Below, one piece after another: positions 1 to 64,000 of a DNA stretch of 64,000 nucleotides. This stretch comes from Dipteris shenzhenensis (Eukaryota): the NCBI GenBank assembly GCA_047967505.1, contig CM106538.1; one strand, written 5' to 3'. Below the pieces are notes generated by a model. The model saw only the letters and a program-made list of their open reading frames with translations. It was not told the origin of the DNA and ran no database searches. The translations under genes were made by a program, and so were the position numbers. Numbering within the stretch: the first letter of the stretch is position 1; the number at the start of each line of letters is the position of its first letter.

Positions 1-1056
1 AATGCACTTACACAAAGACTCAGCAAAAGCCATGCACTAAATAAGAAGTTGGTCAGTAAAGGATGCGCTAAATAAAAACTAGCTTAATAGATGTGAAGCA
101 TCATTAGCTTTTATTTTTGCAAAAGCAGCATGAAGCGACAAGTGCTAAGCGCTAAACTCTTGTTTTCACTAATGACCTAATAGAAAGCAAAAATTTCTTT
201 CATATGGTAGATAACCTTTTGTCCAAGTGATTTTCCCAATCAACTTTTTGGTCTGTTGAATGTATATAATCATCACTACAAAAGCATGTAGATTGAGCTA
301 CCTCACTCTTAACGAAAAGATTGAGACTCTACTTGACATTGATTAGATAAGTCGATCTTCGTCCCTAAAGATTGAATATGCTTGCAACAACGATCCTGCG
401 CTCTTGGTTTTTATGGATATGACTGGTAGGCGTTGGGTCTCCTCTTCATCTAAATTTTTGTGGATTCATGTAGTTAAAGAAGTTTGCTTTATGTGATTGA
501 GCCTCTTATTGCTCCATGTGGGAATGTGAAAGCGTGATACACCAGTGTGTTAAATCCAAAGGAATGCAAATACTAAGTGCAAGATAGTGTGATCAACTGG
601 TGGAGACTGAAAGGGGGAGGGCAATGCCATATCACTTGAGAAGCTTTTTATCATTAAGTCTAATTTTTCATTGCTTTTGCTTTTGCTTCAAATATTGTTG
701 ATTTTATAAAAGTATCATGAATCTTTTCCATCCTCATGTCCTAGATCAAGTTCTCTTTGGTTATGGGTGTTCATCTTGCTATCCAAACATTCTTCTACCA
801 GTTTATTGATAGCAGGAAGCAAAAAGAATCAACCATAACTTTCTTACTTGAAATCGGAATATAGTGATCTAGCCAATCAAAATAACTGGCGCATACGCTT
901 TGAACAAGCCATCACGGGCAATTTTCATCAATCATGATCATGGTGTTGATTCGCAATTCATCTTTGATAACTTTTGCATATCAACTAAAACCCTAGCGAT
1001 CAAGTAGTCAAAATGATCATAAAGATCTTCTCACAGTCACGCGAGAGCGTAGCCAG

Positions 1057-1342
1057 GCTTTGATACCATGTTGAGAGGAAGAGAAAGAGAAGAGAGATGG
1101 ACACAAGAGTTGCTCCCAAGGCAGGGATTCTATTCATAGATCATAGGCATATATATAGTTGAGGACTAGGCTGAGTTAGGGAAAGCTATATATAGCTCTA
1201 ACACCAAAAGACTTTACAAGGCTTGAATTGATGTGCACAATGCCGTGAAATAGCCAAATAGGCTTTACAATGATGGCATGTATGTGTGAAATCAAATAAT
1301 GTGCTATTTGCCAACTAAACAATCAATCAATGTCTTTGAACA
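1057..1342 (-). mobile_element. 5' LTR (1069-1342) and PBS of a minus-strand LTR retrotransposon; decayed internal region runs off the left edge
   Basis: GCTTTGATACCA at 1057-1068 (reverse complement of TGGTATCA(A/G)AGC, tRNA-iMet PBS) abuts TGTTGAG; the segment ends ...TTGAACA at 1342. Confidence 0.6.
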
Positions 1343-3666
1343 CTCTGAAGTCTTCTCACTGAACTGTGGAATGTCAGGCTTCACGTAATATGATGATGAG
1401 AAACTGCATGTGAGTGTGCTGGGATTGACTCTGAGTATGAACTATTTAGGAATTTTTGGCATGGCTTCAATTGGCTGCTTTTGAGTTCTCTCCGCTATGG
1501 ATGATATAATCTACTCTAAACTAGATCTAGACCAACCGTCGAGTGATGAAAAAGCAACAAATAATTCCTTTTCTTTGTTCGTTTTAGGTGCTGGGTGGTC
1601 AGATGCGTCGATTAGAGGCTGATGTGCGGATTTGTCGCCTGCACCTCAAAATGTGCACGTGATGTGGAGCGCATAGTTCTTTTTGGAGCGTCCTCAAATT
1701 CTTCTTGGATCAAGAGATACGACTTGATGTAAGTGGACAGGCAAAAAGGGTGCAAATGTGCTCAGTGATGATGTGGCACTTAGGATGTCACATGCAGTGA
1801 CTGTGCCTAGCAATGGGTATGCCTGTGGAGCACTCTGATGATGTGGTAGGTGTGGTCACATGTAGTGTGCACAGTGTTCTTGGCAGGAGGTAGGGGTGCC
1901 TAGCTGGCATTGTTGATTGGGTAGCTGAGGTGGCAGGTGATTGGGCTTGTTGAGGTGGCGGCGATGATGTGGCTTTGCTTACATGGTTGATGACATGGCC
2001 TGGGCCTCACGTGTTGATGTGGCACCATGGCACACTTTGCTGACGTGACAATCTTACCCAATCTTCCATGAGGAGGATTAGTTGGGTGACGTGTCCTATG
2101 TGACATGGTAGATAGTGGATGTTGACACGTGTCAATCTAGGAACCCACTAGCCTTGAGGATAGGGTTATTAGAATCTAATAAGATTTTGTCACGAATCTA
2201 GGGATTCCATCCACAAAATGTCTGTTGAGTCCCACTCGTGGAGCGTTTGCATCGTTCGGGTTTGCTGTTGAGCATTTAGCCATCTAGTTTATAGATGCAT
2301 GCGGTAACTGTGCATCCGTTTGGCTGGTGATGTGTTTGGAGAGATGCAAGCGTGGCCGATGTCGACCGATTCTTTGAGCCATCTATTGACTGCGTGGTCG
2401 AAGGCGCGTAGGTGACTGGCTGTCCATGAAGAAGAAGGCGCAGCAATGGTAGTTGCTGTGCCTAGTAAAATGGGCCGTTGGAGGCTCGTTGGATGGAGAA
2501 GTCTCGTGAGCGGCGTCGACGACTATGGCTATTCGGGACTATGGCTGGAGCTAAGCTCTAGATGAGAGTGCAAGGTAATCGTCCGGGCGTAGCTTTTGAC
2601 CATGTTGTTGCTGTTGAGGCTATGGCGGAGGCGTTGTTTTTGAAGGCGTTGCTTTAGTTGCTGTAGGTTTAAGCTGACCTGGGTCGCTGGAGCCGTGGAG
2701 CAGGTGTTGAGAGTGGAGCTTCAGCCCGTGTCGCTGTAGTCGCTTGCTGTTGACGTTGCCTCAGAAGGTAGCTATTGGGATCTGCAGACGTTCAAGAAGC
2801 AAGAGTGCGGGCTCATGGGTGCTGTTTGCAGTGGTCTCTTCGGAAGCTATCTGGCTCAAGCCATTGCGCTATTGGCTCAGTGTTGAAGGAGTTTGGTGCC
2901 GGGCTTCTCATTGGAGTCACCGATTGATGAGAGGACTCACTCTGTGTGGGCGTTTACACCCGCCCAATTTTCTGCAGTCTACTTTGGTGTTTCGTCGCTA
3001 TAAGAGCTTGATAGAATCGCCTACTGGACCTCGTTGTTGCGGTGCGTTGTTGCGGTGTTGCTTGCTGTGGGCTCGTCTGTCAGTGTGAGCTCCTTACTTG
3101 CAAATGAGTCGTTGTAGAGCCGTGGATGCTACCAGTCGTGGTCGAGAGGCTTTGCTAGCTAGTCGACCGTTGGTATGTTATGGCGCATTTTGCCAGCTCG
3201 TTCGCAGGATGAGTTGTGGCTTGTTTGCGGTTGTTGTAGCTTTGCTCCAAAGCTCTTTCTCTCACACAAAGTCTGACCAGATAGAGAAACTATAGTCGAG
3301 ACTTCTTCACAGCAGCTCTCTATTTCAATTTCTCACAGAGGTCTCTCCCTCTCTTAAACATCATGAATGAAAGATCTCTCAGATTTAGTTCTCAAGTATA
3401 AGACTAGACTCGAGAATTTTCTCAAAGGGAACAAAACAAGTCTCCCTCTCGGTGAAGAAGACTAAATACTCTCACTCTCTTGAAGCGGAAATTCCTCGAA
3501 GAAGTAAAGAACTCTCAATGGAAATGCATGGATGGAAATTTTCTTGGAATGAATGGAAAGTTTGTTTCATCAACGGAATGAAAGGATGGAAGCTCAATTT
3601 CTCAATCACTCTCGATCTATCACACTCTCTCATACGGATTGCAATGCCTTAATGGAAGGCAAGGGA

Positions 3667-3908
3667 GCTCTGATACCATGACAAAATATGAAGAGGGGAG
3701 AGGAGAAGAGTGGAGATGAGGAGAGAGGGCATAGCTAGAGAGCACACCACAAATGACTAGCTATACACTAGATTTAGTTGAAAATGTAGAATATATACTA
3801 ACCCTTTTAGGGTTAGGGTTAAGGCATCTAACCCTTTCCTTTATAGCACTCTATTGGGTTAGTGCTATGCACATATGATCACATTATGTCGAGTGTGGTT
3901 TCTCAACA
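3667..3908 (-). mobile_element. 5' LTR (3679-3908) and PBS of a second minus-strand LTR element; internal region ~1343-3666 has no recognisable ORF
   Basis: Perfect GCTCTGATACCA at 3667-3678; on the minus strand the LTR reads TGTTGAGA...TTTTGTCA. Confidence 0.65.
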
Positions 3909-4599
3909 CACTCATGATAAAATTTCCAAAGGAGTTATTCATATTATATAAGAGATGATTACAAAAGGATGCCTTCATGGCGCACATAGACATTCTTCAC
4001 TACTCTCCCCTCTCCAATGCACTCATTAAGTAAGAACTCATGATGCAATCTCTTTTGAGGCTTGTACAATGCAAAATTACTATTTTTTGATTATTTACAC
4101 CTTCACACTTAGTTCAAGAAGGCCATGGACCTTCGATTACCAAAGGGATGCCTTGAAGTCTAAGCTTTTCAACATCATTCGCTAGATAGCAAAGTTGTAT
4201 CTTAGCTAGGTCCCTCAAGGCCCAACATTTAGCTAGAAACAAGCCTAAACCATGCCCTACACTTTCTTTTAGCTTTTTCTTCAATGCATAGTAGAGACTA
4301 GAATTTCACCTAACTTTAAGTGCAACCAACTACATGTTGGAATTTACTGCGGATGACGAGTCTATTAGAGTAGAAATTATTGATTGGGAAAGAAGCCTCA
4401 CACTGGACCGAAAGCAAGTATCTGCAAGACCCAGCTTATGCTCCTCCAAAGCCATTTCCATGGTTAGTGCCAGAATTGTATGCCAGTATGAATACCCATC
4501 CAAATTCCTGGGGTGCATGGGCACTGGACTCAAATTGTTTTGTTGTTGGTTGGTAATTTAGAGAAATTACCAACTTTCTCATAGATGCTACAAGATTTG

Positions 4600-7020
4600 G
4601 TGATATTGGTATCTATATTCATCCTATAATGGCATAATTTGAAAATGTGCAATTTGTGCATAGGCAAATATCTTTTAATAAATCCAACACTATTTACAAT
4701 TTGTATTAGCTATTTTCCCATGTAATCCCTTGCTATATGGCTCATAAGCATGTCAAACATCATTGCATTTCATAACAAAATCAACTTGATAGCATGCCCT
4801 TTGGCCTAATTGTATTTTGAAGCAATTTGCGCCACATTAAACTTGCTTTAAGGAAACTAGTATATCCAATTTTGTTAATGTGTATCACCAGAGGGGGAAT
4901 TTCATAGCGGCTGAAAATTTTTCTGTCCCCATGCACTTTCTAAAAATTTGACCTCTCGCCTTGCAAATCTTTAAATATGAAAGTACATCCTCTTCCTACT
5001 GCCCTGCAAAGTACAACCTCCTTCTGTTGTCCTACAACTTGCCCCATGCATAATCAGCATGACGTGACCTTGTTCTTTTTGTTTGGCATTATCTTCCTTA
5101 CTCGGGTATGTCTTCTATTCTTTGCTTGCCTTAAAAGATAGCTGGCCTCTATTTTGGTGGTGGTTCAATGATCATCTCCATGGCACCAATGGCAAGATGC
5201 AACTTGTCATGGCTTGCAAGAGAACGAGACAGAGGCTACGAGATAGGACAACAATGTAAGTTTAAACTATATCACCAAGAAGTGTTGGTGAAGGAGCACA
5301 AACCACGTAAGTTCCAATTATTGCAAAACATATGTTTGGGACATTCTAAAATCATGGCAATTTGTGATTGGTGATTTTAAACGTCCTTGTGACATGCACA
5401 AATAAAGGCCAAAGTCTTGGTCAAGACACAAGGAATAGATTGCAAGGCGAGGAAAGAAATGGCACGATATTGGAACAGCAATTGAAGACACTTTTGCAAT
5501 GTCTACAAAGGGAAAAAAAAAAGAGAAGAAAGAAGACTTTCTCATAGAGTAGCATGAAGTGATTGCAGATGCACACATTCGATCATTGCCATCGGAGCTT
5601 AGAACACGAGCGATGGTCTCATAATTAGTGGGAGCATTCGAGGCAGCAACATTAGGCCATTCAAATGAACATCAGTATCGAGTATTCTCAAGATTCAATC
5701 TGCACACTAAAATTCATCTAGTGATAACCCTACCAATACCTCGGGAGATGCACGTCTAAGAGATGCTCTCAAACCTAAGAAATGGACTACAAAAAGTGAA
5801 AGAGGTGTATAGTTTAGATCAAGTAGTAGAGGGAATGCAGAGCAAAAGCATTGCAGGATCATTCCGATCCAAGAAGTCTTCAGGCTTCAACAAAATGCAA
5901 GAAAAGGAGGGACATCCTAAGTGCGGAAACTATTAATTGAGTGAGAAAATTTTGGCACCATAATACAAGAGCTTCTCCAAATAAGAAAGACATCTACAAA
6001 AGCGGATGAGATGCAAGCAATGGCATGAGCACATCATACACATGCCTGATATAATGCAGGTTAGTGGTTGCCTAAACCAACCCAATGGTTGTTTTTGATT
6101 GAGTTTTGGAATAGTTTATCTGTTTAATTTCTAAACTGGTTTGGCTTGGACTTAGTGTGATGATGGTTGGAACATCATGCAATATATCACCGTGTTGGTT
6201 TAGGTCAAATACATGTTATGTGATGTGTCCTAAACCAACATGATTGAACATCAATATATTCTACAATAGAAAGAAATATCAATATATTATTATTTTCTGA
6301 TTGATGACTAGCCCGATGGTCGAAATTATTGTGTTTCCTAGTAGTTAAATATTAGATAAGTTCAATTTTTGGGCTGGTTTGGGTCATATACTAGTTAATT
6401 TCTAAACCTGGCTGGCTTGGACTTAATGTGATTGTCCTAAACCACTCCAGTGGTTGGAACATCATTTATTAATATATCATCGAGCTAGTTTAGGTCAAAC
6501 GGGAGTTATGTGATTATCCTAAATCAACATGGTTGAAATAGAAAGCTAGCTTGGACTTATGTGATTGTCCTAAACCATCTCGATGGTTGGAATGTTATGT
6601 GATTATCCTAAACCATCTCAGTGGTTATGTGATTGTCCTAAATCAGCGTGGTTGAACATAAATTTTAAAAAATATATTTTGCAACCGAAATAATTGATGA
6701 CTAGCCCGGAGCTTGGAGTTTTTGTGTTTCCCAATAGTTCAATTAGTTTGTTTTAGTACAGTTAAATTAGTTTCATTTTAATTTTTGGGCTAGTTCGGGT
6801 CATACATGGGCTGGCTTGGATTGCGATCATCCAAAAATAGCCCAATGGTTGGAACAACAATATATAATTGAGCAGAGTAATGTTATTGTCATTTAGTTAT
6901 TTAAGTTTTAGGTTGGTTCGAGTTAGGTGATTGTCCTAAGCTAGCCCAGTGGTTGGAACAATAATATATCACCAAGTTGGGATAGGTTAGGCACCAGTTA
7001 TGTGACTATCGTAAACTAGC
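4600..7020 (+). mobile_element. Partial Sola2-like element copy: 5' region, decayed transposase exon 1 and intronic repeat array
   Basis: Collinear similarity to ~22220-24300 (e.g. TTTTAATAAATCCAACACTATTTACAAT; GATCATTGCCATCGGAGC; GAGCACATCATACACATGC); donor CAG|GT at 6060 matches 23595. Confidence 0.7.
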
Positions 7021-7077
7021 TATGTGAAATTTTGTTTTGTAGTATTGTAGGTATTTGTTCCATTCCTTACTAGTTCT

Positions 7078-7320
7078 ATGAGGGTGTTCTTAGATGACTT
7101 CAAGTATTTGCTCCTATGAGAATGTTCTTAGATGACTTTAGTGTCTTTGGCAAAAAATCAGAACATCTGCACCATCTCACACTATTTTGGGAAATGACAC
7201 TCATCAAGGTTCAGTTTAAATCCATACAAATGTGCATTTGGGGTGGGAGTGGTTTATGGAAAGATTTCACAAAAAAAAAAAGACATTGGAGAGGGTTCCA
7301 AGAAGATCTAGCAGAAACCT
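7078..7320 (+). pseudogene. Gypsy reverse-transcriptase fragment
   Basis: MRMFLDDFSVFGKKSEHLHHL (F/YxDD motif) followed by LNPYKCAFGV-like residues in another frame; the GTTCTTAGATGACTT stretch is tandemly duplicated. Confidence 0.6.
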
Positions 7321-8189
7321 AATCTTGTTTTAATTTTGTTGCCAAGAAGCATAGTGTATGCACTATCTTGTTCCTCAAGTCGGAGAATGACAATTAATTA
7401 AAGTAAGTCGGACCCTCAATTGTGATCTGATATCCTTAAATAATTGCCAAGGGTTGTACTATCCTCTAATCTACCATTTCAAGCATAAATGGTGCAAGTT
7501 TAAAGCTAGATAGGTTCAATTTTAAAAAGAGGGAGTTACAAAGCATGTTGATACCTAATTCACTACTTCTGAGAACAAATAATTTTATAATTGGGTTTTT
7601 GAACTGAATATTAATGGCAGGGACCTTACACTAAAACATCTTCTTCTTGAGAGTTATAGAATTCTGGATCCTAACTTTCTTTTGCTTCATTTGTCTACTC
7701 CTTTATTGTCATTATTAATGTAATTAGATCCATTAACTTAGCACTTAACTGATTATGGAATGCTAGTACTAGATTTGCTCAAGTCACATATTCAATGAAG
7801 CTTTTAGTAGGGCTAGAAATATTTCATTGCAAATATTGATTGACTCATCTTTTGGTTATTTTCTTCTGGTGCATTTTTCTAAGTCTTGGAACTAGATGGA
7901 AATCTAGATGTTTGCCATATTAGGCTTGAGGATGATCAAAATTATTTACCTCTTTGTTGTTTTGGATCTTTTTAATTTCTTCTTGAACCCTAATTTATAT
8001 CTGATTTTGATCTTGCCAATGTACTGTGATCTCCAACCACCTCATTCTCAATGTGACCAACACTAGCACATTGGCCGATCGACTGAACCGTTGAAGGTTT
8101 CATTTCTTCCAAACAAAGAAGAAGCACATCTAAGCTAGAGAGCACATGTTAGATGGAGGGATTCTAAACCAAAAGGTGATAGTTTGAGG

Positions 8190-8190
8190 G

Positions 8191-8289
<99 letters not shown>

Positions 8290-8320
8290 GTGTGTGTGTG
8301 TGTGTGTGTGTGTCACTCTC

Positions 8321-8361
<41 letters not shown>

Positions 8362-8378
8362 TGTGTGTGTGTGTGTGT
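8190..8378. repeat. Compound microsatellite (CT)n(CA)n(CT)n(GT)n(CT)n(GT)n
   Basis: Directly visible dinucleotide runs. Confidence 0.95.
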
Positions 8379-9299
8379 CGCCCTCTATTTCTTCTTTGTT
8401 TTTGACTATTTACCTCTAGATATGATTTTTACAAACTACAACAGGTGAATGTTCTCTCTCTCTCTCTCCTCTTCTTCTTTTTTGAGTTTTTCCTTTGCAT
8501 GTGACTTTTATATATGACTGAACTGTAGCTCTATTTTTAAATAGAAGCAAACATGTCTCCAAAAAAAAATGTGAGGTCGGGAGGAAAGATCAACGAATCC
8601 AAGAAAGAGCCTCAGATCCTATCTCCAACAAAGAGAATTATAACAAAGGAAAAGGGGAAGGGCAAGCCACCTCAAACCCTATCAATTACAATTGGGGTGA
8701 AGCATGGGTGGAAGTTAGTCCTTAAAGCTAGGCCAAAAGTCTAGCAGGACATGGAGCAGTGGATGCAAGACACCTGGGGCACCCAGGACAAGGTAAGCCA
8801 ACGAGGCTATCACATTAGAATTCTCAAGTAAGATTTCTATGAAGACTTTATTTTTGTTTATAGAAGGATATACCAGACTTTATTTTTGTTTCTAGAAGGA
8901 TATAGCAAACTAGAACAATCATGAACAATGAGGTGGCACTGTAGTGGCTTGAGCTTATGTAGCATCATCTATTCATGCCACTGAGGTGGATTGACACAAA
9001 TTTTCCCACCATTGAGAAACTAATGTGAGGAGTGCTAATCAGGACAACACCTATATCAAATAGGAGAATGTTGCAGGAACCCTATTGGAAGGCCTTACAA
9101 AGGAACATCCTATGAAGAGGGACCTGAGTACTATGGTGTGAGACATCGACTAAGGATTAGCAAGTGGTCTTATCTGATTGGAAGAGAACGGTGGGGGAAG
9201 AGAAACAAATATTGATGTCAAAATTAGAAATGGTTGTTGCTACATGTGAGTCAAAAGCCACAAAAGACATCAACTCAATAAAACACACAGCCAACTAAG

Positions 9300-9661
9300 T
9301 GTTGAGATATCGAGCTCCACTCGTGATATGCCAGGGTGACCGTTGTGCATTTGTCACCGACTTGTTAGCTGCAGATGCGGTTGGTACACTGCCCATGAAT
9401 AATAGCTAGATGACAGCTATCCTTATGTACTCTAATTCATGGCTCAGTTAGTACGCCACCTTAGTTAGTTGAGTTTGGTTTGAGACCCACATATAGGGTT
9501 CTTCTATTTCTTTGTACTAGAATTCTTTTGGCTTTCACAACTAAGAAGAGAAAAACTATTTTCAGCCTCCACCTTTGTGTGTATTCCCCCATTGTGTATG
9601 TGAGAAAGCTGCAAGTTAGACTCCTTCCCTCTCTCCCACTATCTTCACATGGTATCAGAGC
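9300..9661 (+). mobile_element. Copia 5' LTR (9300-9649) and tRNA-iMet PBS (9650-9661)
   Basis: TGTTGAG...TCACA immediately followed by TGGTATCAGAGC; gag lies downstream. Confidence 0.85.
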
Positions 9662-10192
9662 TTGGTTCATGGTAAGGAGCTCAACAAAGCAAACCAAGTT
9701 CGCGGTGTCCTGGTAAGAGGACCAGTGTTGCTTTCCTTTTTCGAGTTTGGGAGCAAATCTCTGCAGGTAGCACAGCCGAAAGTGCAAGAGTACACTGTCT
9801 CAGATTGAGACGCTCTTCGTGGTGTGGCGAGAGGGCAGTATATGCTGCGGGACAGGGCAAAGCCCTAGGTGACTTTATTTTTCTTATTCGAGGCCATTTC
9901 GGGGCCCGTTTTGAAGACAAAAGTTCTTCGCAGGCACTCAGAAAAAGGCCCTATTTTTGCTGTGTGACCATTGCTTTGCAGGTCGGTGAAAAGTTGCCGC
10001 AAAAATTGCATCGTATGCCTGTGCGCAGAGATACTAGGAGTTACAGAATCATCCTTACTACCTGTTGATGCAAAATCATCACTAGGAAGTGACTGTGTGG
10101 TCAAATAGCACTTTCGTCAGTTTTGCAAATTTGCCCGTGTGATGCAGAAGCTGTGTTCTTTGCAGTGACAGAATATTTTGCAGTGTTCTATA

Positions 10193-11517
10193 ATGGCGTC
10201 TGATTCTCTTTCACAGATTGTCACTGAAAAGCTTGACAAGAACAACTTCCAAGCATGGAAGTTTAGAATGACGAATTTCCTTGCGGGAAAAGGCTATTGG
10301 GAGTTCATTATAGGAAATGAAGAAGAACCAGTTCTTCCTAATGTTCGCAATCAACAGGAAATGCAAGCATTTAAAGGATGGCATGAGAGAGCCAGAAAAG
10401 CTATGTACTGGCTGTCTATCAGTATTTCGGATTCTATGATTGTGCATATTCAGGATGCAAGTATGCCAAAGGAGGCATGGGATACTTTGGCAAAAATGTA
10501 CAGCACAAATATGCAAGCCAGGAAAATGCAGCTCAAGCAGGAGTTGCACAATGTGCAGAGGGAAAATATGAGCATGAATGACTACCACATGAAGGTGAAG
10601 AAAATTGCAGATGCACTTGCTTCCATTGGGTCGCCAGTGGAAGATGATGATCTAGTTTCTGTGACCTTGAATGGTCTAAGAAAGGATTATGCACAGTTTC
10701 GGACATCCATTGCCGTCCGTGAAAAATTTCCTGATTTTGAGGAGTTCTTTGCTCTTCTAATTTCTGAAGAGTAGAGAAATGGTGGTGCATCTTCTTCAGG
10801 AGGAACTTCAAAAGAAACTATCTTCTACTCAAATGCTGGAAGAGGTAGAGGTAGAGGTAGAGGAGGCCGATCTGGAGGCCATGGTAGAAATCAAAATATG
10901 CAGCAAACTCAAGAAAAACAGTCCTTTGGAGGAGGACGTGGTAACTCTAGAGGCAGGGGGAGCCAAAGAGATCGTGGTGGATGGCAGAGAGGCCAAAATG
11001 CAAACAACAAAGTTGAATGCTACTATTATGGTAAAATGGGTCATATGGCTAAAGACTGCTACAAAAAGCACAACGACATTATGAATGGAAAATTGCAGCA
11101 CGGCAATTATGCATCTTCTAGTAGACAGGGTGATGATAGAAATGAGCATCTATTTATGGTGTAGCACATGACCAATTCTGTGACAAGTGTAGAAGAGCGA
11201 AATGATGTGTGGTATGTTGACTCAGGTGCGTCAAACCACATGACAGGTCATGCAGAATGGATGCAGGATGCAAGGAAAATGAAAAAACCAGGATTTGTGG
11301 AGACTGGTGACGATACTACACATCCTATTGTGCAGATTGGTAAAATTCCTTTGTTTATGCAAGATGGGAAAAAGAAATACCTGTCTAATGTATTTCATGT
11401 CCCAAATATCACCAAGAACCTGGTTTCTATTGGTCAAATGGTTGAGCAGGCCGACTTGTAGGTCAGATTTAATCCTCATGGATGCTTTGCTGAGGATATG
11501 AAAAATAAGGGTTGCTA
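10193..11517 (+). pseudogene. Copia gag-pol 5' part (Gag, CCHC knuckle, protease), three in-frame TAG stops, truncated at ~11517
   Basis: One frame: EKLDKNNFQAWKFRM (Copia Gag N-terminus), Gag_2-like WDTLAKMY..RKMQLKQEL, CYYYGKMGHMAKDC, protease WYVDSGASNHMT, HVPNITKNLVSIGQ; stops at 10772, 11162, 11459. Confidence 0.92.
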
Positions 11518-14500
11518 TGTAACCTATTTCTAGCATTTCCTTAGGCCCCCTCTGTAAATTTTTATCGATTTCATAAATCCCATAATATAAATTATATTTT
11601 TTTGCTACAAGCATTTTAAAAAGTACTTTTGTGAGAGATACATTACTAGTCCTAGAGTCATTTTATCTCATGAGAGACTCAAGACATAATATATCTAAAG
11701 ATATCTTTATCAGGTGTGTTATTTGAATCTACTCCTAATCTACTATAAGGAAGAGAGGTGTTAATTGCAACTAGCAATGCCTTTAGTAGGCTCAAATTTG
11801 ACTCTGGGCAATGCCATAAGACTAAGAGAAACAAGGTGAATGATGTTCATAAGGCCTACCCAAAGGAGATTGATAGTGGAATGATTTGAGAGAAATAAAG
11901 ATATAACTTGTCATGCTAGTGGCTTCCTCCATTGCTCACAGATCTAAAGCTAATGTAAGGTAGACTAATATTGATCAAAAGGAAGGGTAAGCTAGTGGCT
12001 TCCTCCATTGTTCACATATCTGAAGCTAATGTAAGGTAGACTAATATTGATCAAAAGGAAGGGTAATCTCTAAAGTAACAAGAGATACAAATTCTAGAGG
12101 CAGGTATGTTTGGAGATCTAGTTGCCCATGTCTCCTCAGTGTTTAATCAAGGGAATGTTGTCGAGCATAGTATAGAGCAAGAAATGATCAAACCAATAGA
12201 GGAAGTCTACTCTGCATGTTTCATTGTTAGTTCGCATGTTGGTCTAAAGTTGATCCATGGATTGTTGTGGGCTTGTGAATGAGTTGTATTGTAATGAGTT
12301 TTGACATGATTGTTAGAGTTGGGTGTTGGTTGTGATCAAAGAGTTGTAGTTAATATAAAAATCTCCCAATATGTATATTGGGATTGTCATGTTCAAAGTG
12401 GTGAGCATTTGGGGCAGGGTATGAAATAGAATGTTTGCCTTGGTCTTGGACGACTTGTAGACATTAAGTATAGCTATGGGGGGAGTTTTCCAAGATCGAT
12501 ACGGCTACCCTCAACCATACATGTCATGATCTGGCACAAGAATTTGTTTAAGCTTTCAGCCTGTCCGTTTGCTCGGGGGTAGTATGGAGTAGATTTCCGG
12601 TGCACTGTAAGGAACTCACTCATTAGTATTTTTATTATATCATTCATGAAATGTGTCTCTTTATCACTCACAATCTCGAGTGGAAGGCTGAATCAGGATA
12701 TCAAGTTCTCATACAGGAACTTGTGGTGACCCTCGTATCCGCTTTCTTGGTGGACTTGCTGCCCATTCAGTGAAATAATCTATGGCCACGATAATATAAT
12801 GGGCCTAAGTTCCCTTCGCACTTAAAATTACTCAATTTCATCTTTTATCAACTCAGCATACCTTGATTCATTTGACACCATTTTTAAAATTAGTCTTACC
12901 ATTGAAAATCAAAAGGGGTGGTATGTGTATGAATTTTAAGGGTATTCCCTACAAGTTTTTGCATTCATGCATAGAGATACTTTCATACCTTGCAAAGATT
13001 TGATGGTTCCATGATGAATTCTTTTAAAGGATCTATATTTATTTAAAATATCTTGATTTGGGAATTGTACCTAGGCTAAGTTATGTCATAGGTTGAAATT
13101 CAACGTTTTTCCATTCTTAAAGGCACAAATCCTAAATTCCGTGCCCTTTTAAATTCATTTTTAACCCAAAACATTAGAGATCAAAACTTGATCCTAACCA
13201 AATCCAATATTCAACCACAACAAGGACCATTTGCAAACTCTCAAGCAAAATATTTAATTCTAGGAATTAATATGAATTGTAATTATTATACCTCTTCCAA
13301 TCCATATTATAGAGAAAATTCACCATAACTTGATCAAAACACATCAGAATTAAGTGCAAACTTCAATATCAAGTTTAGTACACCAAATTCAATATTTTTG
13401 AATACTTTCTAAGAATCTTGGAACATCTTTCACAATATGATGCCTATACCAAATTTTTATACTCTATTTTGTAGCTTTTGTAATATCTTGATTGTCCTTA
13501 ATGAGAATTCAATTCTATCTTCATGTGTAGGTTTTATCCACATTAGAAAGGCCTGATCACTGATGATGAGGACCCTGATCAATGGCATGTAGTATTGGTT
13601 ATGATGAATGGAGATGCATTGGCAAGGATCACAACACTTGTTGAACACAACTGCATCTGCAAAGAGTTTTGGCCACTATAACCTGGCCTATAATACCTTG
13701 TGGGCCATAAGTTTGCTAGGAAATGGCCACCAGCAATTCCTAAATGAGCTTCCTCTAGGACTTCCAGGAATTCATCTTGTCAAATGCATCGACAGATAAC
13801 ACCATCCTTCCCCGTCCAGTAGATTGTCTGGCTATCAGTTGGTATGGGGCTACATCCTTGATGAGCTTTCTAGCCCTATCCTCCTTATTGAGTGATTTTC
13901 TTAGGGAAAACCACTTAATAACAAGTGTCCAATTTCCTTTGCCCATTCAGGAATTAGATCTACTAAGAAGAGTAAGGCATCTCGGAGATCGTCTTCCACT
14001 CCGGTTGCAAGCTCACCATTAGGGATCCAAGACGTGTGATCTGCCATGAAGTGCATACATCCCTTTCAAACTGCTATCTTAAAATCAAATTCCAAAAGGT
14101 TAAGCATCCACCAAGTAATACAGCCTATCATGCATGGTTCATTTGACTAAGTAGAGGAAAACCTAGTGATCAACAATGAAGACAAACCTGTTTGCTAACA
14201 GGTAATGCCTAAACTTTTTGATTGCATATACCATGGCCAAGCCTTAACGTTCAGTGGTGGTGTAATTCATTTTGGCATCATTCAACTGGTAATTAGCAAA
14301 GTTTATGGGATAATCCAAACTATGCTAGTATGCACTCTATCTCAAATTTTGAGGCATCAATGTGGACATGAATCTATAAGTCCCAATTGGGTGCTCACAA
14401 AATAGGGGCTGATGCCAAGACCAACTTTAGGGTCTCATAGGACAACTGACATTCTTCTATCCAATGGAATATAATTAACAATTTGTACAGGGGGTGGACA

Positions 14501-17500
14501 ATCTCTGCATAATTATAAATAAATATACAGTCGTAGCTTGTATGCCTAGTGAACCACTATATGCCCTTTGCATTGGTGGGTGTGGGTAACTCCAAAATTA
14601 GTTTGATTTTGTTATAATTGGTGGAGATCCCATTTTTGGACACTACGTGTCTGAGTATTACCCCATGTTTCACCCAAAATTGGCACTTTAGGGGACGGAG
14701 GGAGATTCTATAGAGATGGTATCTTTCAAACAACAATCTTAGATAATTAAGATGATCGTCCCAATTAGAGTGAACACACATATCAACCAAGAAAACTTCT
14801 AAAAAATCCCTCAGTTATTCCTTGAAAGCAATGATCATTGATCATTGGAACTTTGTAGGCACATTGGTGAGTCTGAAGATCATCACCTTTGAAGCATAGA
14901 CCCCCCATTCCATAGCGAAGGCCATTTTAGGATGATCTTTTGGTGTTATGGACACCTGGTTATACCTTGCAAACCCATCCAATAAGCTATAAGCTTCCTT
15001 GCTTTTGCGACTCTTTCCAGGATGTGCTTTGTGAAGGGCAGTGGGTGATGATCCTTATGGGTCATGGCATTTACCTTCTTGAGATCAATGGATACTGTAA
15101 CCTTTCCATTCTTCTTTAGTAGTATAATGATGGGAGAAACCCAATCTGTATGCTTAATCTCATATATGAACCCCGAGTCGATTTGCTTTTGTATTTGCTC
15201 TTAGAGGATCATTGCATACTTTGGGTTCATGGGGTAGGGTCGTTGCCATACTAGTCTAATGTCGTCCATCATAGGTATGGTGAGTTGCACTACTTTTGAT
15301 GGCATGCCCTTCATGTCCATGCACTTCCATGCAAAACATTCTTGAAATTCATGGAGCAAGGCAAGCAAGGACTATTCTTGCTCAAAAGTTAGGTCATCAG
15401 CTATGTAAATCGGATTAGGGTCCTCTCCTGGATTGCTGGCAAGGTTCACTTCCTTAACCTTTGTAGGTCCGTCATACCCATTTTGGTCTTTACGCTTGGC
15501 CAACCTCTGAGCTTGTCCCAACAGTATCCTATAGTCCTGTACCATGTAGGCTTTAACATGTTTGGAAACCTGATGTAGGTCAGTCTCCTCCTCATCCTCA
15601 TCATCTTCTATAGCTTCTGGGACAATTTTCTTCACCTTGCAGGACGTTTTAGGGTCCTTAGCTTTTGAGGCCTTGAATTTGTGGGGTGGTTTATTCTCTC
15701 GATAGGGCATTTGTGTAAGGAGGCCTCCATTTTAAGGGAACCTAAGGGGGCCTTTAGCCTACTATTCAAACAGGCTCCCCAATTTGATGAGAATTCATGA
15801 TGTACCGTAATGGCACCCACATATCTCAACCAATGAAGGTCTATTTTGACTTTCCTTACCCCTAGTCTTCTGTGGGGAATCTTAAGATGTTTATCATATT
15901 AAGGGGCACCACCATGCCTGGCCCCTTAGGATCAGGACTTCCATCTTAGTTCCTATCCTTTCAACCACGTCTATGGTTGCCAAGACATGCATCCAATTTT
16001 GGATAAGGCTCTGGTGGTAGAGCGTACCAATGCTCATCCTGATCCCCACCTTTATCTTCTTCATTGTAGGCTTGGAACACATTCAAAGGAGTGGTTCCCT
16101 GAGTCATATCTGACTCAAATGCAAACAAATTTCCAGTCTCATAGGTGTGTCTTTCAAGTCTGAAGATCAACCGTCACAATTTGCTCATCCTTGCGCAGAT
16201 AAATATGGTTGGAGGCCTGGTCACATTCTAGGCCTACAGTGCACATGAGGGTCTGCCTAGATAACATCGTAGCCATCCGATTGCCATGGAAATTCATTAC
16301 CACAAACCACACTCAATAGGTGAGACCAAAGGTTTTGATTTCACAACCAGGTTGGTGCTCTCCATCTCATATTTTCCCCATTTTCCCACCATTGCTTTGT
16401 GATGACACTGACACTTGATCTACCCTCCAAGATAGCTATGGCCTTCCTATTGTGGCGAAAATCAAAATCACAGTATTTTTGTCATCGCTCTCAAAGTATC
16501 GATCTAGCTTATTGACATGTATTTTGAGCAAATTCAGCTCTTCATGTGGGGCTTTAGCAGCATTAGTGTCCACCTCTTTTGTGTTGACCATCTGCCCATT
16601 CATCCAATTGGAAAGATCCCTCCAAATGATGGGATTTCCTTTGCGCAAGGCTGCTATGGGTGTCTTTATCTCCATGGACCATAAAGCGGTGAACCAAGCC
16701 ACATCTTGTGGTTGACCAATTGGTGCTCTATGCTCGAATGGGGGTTCCTCAAACCCATAAAAATACGTTACTTCATCCTCTACATCTTGAGACCAAGTTG
16801 GGTCCTCTTTAAACATCTTATGTTGTAGTAGAGACTTCTCTGATGAAGTGCCATTTGCAACGATCTCCACTTTATCCAGGGTGGGCAAGGGTCGTGCAGA
16901 TCCCTTTGGCACTTGACGATTAGGCTGAACGGTGTCCATATTATTAAGAGACTTAAGCCATTTCTCAAATCTCTCTTGGCAATCCTAGAATAACCATTGT
17001 GCCTCAACTAGGCGTTGCTTCTTGAGTCCAAGTCGGGTATTCATTTTGATGCACTGGGCTTGAATCCCATCTATGCGACTGTGTCTCACTGGCCTTACCA
17101 TTTACCCTGGGGCCATGGTGTGGTGGGTTCCCTGTATGGTCGACTAGGTCTTAAGGATGTTAAGGTGGAGATTGTTGTAGTCTCTTCGTCCCAGCCACTA
17201 TGGATAATGACTCTACCTGAACCATCCCCCACTTTAATTGCATTTGCTTGACCCCTGCCCTTAGACTGGGGCACGACCTTCCTTGCCCTATTGGCCTACT
17301 TATGGAGCTCCTTACTCATGGCTTTGGCCTAGGCCCTCGTAATCACATTTACTGACACTGAGGAAACTTGTCCCCTTACGATAATAAGTTAATATTGGAT
17401 TTTGGGTCAAGAGCCGACCTAGGAGCCCTTCTCATAGGTCAATCTTTATAGAGATGATCCGCTCCACGAGACAAGCACAACGAGGTATTCTTATTGGTTG

Positions 17501-19921
17501 CCAATAGCCTTGGTATGGGTTGATCATCTTTGTATGGGTAATCCCTTACCAAGTAAGCCCCTTTACATTTATAGTAGGCTATGGCCTGGTTAACTGTGGC
17601 TTTTTTATAGGGACACTCACTAGCATGATGCAGACCTTGGCAAGCATGACACTGGATGGCCAATTTGTGATTCACAGCATTCATGTCCCTAGCTCATTGT
17701 GTTGTAGGATCTTTTTGAATGTATTGCTTGTTGTGCATCACATAATGTTTGATTTGATTGGGTTGATACATAGGACTCTCATAGGGAGATGAATCGGGCA
17801 CTGGTAAGACATAGCCAGGGTCCTCCCACTCACTTGGCAGCTATCACTTGGTTTATGGGAGTAATCCGAGGTCGTTGGGGTTGTGGTCCTAGGATTGGTG
17901 GTGGCAATGACAAATTTTGAGCTTGCATTGACCCTTGGTTGGCATGGGGGGCCCCATATAAGGCTAACTGGACCTAATTATATAGATTAGGTGGCATCAG
18001 TAAGGACAGTGGTTGCCGTTGTTGGTACATGGGTGGGGGCATTGGCTTAGGGTAATGGCATTGTGAAGTTTCATGATTTTCCCATCTAGCAAAATGCATG
18101 CAGTAGAGTGAAGACCTTGCCCTTAGGCGAGGTAATTGATTCATCGGTTTGTTGCTTGTGCATATCCCACATCATGCATTGTCTTGCCGTGAGAACAAGT
18201 GCAAATTACTCTAGCCTGCCCTGGCCTGCCCATTCCACCCTTAAGTTGTTGGGCTACTCGATTCAAGAGATCTATGGCTACCTCATCAATGTTTGTGGCC
18301 TTAGAAAATTTGGTGGTTTCCTTGCCCTTGATAGAGCTAACAATGAGATACTACTAAGGGAGTGATCGGTGACTTCTTGGGCTAGGCTTTATCTTTCATG
18401 TTATCATCTAGGAGCACGGCAGTCTTACTACATAGCTCAAAGGATGTGGGATTTAGGGTGAACTGATGGTCATGCAACTTAGCATCCCTTAATCCAACGT
18501 GGAATCGAGGTAGGAGATTCTCATCACTCATCCTCTCATGTGGTTCACAACAAGCATTTAGATGTCTAATCTTGACAATATATTCCCGAAGGGTATTGTG
18601 CTGTCTTTTTCTAACTTCATACAAATGGTTGATCAGGATCCACTTTACGCTTGTGGGAGCAATCCCACTATGAAGACCTTTCAAAGAGTCTCCCAATTGA
18701 TATTTAGGACCTAGGGCTCTATACCACTAGCCTACCTTGCCATCAAGTCTGAGTCTGAATGTGTTCACTTTATCCAAGTCACCAATGTCTCCAAAGGCTT
18801 TGCAGATCTATTGAATCCTTTTGACATGGGAAACCTGATGTCCTTCACCTAAGAACTTAGTGATGAGATTAGAGATTGTGACCAAGCAATTGCAGGAGGC
18901 ATTCATATCCCTTCCTAAGATTACTGGTGGCACCACCCCCCTTCCTAGTGCCTATACTAGGATCCTCATTGCTTCATCAATGAGTACCATCTATGGTGTG
19001 GGCGGAGGTGCTTGGGCTACTGGCATTGTGCCAAAGTTGGGTGGTCCTTGGGGTCAATTATAAAAGTTCATCGGCCTCATAGGGTTCAGAATGGATTGTC
19101 CTGGCCTCATGGGACTAGACTCGGCATATGTGGTGGGTTTGGGTCTATTGGTCTTATCAATATAGGCCTTGGTACACGTAGATTCATGTTTGGAACCCGC
19201 CCATAGGATGAAGATGTGGGGAAGGAGGTGCTTTCAGGAGCTCCTCCCCAGTTTGCAAATAGATTGGGACGAGGAGCCATTGATATTGGGAAGGTGTTAT
19301 CTCTAAAGTTAAACTAATTGGCCCTCTGCCCTTCAAGAATAGGAGGCCAATACCCGGGTGCCTAGGGTTCAAAAGTCCTTATGAAGGAGGGTTCCCCTGC
19401 ATAGAATTATGCATACGGCTCTGAGGGTCCCTCAGCTGATGATGGTATAGGGTTGCTGGAAACTGATTGATTTGGTTGAGGTTAGCCAAGCCAAACCATC
19501 CCATTAAATTGGAGACTGACTTCCTTATTTGTGAGGATGTGGTGGCAGATTTAGGCCTTACTGAGCTAGAGTTCATGTTTTGCCCCCATCTCCACGTCAA
19601 AGCTCATAGCATCCTTTGAACTTGAGGATTCTGTGTGTGGGACCTTGTGCCGAATATGAGCTTAAGGTTGAGATCCTAGATGATACGGAAAGTGTGGCAC
19701 TAGTGGGACCAGTTAGGATGTTGTTGGAAGTGCTATCCTCTAGTTCAGGTTCAGCTCCTATCACCATTCTAGATATTTATATTTATATACTAGACCAAAG
19801 CGAGGTGATCAAGGCTGGCAAATGCAATCGACACACTTGACTTTGATCCTATTTCTCACCCCCTCTCTCTCCTTTTTTCTTCGTTTATACAAAGCAAGAA
19901 AATAAAAAACTCTCGCCCTCC

Positions 19922-19956
<35 letters not shown>

Positions 19957-20760
19957 TTCTCTCTTTTATTTACATAAATGATGCAATCTTAAATTGAAAG
20001 AACTAATACTATTCTACTCTCTCCACTAGTCAATTAGGGGAAGGTGATCAAGGCTGGAAATTGCAAGCCCTACATGACAAACATGGAGGTTGCCAAGGCC
20101 GGAAATTGTGAGCCACACACCCAATACAGAGTGAGAAACATAGAACATAAGAGCTTAAACATACATGTCCATTAGGGTGAGGTGATCAATGCCAGCAATT
20201 GTGAGCCACACACCTGACCCTGACCGATTAAAACAAAAAAGGCAACGAAGGCTAGAAGCTCACTGAATGCATCGCACAAAATTGAAACCAATGGCACTTT
20301 GTGAAGATAATGTGGTAGGGACCTAGCCAAAATTAAAACGCAATATGTCAGTCATACCGCGTAGTATCCTAGACCAACCGATAGGCTACATTTGGACACA
20401 AGATGCCCAATGATTGCCTTAATATACCATGCGATAATTTAGAAATACCCTATGGTATTTTGTACCATGCGGTATTTACACAATATCGTCCAATGTTTTA
20501 GACCACCTAGTATTTTTATGGTACCATGCAGTAGTTTGCAAGTTAATGGTAATGCTTAACTGGTCGAAAAGTTTGTGTTTTTAAATGCTTAGCTAGTCGA
20601 AAAGTTTGCATTTTTTAACACTTAGCTGGTCAAAAATTTTTGAACATTTTTTTTGTATTTAAATAAGAAATGTTTTTTTATTAAAAATCTTTTAAGAAAA
20701 ACCTAATGGTCAAGTGCTCCCTTTGCATATGTCTTCAAGCTCATCGAAATCCGAAGAAGA
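11518..20760 (-). mobile_element. Decayed Ty3/Gypsy retrotransposon (non-chromovirus, Athila/Tat-like); boundaries approximate
   Basis: Minus-strand order gag (~19.6-17.4 kb), protease (~16430, AILEGRSSVSVI), RT (~15.3-14.5 kb; DGFARYNQV, FLVDMCV), RNase H (~14.4-14.0 kb), integrase HHCC (~13.6-13.8 kb) and core (HRKSTPYYPRANGQAE, 12474-12820); TGTAAC starts at 11518 where the Copia ORF breaks off. Confidence 0.85.
11915..12066. repeat. Two tandem copies of a 76-bp unit
   Basis: GCTAGTGGCTTCCTCCATTG...AAAAGGAAGGGTAA occurs twice. Confidence 0.9.
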
Positions 20761-20829
20761 GACCAGTAGAGCAAATATTTATCAATGAGTATTGTGTTAT
20801 TGTTTACAATGCAAGAACAAATAACACAC

Positions 20830-21640
20830 CATATCAATCGGACACATAAAGAGATATGTCACTTACAACCTTTACTTGAGCTTTAGCTAAATGATGAGAT
20901 ACAAGTTCCATTTTGGCTAAAATTCCATTTTTTAATGTGACTTTCTCGAGACGATTCACTATATTCTTTTCATGCAAGGAGATGAAATTGTTCTAGGAAG
21001 TTTGAAAGCACACACATTGTATAATTATCCTTATGAGTAAATGTTGACCTATTGATATCAAAATACTCTAAGGCAAGATTGAGAGCTAAAATAGCAACAA
21101 AATAGAAGCATGGAAGAGGAAGATGCATTAAATGAGGATGAAATAATGCATGACATGATAAGCACTTACTTTGATGATCCTCCACCCCAAAATGAAAGAG
21201 ATGAAGATGTCAAAGTGGTTAGGGAGGATAACATATAAATGTAGGTCGATATCATCAAAAGAGATCAAGAAATCATCCGTTTTGGAAATGAGACTTCTTG
21301 CCCTTGAAGCCATATGTTTGATTGAAAAGGCATTTCCAACAAATATCATGGACATCCAATTGCATCTACTCGTGCAATTGTAACATGGAAATGGAATATG
21401 AAGGCATGTTACATAGTTGATTGGATGTTTTTCTTGGAACATTTTATGAAGGTATTAAAATGGTATGTAAGACAAAAAGCTATAAAAGAGGGAAGCATGG
21501 CAAAAGATTGGTTGGTACAAAAAGCTATACTAGAGGGAAGCATGGCAAAAGTTTGGTTGGTATAACGGCCAATGTTTTATATATGTAGTTTTTTGAATTT
21601 GGGATGATAGAAATGAGCCAAAAGTTGTAAGAGAGATATA
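20830..21640 (+). pseudogene. Old CACTA/EnSpm transposase (TnpD-like) relic
   Basis: EAICLIEKAFPTNIMDIQLHLLVQL and MFFLEHFMKVLKWYVRQKAIKEGSMAKDWLVQ align with 54318-54545 of the inner CACTA transposase. Confidence 0.8.
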
Positions 21641-22799
21641 ATTTTCCCTTCAACTTCATTAAAGCTTGCATGAACAGATCATGGATTTTTGATTTAGGGG
21701 ACATTGTTTGCTTGAGTATAGCCATTTTTGGTGAGGTTCACGGACTTTTCTATATATGGGTATCTTGCATGACCCATAACTTATGCATTGCTCAATGGAA
21801 TTCGGCAAACTTTGTCTTCAAGTTGTAGTACACATTCCAAATTGAACATGAGAGCAAAAAATTATGGAAGAAGGATTTGGAATGAGATCATTAAAGCATT
21901 GCAAGTGCTATGTTGCATGTAAAGCATGCATCCTAAAGACTATAGGATATAGCAATTTATTCAAAAACATCAAAATTTTGTTCTATACATACATGCAACC
22001 AAGTAATCATTCTAAAGTACACTATGTGAGCTTCTTCTCAACCCAAGAACACACCTAAATGAGATCATTATGCATGGGTTAATGGGCCTTCAAAGTTATA
22101 CCCATTTGAGGGCACACTCCATAACTTTCTTTTACTTTGTTGAAAACCAAAACGAATTGAAATTTTGGAATCCAAACTATTGGGACTAGTGCATGGTGGC
22201 CTTAAAACATTGATAGTTGTTAGTATTGGCATCTAGATTCACCCTAAAATGAAAGAAGTTGGAAAAGAGCAATTTGTGCATGTGCAAAGATATTTTAATA
22301 AATCCAACACTATTTACAATTTTAAATTGTTTATTTTTCCATGCACTTGCTTGTTATATGGCTCATAAGCATGCCAAAGGTCATTGCATTTAATAATACA
22401 CAGTATCAAACCTGATAGCATGCCCTTTGGCCTATTTTTGTTTTGAAACATTTTAGGCCACATTGCACTTGTTTGGGATATCCAATTTTTTTGACGTGTA
22501 TCGTCAGAGGGACAAAAACCGATGGCTAAAATTTTGCTACTCCCGCGAATTTTGAATTTTCACACCTTCGGCCCATCAAATCTTAGAAGATTAAGTACTT
22601 GCAACTTGCCCTCACCCTGCAAATGCCTTGTAACCCACATGCACCTCGACATGACCTTGCGTAGACTTTGGTTTGCTATAGTCTTCTTTTGGGTAAGTTG
22701 TCTTCTATTCTTTGCTTGCCTCACCAGCTAGCTTCTCTAGGTGTATTCTAGACTGATTGTGGCCATGGCATCAATGACAACATGCAGATCACCATGGCT

Positions 22800-25501
22800 T
22801 GCAAGAGAAGCAAATAGAGGCTATGAGAGAGGAAAGACAAAAAGCTAGGTCAAGGCATAAGGAATAGAGTGCGGGTCGAGAAAAGCACTGGCACAGTATC
22901 GAGTCAGCAAATGTAAGACACTTTTGCAACATCTGCGAAGGGAGAAACAACAACAACAAAGAAGACTCCTTGCAGAGCAATAGCAAGAAGTGGTTGCAGA
23001 TGCATGCATTAGATCATTGCCATCGGAGCGAAGAACACGAGCTGTGGTTTCACGATTGGTGGGAGCATTCGAGGCAACAACATCAGGCCATTCAAGTGAT
23101 TCCTAGTCTTGAATCTTTAGAAGCTTTAGCCTGCACCCTAAAGTTCGTAGAGTAACAACCCTACCAATACCTCGCCCAAGAGGTGATGCTCTCTAACCTG
23201 AAAAATGGCCTACAAAAGTGAAAGGGATGCACAACTTAGATCAACTAGCTACAAAGAGGGCGACATTAGCTATGTTGGTGTCCCTTGAAACAAAGTAGAA
23301 ATGGCTTGGGCACACAATGTCAAAGATGTTGTCAACCAAAAGCACCAACATGGCTCTAGCGGCGGTTGAACGTAAAGAAAAAGCAATGTACATCATTCCA
23401 ATCCGAGAAGTCTGTGGGCTTCAATAGAATGCAAGAAAAGGAGAGACAACCTAAGTGCGGAAGTCACTGCTACAGTGACGACATTTTGACATGAAAATAC
23501 GAGACTTTCTCCAAATAGAAAGGACATCTGTAAGAAGTGGATGGGATGCAAGGTGTTTGAGGAGCACATCATACACATGCTAGATACAACGCAGGTCAAT
23601 GGTGCCTACACCAGCTCGGTGGTTGTTTGTGATTGAGATTTGGGATAGCTTACTTGTTTCTTTTCTTAAACTAGGCTTGGACTAAATGTGATTATCCTAA
23701 ACTAGCCCGGGGGTTCGAACATCATGCAACTGTAGGCTGGTTCAGCTCAATCGTCAGTGATGTGATTGTCCTGAACCAGTGTGGTTGAACATACATTAGT
23801 TGTTGTCTAGCCCGATGGCATGGTTGAGCAGAAATTAACAGCAATATATTTCGCAATATATTGTTATTTTACTAAACTAGCCCGGTGGTTGGAACATCAT
23901 GCAACCGTGGCTACTCTAGCTCAATCACCAGTTATGTGATTGTCCTGAACTAGCATGGTTGAATAGACATTAGTTATTGACCAGCCTAGTGGTTGAAATT
24001 ATTGTGTTTCTTAGTACTTAAATTCATTAAATTTAATTTCCTGCTATTCGAGTAATATACCACTATTAAATTATGGAATTCAGAAATGAAAAGTAATATA
24101 TTGTTATTTTCTAATGGTGAAATTCAGAAATGAAAAGCAATATACTTGTTATTGTCTAATATGTGAAGTTGAGACCGTCAGGCTAAACCATCTCGGTGGT
24201 TGAAACTGTGATAGTGTCCTAAACCATCCAGGTGGTTGAAATTGTGACTATCCTAAATGTGTCCTAAACTAGCCCAGTGATTGAAATTGTGGCTATCCTA
24301 AAATAGCGCGGTGGTTGAAAATTATTTTGCTTCATTATATACTTTAATTAGACTATGTTTTGTATTCTTTTAGTAGTAGAAAAAAGGGGGCTCATTGTTC
24401 TATTGTTCCCGCATGTTGGGTCAACATCAGATAGAGTTGTATCTCAAGTTTGTGGATCAGAATCCGGACATTTCAATTGGGCAGAGGAGCTTTGAGCATT
24501 GTAAGCCCTGGTACATTAGAAAACTCAAAGACATGAATGTTTGTTGTTGCAAAACACACATAGACTTTGACCTGGCCTAGCAAGCTATGAATGACTTGAG
24601 ATCCGGTCATGTTGGAGCATTCCTCCATGGAGATTGCATAGTCTATAGGCCACGTGGATCCTCATCATGTGTTGCAAGGGAGGGTAGGTTTTGTATCCTA
24701 TGGTCTTTGTGGGAGCCAGTGGTTTGTCCAAAGGGAGACCGTGAGTGGCACAGGATTGAATGCATTCGTGGCATGCAAACATTGTAGTTTGAAGCTGAAG
24801 AAGAAGACATTCAATGTCTATCTAAATAAATGAGGGAAGACAACCACATTGATCTAAAATGGAGGAGATTTGAAAATGTCAATGTTGAAGGATCCATCAA
24901 AAAGAGATGGCTACTGTCATATAAGAGCACCCAACCAAGGGAGCTTGTAGGTTTCGTGGTTCAATCCATCCCAAAATATGTGCTTCACAATTTCACAACC
25001 AACTGGTAGGATAAGCAATTCAGGACGTGCCTTTCAATTTTCCTGGTGACACTATTGTATCTGTTATAGATTTTGCAAAAAATTATTCTTTTCAAGAACA
25101 AGATGAGATACAAAGTGTTCAGTGGTACAACAAGTAGATAAAAATTCTTGTGCATATCACGTACAATCATTTGCTTGATTCTTCCATGCTTGATGCCAAT
25201 CTATTTGCTGACTCACAAGAGTCTAGGTCAGTGCAATGCACTTACCATTTCTACATTTCAGATGATAGGAACATGACACCCTCTATTTGTGCAACATGCT
25301 TTTCTACTGCATTGGGAATGGATGAAAAAGAAAAACCCCTGTGTAGAAAATATAAAACAACATTGGGTGTAGTCAGATGGTGCTGCCTCTCAATTTAAAT
25401 CAGCACGGAGATTCCACTTCATCTCAAGGTTCAAATCCCTAACCGGTTTAGACATGATGTGGAATTTCTTTGGGTCTAGCCATGGCAAGGGTGAACATGA
25501 T
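22800..25501 (+). pseudogene. Sola2-like DDD transposase, decayed; intron 23595-24430; truncated after GKGEHD
   Basis: TRLSPNRKDI..HMLDTTQ|IELYLKF..KPWYIRKLKDMNVCCCKTH; VIDFAKNYSFQEQDEIQS; YISDDR; SDGAASQFK; WNFFGSSHGKGEHD. These match the DF(S/A)ENY, SDGAASQ(Y/F)K and SHGKG motif series of Sola2 transposases. Confidence 0.8.
23595..24330 (+). repeat. Degenerate repeat array in the transposase intron
   Basis: Recurrent GTGATTGTCCTAAAC / GGTGGTTG(G)AA units; the same array lies at 6060-7020 and, inverted, at ~38930-39340. Confidence 0.75.
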
Positions 25502-26399
25502 CAGATGCCTATCCTGCTATGCAACAAGGTCCGAAATGCATGGTCTGCTTTACCCCCATCATAGATTATTGTTGTATCCGATGGCCTGCATGCTACCACC
25601 CTGTGCACGTTTTTGATTTGGAGTGTTTGTGCATACAAAATTACTATGTAGAGAATGCCATTTGCCATTGCCCAAGTCATGGACAGATCAAAGTATGATG
25701 AGACAGTTGAGTGTGTGAAGAGGTCTGCCATTGTGCAGCAGACTGGCCTCAAGAGCTAGGAGATGCTTGCTATAGAGAGGTTGATAAGATTGTTGGGAGT
25801 CTGGAATTTCTTAAAAAAGAAAAATGTCATTGCATTTTGAAATAATAAAAATCTTGCAAACATTTCTTGAACTTGTGGATATTCTCATGGTGCTCGTAAT
25901 ACCTGATTTTGTATCGACCTGCTTCCATGTTAGTACTTAAATGTTTTAAGTAGCCTAGTGGTTGAAATCTGACAGTTAACTATACCCAGTCTAAAGGCAG
26001 TCTAAAGGGCACTAGCACCAAGGATGTTTTTATCAAAGCTATGCTTGTATATTAATATTAAATCTTGGCGAAACTTTATCGAGCTAGTTTTTTTAGTTTC
26101 ACTATATTTGTATAACATATTACAAATTTATATATTTTCTTTTAAATTTTAAAGAAAAACTTGTAAATCCTAGCGAACCTGTAAATTTATTCTCATAAAA
26201 GTTTCAAATCTTGGCAAATTTTTCAAGCCTTTATTTTTATTAGGGCATACAAACTTTCGACACCAATATAAAAGTTTCATTTCTTTACAAAACTAATAGG
26301 AAAAAATCATCTATGACTAGCACTGTGCAACAAATTTTTGGATAGCACGACAGTAGTGTAGGGATAGCATGGTAGTAGTGCAAGAGAAGTTATCATAAG

Positions 26400-27790
26400 G
26401 TTGCCGATGTTCTCCTTCATCTCCTCCACTTTTTTCTCACTCTATGCAATAGCGTCATCTCAATCCCTCAGCATCTGTTGAACCTGCGTAAATTGCTGAA
26501 AAACATCTTCATGGGCGGTTTCCAAGACTTCAACTCTAGTTTGGAAATCTTGCAGGACAACAGACTGCTTTTCATAACTGTCGAAAGCCAGAGAAATCTT
26601 GTGCAAACATCTATCGTGATCTTCTTGCAGGGTATTGTAGCTTGCTCTTCGGACTTCCAACAATGTTTCAAAAAAACATCCCTCACCATGGTTGTTGCAA
26701 ATTGCTCCACCATGGTGGCTGGAACTTGCTCCACCATGGCTGCTCTCTGCATCCTTCCTGGCCTAGGGAGCTGCCCTATTGTCTTCTCCACCCCGGCTAC
26801 TCTCTGCCCCATCCTTCCTAGCCTTGAATCTCTCTCACAATTCCTGCATTAGCTTTTTGGTTTCTGCATTCTCCCTTTTCAGCTCCTCCATCATCTGGTC
26901 TTTTTCAATGATCAATGCGCTTTGCATGTTACAGAGCCGTTTGTAAAGAACCTCGTTTTTTACTCTCTAATATTCAAGGTCCTTTTGCATCTTTTCTAGT
27001 TCCTTGTCTACCATGTCATTTCTCACTTCTTCAGGCCTATCTCAAAGCTCCTTCATGCACTTCTCTGCTTCTTCTCTTCTATGCCTTTCCATGTTGATCA
27101 ATTTCGTATCGACCTCAGCTTGCTCTTATGCCTGCAAGGCCCTCGCTTGTGCCTCATCTACCTTGGCTTCTGCACCTTCCCTGAGACTTTTCTCAAGTTG
27201 CACTGCCTTTGCTGCAACGGTGGCTTTCTCTTGTAGAAAAGTCACCTTCTGAGAGATCTGCTTCTTGTATTGCTCAAAAATCCCTTTGAGGGTAGATGCC
27301 ATCAGGTGCATTGTAGCTCTAGCAAACTGCAATGACAATTGGGATTTGCCATCCACGCAATTCTTCAGGTTGGTTAACACACTCTTGGAGATTGCCCTTG
27401 AAAAAGATGCATCACATCCTTTCAGTTGCTCTACTGCCGCTTGAACCTGCCAGAACTTGTAGGTTCCTCTCGTGGAGGTTTGTTAGAAAGTTCAAAATCT
27501 TGACTCCACCATCTTTACTAATTTGAGCGTTGGGGTATACGTCTAGAATATCCTATCTCTTCCACTGCTTCTCAAAAAAGTGTGCTTGTGAACTGCCTCC
27601 ATAAATTTTTAGAGCCTTTTCAATCACTCTTTCATTGATGGTAATCTTCTAACCTTGACAGACTAGTTGCCCCTCCTTCACGTGCACCTCCTGCACAATC
27701 CTAGTGAAGTTTTGGAGAGCATCCAAATTGGGCTTTTGAATAGGGAGAGAGGAGGTCCCATATGTCATGATTTCAAGATCAGGGGAGGAG
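26400..27790 (-). pseudogene. Decayed ORF with a long coiled-coil-like region, probably TE-borne
   Basis: Frameshifted E/K/Q/A-rich segments (LQEKATVAAKAVQLEKSLREGAEAKVDEAQARALQA; LQDFQTRVEVLETAHEDVFQQF). Confidence 0.4.
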
Positions 27791-28019
27791 GGACTCTCAC
27801 ACTATGCTACAAAGGGGGAGGAAAGATTGTGTGAGGAGCTCCCAGACTATGCAGGGTCCATTACGAGAGGGGATAGAAGTTGCAGGAAGAGTGCAAGGAA
27901 GAAAGAAATGGTCAAGAGGGATAGAATATAAATGGAATATTGGAGGCTTGAGATTACAAGGGAGAACGAAACGTTTGAGAGGGATAGAAGAGGAAACGGT
28001 TAAGGGAATGGAATAGTGG

Positions 28020-28825
28020 TTTAAAGCCTGACTACATTGTCAAGGCAAGGCCACCGTACTAGTTGTAGCTAGAGACTACTGTCAAGGAAGGTGAGAGCCA
28101 CCATGGTGGTTGTAGCCTGACTACTGTCAAGGTGAGAGCCACCATTGTGGTTTGTCCAAAATTTTGAATAATTCAAGGCGGTAGTACTGACTTGCATGGT
28201 AATGAATGACTAGAGGTGGTGGCATCTAAGGTTCCTAGCCACGTCTACGGTGGCGGCTAAGGTCCACCAAGCTGTCAGTTAATTACCAGCCATCACAATG
28301 GCCTACAATTACTCAGCTTCTAGTTACCACCACCGGGCTTGCATGCATGATTACTATGAGTGCAGTAAATTATGGTAATGAGGGATTAAAGGTGATTAGG
28401 CTTCATGATTTACTTTTGTGGGAATTGCTGCCCAATGGTGGTGGCTATCATCAGCCACGTCTGTCGTGGCTATGATTCCACCGTGCCACCGCTCACCGAC
28501 CACCGCACTTCAGCATGCATGATCACTACGAGTGTAGTAAAAATTACTAGTCACGAGGCTTGCATGCTCAGTAGAAAACTAGAGTCCATGACCTGATGAG
28601 TGATTAGACATGGTAATGAGAATTACTACCTGGTGGTGGTGGCTCTCATCAGCCACATCTATCATGGCTAAGATTCCACTGAGCTGGCAGTTAATTACCA
28701 GCCACCGGAGTGGCACCACATGGCATCTTCTTCATGATTACTAGCCCGCCTGGGGGATTCCACCACGGTGGCCTACAATTAATATAGATGGAACCCCGAG
28801 CTCCAGCCACCATGGTGGCTCAAAC
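28020..28825. repeat. Degenerate array of CCACC(A/G)TGGTGG, AGCCAC(G/A)TCT and TTACTA motifs
   Basis: Repeated blocks, e.g. CATGGTAATGA...GTTAATTACCAGCCA at ~28195-28292 and ~28609-28704. Confidence 0.6.
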
Positions 28826-29930
28826 TTTATAATATATATAAGATTTGTGGCATTTGGTATTTTACTACATTGCTTTGTTCCGCCCATGCTCTGCTACTTT
28901 GCTCCACACCCCTCCTCTAGCTCTTTTCCGCCCTTGCTCTACTTTGCTCCATGGTCCCTCCTCCAACTCTCATCACTGCATCTACTCCCCATCTTTTGCT
29001 CACCCACTCATCTTCAACATGCCTAGTACCACCCCCCTCGATGCTCTATGATCCCAATAATATATGCCTTCTCATATAAGGTGATTGCGTTCCACTCACT
29101 TGGAGTAGAAATACTAGCACTAGTGGAGACCCTTCGTTCCCATAGGTGACTCCCTACACATATGAATGTCATCACCTTAGATAACATGCTCACAGAGGGC
29201 CTCTTTATGGCTTTGTGTATGGGTTCCCCCTAGATGTCAACGAAGGCCTCAATATTTTTAGAGCAAAGTACTCTCGACTTGCTGGGGGGGCCATAATCTG
29301 AGTCCTGGCAATGTGCATGGTCTTTATACTCTCCATCGTATCCGCCTTTGGCTTCCTTAAAGTTTTTAATGCAACAAGCTAGACTGGCAGAAAACTGAGT
29401 TGTAAAAATTTCCTCTTGCTCAGACGAGGCTCTCAGCAATGGCTGGATGTAATCTTTTGGGCTCTCAACGATCTTTTGGCTCACTAGATGTAATGTTTTG
29501 GTCTCTAAGGCATTTATGTAATCTCTTTTTGTTCAATTTGAGGCTCTCAATATGCACTATTGTTAACTTTTGTATTTGTATTTGAATCGTTATGGCTGCT
29601 ACCTGCAATCTTTTGTTTAAAGCTCTCAACAATTGCTGAGTTTTTATAAATGTAAGATCCTCTGTTCAATTTTTGCTTGGTTTAAGTTGATAATTTTTAT
29701 ATAACCTATTGTTGGACATAAATGTACATTGTAATCTCTTTTTCTCTATTTTCACTTGATAATTTGTACTTTTGCCATCATTTATATTTATTGCAACAAA
29801 GACTAACACACCAGGAAAGAAGGACTACAATTTCCTTGGTTTATGACCAAAATAGCGCTAAAATAACTCCAACGACCCCACCGTTGTGGTTGCATGGAGA
29901 TACATCTAGAAAAATACAATTAACTTTCAG

Positions 29931-30096
29931 AAAATGCAATTGATGATATGGCCCTTCAGGGGTCCCCTTTAGGGGCAAGGGCCATATTAACATGCCATTT
30001 CTATCTAGTGGCATCTTGGATATTGTATAATGCACATAGATATGGCCCTTGCCCCTAAAGGGGACCCCTCAAGGGCCATATCGTCAATTGCATTTT
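29931..30096. repeat. Fold-back: 57-bp inverted arms (2 mismatches) around a 52-bp spacer
   Basis: 29931-29987 is the reverse complement of 30040-30096. Confidence 0.9.
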
Positions 30097-30854
30097 GCTT
30101 GGTTGCACAATAGAATACATTTTCCCTGGTACACAAATTCATAACTCCAAGAACCAACACAGTGGCTTTCATAGATCTCCTCTTGTAATATGTAAAAATA
30201 GGTAATAGAGCTATAACTCCAAGAACTCGTGCGGTGGTCTCTCCAAGACAACCTTGAATTATAGGTGATGACAAGTGGTTAGTAGGCCAGAGACTACGCT
30301 GAGGCAATGCTCAAAATGATAGATTGCATCTCATTATTAGACCAAAAACCAGCGTGGTGGTCTCTATAAGCCAACCTGTGATTTGCATGGGCTACGAGCA
30401 AAGAAGTGACAAAAGGCTGCATGATAACAAGTGGTCACTGTGCTGCGACGGTGTTTAGAATGATAGATTTCATCTAATTATTACGACAAGAACCAGTGCA
30501 GTGGTCTCTCCAAGACAACCTTCAATTTTAATGATCTGCATGGGTTTGTGCCTACTGCCAGGTGGCAAAGCTGCAGCAGCAAAAGGCAGCACAATGATAA
30601 GTGATCAAGCGGCGTAGGCCAAAGACTATGCTGTGCGAAGCAGTGCAGAGATGCCATGTGTCGAGCTATGCGGTGTTTTGAACAAATAGATTGTGTCTCA
30701 TTATTACGCCAGTGCGCCTTCATGACGTTGGGAAAATTTTTAGTGAGAGCATAGGTCCATACAAGATTCAAATATTCACCCAGAAGCATATCGCATCCCG
30801 GCCCCAAAAATAGTTCCGTGATTGGCTATACACAAGCTAACGTTGACCCTAAAA

Positions 30855-31440
30855 TTTTGAAAACTTTGGCTTTCAAGGGGAGAATGGCTCCAGGCCATTC
30901 CCAGTACCATTCTCCTCTTGCAAAGATGAAAATTTTAAAATTCTATCTTTGTGAGGGGAGAATGGCAAGAGTGCCATTCTTCCCTTACAAAGCCAAAATT
31001 TTGAAATAGGACATTCCAATGGGAGAATGGCACTAGCGACATTCTCCCCTCAAGAAAAGCCAAAATTTTTTAATTATGACATTGTAATGGGAGAATGGCA
31101 TTATTCCATTCTACCCTTTTGGCTTTGGAAGGATGGCATTAGTGTCATTCTCTCTTTGCAAAAAAGTTTTGAAAATCTTGGCTTTGCAAGGAGAGAAAGG
31201 CAATCTTGACATTACACTAGGAGAATGGCAATAGCACCATTCTTTCCTCGCAAAGAATGAATTTTGAAAACTTTGGCAGTAGTGCCATTCTCTACTTGGA
31301 TTTTCAAGGGAAGAATGGCAGTAGTGCCATTCTCTAGTTGCAAATTTCAGCTTTGCAAGCTCCCCTTGCAAAGAATTTCTAAAATTTTAGCTTTGTAAGG
31401 GGAGACTGGCAAGTATTCTCCCACTACAAAGCCAAATTTC
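30855..31440. repeat. Array of GGAGAATGGCA / TGCCATTCTC motifs in both orientations
   Basis: More than 10 copies interspersed with AAATTTTGAAA / AAAGCCAAAATT. Confidence 0.8.
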
Positions 31441-31539
31441 GTCTATTGCACCTCAGTGGACCTATCTTATGATTCTCTTTGATATTTATATGGTCACAAT
31501 CATATTTTCCATAATTGAATGATAGGGAATGTCTACTAC

Positions 31540-32120
31540 ATGTGGGGACAAGGTGAAGATTTTGGTGGGGAATGAAGTGGTTGCAACAAGTGTAGTTTGT
31601 AGTATCGATCCAAATGGGTATTATAGTGGTGTTGGTGATAGTGGAAGCATTTCAATAATGACACTCCCTTGCCATTTTCCACTAAGGATGCAATGATTAT
31701 TGTTGGTGAAGCAATTTGGAGTGTCTCAATTTGGCCTAAGACCTCCCTACAATATGACGATGTTGCTTTAAATGAGCCAATAGATTAAGGGGCTCTAGCA
31801 AGTGAGCTTGAGAAACCTTACGTTGAGGATTTTTCCAGTTTCTTCATTAGAAACTAAGAACCGCATTTGTGAATCTTGGAAGAATAAAAGAGTTGTCTTG
31901 TGGGATGAGAGCATGATAGAAACCATTGGGGAAGGTGTGATCTTATATGTTTTCCCAAATGATTATATCAACTTTGATCTACTAGGAAATGATTGCATTG
32001 GTGTGAGTATTGAGAAGAAAGGAAAAATTAAATCAAGTATCTAAGAGTCTTCTATCCAAGACATCAATTCTCTCAGTCTACTTAAGCGCAGGCCAATCAA
32101 GCATGTTACCTTACTGGATG
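31540..32120 (+). pseudogene. Relic of a TNP1/EnSpm (TnpA C-terminal-like) domain, apparently two tandem copies
   Basis: VKILVGNEVVATSVVCSIDPNG..TPLPF..IIVGEAIWSVSIWPK, then VVLWDE..IGEGVILYVFPND..LLGNDCIGVSI; resembles the VAxGxV..DP..LG.D..V...LP.P..VG.A.G..V.WP pattern. Confidence 0.45.
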
Positions 32121-32214
32121 AAGCCCATTGCAATAATGTGTGCCCATGGACCAATATGCTAGTACAAGTGAGGTGGTCATCAATGAAATGTTGGGAAGGG
32201 ATGTTGCTTCACTT

Positions 32215-32776
32215 TCAAAAAATTGAAGGTACACTTTCATTTATTCAATCAAATGCTGCACCTCAACTCTATTGAGTTTGTTGGCTTATTACAAACCAAG
32301 AAGACTCTACTAACGACCCTAGTTTTCTGATGAGCAACTGCACAACAACAAAGGACTAGCTTTTTGATGAGCAACTACACAATAGAGGACAGTGCTATCT
32401 CATTGAACCTGGAAGGAAGACTTTTCAAGAGTATAGACTTCTGATCACCATCCTCAATTTTGGCACCAACTCCTTGAAGTTGCTTCAAGAGCATCTAGAT
32501 GCGATTCAGAAAGGTTCCCAGATCTTGTTGCCATTCATATAGAGATTGTAAAGTTGTTGTTTGAGATTTGATTTTGAATGATGCATTTTGGTCCTGAACA
32601 GTGTAGAATTAACCAGTTCACTGTTGCTGACTTTGTAATCTCAACATGGTGAAAGTATTCCTCTCCTAGGACTCGTCCCACCATCATACAAATTGCTTCA
32701 TCGTTGTTCTTCTTCCATGATCATTTCTCTGCTTCTCCAGTTCTTAGTTCCTTCTCTGACTTAGACACAATCTCCC
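32215..32776 (-). mobile_element. Distal part of the split Copia: gag continuation (32776-32395) fused directly to a partial 3' LTR (~32215-32392)
   Basis: EIVSKSEKE..WKKNNDEAI..KQLQGVGAKIEDGDQKSILLKSLPSRF; 32255-32390 is near-identical to LTR 58457-58570. Confidence 0.75.
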
Positions 32777-34339
32777 AGGGTCAATGTTTACTTGGGTTAG
32801 CCAATCACGTAACTATTTTCGGGACCACAACACGATGTACTTCTGAGTGTATTTGAATTTTGTGTGGACCCACGCTCTCGCCAAAATTTTTCTTGACATC
32901 ATGAAGGCACACTGGCATAATAATCAGATGCAATCTTATCATGGTGAATAGTGCAGAGCTCGACACATGGCACTCTATGCATTTACTCATGAGCATAGAG
33001 ACTATTCTTTTGCAGACTACATCACACATCCTTTGCCTTGCCATGTTTGCTTGCGCAACTTCGCCATCTATCACTTGGCCTGACTAAAGCACAAAACCTT
33101 TGCCTTGCCACCTGTCATTGCGCAGCTTCGTCATCTATCGCTGCGCAACAAAATCTTTTGTTGCGCTGACCACTGTGCTGGTTCAAGAAATGATGTTGGC
33201 ATGGAGAGACCACCACGCTCACATGAAGACATCGTGGCATGGCAGTCTCTAATGGGACCTCTCAAGGTCCATATCCGCAACCACCGCACTAGATGTTGGA
33301 GCTATTTTAGTTCTAAACCAAGGAAAATAGTGTTATTTTGGAGATATTTTAGTCGTATTACTCCTTGTGCAATAATTTCTCAACCACCGCACACGTTCTT
33401 GGAGATATTTTAGTTCCAAGCTAAGGAAAATGTAGAATTTGCAATTTAGTATAGTTTCCTTGCAACCACCATGCCGGTTATTGGAGTTATCATAGTTCTA
33501 AAATAGGGTGCTAGTTATTGGAACCATTTTCACTATAGTAACAACAATTTTTTCAACAATTTCTTGTGCAACGATCCCTATGGTTGTAGTAAAATATAAA
33601 TGAGGGCAGAAATATACCATTTGTTCTTCTTCAGAGCCACTTTCACTACCGTAGTAACAACAACAATAGTTTTGGCGATAATGGTACCACATTGAAATTG
33701 AAACAAAAGAAATTACATAAAGAAATTACATCCGATAGTTTTTGCGATAATTGTTTTTACATCGAAATTGAAACAAAATAAATTACATATGAAGCAAACA
33801 TTTAACAAAACAAATTACATACGAAGATGCTAGCACTTTGCTTTTGTGACACTTCTTTAAGCACTTGTCAACACCACCACTGTGGCAGGACCCGGTGTCA
33901 CTTTTTGCCCTTGTAAGCACTTTCTTACACTTTTGACTTGGTGCCCTGTATGTAGGGGACAATACAAGCACCTCCTAGTGCTATCGTAGATAGGAATTTC
34001 TTACAATTTTGACCCAGAACTCCTCGTATACAGGGGACAATATGAGCACCTCATAATCGAAATAACCTTTTTCATAGCAACTTTTGTCAAGGCACTGGAA
34101 GAGGGAGCTCAACTTGGAGGTGAGCTCAATCGAGCACAACATTCAATAGTGGACAGGGAACTCAATATGGTGGTGAGCTCCAGCACACTGACGCATGCTC
34201 TCAGTGTGTTAGAGCTGACCACCAAGTTGAGTTCCTTCCCTAGTGCTAAAGGTTGTGTGCAATTATGAGAGGCTCAACACTAAGTTGAGTTCTCTCCCAG
34301 TGCCTCACGGAACAACGACGACCCATTTCCCTTGGCTCC

Positions 34340-35488
34340 CCAACCTGCAACATGGTTGGTCATGAGGTTTTTCTTTCAAGTCTTTCAAGGAATTATCTTC
34401 GTCATAGCAACTTCTTTCAAGGCACTAGTGGGGTTATGAAGGAATTACTTCTTTCAAGGCACTAGAAGAGGGAACTCAACTTGGCGATGAGCTCAATCGA
34501 GCACAACATTCGACAGTAAATAGGAAACTCAATCTGGTGGTGGTGAGCTCCAGCACATTGATGCATGCTCTCAGTGTGTTACAGCTAATCACCAAGTTGA
34601 TTTCTCCTTCCTTAATGCCGAAGATTCTGGTCAATTATGAGAGTCTCATCACCAAGTTGATTTGTCTGCTAGTACTTGACGGAACAATGATGACCCGTTT
34701 CCCTTGGCTCCCCATCTTGCAACTCCCTTGGTCATGGCTATGGCTAGTGGAGTGATGCAAGATGGAGAGTCAAGGTAAACAATGGATCCCATGACTTGGG
34801 TAGCATTATGAAGGGGCATCAAGGTTGTAGCAAAAGATTCATCATAGGGGTAGAAGGGGGCTTGGAGAGAACGTGGAAGGGGTAGGAGAGAAATTTTGGT
34901 GGGTGCAGTGAATTGTTTCTTTGCCCTTAAGGCCTTTATATAGTTAGACTTGTCGCCCTCCCACACCTTCTCCCTTCATTTCTTGTGTTAGTTGTGTGAC
35001 TCTGGGTGCCTATCGCTGCTAAGAGCACAACATCCACCCATTGGATTTTGTTGGTAGCCCAGCCTAGCATAGGCAGTCATCTATATCATTGTCTAGCCAT
35101 GACGTGCGATTAGATGGTTGCCATGCTAGAATTTCTTGATCATCAGAGCCAAGATCATGATAATTCAATAGGAAGAGGGGGGAGGAGCGGTGGCACACGC
35201 ACCCAGCTTACTGGTAGCCTAGCCTAGCCTAGGCAGCCATTTACATCATTGTCTAACCACGGTTGCCATGGGAGAATTTCTTGGTCATCAGAACCAAGAT
35301 CATAATAATTCAATGGGATGAGGGGGGAGGAGCAATGGCACATACACCCAACTTTGTTGGTAGCCCAACCTAGCATAGGTGGTCATATACATCATTGTCT
35401 AGCCATGACATGCGATTAGATGGTAATTCTAACAGTGAGATATGTTCTTAGAGTCTATCTCTAGCTTAATGCTAGTTCTCATTCTAAA
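34340..35488. repeat. ~1.2-kb direct duplication of ~37210-38485, preceded by another ~370-bp unit copy (34050-34345)
   Basis: Collinear blocks (GAGCTCAATCGAGCACAACATT; GGTAGCCCAGCCTAGCATAGG; GCTTAATGCTAGTTCTCATTCTAAA). Confidence 0.85.
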
Positions 35489-37495
35489 AGGGGCTTCCAT
35501 TTTCCAAGTGAAAACCTCTGAGCAACGAGCACATAAAAGGTGGGAGGGGTCAAAATATATAGGCTCAAGTCATTTTTAGGAAGCACAAAATTCCAAATTA
35601 TTTCAAGGAATATGTAAGTAAATATGAAATATTGATGAATAGAGAAAGATATAAATATACATTTATATAATATACATATATAATGTCCAAATACTGACTT
35701 ATTTTATGCCTTTCAAATATCATCTCGAAAAGGATGTGTGATGTAGTCATGCCAAAGGCAGAGCAACAGTCTCTGTGCTCATGAGTAAATGCATATAGCA
35801 CCGTGTGTCAAGCTCTGCACTATTGACCACTAGAATCGTGATTGGGTCAACTCAAAGACCAGTTAAGGCTAGAGGAGGTAGGCACTGGCAACGAAATGCA
35901 TTTTTGTTGGTTTAGGATTACCTACAACCCCCACAAAATATAGCTTTTAGTTAATCCCAAACAACCACCATGCTTGTTTCATTAAATCCCAATCAATAAA
36001 TACCAAACAAGGAAAAATGTAAATCCCAAATAGTATACTAATCCCAAACAACCACCGAGCTAGTTTTAATGACAATGATTGTGCATGAGGGACCATCCAA
36101 TTCATAGGTTCAGATAAGCATTCAATCGGAATTAGACTCTAATAACAATGATTGTGCATGAGGGACCATCTAATTCAAAGGTTGAAATTAGCATTGAGCC
36201 AGAATCAAACTGTGATAACAATGACTTTTCATCTAGTTCACAAGCTTAGATTAGCATTCAGTTTGTTTATCAGGCAGTAATAACAATAGTTTAGAATGAG
36301 GATGTGCACATTTTTCGAGCAAAAACCTACAAGCCAAAAAGTCTGAGCGATAATGTTTGACACCAACCATGCTAGTATATTTCTCAAAGGAATATACAAT
36401 TCTTTCTTAATTTCTCATTTATGGAACCATATACTTATTTATTTATCATTATAATCCTCATTTTAGAGAACATCATCTATATATGAACAAATAGTGAACA
36501 CTTTAGAAAATCCTATAAATCCCTCCCTACCATACTCTCTTATGAGGATTATGGTAATTCAATTGATTTAAAAAGGTTTCCGTTATCTTTAACAATCCCA
36601 TATTTGAAGTATTGAGAAGCTGTCATGTAACAACGTATACCATATTTCTTGGATGAGTAGGAAAAGGATATTGAAAATCTTATAATTGTAGCCATTATTA
36701 TCGATCATAAATTAATCTCTAATACATTATAAAACATGGGAAGGCAAGAGAGGTATTTTCAAAATATTCCCAATTCTCCAAATCTAAGTACTTTTAAGGA
36801 AATGTGGTCCCAACTGAACTCCTTCCTACCATAATATGAATTAGGAAAAAGTTGTAACTCTCGTATACATCTTGAAATTTCAAATTTATCTCTTCTATAC
36901 CTAAAAAAAATTATAATTTTAAGCCTACCTTTGTATAGATCATGAAATTTTGAATATTTTTCCTTTTTACAGCTCCTCAATCTGAGCTAAGGAGCAAAAG
37001 TTATGACCCATTCTTTGTAGGCTCTCCAAGGGTATTCCGCCGGCAGAATAGTGTTGGGGAAAGCTCTTCAAACCATATTCCTCTAGTAGAATATACTTAG
37101 AAGGTCTATTAAAAAGATGTTATACATTTTTCTTAGCTCTTCTTGACGAGCTATAAAGAGGATATTTGCTCAAAATTTTATGATCCAACAAATGGTGAAA
37201 GGAATCCTACAACATGGTTGGTTATCAAGAAATTGCTTTCTTCATTGCAACTTCTTTCAAGGCACTGGCGGGGTTATCAAGGAATGTCTTCTTTCAAGAG
37301 GGAACTCAACTTGGCAACGAGCTCAATCGAGCACAACATTTGACAATGGACAGGGAACTAAATCTGGTGGTGAGCTCCAACACACTAATGCATGCTCTCA
37401 GTGTGTTACAACTTATCACCAAGTTGAGTTATCCTTTCCTAGTGCCGAAGGTTGTGTTCAATTATGAGAGTCTCATCACCAAGGTGAGTTCTCTG

Positions 37496-37742
37496 CTCGG
37501 GGGGGTCACTATGTATAAACCCTCTATATCACGTGCATTCAAGGCCTATATTTAAAATCCTTTATCTGTAAAAAATTTCATTAATAAAATGTACCCCTTT
37601 TCTATACAAATCTGTAAATTTTTTCCAAAACTATTTTGAATAGTCCCTTATGTATATTTATTTCTGTAAATTTTAGAAATAAAAAAAATCCTTCTGTTGA
37701 ACTCACGTGATAGGATTACATATGATGAGTGACCCCCCCGAG
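37496..37742. mobile_element. hAT-type MITE, 247 bp
   Basis: Perfect 15-bp TIR CTCGGGGGGGTCACT / AGTGACCCCCCCGAG and perfect 8-bp TSD GTTCTCTG (37488-37495, 37743-37750); absent from the paralogous site near 34665. Confidence 0.95.
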
Positions 37743-40700
37743 GTTCTCTGCCAGAGAGAGCATGGAAGGGGGCAGGAGAGAAATTTTCCTGGGTGCGGTG
37801 AATTGTTTCTCTGCCCTTAAAGCCTTTATATAGCTAGACTTGCCACCATCCAACTCTTTTCCCCTTCATTTCTTGTGTCAGTTGTGCAACTGTGGGTGCC
37901 TATTGCTGCTAAGAGCACACAATCCACCTGTTGGATTTTGCTGGTAGCCCAGCCTAGCGTAGGTAGTCATGCATCTACATCATCACCTAGCCATGACGTG
38001 CAATTAGATGGTTGCCATGCTAGAATTTCTTGGTCATCAATGCCAAGATCATGATAATTCAATAGGAAGAGGGGGGAGAAGCGGTGGCACATGCACCCAA
38101 CTTACTGGTAGCCTAGCCTAGCCTAGCCTAGGCAATCATTTACATCATTGTCTAGCCATGTTTACCATGGGAGAATTTCTCGATCACTGGAGCCAAGATC
38201 ATAATAATTCAATGGGATGAGGGGGGAGGAGCGGTGGCATATACACCCAAATTTGTTGGTAGCCCAGCCTAGCATAGGCAGTCATATACATCATCATGCA
38301 ATTAGATGGTTGCTCATGATGTGAGATTAGATGGTTGCTCATGACGTGCGATTAGATGGTAATTCTAACAGTGTGATATGCCGTGCGATTAGATGGTTAC
38401 TCATGACGTGCGATTAGATGGTAATTCTAACAGTGTGATATGTTCTTACAGTCTATCTCCAGCTTAATGCTAGTTCTCATTCTAAACTATTGTTATTATA
38501 GCCTGATAAACTGACTGAATGCTAATCTATGCTTGTGTACTAGATGCAAAGTCATTGTTATTATAGTTTGATTCCAACTCAATGCTAATCTGAGCCTTTG
38601 AATTAGATGGTCCCTCATGCACATTAATCATTGTTATTATAGTCTGATTCCGAATGAATGCTAATTTGAACCTATGAATTAGATGGTCCCTCATGCACAA
38701 TCATTCTCACTAAAACAAGCTCGGTGGTTGTTTGGGATTTACTTTTTTCCTTGTTTGGGATTTAGTGAAACGAGCACGGTGGTTGTTTAGGATTTACTAA
38801 AGATTAGATTTTGTGGGGATTGCAGGTAATCCTAAACCAATGCTAATGCATTTTGTTGCTAGCGCCTATCTCCTCTGGCAAGTGCCTAACTCCTCTAGCC
38901 TTAATTGGTGTTTGAGCTAACCCAATCATGATTGCATGATGTTCCAACCACCGAGATGGCTTAGGACAATCACAATAAGTCCAAGCTAGCCTGGTTCTAG
39001 TGTTTGAGCTGAACTAGCCACATGGTTGCATGATATTCCAACCACTAGGCTCGTTTAGGACAATCACATAACTGGTATTTAAGCTGACCCAACCACGATT
39101 GCATGATTTTCCAACCACCGAGCTAGTTTAGGACAATCACATTAAGTCCTAGCCAGAGCTTGGTTCTGGTGTTTGAGCTAAACTAGCCACACGGTTGCAT
39201 GATATTCCAACCACCAGGCTGGTTTAGGACAATCACATTAAGTCCAAGCCAGCCTAGTAGTAAACTATCCTAAAGCTCAATCACAAACAACCACCGGGTT
39301 AGTTTAGGCAACCACTGACCTATGTTGTATCAAGAAATGAAACAAGTAAACTATCCCAAAGCTCAATCACAAGCAACCATTGGATGGTTTAGGCAACCAC
39401 TAACCTGTGTTGTATCAAGCATGTGTATGATGTGCTCGTCAAACATCTTGCATCCCATCTGCTTTCTACAGATGACCTTGTTATTTGGAGAAACTCTCAA
39501 GAGATGCACGAAGAGTGGAAGCAATTCCTAATCATCCCAATTCGCGTAGTCTATGGGCTTCAACAGGACCCAAGGAAAGGAGAGACATTGCAATAGTGAT
39601 GATGTTTTGGCACAAAAATACAAGGTGTTGATAGGGTTGTCACTCTATGAACTTTAGGGTGTAGGCTAAAGCTTGTGAAGACCCAAGAATGGTATTTACC
39701 TGAATGGCCTAATGTTGCTTCCTCGAAGGCTACCACCAATTGTGACATCACAGCTCATTTTCTTTACTCTAATGGCAATGATCGAATGCATGCATCTGAA
39801 ACAACTGCTTCCTGTTGCTGCTTTGTAAGGAGTCTTTTGTTCCTTGTGCCCTGACCAAGCTTTTCAGCTTTTCTATCTCATAGCCCAAAGCTTCACTTGT
39901 AGGCCATGGTTGAGCTGCATGTTGCCATGGTGACGATCAATGAAAGACAACAATGCCAAACCAAAACAAAGAGAAGCTAGCTTTGAAGATAACTTACCTG
40001 AATGAAGACAATAGCAAACCAAAGTTTGCGCAAGGTCACATCGAGGTGCATGCAGGTTGCAAGGCATTTGCAGGGTGTTTGTGAAAACCCAAAATTTATA
40101 GGAGTAGCAAAATTTCAGCTGTCAGTTTTTCCCCCTCCGGCGATACACGTCAGCAGAATTGGATATCCCAAACAAATGCAATGTGGCCTAAAATACTTCA
40201 AAACACAAATAGGCCAAAGGACATGCTATCGGGTTTAATGTTGTGTATTATTAAATGAAAATACCTTTGGCATGCTTATGAGCCATATAGAAAGCAAGTG
40301 CATGGAAAAAGAAACAATTGAAAATTATAAATAGTGTTGGATTTATTAAAATATATTTTCACATGCACAAATTGCACTTTTCCAACTTCTTCCATTTTAG
40401 GGTGAACCTAGATACCAATACTAACAACTATCAATGTTTTAAGACCACCATGCACTAGTCCCAATAGTTTGGATTCCAAATTTTTAATTTGTTTTGGTTT
40501 TTAGAACAAATCAAAAAAAAGTTATGGACCGTGCCCTCAAATGGGAATGCATCACTTTACATAATATTGGAGGCACATTAACCCATCCATAATGATCTCA
40601 TTTAAGTATGTTCTTGGGTTGAGGAGAAACTCACATAGTGTACTTTAGAATGATTACTTGGTTGCATGTATGTATAGAACAAAATTTTTATGTTTTTGAA

Positions 40701-40960
40701 TAAATTGCTATATCCTATAGTCTTCAGGATGCATGCTTCACATGCAACATAGCTCTTGTAATGCTTTAACGGCATTCCAAATCCTTATTCCATAATTTTT
40801 TGCTCTCATGTTCAAGTTTGGAATTGTACTACAGCTTGAAGACAAAGTTTGTCAAATTCCGTTGAGCAATGCATAAGTTATAGGTCATGCAAGATACTTA
40901 TATACAGAAAAGTCCCTGAACCTCACTAAAAATGGCTACACCCAAGCAAACAATGACCCC

Positions 40961-41243
40961 CTCCAAGCCCTTCTGCATGAACCACAATTTGGCCGATAGC
41001 TACCAGCTCACAAAGTTCCTACCAGTGAACTTGGCGATGGATTTCTTTGTCTTCTTCATTGACTCCATGCTTTCAATCTAGCATGCACAACCCGATTCGA
41101 GCAACAATTGAGAGCACACATTAGCTAGAACTTCTAAAGGATCTTTGGAACGATGATGCACTTTACTCCTTGGCCTCTTTGTCTTCCACACCAGCACACG
41201 ACCATTGATATCAAGACTGCCTAGCCTGAATCTTTGCTCATGA
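40961..41243 (-). pseudogene. Copia leader and gag N-terminus (ATG ~41068)
   Basis: MESMKKTKKSIAKFTGRNFVSW*LSAKLWFMQKGLE, a Copia Gag N-terminal motif. Confidence 0.75.
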
Positions 41244-41710
41244 CACAACAACACAAAGCAAATATAGACGTGCTTGGTAGATGCGCAAAATAGCGGGCGC
41301 GTCTATAGGCGTTGCTCTAGTAGAGAAATTACGGGCGCGTCTATAGTCGCGGCTAAACGCTCGTCTATTTGCACGTAAATCACCGCGTTTATTTGCGCGT
41401 TAGATCTGAGAAAATACGGGCCCGTCTAACATCCCGTTTATTAGCGCGTCTATTTGCGCGTGTATTTGCGTGTCTATTTGCACGTTTATTTGCGCGTTTA
41501 CACTGAGACTCAGACGCACATTTAGACGCGTAAATAGACGCGCTCCAAAGAATACAGAAAGTGAGATTTTGGTGTACATCATTGCTTTCCAAACATTGCC
41601 CATGATTACCAAAGCACATAATTTTTTGCAAGCCCACATATACAAGAATTAAGGGAAATGAGGAGAATGAGACAATATGTAAAATAGTTTTGCCAATATC
41701 AATTGTGGGG

Positions 41711-44178
41711 CTACGGTTCAATCTCATCCTCAATGAGATCAACCCTTGCCAAACTATCTACTTCAAAATCCAAACAAGTGTTTAGATCTACAAATACATT
41801 CAACCCACTACTACTTGTGCCACTCATGTGCTCATCGAAATCAACATCTCCAATGGTAGGCTCGTCCTCACGGGTAATGCCGGCCTCAATATCTATATCT
41901 CCTATCTCATGATCATCCTCCTCTCTTGTATCACGGTCATCATCACGTCCATGGCCATGATCATCCTCCATATGCTCCATATTAGTAAATGTACTATACA
42001 TCACTTTGGAACGTGGCATAATAGGTATGACATGCCACCACCTATTATTATCCACCATTGGTTGATAGACAACCTAATTCAAACACAAATACAATCATGT
42101 TACTTTTCTTGCATCAAATATTTAAAAGCGAGTATTTTTATGTGTGTGCACACAGTACCTGTTCACATTGTTGCGGTAGTACTAGTGTGTCCTTCCTACT
42201 TTGCTAAAACTTTGTGGAGTCAATAGTTACAAAGCCACTTGCATGGCGTTTGATTGTTGCATTAGGGCCTCTTTGCACCATGTCCTTAAACCACTTTACA
42301 TCCAAAACATACACAAAGAAGCGTCGAAAGTCAAGCATAATGATATCTTGGATTATGCCACAATAATCATGCATGGCTCCATTGGCTCCCTCAAAGCTAG
42401 CAATGACGCCGCAATCTTGTGTGTTTCTCTTATCATCAATCCGTTGTGTTCGAAAATGCTTGCCCTCACACCATATAGCATTGAACATAGTGCACTACAC
42501 CAAGAAAAAATCAATTAAATAAGCAATCTAGATTATAAAAAGCTCCTAACTTATGCATAACATTCTATATACCGACCTTGCTCATGCATCCCCTAGCATA
42601 CTCCCATTCTTCGATTGTGATATGCATCCCCTCGTCTTTCTCTGCTTTCTCCATTTCATCAAGTAGCCAATCCACATGAATATCCTTTGGAAGTGCTCTT
42701 AGACGCTGAGGGTATGGCACACGAGATCCGTGGTGTGTACGAAAAGAGGGCCATAGCCTGGGAAGTCATGCATCGTCCACATCAAGACTGCTTTGCAGTT
42801 GAAGTCTCATGAGAGGGAGGCCTACTCACATCATGCACCTCGATACCTCTCCAAAGTATCTCTAGCTCATCAATCAAAGGCTCCAAATAAACATCAGGGT
42901 TTTTGACTTTATGTTTCCATGGAATTAGAAGGGACAGCATGACATGTCCTTTCTTAATAGCCATAGAGGGTGGAAGATTGTAATTCACCAATACCACTGG
43001 CCATACACTATAAGACGTGCTTTTGACACCAAATGGGTTCACACCGTCCATACCCAATCCAAGTCTCAAGCTCCTAGGTTCTTCCTTGAAGCTTGGCCAT
43101 GTGTCTTCAATATGCTTCCATGCAGGAGAGTCCGCGGGAGTTCTCCACTTGCCATCGGTTGATCGATGGGAGGAATGCCATGACATGAGCTCTGCAATAG
43201 ATTTGCACTTGAACATATGTTGGATGCGAGGGATTATGGGAAAATGTCGCAATACCTTACGAGGCACGTCCAAGGTTTTGAGATCTGCTCTATATCTTGC
43301 CTCTCCACAAGTAGGACACTCTCTTGCATCCTTATGTAGTCCACGAAACAAAACGCAATCGTTGACACATGCATGGATGTGCTTGTAATCTAATCCTCCA
43401 AGAGAGGTCACATGTTGCCTTGCCATATCTCTTGAGGTCGGTAATTTATTCTCCCTTGGAAGCATTTTACACAATAGCCTGCACGTGAAGACCATAAATG
43501 AGGAAAAGCATTCGAGTAATTGACCCACTAGCATAATTCACCATGTTTGCAAAATCGACTTTAAAGCTTACTTGAGTAATGCATTCAAACTTGCATTGCT
43601 CCATCCATAGATGGTTTGCAAGTTTAGTAACTCAAGGGAGGCACGTAGAACATGAGAGAATGTGCACCCCTCAAATAGTGGAGTCGATGTTGCGGTAAAA
43701 AGATCATCCCTTGATGGACATATAAATCCCGCACCATATCATCAAACACCTCCTCCTCCATGGCTTCATGAGGTAATGGTGGAGGGCTACTATCACCATC
43801 ACTCCATGCATCCGTAACAGTCCCTCCTAAAGATCCCACCTCATATCGCCGACGCTTCGCCTCCTCACAACGGGCATAGGGTAACATGTGCGGGTGTGGC
43901 ACTGCATCCTGTATCAAATTAAAACGGGATCATAACTCAAACATATGAACACTCATAGGTATCTCAATCAACCTTAACTTACAAACCCTTACCCTGTTTA
44001 CGGTCACATCCCATTCTCCATACTTTGAGATATGATTGAGCGTAATCCTGCGTGCACGATACATGTTTCCTTGACATCGATCACACAGACATTTGATTTT
44101 TTGCTCCAACCACATTTCGCGATGGTGGATACGGAGGGATTCATCCTCACTGGAGCTGCTTGTTGAAGATGGAGACAT
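41711..44178 (-). pseudogene. Outer element transposase (TnpD-like), spliced, with a frameshift (~42805) and a large internal deletion (~42750)
   Basis: CLCDRC N-terminus; IHACVNDCVLFR..CPTCGEARY; DSPAWKHI..LRLGLGMDGVNPF..WPVVLVNYNLPP; WTMHDFPGYG joined directly to the late region; QDCGV..DVKWF; acidic tail. Confidence 0.92.
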
Positions 44179-44234
44179 CCTACAAACAAACAACCCACCA
44201 AATTTGCTCTTCTTCAAATGCTTAACTTAAACTC

Positions 44235-45155
44235 TGTGTTGCGTCTATCATCGCGTCTATCGTCGTGTCTAATGTCGCATCTAACAGCGCGTCTAAACGC
44301 GCGTCTACGCTGTGTATTTAAACACGGCTGTAGATGTGCTAATAGACGCGACTATAGACGCATCTACTCTGTGTATTCAGATGCGACTATAGACGCGCTA
44401 ATAGATGTGACTATAGACGCAACTTTTAAACCTGCTTTTCGGCGCGCCGCTCGCTTTGCTTTTCTTTTCACTACTTAAACTTCGCGAGCGGCTTTCTTCC
44501 TTCTTTATTACTAGTTCTATAGATTCGAAGCTTAAGAGAGAGCCTCCCATACACAGTTCCAAGCTTTCACTCAAGAGAAAGGGACCGTCCCTACACTTGC
44601 TTCCAAGCCTAAAGAAGAGGAGGAGTACGAACAAGGAGAAGAAACAAGTTTGGAAAAGAAAGATCCTTCCATACCTTTTTCCAAGTAAGTCCTTTTGAAG
44701 TTGTTCTTGCTTGCTCTTTCCAGTTTTGTACTTTCTCGCATCCACGAAACGCAGCATCTAGGTATGAGCGACACGTTCTTTTGTCGGGCGAAACGTCCTT
44801 TTCGACTTTTTAGTATTCTCGCCTGTCGAAGCGCGTGTATAGAGGCATCTGAGGATGCGTCTAAACGCGCATCTACAGGCGCATCTATCTACGCGTCTGG
44901 CTTGTTACAGACACACACAGACGCGTATGTAGACGCTCACACAGACGCCCTGTTAAATGGAGTTTTAAATGCACTATTAGACGCGCTGTTAGACGGATGT
45001 TTAGACGGACTGTTAGACACACTGTTAGACGCGCTTGTAAACGCACTGTTAGACGGATTGCTGGACGGACTATTAGACACGGTTTTACTTGAATTGTTAA
45101 ACGCTCTGTTAGACGCGTCTATAGATGCGTAGATCAGACGGGTTTATAGACGCGC
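44235..45155. promoter_or_regulatory. Divergent intergenic region of the outer element with two clusters of its TAGACGC(G) motif (~44240-44420, ~44830-45155)
   Basis: Same motif as the terminal arrays at 41260-41545 and 58000-58255; regulatory role is inferred. Confidence 0.6.
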
Positions 45156-45691
45156 TCTGACAGAGCCTCTTTTTTTTTCCCCTTTCTTCTCAACTCCCAA
45201 AGTAATAGATTTGTTTCCTTTTTTCCAGTTCAACATGTGGGGAGGAAGTGCTTCTAGCTCACCTGATCTGCGGGAATCGATATGGAAGGATTTATATAAC
45301 ATTTTAGGGCACCCTCCTAGTCCTGCGGAGTTATACGGGTACATGACGGGTACCCTTAACACTCCCCAGGAGTCGGCACTACAGACTCCGAGCCACCCCA
45401 CACCGCCTGAGATCACACTACAAGGCATAGGCCATTTTCCGACGGAAATACCGACGCTTTTTACATTAAAAATTTTTTTTTTCACGGGCGCAAAGGTCGC
45501 TATAAAAGTCGTTAAAATCGTCGGAAAAGGAGCGTCGCTATATAGCGACGCTGTTAATCGTCGCTATATAGCGACGATGTAAACGTCGCTATATAGCGAC
45601 GATGTAAACGTCGCTATATAGCGACTCTGTTAATCGTCGCTATATAGCGACACTGGTAAACGTCGCTATATAGCGACGATTAACAGAAGGT

Positions 45692-45762
45692 AAAAAAAAT
45701 GGTTAGTGGGGCTAAACAGGGCCAAAAGGAAGCCCTGTTTAGCCCCACTAACCATTTTTTTT
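45692..45762. repeat. Perfect 31-bp-stem hairpin with a 9-nt loop
   Basis: A8-TGGTTAGTGGGGCTAAACAGGGC caaaaggaa GCCCTGTTTAGCCCCACTAACCA-T8. Confidence 0.95.
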
Positions 45763-45954
45763 TTTTTGTAATTACAAAAGAAAGTTTTTTATAACAAAAT
45801 TTCCCTTGCTTGCAGGGTGATACAAAATTGTTCTTGTGAACGATGAGGAAGAAATGCATATACATATACAACTGTGTTTGAAACAAAATTACCCTGTGAA
45901 AGGGCGATACAAAATGGCTCTAACGAGCGGATATGAAAAATGCTACTACCACTA

Positions 45955-47530
45955 CTAATCCGAATCCAAATCCGAATCGTCTTGTTGGGCTGTTCCCTGG
46001 TCCTCGGCACCTGCATCTTCTCCCTCGTCCCCGACACCTGCGTCTTCTCCTTCGTCATCGGCACCTGCGTCCGATCCTTGCCCCTGTTGATCGCTCGTCT
46101 CGGATGATGGGACGCTTGAGCTTTGACCCTGAGAGTGAACCATATAAATCGAAAATTAGATTGGAACTTAAATTAAAAAGTGAGATTACAAGCAGGAGTA
46201 AACTTATACCGTGCGAGCAGCCACCTCAGCCCAATCGACTGTCGCTCCCATTGCCTCTTGCTCAATGAACCACGGCTTGGTTCCTATCCGAAATGCGCGC
46301 CGCGTCTCTGCATCCGTAGGAAGACGACCCATCGCAGCTTGCTGTGGATCCAATTTACGAGAGTTAGAGTTAGCTAAAGTGCATGTAATATGTAAGTAAA
46401 ACAAATAGAACAATACATTAAATGGAAAGAAGTAAACTTACCACGGTTGCCTCGAACGCATACCGTCCACCTGCACCAAAGTGCGAAGTACCTACAACAT
46501 CCAGCCGTCTCTTCGCAGCCCTCCTCTGACCCTCGAACATTTCAGGATGGTCCCTATTCTGCTTCTTCAAGAACTTCCAATCAGCTTTGTCTGCCCAGCT
46601 GGGTTTAGACAACCCCTTTGTAATGGAAGTACGCATGGTTGATCTGCGATGCTTTAGGACCAAACCCATGCGCTCGAGCATATAACTGTTATTAAACTCC
46701 ACATTTGGCGGATTAGGAAATCTGAGTTTTAACTCATCGATCACCGCCTGCTTCTTTTGGCCATCTTGATACCGCCAATCGATATTTATGCCGCTCTTGA
46801 AGTGATGACTCATCAACCGCCTCATGGCGGCCATCACTGCTTTGCCCTTTTTGTCTTCTATTATCTCTCCGGCAGATGTGATTTGATAGGAGAGATCCCC
46901 TGATGAGTAAGGGGGACTGACGGTAGCAGAGTCTAAAGGAGTGGAAGCTGCGCGACCGCTTCCAGATCGAGGAGTAGCTGTGGGAGTAGGAGAGGGAAAG
47001 GGACCTGACTGATACTGTGTCTCCGGACCAAGTGGAGACCTAAAGGAGCGTGAGTGTGCTGACTCGTCTACATCTCCTGAGTCAGCACAACATGAGCCGC
47101 CCATCCTACTCTTCCTTCCCTTGCGGGAGGCATGCGCAGGTGATGATCCCGCGGTCGAAGGGGCGTGAGGGGATGGCTGGGTTGTACGTCCACCCGTCAG
47201 TGTAGGGGAAGGAATTGCGGAGGTCCTCTGAGAGAGCAGAGAGAAGAATCTCGCTGCCTCCTCATCGCTCATCTGCGCTACAAACTCGTCAGGAGTCCCA
47301 ACAAAGCCATGCGCGGCTAGCAAAGGAGTCCCCTGAGGGGTAGTCGCAGTGCTACGTGGAAGAGGGGTCGGACCAGGGGTAGTCACAGTGCTAGGACCGA
47401 GAGGAGTCGGACCAGGGGTAGTCCTCGGGGTAGTCGCCTGAGAGGAATCAAAGTCCTCTGGAGCATATAGATCGTGAGCTCTCCTCCTGCGAGGCTGTCC
47501 GTACTCGTCGGATGAGCGACGTGATCCCAT
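45955..47530 (-). CDS. Inner element ORF2 (TnpA/Transposase_24-like), apparently intact; exons 47530-46442, 46341-46210, 46128-45955
   Basis: Open frame across phase-0 GT-AG introns; P/S/T-rich N-terminus; YQITSAGEII, RFPNPPN, HFGAGG, GRLPT, acidic tail; homologous to the outer ORF2 with the same intron positions. Confidence 0.8.
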
Positions 47531-47789
47531 GTCTAACATAGACACAAACACGAAAACAGAAAACAAATAAACAAACATGAGCATTCTCATAGGCATAGGC
47601 ATAGGCAAGAAGAAAGAAGAGGGAAAGGAAAGAGGGAAAGAAGAGGGAAAGATAAGAGGGAAAGAAGATGTAAAGGAAAGAAAAGAATGAGAACGAGGAA
47701 ATAGAGAATGAGAGAAAGGGAAAGAGATGAGGGAAAATAGAGAATGAGAGAAGGGGGAAATGAGAGAAGGGGGAAATAGAGTGGGAAAT

Positions 47790-50680
47790 AGAGAATGAGC
47801 TTATGCAGAAATAGAGAATGAGCTTATGCTTCTCTCATTCTCTATTTGCGCATAAGCTCACGCATGTGCATGAGCTTATGCGGAAACTTAAGCATAAGCT
47901 CATGCACATGCATGAGCATAAGCATGAGAAGGATGAGTTTCCGCATGCTTATGCTCATGCGGAAAAAGAGAAGGAGCTTATGCAGAAAAAGAGAAGGAGA
48001 GAAGCATCTCTCATTCTCTATTTCCACATAAGCTCCTTCTCTTTTTCCGCATGAGCTTATGCTTATGCTCATGGGTGAGCATGAGCTTATGCTCATGTTT
48101 CCGCATATGCGAAAATAGAGGAGGAGAGAAGCATAAGCTTCTCTCATTCTCTATTTCCGCATATGCTCACGCAAAAGAGAAAGAGAAAGAGCTTATGCGG
48201 AAAGAGAGAAAGAGCTTATGCGGAAAAAGAGAATGAGATCCGCATATGCTTCTCTCATTCTCTATTTCCGCATAAGCTCCTGCGGAAACTTCCGCATAAG
48301 CTCATGCTCATGAATAAGCATAAGCTCATGCTTATGCTCATGCGGAAATAGAGAAGGAGCTTATGCGGAATGAGAGAAGGAGCTTATGCGGAATAAGAGA
48401 AGGAGCTCATGCGGAAACTTGCGGAAACTTGCATGCGGAATAAGAGAAGGAGCTTATGCGGAAAAAGAGAATGAGAGAAGCATATGCGGATCTCATTCTC
48501 TATTTCCGCATAAGCTCTTGCGGAAACTTACGCATAAGCTCATGGACATGAATGAGCATAAGCATGAGCTTATGCTTATGCTCATGCATAAGCATAAGCA
48601 TAAGCTCATGCTCATGCTCATGCGGAAAAAGAGAAGGAGCTTATGCGGAAAGAGAGAAGGAGCACTTGCGGAAACTTGCGGATAAGCTCTTGCGGAAACT
48701 TGCGGATAGCCTATGCTTATGCTTATGCGGAAACTTGCGGAAACTCATGCTTATGCTCATGCGGAAATAGAGAAGAAGCATAAGCATGAGCATAAGCATA
48801 AGCATAAGCATAAGCATGAATGAGCATAAGCATGAGCTTATGCTTATGCTTATGCATAAGCATAAGCATAAGCTCATGCATAAGCTCATGCTTATGCTCA
48901 TGCGGAAACTTGCGAAGGAGCTTATGCGGAATGAGAGAAGGAGCTTATGCGCAAAAAGAGAAGGAGCTTATGCGGAAAAAGAGAAGGAGCACTTGCGGAA
49001 ACTTGCGCATAAGCTCTTGCGGAAACTTGCGCATAAGCTCATGACAAGCTCCTTCTCTCATTCCGCATAAGCTCCTTCTCTATTTCCGCATGAGCATAAG
49101 CATAAGCTCATGCTTATGCTCATGCGGAAATAGAGAAGGAGCTTATGCGGAATGAGAGAAGGAGCTTATGCGGAAAAAGAGAAGGAGCTCATGCGAAAAC
49201 TTGCGGAAACTTGCATGCGGAATAAGAGAAGGAGCTTATGCGGAAAAAGAGAATGAGAGAAGCATATGCTTCTCTCATTCTCTATTTCCGCATAAGCTCT
49301 TGCGGAAACTTACGCATAAGCTCATGGACATGAATGAGCATAAGCATGAGCTTATGCTTATGCTCATGCATAAGCATAAGCATAAGCTCATGCTCATGCT
49401 CATGCGGAAAAAGAGAAGGAGCTTATGCGGAAAGAGAGAAGGAGCACTTGCGGAAACTTGCGCATAAGCTCTTGCGGAAACTTGCGCATAAGCTCATGAC
49501 AAGCTCCTTCTCTCATTCCGCATAAGCTCCTTCTCTATTTCCGCATGAGCTCCTGCATGAGCTTATGCTTATGCTTATGCATAAGCATAAGCATGAGCTT
49601 ATGCTTATGCTTATGCATAAGCATAAGCATAAGCTCATGCTTATGCTCATGCGGAAATAGAGAAGGAGCTTATGCGGAATGAGAGAAGGAGCTTATGCGG
49701 AAAAAGAGAATGAGAGAAGCATATGCTTCTCTCATTCTCTATTTCCGCATAAGCTCTTGCGGAAACTTACGCATAAGCTCATGCGGAAGAATGAGCATAA
49801 GCATGAGCTTATGCTTATGCTTATGCATAAGCATAAGCATAAGCTCATGCTTATGCTCATGCGGAAAAAGAGAGGGAGCTTATGCGGAAAAAGAGAAGGA
49901 GCACTTGCGGAAACTTGCGGATAAGCTCTTGCGGAAACTTACGCATAAGCTCATGCTCATGAATGAGCATAAGCATGAGCTTATGCTTATGCTTATGCAT
50001 AAGCATAAGCTCATGCTTATGCTCATGCGGAAATAGAGAAGGAGCTTATGCGGAATGAGAGAAGGAGCTTATGCGGAAAAAGAGAATGAGAGAAGCATAT
50101 GCTTCTCTCATTCTCTATTTCCGCATAAGCTCTTGCGGAAACTTACGCATAAGCTCATGCTCATGAATGAGCATAAGCATGAGCTTATGCTTATGCTTAT
50201 GCATAAGCATAAGCATAAGCTCATGCTTATGCTCATGCGGAAATAGAGGAGGAGCTTATGCGGAAAAAGAGAAGGAGCACTTGCGGAAACTTGCGGATAA
50301 GCTCTTGCGGAAACTTACGCATAAGCTCTTGCGGATGAATGAGCATAAGCATGAGCTTATGCTTATGCTTATGCATAAGCATAAGCATAAGCTCATGCTT
50401 ATGCTCATGCGGAAATAGAGAAGGAGCTTATGCGGAATGAGAGAAGGAGCTTATGCGGAAAAAGAGAATAAGAGAAGCGTATGCTTCTCTCATTCTCTAT
50501 TTCCGCATAAGCTCTTGCGGAAACTTACGCATAAGCTCATGCTCATGAATGAGCATAAGCATGAGCTTATGCTTATGCTTATGCATAAGCATAAGCATGA
50601 GCTTATGCTTATGCTCATGCGGAAATAGAGGAGGAGCTTATGCGGAATGAGAGAAGCATAAGCATAAGAGAATAAGAGGG
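47790..50680. repeat. 2.9-kb palindromic minisatellite array (GCATAA/TTATGC, ATGAGC/GCTCAT, GCGGAAA units) flanked by purine-rich tracts
   Basis: A ~68-bp near-perfect palindrome GAGCTTATGCGGAAAAAGAGAATGAGAGAAGCAT|ATGCTTCTCTCATTCTCTATTTCCGCATAAGCTC recurs at ~48450, 49232, 49689, 50065, 50447. Confidence 0.95.
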
Positions 50681-51541
50681 ATGCGGAAATAGAGAATAAG
50701 GGGGAAAGGAAAGAGAGAAGGGAAAAGAGAGATGGGGAAAGAGAGAATAAGAGAAGAGGGAAAAAAGAGAAGGGGGAAAATGAGAAAAAGAGAAGGGGGA
50801 AGAGAGGGTTCCTACGCCCATCACTGCAGCTAGCGCTTAAGGTGCTAGCTGCAGGCAAATGCAAATAACAAAAAGCTTAAATGGAAAGAAGAGGAAGCAC
50901 TTACCTGTAAAAGTATGTCCCGCTCGGTGTAGTGGACTGGGCCCACAAAAGAGAGACTATGTCCCGCTCGGTGTAGTGGACTGGCCCTACAAAAGAGAGA
51001 AAACAACCCATTTTTTCAAATAAGATGTTAGTGGAAAGAGGAGATCACAAAAGCAACTTCTTGAAAGGAGACAAGGAAAGAGAAGATTGAGGAGACAAGG
51101 AAAGGAGGAGATTGAGGAGAAGAGAAGGAAGAGAAGGAAGAGAAATACAGAAAGAAGAGGTGAGTTTCTTTCTTTCTTTCTTGAAATTTCGTTTTTTGTT
51201 TGAATCCTTTCTAATCAAGCATGAAAACTAGTTTAAAACTTTAGCAATACAAGTAGAAACACTCACAAAACCAAAGCTAACAAACAAACAACCTACATTG
51301 TTGAAAAAAACTCACCTTTTGAAGAACTTTCTTTCTGGAAACCAAAGAGGGAAAAAGGAGAGAGAGGGTGCACAAGAGGTAGGAGGAGGGTGAGGAGTGG
51401 GAAATAGGGTAGGAGGTTGCTTGGAATAGATGGGAGGTCAGTGAAAATAGGTGGGAGGAGATTTTGGAGAGCTTAGTTTAGAGATTAGGAAAGCTTTGAG
51501 CAAAACGCCGCGGGTTTCGCCGTTTCGGGTTTTAACCCACA

Positions 51542-51651
51542 GCGTCGCTATATAGCGACGTTTTTAATTGAAAACGTCGCTATATAGCGACGCTTTCAAT
51601 TAAAAACGTCGCTATATAGCGACGGAACAGAGCGTCGCTATATAGCGACGC
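51542..51651. promoter_or_regulatory. Four internal copies of the inner element's subterminal palindrome upstream of the transposase ATG
   Basis: CGTCGCTATATAGCGACG occurs four times, identical to the terminal arrays. Confidence 0.7.
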
Positions 51652-51884
51652 TTACTGTTTGTTTTTTAATGAGGCCTCTTGTGACTCAAACATGCTATGC
51701 CTATAATTGTCAATATCTCCTCTTACTACATAGCCTTACTATATAGGATTTTTTTTTTCAATCCTTACTATATAGCGATGTCATTCTTTTTATATAGCCT
51801 CAAGAGAAGCTCAAATTAAACATGCTATGCTCATAATTGTGTACATCTCCTCTTCATGCTTATGTTTTGGTTTTATAAGTGTAG

Positions 51885-54800
51885 ATGGAAGGGACGAGTG
51901 GAAGCTCATCCGATGATGCGCCAACGCCCGGGAGCACGAAGTGGCTTACGGAGAGGTTATATTGTCATTGCACTCATTGCAAGCGAGAAGTACGACATCA
52001 ACGTCGTATTATCATGCGCCACTTGCGGATGTATGGGGAGGAGCCGGAACCAATACCCCCCGTTGGTGTTGCACATGTTGATGGATCATCGGTAAGTCAA
52101 AGCTATTTAAGTTCGCAATCTTATTGTATACCCGGAATTAGAAGATCTTCTATTTACACGAATGAGCTTATGACAGGATGACGAGGGTAACGAGGGTACA
52201 CATATACCTTCTCACTTTCAACAAGACTATAGTCTCCCAGATGACGACGAGGGTATGGTCGACATGATGGATTCCATTTTTAGGGGCACTACATCCCACG
52301 TACACGTGATGTCAGAGTCTGAGGTGAAAATGCGAGAGTTGCAATCAACACAATTGTACGAGGGTGCCAGGATGTCTAAACTACGTGCTTGTCTCTCAAT
52401 CTTGAATCTACAAGTACAGTATGGGTGGTCGGATACAAGTGTCTCGGCCTTAATGAGGTTAGCCCTTGCATTAATTTGATTGACTCATTATTTGGATATT
52501 GTTTGTTTTGAGAATCATCATTTGGATAGTGTCTTTGTCATAGGTTGCTCCAAAAGATGTTGCCTGCACCAAATACCATGCCCGCATCAAGAGATGAAGC
52601 GAAAAAGATGCTAACAATGGTGGGTATGGATTATGATACCATCCATGCTTACCGTAATGATTGTATTCTCTTTCGTCGTGAGCATGGAGATTTGGCTAGT
52701 TGTCCAAAGTGTGGGGAACAACGATATAGAGATGACTTGCAGGGTGAGAGGATACCGGTAAAGGTCTTAAGACACTTTCCCATCATTGCAAGAATACAAC
52801 ACATGTTTCGATGCAAATCCATAGCGGAGTTGATGACATGGCATGCATCTCATCGGTCCACTGATCACACATTGAGGATTCCCGCAGATTGTGCGGCTTG
52901 GAAGCACATAGATAATCAGTGGCCGGACTTTGCGAGAGAGCCACGCAACTTACATCTTGGGCTAGCCATGGACGGCGTGAATCCTTTCGGGTTACGCTCG
53001 ACATCTTGGTCGACATGGCCCATAGTCGTGGTGAATTACAATATCCCACCATGGCTAACAATAAAAAAGGACACCTCATGCTTGCACTACTTGTGCCAGG
53101 AAAGTACAAGGCAAGAAACATGGACGTGTACATGGCACCTTTGATAGAGGAGTTACAGATATTATGGAGAGGAGTGCAGGTCTTTGATATTTCCAGAGCT
53201 CCTAGGCATACCAATGATATTTCCGTCAGGGGTATCTTGATGTGGACCATGCATGACTACCCAGGATATGGAGAGTGCGCAGGTACGTGGTTATGTCTTT
53301 ACATGTACAATGAGGGATTATGCTTTTTTTACTCTCTTTTGCACGCATGTCTTGTACTAACATATTCATGCACGCATGCAGGGCTTGCTACAAGTGGGTA
53401 CCATGCTTGTCCTGTTTGTGGACCCGCTCTGAAATCGCTTGCACGCTACTCCAAACACATGAGGAAAAATGTTTATGAAGGTCATGCTCGATACCTTCCA
53501 CTCGACCATCTCGCACGTGGAGGTCAGCTTGATCCACCACCATCATATTTAAAAGCAAGTGATTGGATTCAAGCTTGGAGGGAGAATGGAGAGGAACCTC
53601 CTCCTGGTATGAAGAGGCTTTCGATCTTTCACGAGCTTCCTTATTGGGGTCAGTTACAAATCAATCATCTCTTGGATCCCATGCATATCTTTAAGAATGT
53701 GGGGGCTACCATTTGGGCACACTTGGTTGGTTCCAAGGACTCGAGAGGAGTGCGAGAAGACTTGCGTGCTATGAATAGGATGTCTCGTTTGTGGCCCCAA
53801 GTGCATGCTTCAGGAAAAGTTGTCCTCCCGAAAGCAACGTGGATCCTCTCTACGAGGGAGGAGGCAGCGATCAAGGCAGACATTGCCTCTTTTCAAACAC
53901 CGACAGGGTACATGCGTTGCTTGAAAGGAGCATTTTCAAAGGACAATAAGCTTAGTGGCCTCAAGTCCCATGATTGGCACAAGGTCTTACAGGTATTCTA
54001 AGTAGAATTAGTGTACCGATAATAGTGATGCATTAGCGTAATTATTATTATGTTATATTGTTGACATGATTTCATTGTTGCTTTGATAGTTCATCCTTCC
54101 AATTACAATAAAAGGGTGCTTACAAGAAGATGTTAGAAATGCTATATTCAAGATCTGTGGTATTGTGAGGTATGCTTACTATCAATTCGCATTATCTATT
54201 TTCTTCATGGACATGTGAAATAGGTGGATATCTCAAATATCTTACATATGCATGGACATGTGAAATAGGTGGATATCTCAAAAAGAGATCTCTATATCGA
54301 GCATCGAGAAGGCTAGGGTGGAATCCATCGAAGCCGTATGCTTGCTTGAGAAGCACTTTCCCTCAAGCATTATGACAACTCAAGTCCACTTGCTTGTGCA
54401 CATAGTTGATGAGGTGGCTATAGCAGGTACCGTTCATAATCGATGGATGTTTTTTCTCGAGCGGTTTATGAAAACTTTAAAGGGGTTTGTAAGACAAAGA
54501 GCAAGACCAGAAGCAAGCATGGCAGAGGGATGGCTTGTGCAAGAGTCATTAGTATATATCACAGAGTTTCTTGCATCCACGGATCCTGATATGCCGCAAG
54601 CTTGGCACAACAAGGATGATGATCGCATCATTGGCGAGGTCCCCCAAGGAAAAGGGATTGAAAGAAAGATGAGCGAAGAGCAAATGGAGAAATTCAATAA
54701 GTTTTGTATCCTCAATAGCCCTGAGATGCAAAAGTGGATTGAGAGATATGAAGTGGCCAAAGCAGAAAGAATAAATGCAAGGACGAGATTCAGAGTAATG

Positions 54801-55959
54801 TACAGGCGATCACAACCATATCCACGAGATCTGGCTCTTCTCCCTACTCACATGTCACTTGATTGGCTACAACTAGCTATACGTAAAGCCGAACGTGATG
54901 GAGAGACAATAAACGAGCGCGAGCGGGAGTTATCATCTGGATGTATGGTGCATGTAAGTTTCTTATCTCTTGATGTAATTAAGTAATTATTTGTGGCAAT
55001 ATATGCTATAAAATAGGTGCATCTTCATTGTTTTAATGATGCTCTTTTACAGTACAAAAAGTACAGTGCATTATGGTCATATGGACGACATTTTCGCATA
55101 GAACGCATCGATTCAAAGAGAGTCACGTATGATTGTGGAGTCATGGCTAACTTCACACAAGATAGCCGAGCAAGTGCTTCGGATACCAATCTTCTCTCCT
55201 CACAGTTGGATTATTGTGGAACCATACGTGGAACCATACGCGACATCTATGAAATTGATTTCAGACGATTTACTATTTTCATTCTTGATGTAAAATAGTT
55301 TAGAACTACTTACAACGGTCCCCATGCAACTGTGAGAAAAGATGGTAGCGGTCTCTTTGCAATAGACTCCACCAAACATTGGACCGATGAAAGTGATACT
55401 TTTGTTCTTCCCGAGCACTGTGAGCAGGTGCATACTAATGATTTAATTAGTCGAAGCTTTCGTTTTTTAAGTCCATTGATATATATATAATTGACGACAT
55501 TTGGCACGTGATTTTTCATCTTCAATATAGGTGGTTTTTCATCCGGATCGTTCTGATCCAAGATGGTGGTACGTGATCCAAGTTGCACCACGAAGTAAGC
55601 AGATTTTTGAAGATCGAGATGTGGATATGGAGATGCCACTACCAAATCCGGATCCAATTGATGAATCTAGCGAAGAAGATGTAGATCACCATATGAGGCA
55701 AGAGGAAGATGCGCATAATGACATCGCACGGGAGGAGGATGGAGATCACGATATTGACGAGGAAGACAACAATCGTCAAGATCAATCACCACACTTAAGC
55801 TTAATTGAAGAAGATGATCAAATACTTTTAGGTGAACGTACGATGCTAGAGTACGATGATGATATAGGAGATCAACTCGGTATAGAGTTGGAGATAGACT
55901 TGCTTGGCGCCTTAGACTTGGCTCAAGATGAAACAGTTGATGTAAATGCTCTTATTTAA
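51885..55959 (+). pseudogene. Inner element transposase (TnpD-like), full length, 8 exons, one frameshift and one nonsense codon
   Basis: Exons ~51885-52091, 52177-52457, 52544-53282, 53382-53992, 54090-54169, 54269-54954, 55053-55428, 55531-55959; motifs CHCTHC, LGLAMDGVNPF, MHDYPGYG, LDPMHIFKNV, GLKSHDWH, WMFFLERFM; 1-bp loss in the A-run ~53065; DVK-TAG-F at 55296. Confidence 0.93.
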
Positions 55960-58306
55960 TTTGATTTTTCTCATCTCCAACTTGGACATGAATATATGAG
56001 CTTCAAAGGCTTGATGTACATGCTCTCATTTTTTATTTCTCTATGAGCTCAAACATGTATGAAAATTTAAAAAATTTTGTCATTGGAAGAAAATAAATTT
56101 TAAGGCTAAAAAAAAAAAAAAAACCTCTCTGTAAAACGTCGCTATAATATAGTCTCAGTGTCGCTATATAGCGACCTTTCAAAGTCGCTATATAGCGACC
56201 ATTACTAACGTCGCTATATAGCGACGCTTATTAAAAGTCGCTATATAGCGACGATTTACGACACCCGATTTTTATACCGACGATTAACGCTAAGCGGGCG
56301 CTAATCGTCGGTACGTAAACGTCGCAATAGGATGCGTGTGTAGTAGTGTCATCCCAGCGGAGTCCGCATAGCCATCTTATGCCCCGTCTTATGCCCCTTC
56401 CCCTGTACCGTCTTATGCCCCTTCCCCCATGCCGTCTTATGTCCCTTCTGCCATCCCATCTTATGCCCCTTCCCCCATGCCGTCAGGAGGTCCTTCTGTC
56501 TCGGCGAGCCGTCGACGTACTCCCCAGCTGTCGAGACTCGGTTCTCCAGCTACGAGTGGTCAGCGTAGTCCCGTGCAGTCCCCAGCTAGGAGTGGCCAGC
56601 GTAGGAGCTCGACACGACAGGGTAGCAGGCGTAGTAGTAGGGAGAGCGGTGGCGGATGCATGGCACAGTGCTTTGGGCCATGTGGCGGTGAGGAGGAGGA
56701 TGATTCGGATGATTTAGACGTGCCTCTGGGTGATGGTATGATTTATTATGACATCACTCAGACAGGAGGCATCTTGATGGATGCGCAGGGGAAGGACATC
56801 ATGGCCTTCATGCGCTCTGTAATTGCTAACAATTACAGAGATTGCTTTATCCACTATAAAGACCACCCAAAGAGGTTGGCTGATGAGACCCTCGCTACTG
56901 TTCGCTCTAGGTATCCTAACCCCCCCAATCGCCAGTTCACAGATAAATGGGGGAAGTCAAAGATTGTTACGATACTTAGCAATAGAAGATCTTCCCTTAA
57001 GAGGCAGGCACTAGCAGAGCTTGCCAGACTTGAGGCAGGTCAACCTCCAAGGGGCCCGCCCCACACCGCTCACAAGCGTGAGTGGAAGAAGGCAATGAAG
57101 TCAGCGAGGGAGGAGCCCAGTCTGCAGCACGTGGAGGCACGGAGGATCCAGATGGAGGAATATGGGAGCGTGCATTTTGGAGCAGGGGGTGTTGAATCAT
57201 GGGAGGCCCAATTTGTAAGTATCGATCTCAAATTATATTGCTTATGTAGTTTATTAGGAGGTTGGTTGTTTCTTTATACTAATCCCTCCACAAAGTGTAT
57301 CGCGGTCATGCAGCTTGAGATCGTGGGCAGATACCCTACTCCAGTGGAGACAGCCTACCACCACCACCATCGCAGAGGAGATACATGGAGGCACTTCTAT
57401 GATGACGAGTTGATTACTGAGGAGCAGTATACCCGAGCTACTGGACAGGCCCCCCAGGTATTTGAAAGTAATTAAATAATGCCAAAATTATAAGTAAAGA
57501 TTTGATTTTTCATACATTGATATATGTTGTCCCTTGTTTACAGGCCCATGCACAAGACGATGAGGAAGAGGAGGAAGGAGGCACAGAAGGGAGCGCAGAA
57601 GGGAGCATGGAAGGGAGCGAGGACCTAGAGAACATAGATTAGTCGTATAAGTAATGCTAGCTACTCTTTTTTGTACTTAAAGCCACTGGATTGGCTTCGT
57701 GCCTCTTGTATATAGATTCCTCTTATTTTTTGTACTTGAAGCCACATGACATGGCTTAGCTTCCTTATTTTTTGTACTTGAAGCCACATGACGTGGCTTA
57801 GCTTCGTGCTATATATATATACAAGCACTTTTTTGAGCTTTCAATTTTATTGCGATTTGGAGTTGTAATATTTTATTTGGAATTGTAATTAAAATGCGGT
57901 TGGCTGTAAGAATTGAATTACAGAATGTGGATATGGGATTCTTGTAACTATATAGCATACACAACATACACACTATTCTGTAAAATTTATTTTAAAAAAA
58001 AGGCGCGTCTATCAGTGCGTTTAAAAATGCGTTTATATTCGCGTCTGTCTGTTCGTTTTGGTCTATACACGCGTCTATAAAAGCGTTCATAAGCGCGTCT
58101 ATCTATGCATCTTTGTGCACATCTATACACGCGTAAGTATGATATATAGACGCGCAATTAGATGCGGGTCTCCAGACGCACAAATAGACGCGCAAATAGA
58201 CGCGCCCGTAAGTTTTTATTTTAGTTCATGAAATGCATCTGTGCGTGCGTCTATGGGTGCTTTGTCTTGTTGTGTGAATTCTTCTTCGCTGGATCCTCAC
58301 GACCAC

Positions 58307-58577
58307 ACTCTAATACCAAATGTTGGATATCAGAGTGAATATACAATTCTTTTCTTGTAAGATTCACTCTTCACATAGACTAAAAAAGAGCCGCTCAATA
58401 AACAACCTCGATATACAATCAGATGAAGTCAAAATAGATCACACCATTTATCTCTCTATTCAATCAAACTCTATGCCTCAACTCTACTGAGTTTGTTGGC
58501 TTATTACAAACCAAGAAGACTCTACTAATGACCCTAGTTTTTTGATGAGCAGCTGCACAATAGAGGACTATCTAACA
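58307..58577 (-). mobile_element. 5' LTR (58321-58577) and PBS of the split Copia
   Basis: TGTTGGATA...TATCTAACA inverted termini; CTCTAATACCA (degenerate iMet PBS, reverse complement) just left of it. Confidence 0.85.
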
Positions 58578-58989
58578 AACCTCAACCTCATGGCTTATGA
58601 CTTGTGATCATGGCAACAAAAGGATGTATGAACTCGATGAAAAATCTTTTGAAGTCATGAAGGATCACTACCACCCGATCATCAATACCTCCATGCAACT
58701 TCTAACTCTTTCTCTAGAACTACCAAGTGTCCATGACTCGCTTGATTCTCCAATCAGGCTTGATCATGATTTGCATGGTCCAAGTGTCAACCAACATGCA
58801 TCAAACAAGCTATCACCAAGCATTACTCATGATACCACTTCTACGAGGATCACCTCTCCAATAGAGAGTATGTTGGGAGAAGGTGTTGTCAACATGATGA
58901 TCGAGACATGTTGATGTGATAACAAGGAATAATTTTCAGATTGAATAGAAAAATGGTGTGTTTAATTCATGATAAATTCACAGATGAGG

Positions 58990-59053
58990 GAATTTTTAAT
59001 TAGGCTTTGAACGCACGTGATATAGATGATTTGCATACAGTGAACCCCCTGAA
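58990..59053. mobile_element. Solo end of the hAT-MITE family
   Basis: TAGGCTTTGAACGCACGTGATATAGA...AGTGAACCCCCTGAA is similar to the reverse complement of 37496-37548. Confidence 0.65.
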
Positions 59054-59119
59054 AAAGTGATACATTTGCTCTATGGGAAGGGGAGTGCTTCACCGATTAG
59101 AAATAATGGGAGAAAGTAA

Positions 59120-59350
59120 AGAGAAAGAGGTTTATAAGAGGATACTAAGAGGAGGAAGCTAAGAGGAGGTTGAGAGGAGGATGTTAACAAGAAGAGTCTA
59201 ATCTAGGAGAAGGCTAAGACAAGGTTAAAAGGAGACGGAGGTTGAGCAGAGGATGCTAAGAGGAGGTTGAAACGAGAAAGAGGTTGAGGGGAGGATGCTA
59301 AGAGGAGGTTGAGAAGAGGAAGAGGTTGAGAGGAGGATGAGGTTGAAAGG
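59120..59350. repeat. Purine-rich degenerate repeat (GAGGAGGTTGAGAGGAGGATGCTAA)
   Basis: Directly visible. Confidence 0.75.
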
Positions 59351-60642
59351 AAGGTCATGTGTGAATGGGTTTAGTTTTGGAGGACTCCTTCAAGATGTTT
59401 GAGGAGGTGGGGAGACTTTTCAAAATTTTCATTTGTTTGGAAGGAAAATCCACAATTTTTTAGGCCCACCAAAAGAGGGAGGAGGGTAGGGGGGGCTAGT
59501 TTTGAGGGGGGGAGTAAATAACCCAAGTAGTTGTGAGAACACATGGGAACCTAGTGGGGACCAAGGGACATCTCCCCACCAAGTAGAGGCCAATATGGAA
59601 TCATCCATTCTTTTAATGCCCAAGCCTTCCATTGGCTAGTTTCCTAATCACAAATCTTAAGGGCCTAATCCAAGAGGCCCTTTGTGAGTCCAAAGCTCCC
59701 CTAATGTTGTTGTAGAACCAAGGGATAAAAAATATGCATGATAGCACAAGTCTTGTATATTCTATGTCTGGCCATAAATGTATTATTAGTCTTACAAGGT
59801 GCTAACTAGAAGAGTACAAGCTATCAAGTCTATGGTTTAATGCACCCAGCCTAGTTTTTCCTAATCATTTAACAATTGGCTAGCTCAGTTCTTGATTCTT
59901 CCAAGATGTCTCATGGTGTGCTTGTGAGTGTCTACATTCATTTTGAAGACCCTCTCACCCTTCTTTCCTCTAGGCACAACTTGCATTTCAAACTTAATAG
60001 CTCTAATAGATGAGAGTGGACAAACATATGTGGTCACTTATCTAACATTCTATAGATTCTATGTTATTTCTTGGATGTATTCTCCTCGTATTCTCATACC
60101 AAATACCTCTAACCACTACTCCCAGTTCTCATAGGTCAGTCCCTTATGATCTTGAAATGTTCTCTCCAACTTATGTTTGGATTTAATACATGTAACACAA
60201 AGTATGGGTCATCTTCCTTGCTCTCCTTAAAGGGAGCAAGGACGGTGATGTGATCCCCTCTTTAAGTGCATCATTGTGGTCATTGAATCCCTCTTAGAAT
60301 TTCAATACACTTTTTGAATATAACATAGGTCCCATTGTTCCATAGTTGCAATGTTCTCACACTTGTCATAATCTCCCATGATTCATGTATTGCAAAGATG
60401 AGAAAGCTATCATGTTTTAAGTGAAAGGAGGTTGTTTTAAAATCCACATATACTATGCAAAATCCTACCCCATCAATTGTGTCACAGTCACATTTGTTAC
60501 CTTTTCACTTCATCCACTCCACCTCGTGGAATGCTCCACATAGTAAACTATTGTTGAGGCTATATTTACTATATGCAAACTATGCCCCTAAGGAGAGGTT
60601 AGACACATGCTATGTTGCTACATCATGGGAATTTGCAATTTT

Positions 60643-60836
60643 AATAAAAAGATCGATTAATACGTACACCACATGTTGCTACATTGTGGGAATTTGCAAA
60701 CTATCTTAACTGATGTCAATAAAAAGATCGATTAATAACTACACCACATGTTGCTATATCGTGGGAATTTGCAACCTATCTTAATGGCATGTTAACTGAT
60801 GTCAATAAAAGGATTGATTAATAACTACACCACATG
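60643..60836. repeat. ~2.5 tandem copies of a ~75-85-bp unit
   Basis: AATAAAA(A)GAT(C/T)GATTAATA..TACACCACATG occurs three times. Confidence 0.8.
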
Positions 60837-60954
60837 ATCCATCATGCTCCCCCTTTCCATGGCTAGAACCAAAGAAATTCCATAGAATCAGGCATGTGCT
60901 ATACGTAATAAGTGGCTATGGGTTTTATGCACCAAAGTTGTTATCTTCTTGTTG

Positions 60955-61202
60955 CTACAGGGGTTCACCTCCAAAAAATTTAGTGTACCATGTGCATTCA
61001 AAAGGAGGAGTATTTTAATCCCACTTTTGGGAAAAATTTAACAAGATCACAATAACAAGAGGGGTTTTTTAATTCAAATTTAGGGAAAAAATGCTAGTTC
61101 CTAAGTAAAGAGGGGTGGTTTTATTGGGGGGAAAATTTTAGGTGAGGGGTTTTTTGAATACTCCTTGAACGCACATGATACCTAGGATTTGCACCCCCCA
61201 AG
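60955..61202. mobile_element. Older hAT-type MITE, 248 bp, related to 37496-37742
   Basis: Degenerate TIRs CTACAGGGGTTCAC / TGCACCCCCCAAG; subterminal CATGTGCATTCAA / TTGAACGCACATG; TSD TCTTGTTG / GCTTGTTG (7/8). Confidence 0.75.
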
Positions 61203-61635
61203 GCTTGTTGTACCAGCATGCACTTTGTATTTCATCTTACATTTCTTGAAAATACTAATTTTTAGTAAATTCAATCATAGGGATAATTATGTCCTTGGGG
61301 AAATTAGCAAGAGTCATTGGTTAATGGGACATTCACCTAGGAGACATGTGCATCTACCTCCATGAAGCAAACAACCACATCTCAAGTCGTCTGAAGCTTT
61401 CCAAGCTAGATCAAATTCTATGTGTGTTTGCAACAACACACATTCCTATGTTTGAGTCACTTGACACACTAGGGTTTGCAATGCTTAGAGCTCTTTTGCC
61501 CAAACCTTATGTTAGATTCTCAGCCATATATCTAAATATAGATCCATCTACCAATGCAACAAATTGTAAAGAATACATTGAAAACCTATGCAATAGACAC
61601 AGCCAACATGGTATAAGTTGTAACCAATACGATGG

Positions 61636-61746
61636 ATGTATACATGTACATATACATATACATATACACATACATATATATATACATATGCATACATGCA
61701 TACGTACATACAAGCAAATGTATGTATATACATACATACATATACA
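61636..61746. repeat. Degenerate (TA/CA/TG) microsatellite
   Basis: Directly visible. Confidence 0.85.
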
Positions 61747-63276
61747 AATAATATTGTTTAAGATCTCCAAACTTGGAACATAATTTTTAAACACCATAGC
61801 ATGTGAGGCATATTGATTAATTTCTGCTTTCAAACTTACTAAGGACTTTTTGGTATCTATCAAATTAAGTAAGAAATCCTTAATTAATGGACAATGAGAA
61901 GAATATTGATCATCTATTTAAAAGTATTAAATTTTTAAATTTTATACATTTGTATTCATTTGCATTCTTAAATCAAATCAAGGTTAAATCATCATTTATG
62001 AAATTTCACATTTTATAGTAGTGATGTCTTCAGTAAAACTCTCTTTCACTATGATATTGTCAAAAATTGAAAGTCTTTGAATTTTCAAGTTTAATGATCT
62101 TTAAAGTCATGCATATCTATTTTGAAGATTGAAACCATGTATCTTACCCTTACACAACAATTTACAAGATGTTGGCAAGTTTTTGATATAAATTTTGATG
62201 CAATTTGTGAAGAAGTAATTTTGCTCCTAGCTGGGGAAACATCAGCATTGATTTCAATATTTCCATCCATATAGGACCATCAATATAAATGTCACTTCTT
62301 GATGCCATGTTAACAAATACCTCGTTGGTATTAATCTTCCATCAACATTAAATGCTCTGAGCACAGTAGTAGAGAACAAAGGTTGAAGGTACAGCATAGG
62401 TCATGGCTTGAAAACCCAAGAACATGTTCTATGTACAAGGCTCACATTAGGAGGCAGCATGGCAGATCAAGGAGCTAAAGCTAAAGGACTTAATAAAAGC
62501 ATAAGTTATAGTAAAAGCATGGGAGTTTACCAATAAGAACCCTTAATCAAGAAATAAGATAACTTCAAGATAAGGGAAGGGCATAAACTGAAAAATCTTC
62601 TTCCTAAAGGTGCAAATAAGGAGTACTAGTGTCGTCCCTATGACAAAATAAATAACAACAAAACAATTAGCTCTATGCCTGAACTAATTGCCAAGATCCA
62701 AAACAATGCTTAATACAAGATCTTTACATTACACGCACCTTTATTAGTGTGTGCATGTGTGGGGGGGCAAGGGGAGCACGTGAATGCACAGGTAAGAGTG
62801 CGTGAACGCACAAGTGCATGCATGTGTGTGTGCATGGGCACATGAGTGTATGTTAAGTTTATCCTAAAATGTAAATAAAATTACTTTACGTTCAGATTGG
62901 ATATAAATAGGTGGTATCAAAGAACCCAAAAAGATATAATTGGGAACATCACTTGTTGATGATAGCATGGGTTCTTCTTTTTTAATGAGAATTTTCCATA
63001 CAAAGTTTAGGTTAAATCCACTTGATACATAAAAATAGAAACAAAATTGCAATCGCTTACCTTAAAAGAAGTTTATTTTCACTAAAAAATGTAGAGGTGG
63101 TGTCCCAGTGACCATTATGTAAGTTACAGGCTTTATTAGCACTTCCGAGGGGAAGCTCTAGCAAATACTTCTTAGTGCGATTTTATAACATTATTAAGGA
63201 CTGCTTATGTTGAACTAAAACACAGAGTGCTACACAGCAAATGTGCTCCCTTGTTTAGTGCGAGTGCATTACATGT

Positions 63277-64000
63277 TCAAACTGCTTGCACTATTTGGCT
63301 CTGAATGTTGGCATGCTGTGACCACCATTGCTCAATGCCGTGCGCTTTGGAGACTGAACGATCAGCAACGTGCAAGTGAGCACAAGGGAAGAGATGGAAA
63401 GGTTGGGACCCCGTCTTCTGTAAGATGGAGGCTACCAGGGCTCGCAAAATGTGGGGTGGCACTAATCGTCGAGAAGTAGCTACATGCGGAGCCATAAGCC
63501 CTGCTATCCCGCCCAAAATGGTGTCCCCGAGATGGGAGTTGCCGAAGTAGCCGATATAAGAAGAACATATCGGATCCTTTTTGTTTACGTAAAGATGCGG
63601 CTGCCAGTTCTTCAAAGCCAGGAAGTCGTCTTGTGTCTTCTTTAACCTTTCTTCCTTGTCGTGAAGCAGGCCCGCGATCATGTGAGCTCCACGACCGCCC
63701 TGTGCATAGCTTTCATTACGAAGTCGTCGTAGGCCAAGAAAGAGGGGAATGGCGGATTGAAGACGTGAGCATGGATGTAGAGTCCACGTTGCGCTAAATC
63801 CCGCCCTGCGAGTAAGATTATCGCAGCTCCCAGCGAGTGTCCTGTGACCCACGCTTGGCGCACACCATACTTCTTTATAGCTTGCCCGATTCCCATGAGA
63901 GAAGCCAAGTATCTGGGCTTGGTGTGGAGTTCCATCATCATCAAGAAGGCATCGTCCCTAAGATCGGAAATGTCGTTCAGGTTTGTTCCTCTGAACGCTA
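63277..64000 (-). pseudogene. Class-3 lipase / alpha-beta hydrolase (At4g10955-like) 3' part with a frameshift near 63700; 5' end outside the window
   Basis: AFRGT, WVTGHSLGAA and FNPPF in one frame; LYVNKKDPIC and AHGIEQWW in another. Confidence 0.85.

Follow-up and report, generated by a model that had tools for sequence, protein, structure and literature searches.

In maize En/Spm, a single pre-mRNA is transcribed from a promoter at one end of the element, and alternative splicing yields tnpA and tnpD from it. The repeats bound by TnpA overlap this single terminal promoter, and CACTA elements are the textbook example of self-regulating transposons. MuDR (mudrA/mudrB) and PIF/Harbinger are likewise DNA transposons with one gene for a transposase and another, separately transcribed, for an accessory protein, and the orientation of the two varies by family; they are members of other superfamilies, and neither protein is related to its CACTA counterpart. 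The available portion of PMC2613891 describes TnpA as binding the subterminal repeats of En/Spm and also as acting on the element's own promoter. In the accessible part of PMC13547354, the TnpD-like and TnpA-like proteins of Arabidopsis EN/SPM2, 5, 6 and 9 are expressed from two separate, non-overlapping genes, and rapid turnover of coding strategies in the superfamily is already noted.

This study was concerned with a stretch of 64,000 nucleotides from Dipteris shenzhenensis (contig CM106538.1), referred to as the window. The window holds two cut-and-paste transposons of the CACTA/En-Spm type, one nested in the other, each with a Tnp2 transposase and a divergent, spliced second gene (ORF2), whose product is probably TnpA-like and is predicted to bind the subterminal repeats. 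The outer CACTA-type element occupies positions 41244-58274 and is flanked by a 3-bp duplication of its target site (TSD), TGA, which was read directly at 41241-41243 and 58275-58277. Its terminal inverted repeats (TIRs) begin with CACAACAA; the left copy is CACAACAACACAAAGC (41244-41259, plus strand) and the right copy, as reverse complement, is CACAACAAGACAAAGC (58259-58274, minus strand), and the two match at 15 of 16 positions. A search of the window with the outer TIR returned only these two matches without mismatch. These termini start with CACAAC, one base off the canonical CACTA/CACTG pentamer, and are of the CACTA type. The inner element, which the original prediction had not delimited, occupies 45416-56348 and jumped into the outer ORF2, where it interrupts coding exon 1. 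It is flanked by the TSD TCA (45413-45415 and 56349-56351), and its TIRs, CACTACAAGGCATAG at 45416-45430 (plus strand) and, as reverse complement, CACTACTACACACGC at 56334-56348 (minus strand), begin with CACTAC at both ends and are likewise CACTA-type. The 3-bp TSDs of both elements are those of the CACTA / En-Spm (CMC) superfamily.

The two elements also carry short subterminal repeats in direct and inverted orientation, in the 10-20-bp range typical of the superfamily. As predicted from the letters of the DNA, both the termini and the subterminal motifs differ between the elements. The motif CGCTATATAGCG has 14 matches in the window against 0.05 expected, all 14 of which lie within the inner element, and GCGCGTCTAT, allowing at most one mismatch, has 26 matches against 0.79 expected, all 26 within the outer element. 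In the outer element, GCGCGTCTAT-type motifs form a left subterminal cluster (41264-41543, eight copies in both orientations), a right subterminal cluster (58003-58254, seven copies) and an internal cluster (44251-45155, 11 copies) that fills the 1,056 bp separating the two start codons. In the inner element, the palindrome GTCGCTATATAGCGAC occurs six times at a spacing of about 25 bp on the left (45536-45675), four times on the right (56162-56250) and as four perfect copies at 51546-51647, which is 240-340 bp upstream of the transposase ATG. Each element thus has clusters of its own motif near either end and a further one between the two gene starts, the last of these being new here. A 10-mer common to both intergenic regions, CCTTTTGAAG, was judged to be a chance match, as about eight such matches are expected by our own arithmetic. 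The inner element also contains a complex array of tandem and inverted repeats (47612-50801) with units of 23, 24 and 36 bp and a higher-order repeat of 376 bp x 2.8 at 95%. The length of this array differs among copies, as seen in joints that skip 937-3146 bp in the public runs X1 and X2.

Both elements encode a Tnp2-type DDE transposase (PF02992, Transposase_21). The outer transposase gene (41711-44178, minus strand, ATG at 44178) matched the Pfam profile with an E-value of 9.9e-39 and the inner gene (51885-55959, plus strand, ATG at 51885) with E-values of 4.4e-27 and 2.2e-22, all above the curated cut-off. In the Pfam search DUF4218 was found in the inner transposase and was missing from the outer one. 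The outer gene keeps only positions 1-114 of the 213 of the Transposase_21 profile. About 1.5 kb, corresponding to inner 53273-54789, is gone from it at junction 42750/42744, as located by tblastn with the inner exons, so that this copy is a deletion derivative. The inner transposase carries a 1-nt frameshift at 53068 that is missing from other copies of the inner family. The outer deletion and the inner frameshift mean that neither copy is autonomous by itself, while the inner family has frameshift-free copies. The nearest named transposases, by identity over the region compared, are those of liverworts (35-36%) and a fern, whereas identity to angiosperm En/Spm proteins, including the En/Spm-like proteins of Arabidopsis, is no more than about 30%. 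Typical angiosperm CACTAs, with which the original prediction drew its contrast, are therefore phylogenetically far removed from the window elements. The host itself looked in this analysis like a non-seed plant or a streptophyte alga.

The inner ORF2 (45955-47530, minus strand) is intact and encodes 464 aa in three exons (47530-46442, 46341-46210 and 46128-45955). The outer ORF2 starts with an ATG at 45235 on the plus strand, and its first coding exon is broken by the inner element after 45415; the remainder (56352-57642) comprises the rest of exon 1 to 57214, exon 2 (57314-57457) and exon 3 (57544-57642). When the inner element is removed, the outer frame contains one in-frame TAG (56369-71). 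The four predicted starts (44178 and 47530 on the minus strand, 45235 and 51885 on the plus strand) were all correct, and so was the claim that the two ORF2s share both coding-region introns, which are in phase 0 and at identical alignment positions.

Joints were read in contigs from public runs (X1, X2, X5 and X6). In X5, the joints 46127>46209 and 46341>46442 read CT..AC, that is, GT..AG on the minus strand, and correspond to the introns of the inner ORF2, while 52090>52176, 52455>52542 and 55425>55529 read GT..AG on the plus strand and correspond to the inner transposase introns 52091-52175, 52456-52541 and 55426-55528. In X6, which is from organism A and has the same label as X1, the DNA run that best matches the stretch, record 22 has the second intron of the inner ORF2 spliced out. 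The strand was taken solely from the splice dinucleotides because the contigs show neither strand nor starts. On this basis each gene is a transcription unit of its own, and the two are spliced on opposite strands. The labels of X5 and X6 are "DNA?" and "RNA? (a guess)", no RNA run is among the public runs listed as carrying the stretch, and processed copies are in principle another source for the spliced contigs. A candidate 5'-UTR intron of the inner ORF2 (47533-50904, minus strand, 3.37 kb, GT..AG) would span the satellite-like array. Its support is thin, at one contig per run: a loose end in X6 behind 47534 has the letters of 50907-50916, and X5 has the joint 47541>50958. Crossed, overlapping first exons were considered and dropped, their basis having been splice-site look-alikes only.

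In both elements the transposase and ORF2 start head-to-head on opposite strands, with their start codons diverging. Both elements are like maize En/Spm (also Tam1 and soybean Tgmt*) in having a Tnp2-type transposase, a 3-bp TSD, CACTA-like TIRs and bidirectional subterminal repeats. However, the En/Spm-type organisation, in which both proteins are encoded on one strand by an alternatively spliced transcript or by tandem genes, is absent here. Unlike in En/Spm, the two genes lie on opposite strands and start mid-element, the motif occurs internally in addition to its terminal positions, and no Pfam TnpA or Transposase_24 domain was detected in ORF2. Arabidopsis EN/SPM2, 5, 6 and 9 share with the window the use of two separate genes for the two proteins, but the available part of PMC13547354 gives these genes as a head-to-tail tandem, whereas the window genes are head-to-head. 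A full-text literature search found no description of a head-to-head CACTA, which does not prove that there is none.

It could be argued that the head-to-head arrangement is an accident of two rearranged, defective copies, and that intact members are co-directional like En/Spm. Both window copies are indeed broken, and one related family is co-directional. Several observations speak against an accident, which we regard as highly improbable. First, the layout occurs in two elements with differing TIRs, differing motifs and only 30% ORF2 identity. Secondly, each element has a single TIR pair, and neither has internal TIR copies or remnants of the kind expected from fusion of two elements. Third, in other copies the 5' flank of ORF2 (47.5-47.8 kb) is joined to 50.6-51.0 kb in the same orientation (five joints listed in X1, one each in X2 and X5, and also in X6). 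Lastly, a set of 75 metagenome loci gave 19 hits to the ORF2 profile with i-E<1, every one of them on the strand opposite the transposase.

Comparison with related sequences showed that the orientation is not fixed among ORF2-bearing CACTAs. In the gene predictions P0017, P0018, P0031 and P0036, parts of a transposase are fused with ORF2 on a single strand, and in the P0017/P0031 family ORF2 follows the transposase downstream and shares its strand, as in En/Spm. In a third family, from the metagenome contigs L011, L013 and L015, ORF2 is on the strand opposite the transposase, as in the window, and is of the inner clade. The geometry differs from that of the window elements, however, in that ORF2 is split around the transposase: in the L013 family the transposase is antisense within an ORF2 intron, with the N-terminal exons downstream and the C-terminal exons upstream of it. 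The L011/L013/L015 elements have termini CACTACAAC and a palindromic subterminal motif, which in L013 is GCGTCGCT(A/T)AGCGAC and has the half-sites GTCGC/GCGAC in common with the inner motif. Among the most repeated exact 10-mers of the L013 family there was no internal motif cluster, which the window elements do have, and the internal cluster is thus not a general feature of ORF2-bearing elements. The ORF2 family is therefore met with a CACTA transposase in at least three layouts, of which head-to-head is one. The original prediction of a distinct lineage with two divergent genes was partly supported. The separate, spliced, opposite-strand genes were confirmed, the head-to-head layout extends across the deepest split of the ORF2 tree, and the family of L011, L013 and L015 is a further opposite-strand case. 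A lineage-wide orientation did not hold, given the co-directional predictions and the different geometry of the metagenome contigs. As to whether most copies might be co-directional, one related family is so, against opposite strands in the two window elements and in L011, L013 and L015.

The inner and outer ORF2 proteins are 30% identical over 177 aa (E 3e-23), and the motifs YxITxxGxI, R[FY]PNPPN, HFGAGG and GRxPT and the acidic tails, all predicted as shared, are present in both. In the ORF2 tree they fall on opposite sides of the deepest split (100/100 support). A profile search recovered 74 representative clusters (50% identity) at E<=1e-3, 32 of which were at E<=1e-10. A word-indexed protein search with the inner ORF2 found no match, and a metagenome scan with an ORF2 pattern gave 480 matching stretches, none of which was confirmed. 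Among relatives reaching at least 12 residues past the motif, 23 of 35 continue with [FY]-V-S and nine of 35 continue as spliced forms, as counted by eye from a printed list. The [FY]-V-S residues come from reading through a GTAAGT donor that stands where the window ORF2s have their intron, and the intron position is thus conserved across the family. The N-terminal half of the protein is disordered and rich in Ser/Thr/Pro; it is followed by a basic domain (about 165 aa, pI 9.5-10.1; residues about 206-363 in the inner ORF2 and about 183-348 in the outer) and an acidic tail (pI 4.05, no K or R). An AF2 model of the domain is all-helical with a pLDDT of 87.7. A Foldseek search of this model against the PDB had no match at E<=1e-3, and a sequence profile search of the PDB had a best E of 0.17. 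The model weakly resembles helical DNA-binding folds, but these matches do not rise above the noise that the tool itself gives for helical proteins.

Capture of host sequence by CACTA elements is known (PMC2528002, in the portion available), and ORF2 has no Pfam family or solved relative, so ORF2 might be thought a captured host gene or fragment (transduplication) with no role in transposition. This idea is hardly credible in view of the following. ORF2 is an intact spliced gene, and the CACTA families that have it number at least four (inner, outer, P0017 and L013) and cover both deep clades; its intron position is kept across the family; its basic domain and acidic tail fit a regulator; and in the co-directional family it occupies the place of TnpA in En/Spm. 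ORF2 is an element gene and not cargo, because the two window copies are homologous, the inner frame is intact, clusters of relatives exist, gene predictions fuse it to transposases and its exons lie inside L011, L013 and L015. From the sequence and the model, we infer that ORF2 is a TnpA-like DNA-binding partner of the transposase.

The original prediction had also proposed a search of ORF2 against PF03004. No ORF2 matched any Pfam family by hmmscan, and PF03004 was missing in every run, which took in 15 window pieces and 21 relatives at E<=0.01 as well as 30 members of the alignment at E<=10. The profile-profile comparison gave a weak match. In hhalign, 71 ORF2-family sequences and 10 Brassicaceae Transposase_24 sequences aligned collinearly in one stretch of 118 columns (Prob 36%, E 3.7e-4), and a single-template run aligned the same region, ending where PF03004 starts in P0085 (Prob 6%). 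In addition, the Atlas hit at rank 10 (score 0.90) is a cluster with PF03004 in 32% of its members, and the order of motifs appears parallel by eye (W..., KPxW..xxW, H.G.G, then G..P...H). These results leave some room for ORF2 being a diverged member of the known Transposase_24 family (PF03004, "Ptta/En/Spm"), in which case the window would hold ordinary En/Spm relatives with one gene inverted and the protein would not be new. We consider this unlikely, though worth keeping in mind. A Prob of 36% falls short of every threshold in common use, and the Transposase_24 side of the comparison is little diverse (Neff about 2). An HMM built from the Brassicaceae Transposase_24 proteins had no match on the 75 metagenome loci, and TnpA-like domains are confined to flowering plants according to the accessible part of PMC13547354.

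If the favored reading of two nested CACTA elements with a TnpA-like ORF2 is correct, the ORF2 domain would bind the subterminal repeats of its own family, GTCGCTATATAGCGAC in the inner element and the GCGCGTCTAT-type motif in the outer one, and this binding may bring the element ends together for the transposase. The promoters would be placed mid-element rather than at one end, with the motif cluster between the two gene starts, and ORF2 bound at this cluster could feed back on both promoters, much as TnpA does at the terminal promoter of En/Spm. A broader and speculative proposal, which we put forward as a long shot, is that this unnamed family is an ancient streptophyte CACTA accessory protein, a distant ancestor or sister of the angiosperm Transposase_24/TnpA-like proteins. 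The ancestral arrangement would then have been divergent, with a central bidirectional promoter carrying the protein's own predicted binding sites as a self-contained feedback switch, and the single-transcript layout of En/Spm and the tandem layout in Arabidopsis would be later derivatives.

The window elements present CACTA parts in a rewired form, with two predicted outward-facing promoters mid-element and extra end-repeats between them. If ORF2 binds these repeats, the elements would offer a simple natural test of how the dosage of transposase and accessory protein is coupled, and would indicate that the regulatory logic survives a complete change of gene layout. A nameless but widespread protein family (74 clusters), with a confident fold and no clear solved match, is placed here as a transposon accessory protein. 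Bryophyte, fern and algal genomes, in which these proteins are now called hypothetical, would gain a better annotation of their transposons from recognising ORF2.

The head-to-head arrangement of the transposase and ORF2, the second gene of each element, is confirmed in two nested CACTA-type transposons and can now be drawn more sharply. The outer element extends over 41244-58274, with a TIR of CACAACAACACAAAGC against (reverse complement) CACAACAAGACAAAGC and TGA at both flanks, and the inner element extends over 45416-56348, with CACTAC at both ends and TCA at both flanks. The inner element interrupts coding exon 1 of the outer ORF2. No internal TIR copies were found for either element when the window was searched. 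Stop-to-stop ORFs place one CACTA transposase on the minus strand at 44178-41711 (Pfam Transposase_21) and another on the plus strand at 51885-55959 (Transposase_21 and DUF4218). A tblastn search with the exons of the inner transposase showed that the outer one is missing the counterpart of inner 53273-54789, which holds the second half of Transposase_21 plus DUF4218. The inner transposase changes frame at 53068 (...IKK then GH...). Contigs of three public sequencing runs (X1, X2, X5) have one extra G at this position, and thus other copies of the inner family stay in frame. The inner ORF2 is an intact spliced reading frame of 464 aa, and the outer ORF2 comprises 428 codons with a single stop (TAG at 56369-71). 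In one X5 contig, 1185 bp of the inner transposase (window 53621-54807) are absent. It represents an internally deleted copy of the inner family, and its deletion overlaps the part missing from the outer transposase. Elsewhere in the window there are a further CACTA fragment at 21243-21532 (+; two tblastn segments, 52-62% identity to the inner DUF4218 part), with no ORF2 match near it, and an LTR retrotransposon, with a copia-type gag ORF at 10169-10774 (+; Retrotran_gag_2, E 7e-25).

Over 177 aa the two ORF2s are 30% identical (E 3e-23), and every motif that the original prediction had listed for them is present in both. The common intron positions that it claimed also hold: both coding-region introns are phase 0 at equal alignment positions, the first ten residues past HFGAGG and the next 44 or 48 residues on. 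A search of 1.84 billion proteins with a two-sequence ORF2 profile retrieved 74 representative clusters at E<=1e-3. None of the 21 relatives scanned had a Pfam family for the ORF2 domain; P0003 had an HTH_70 match below threshold, and P0026 had retrotransposon domains located elsewhere in the protein. Among the 35 relatives reaching at least 12 residues beyond the H-x-G-x-G-G motif, counted by eye, 23 read [FY]-V-S, which is read-through of the GTAAGT donor at the window's intron site, nine run on as spliced forms (G-R-x-x-x-x-x-E) and three read otherwise. Thus, the intron position is family-wide. This is an unannotated accessory-protein family carried by these CACTA elements. The N-terminal halves are low-complexity except for a Gly-rich Cys-Cys motif with acidic residues after it, which precedes the conserved domain at residues about 143-155 of the inner and about 160-175 of the outer ORF2 and also in relatives P0015, P0017, P0058 and P0072 (for example, GGSCCADSGDVDE, GGGCMAQCFGPCGGEEEDD, GGGGCCFGGGG and RGCGCCGDRDD).

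The AF2 model of the inner ORF2 domain is confident and all-helical (pLDDT 87.7, pTM 0.75), and Foldseek returned nothing for it at E<=1e-3. The pI is 9.5-10.1 for the domain, which is basic, and 4.05 for the acidic tail, which contains no Lys or Arg; the N-terminal half is about 50% Ser/Thr/Pro/Gly. We infer that ORF2 is a putative TnpA-like accessory protein that would bind DNA in a sequence-specific manner. The comparison with PF03004 (Transposase_24) that the original prediction had suggested gave no match for ORF2 in hmmscan. When 71 ORF2-family members were compared, profile to profile, with ten Brassicaceae Transposase_24 proteins, a single alignment resulted, collinear over 118 columns (Prob 36%, E 3.7e-4), a link that is suggestive and not sufficient. 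For the transposase, the closest matches (41-52%) are unnamed, and the nearest named proteins belong to two liverworts, Calypogeia (36%) and Riccia (35%), and to the fern Adiantum; En/Spm-like proteins of Arabidopsis, Brassica and Capsicum are 25-31% identical. The nearest clusters in the Atlas protein resource are Streptophyta, and some of the runs that contain this DNA bear the label 'algae metagenome'. The host is probably a non-seed plant or a streptophyte alga.

A metagenome scan with a transposase alignment gave 75 loci, over whose six-frame pieces the ORF2 profile was run. All 19 ORF2 domain matches at i-E<1 were on the strand opposite the transposase. Five loci are one family: L011, L015 and L024 are 69-79% identical in nucleotides to L013 over long stretches, and L019 is about 69% identical to it over three shorter stretches. 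In the three long loci (L011, L013 and L015), the transposase is followed by the ORF2 exons for profile positions 9-98 and preceded by those for positions 97-166, so it is antisense inside ORF2, an architecture kept across copies of 69-79% identity. L013 has CACTACAAC at 68 and 8935, and its palindrome GCGTCGCT(A/T)AGCGAC occurs near both ends only. Another family (P0017, P0018, P0031 and P0036), known from protein predictions alone, has transposase segments N-terminal to ORF2, which implies a co-directional layout. The maximum-likelihood tree of 47 ORF2 domains (rows under 120 aa excluded) had two deep clades (support 100/100), with the outer ORF2 in one; the other comprises the inner ORF2 together with the L013 family and the co-directional one. 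Thus, the head-to-head layout is present in both of the clades that the deepest split separates, and yet the layout has changed more than once in ORF2-bearing CACTAs. The proposal of a distinct divergent-gene lineage stands only in part.

The subterminal motifs differ between the elements, as predicted, and each also clusters between the two gene starts of its element, which the original prediction had not mentioned. The window contains 14 copies of the inner motif, CGCTATATAGCG, where 0.05 would be expected; the left end holds six of them, the right end four, and the other four are internal at 51546-51647, where they precede the transposase ATG by 240-340 bp. The outer motif, GCGCGTCTAT, is matched 26 times with at most one mismatch, where 0.79 would be expected; of these matches, eight belong to the left end, seven to the right and 11 to the internal cluster at 44251-45155. 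Half-sites are common to the inner palindrome (GTCGC-TATATA-GCGAC; window 45536-45675) and that of the L013 family (GTCGC-TAA/TTA-GCGAC; L013 181-233 and 8732-8906), whose ORF2s share a clade; the motif of the outer element, which falls in the other clade, is unrelated and not a palindrome. The remaining inner intergenic region (47612-50801) is a complex satellite-like array of 23/24/36-bp units in both orientations, with a 376-bp higher-order unit repeated 2.8 times at 95%. Its length varies between copies in three runs (joints in X1 and X2), and it appears to lie inside an ORF2 5'-UTR intron. A 44-bp unit repeated twice (95%) at 50914-51000 includes GGTGTAGTG, whose sequence resembles the 3' end of a CACTA; an internal TIR matching GGTGTAGTG was not found. 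The candidate ORF2 5'-UTR donor is at the edge of this unit.

Splicing was read from contigs, no run being recorded as RNA, and strand from splice dinucleotides; contigs give spliced forms and strand, and start sites and levels lie outside what they show. X5 contigs (organism B) have CT..AC joints at both ORF2 introns and GT..AG joints at three transposase introns. One contig of X6 (organism A, labelled 'RNA?', the organism label of the best DNA holder X1) has ORF2 intron 2 spliced out and intron 1 retained. A second X6 contig stops at 47534 and continues with ten letters of 50907-50916, and a similar X5 joint is 47541>50958. These fit a candidate 3.37-kb 5'-UTR intron of the inner ORF2, whose minus-strand splice sites are canonical. 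Should the intron exist, no more than about 1 kb would separate the first exon of ORF2 from the transposase ATG, and the inner element would have a working intergenic region roughly as short as that of the outer (1,056 bp). An AG resembling a splice acceptor lies 0 to 6 bases 5' of the ATG in all four genes (44179-44181, 45226-45229, 47533-47534 and 51882-51884), which suggests that each may have a 5'-UTR intron; among the four, contigs support that of the inner ORF2 only.

In the available text of the sources, maize En/Spm, Tam1 and soybean Tgmt* use one strand and alternative splicing (PMC2613891), Arabidopsis EN/SPM3 and 7 are single alternatively spliced genes, SPM2, 5, 6 and 9 have two genes 'head-to-tail in tandem' and TnpA-like domains are stated to be flowering-plant only (PMC13547354), and a rice CACTA has two genes oriented parallel to the neighbouring Sub1A-1 gene (PMC13438062). 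The metagenome loci L011, L013 and L015 resemble En/Spm in having the transposase within an intron, but in them it is inverted. The literature search, with figures and Repbase outside its scope, found no head-to-head CACTA, and an earlier description is possible. The central motif cluster would let ORF2 act on both promoters. Each of the two is a CACTA element with divergent transposase and accessory genes and a central copy of its end-repeats.
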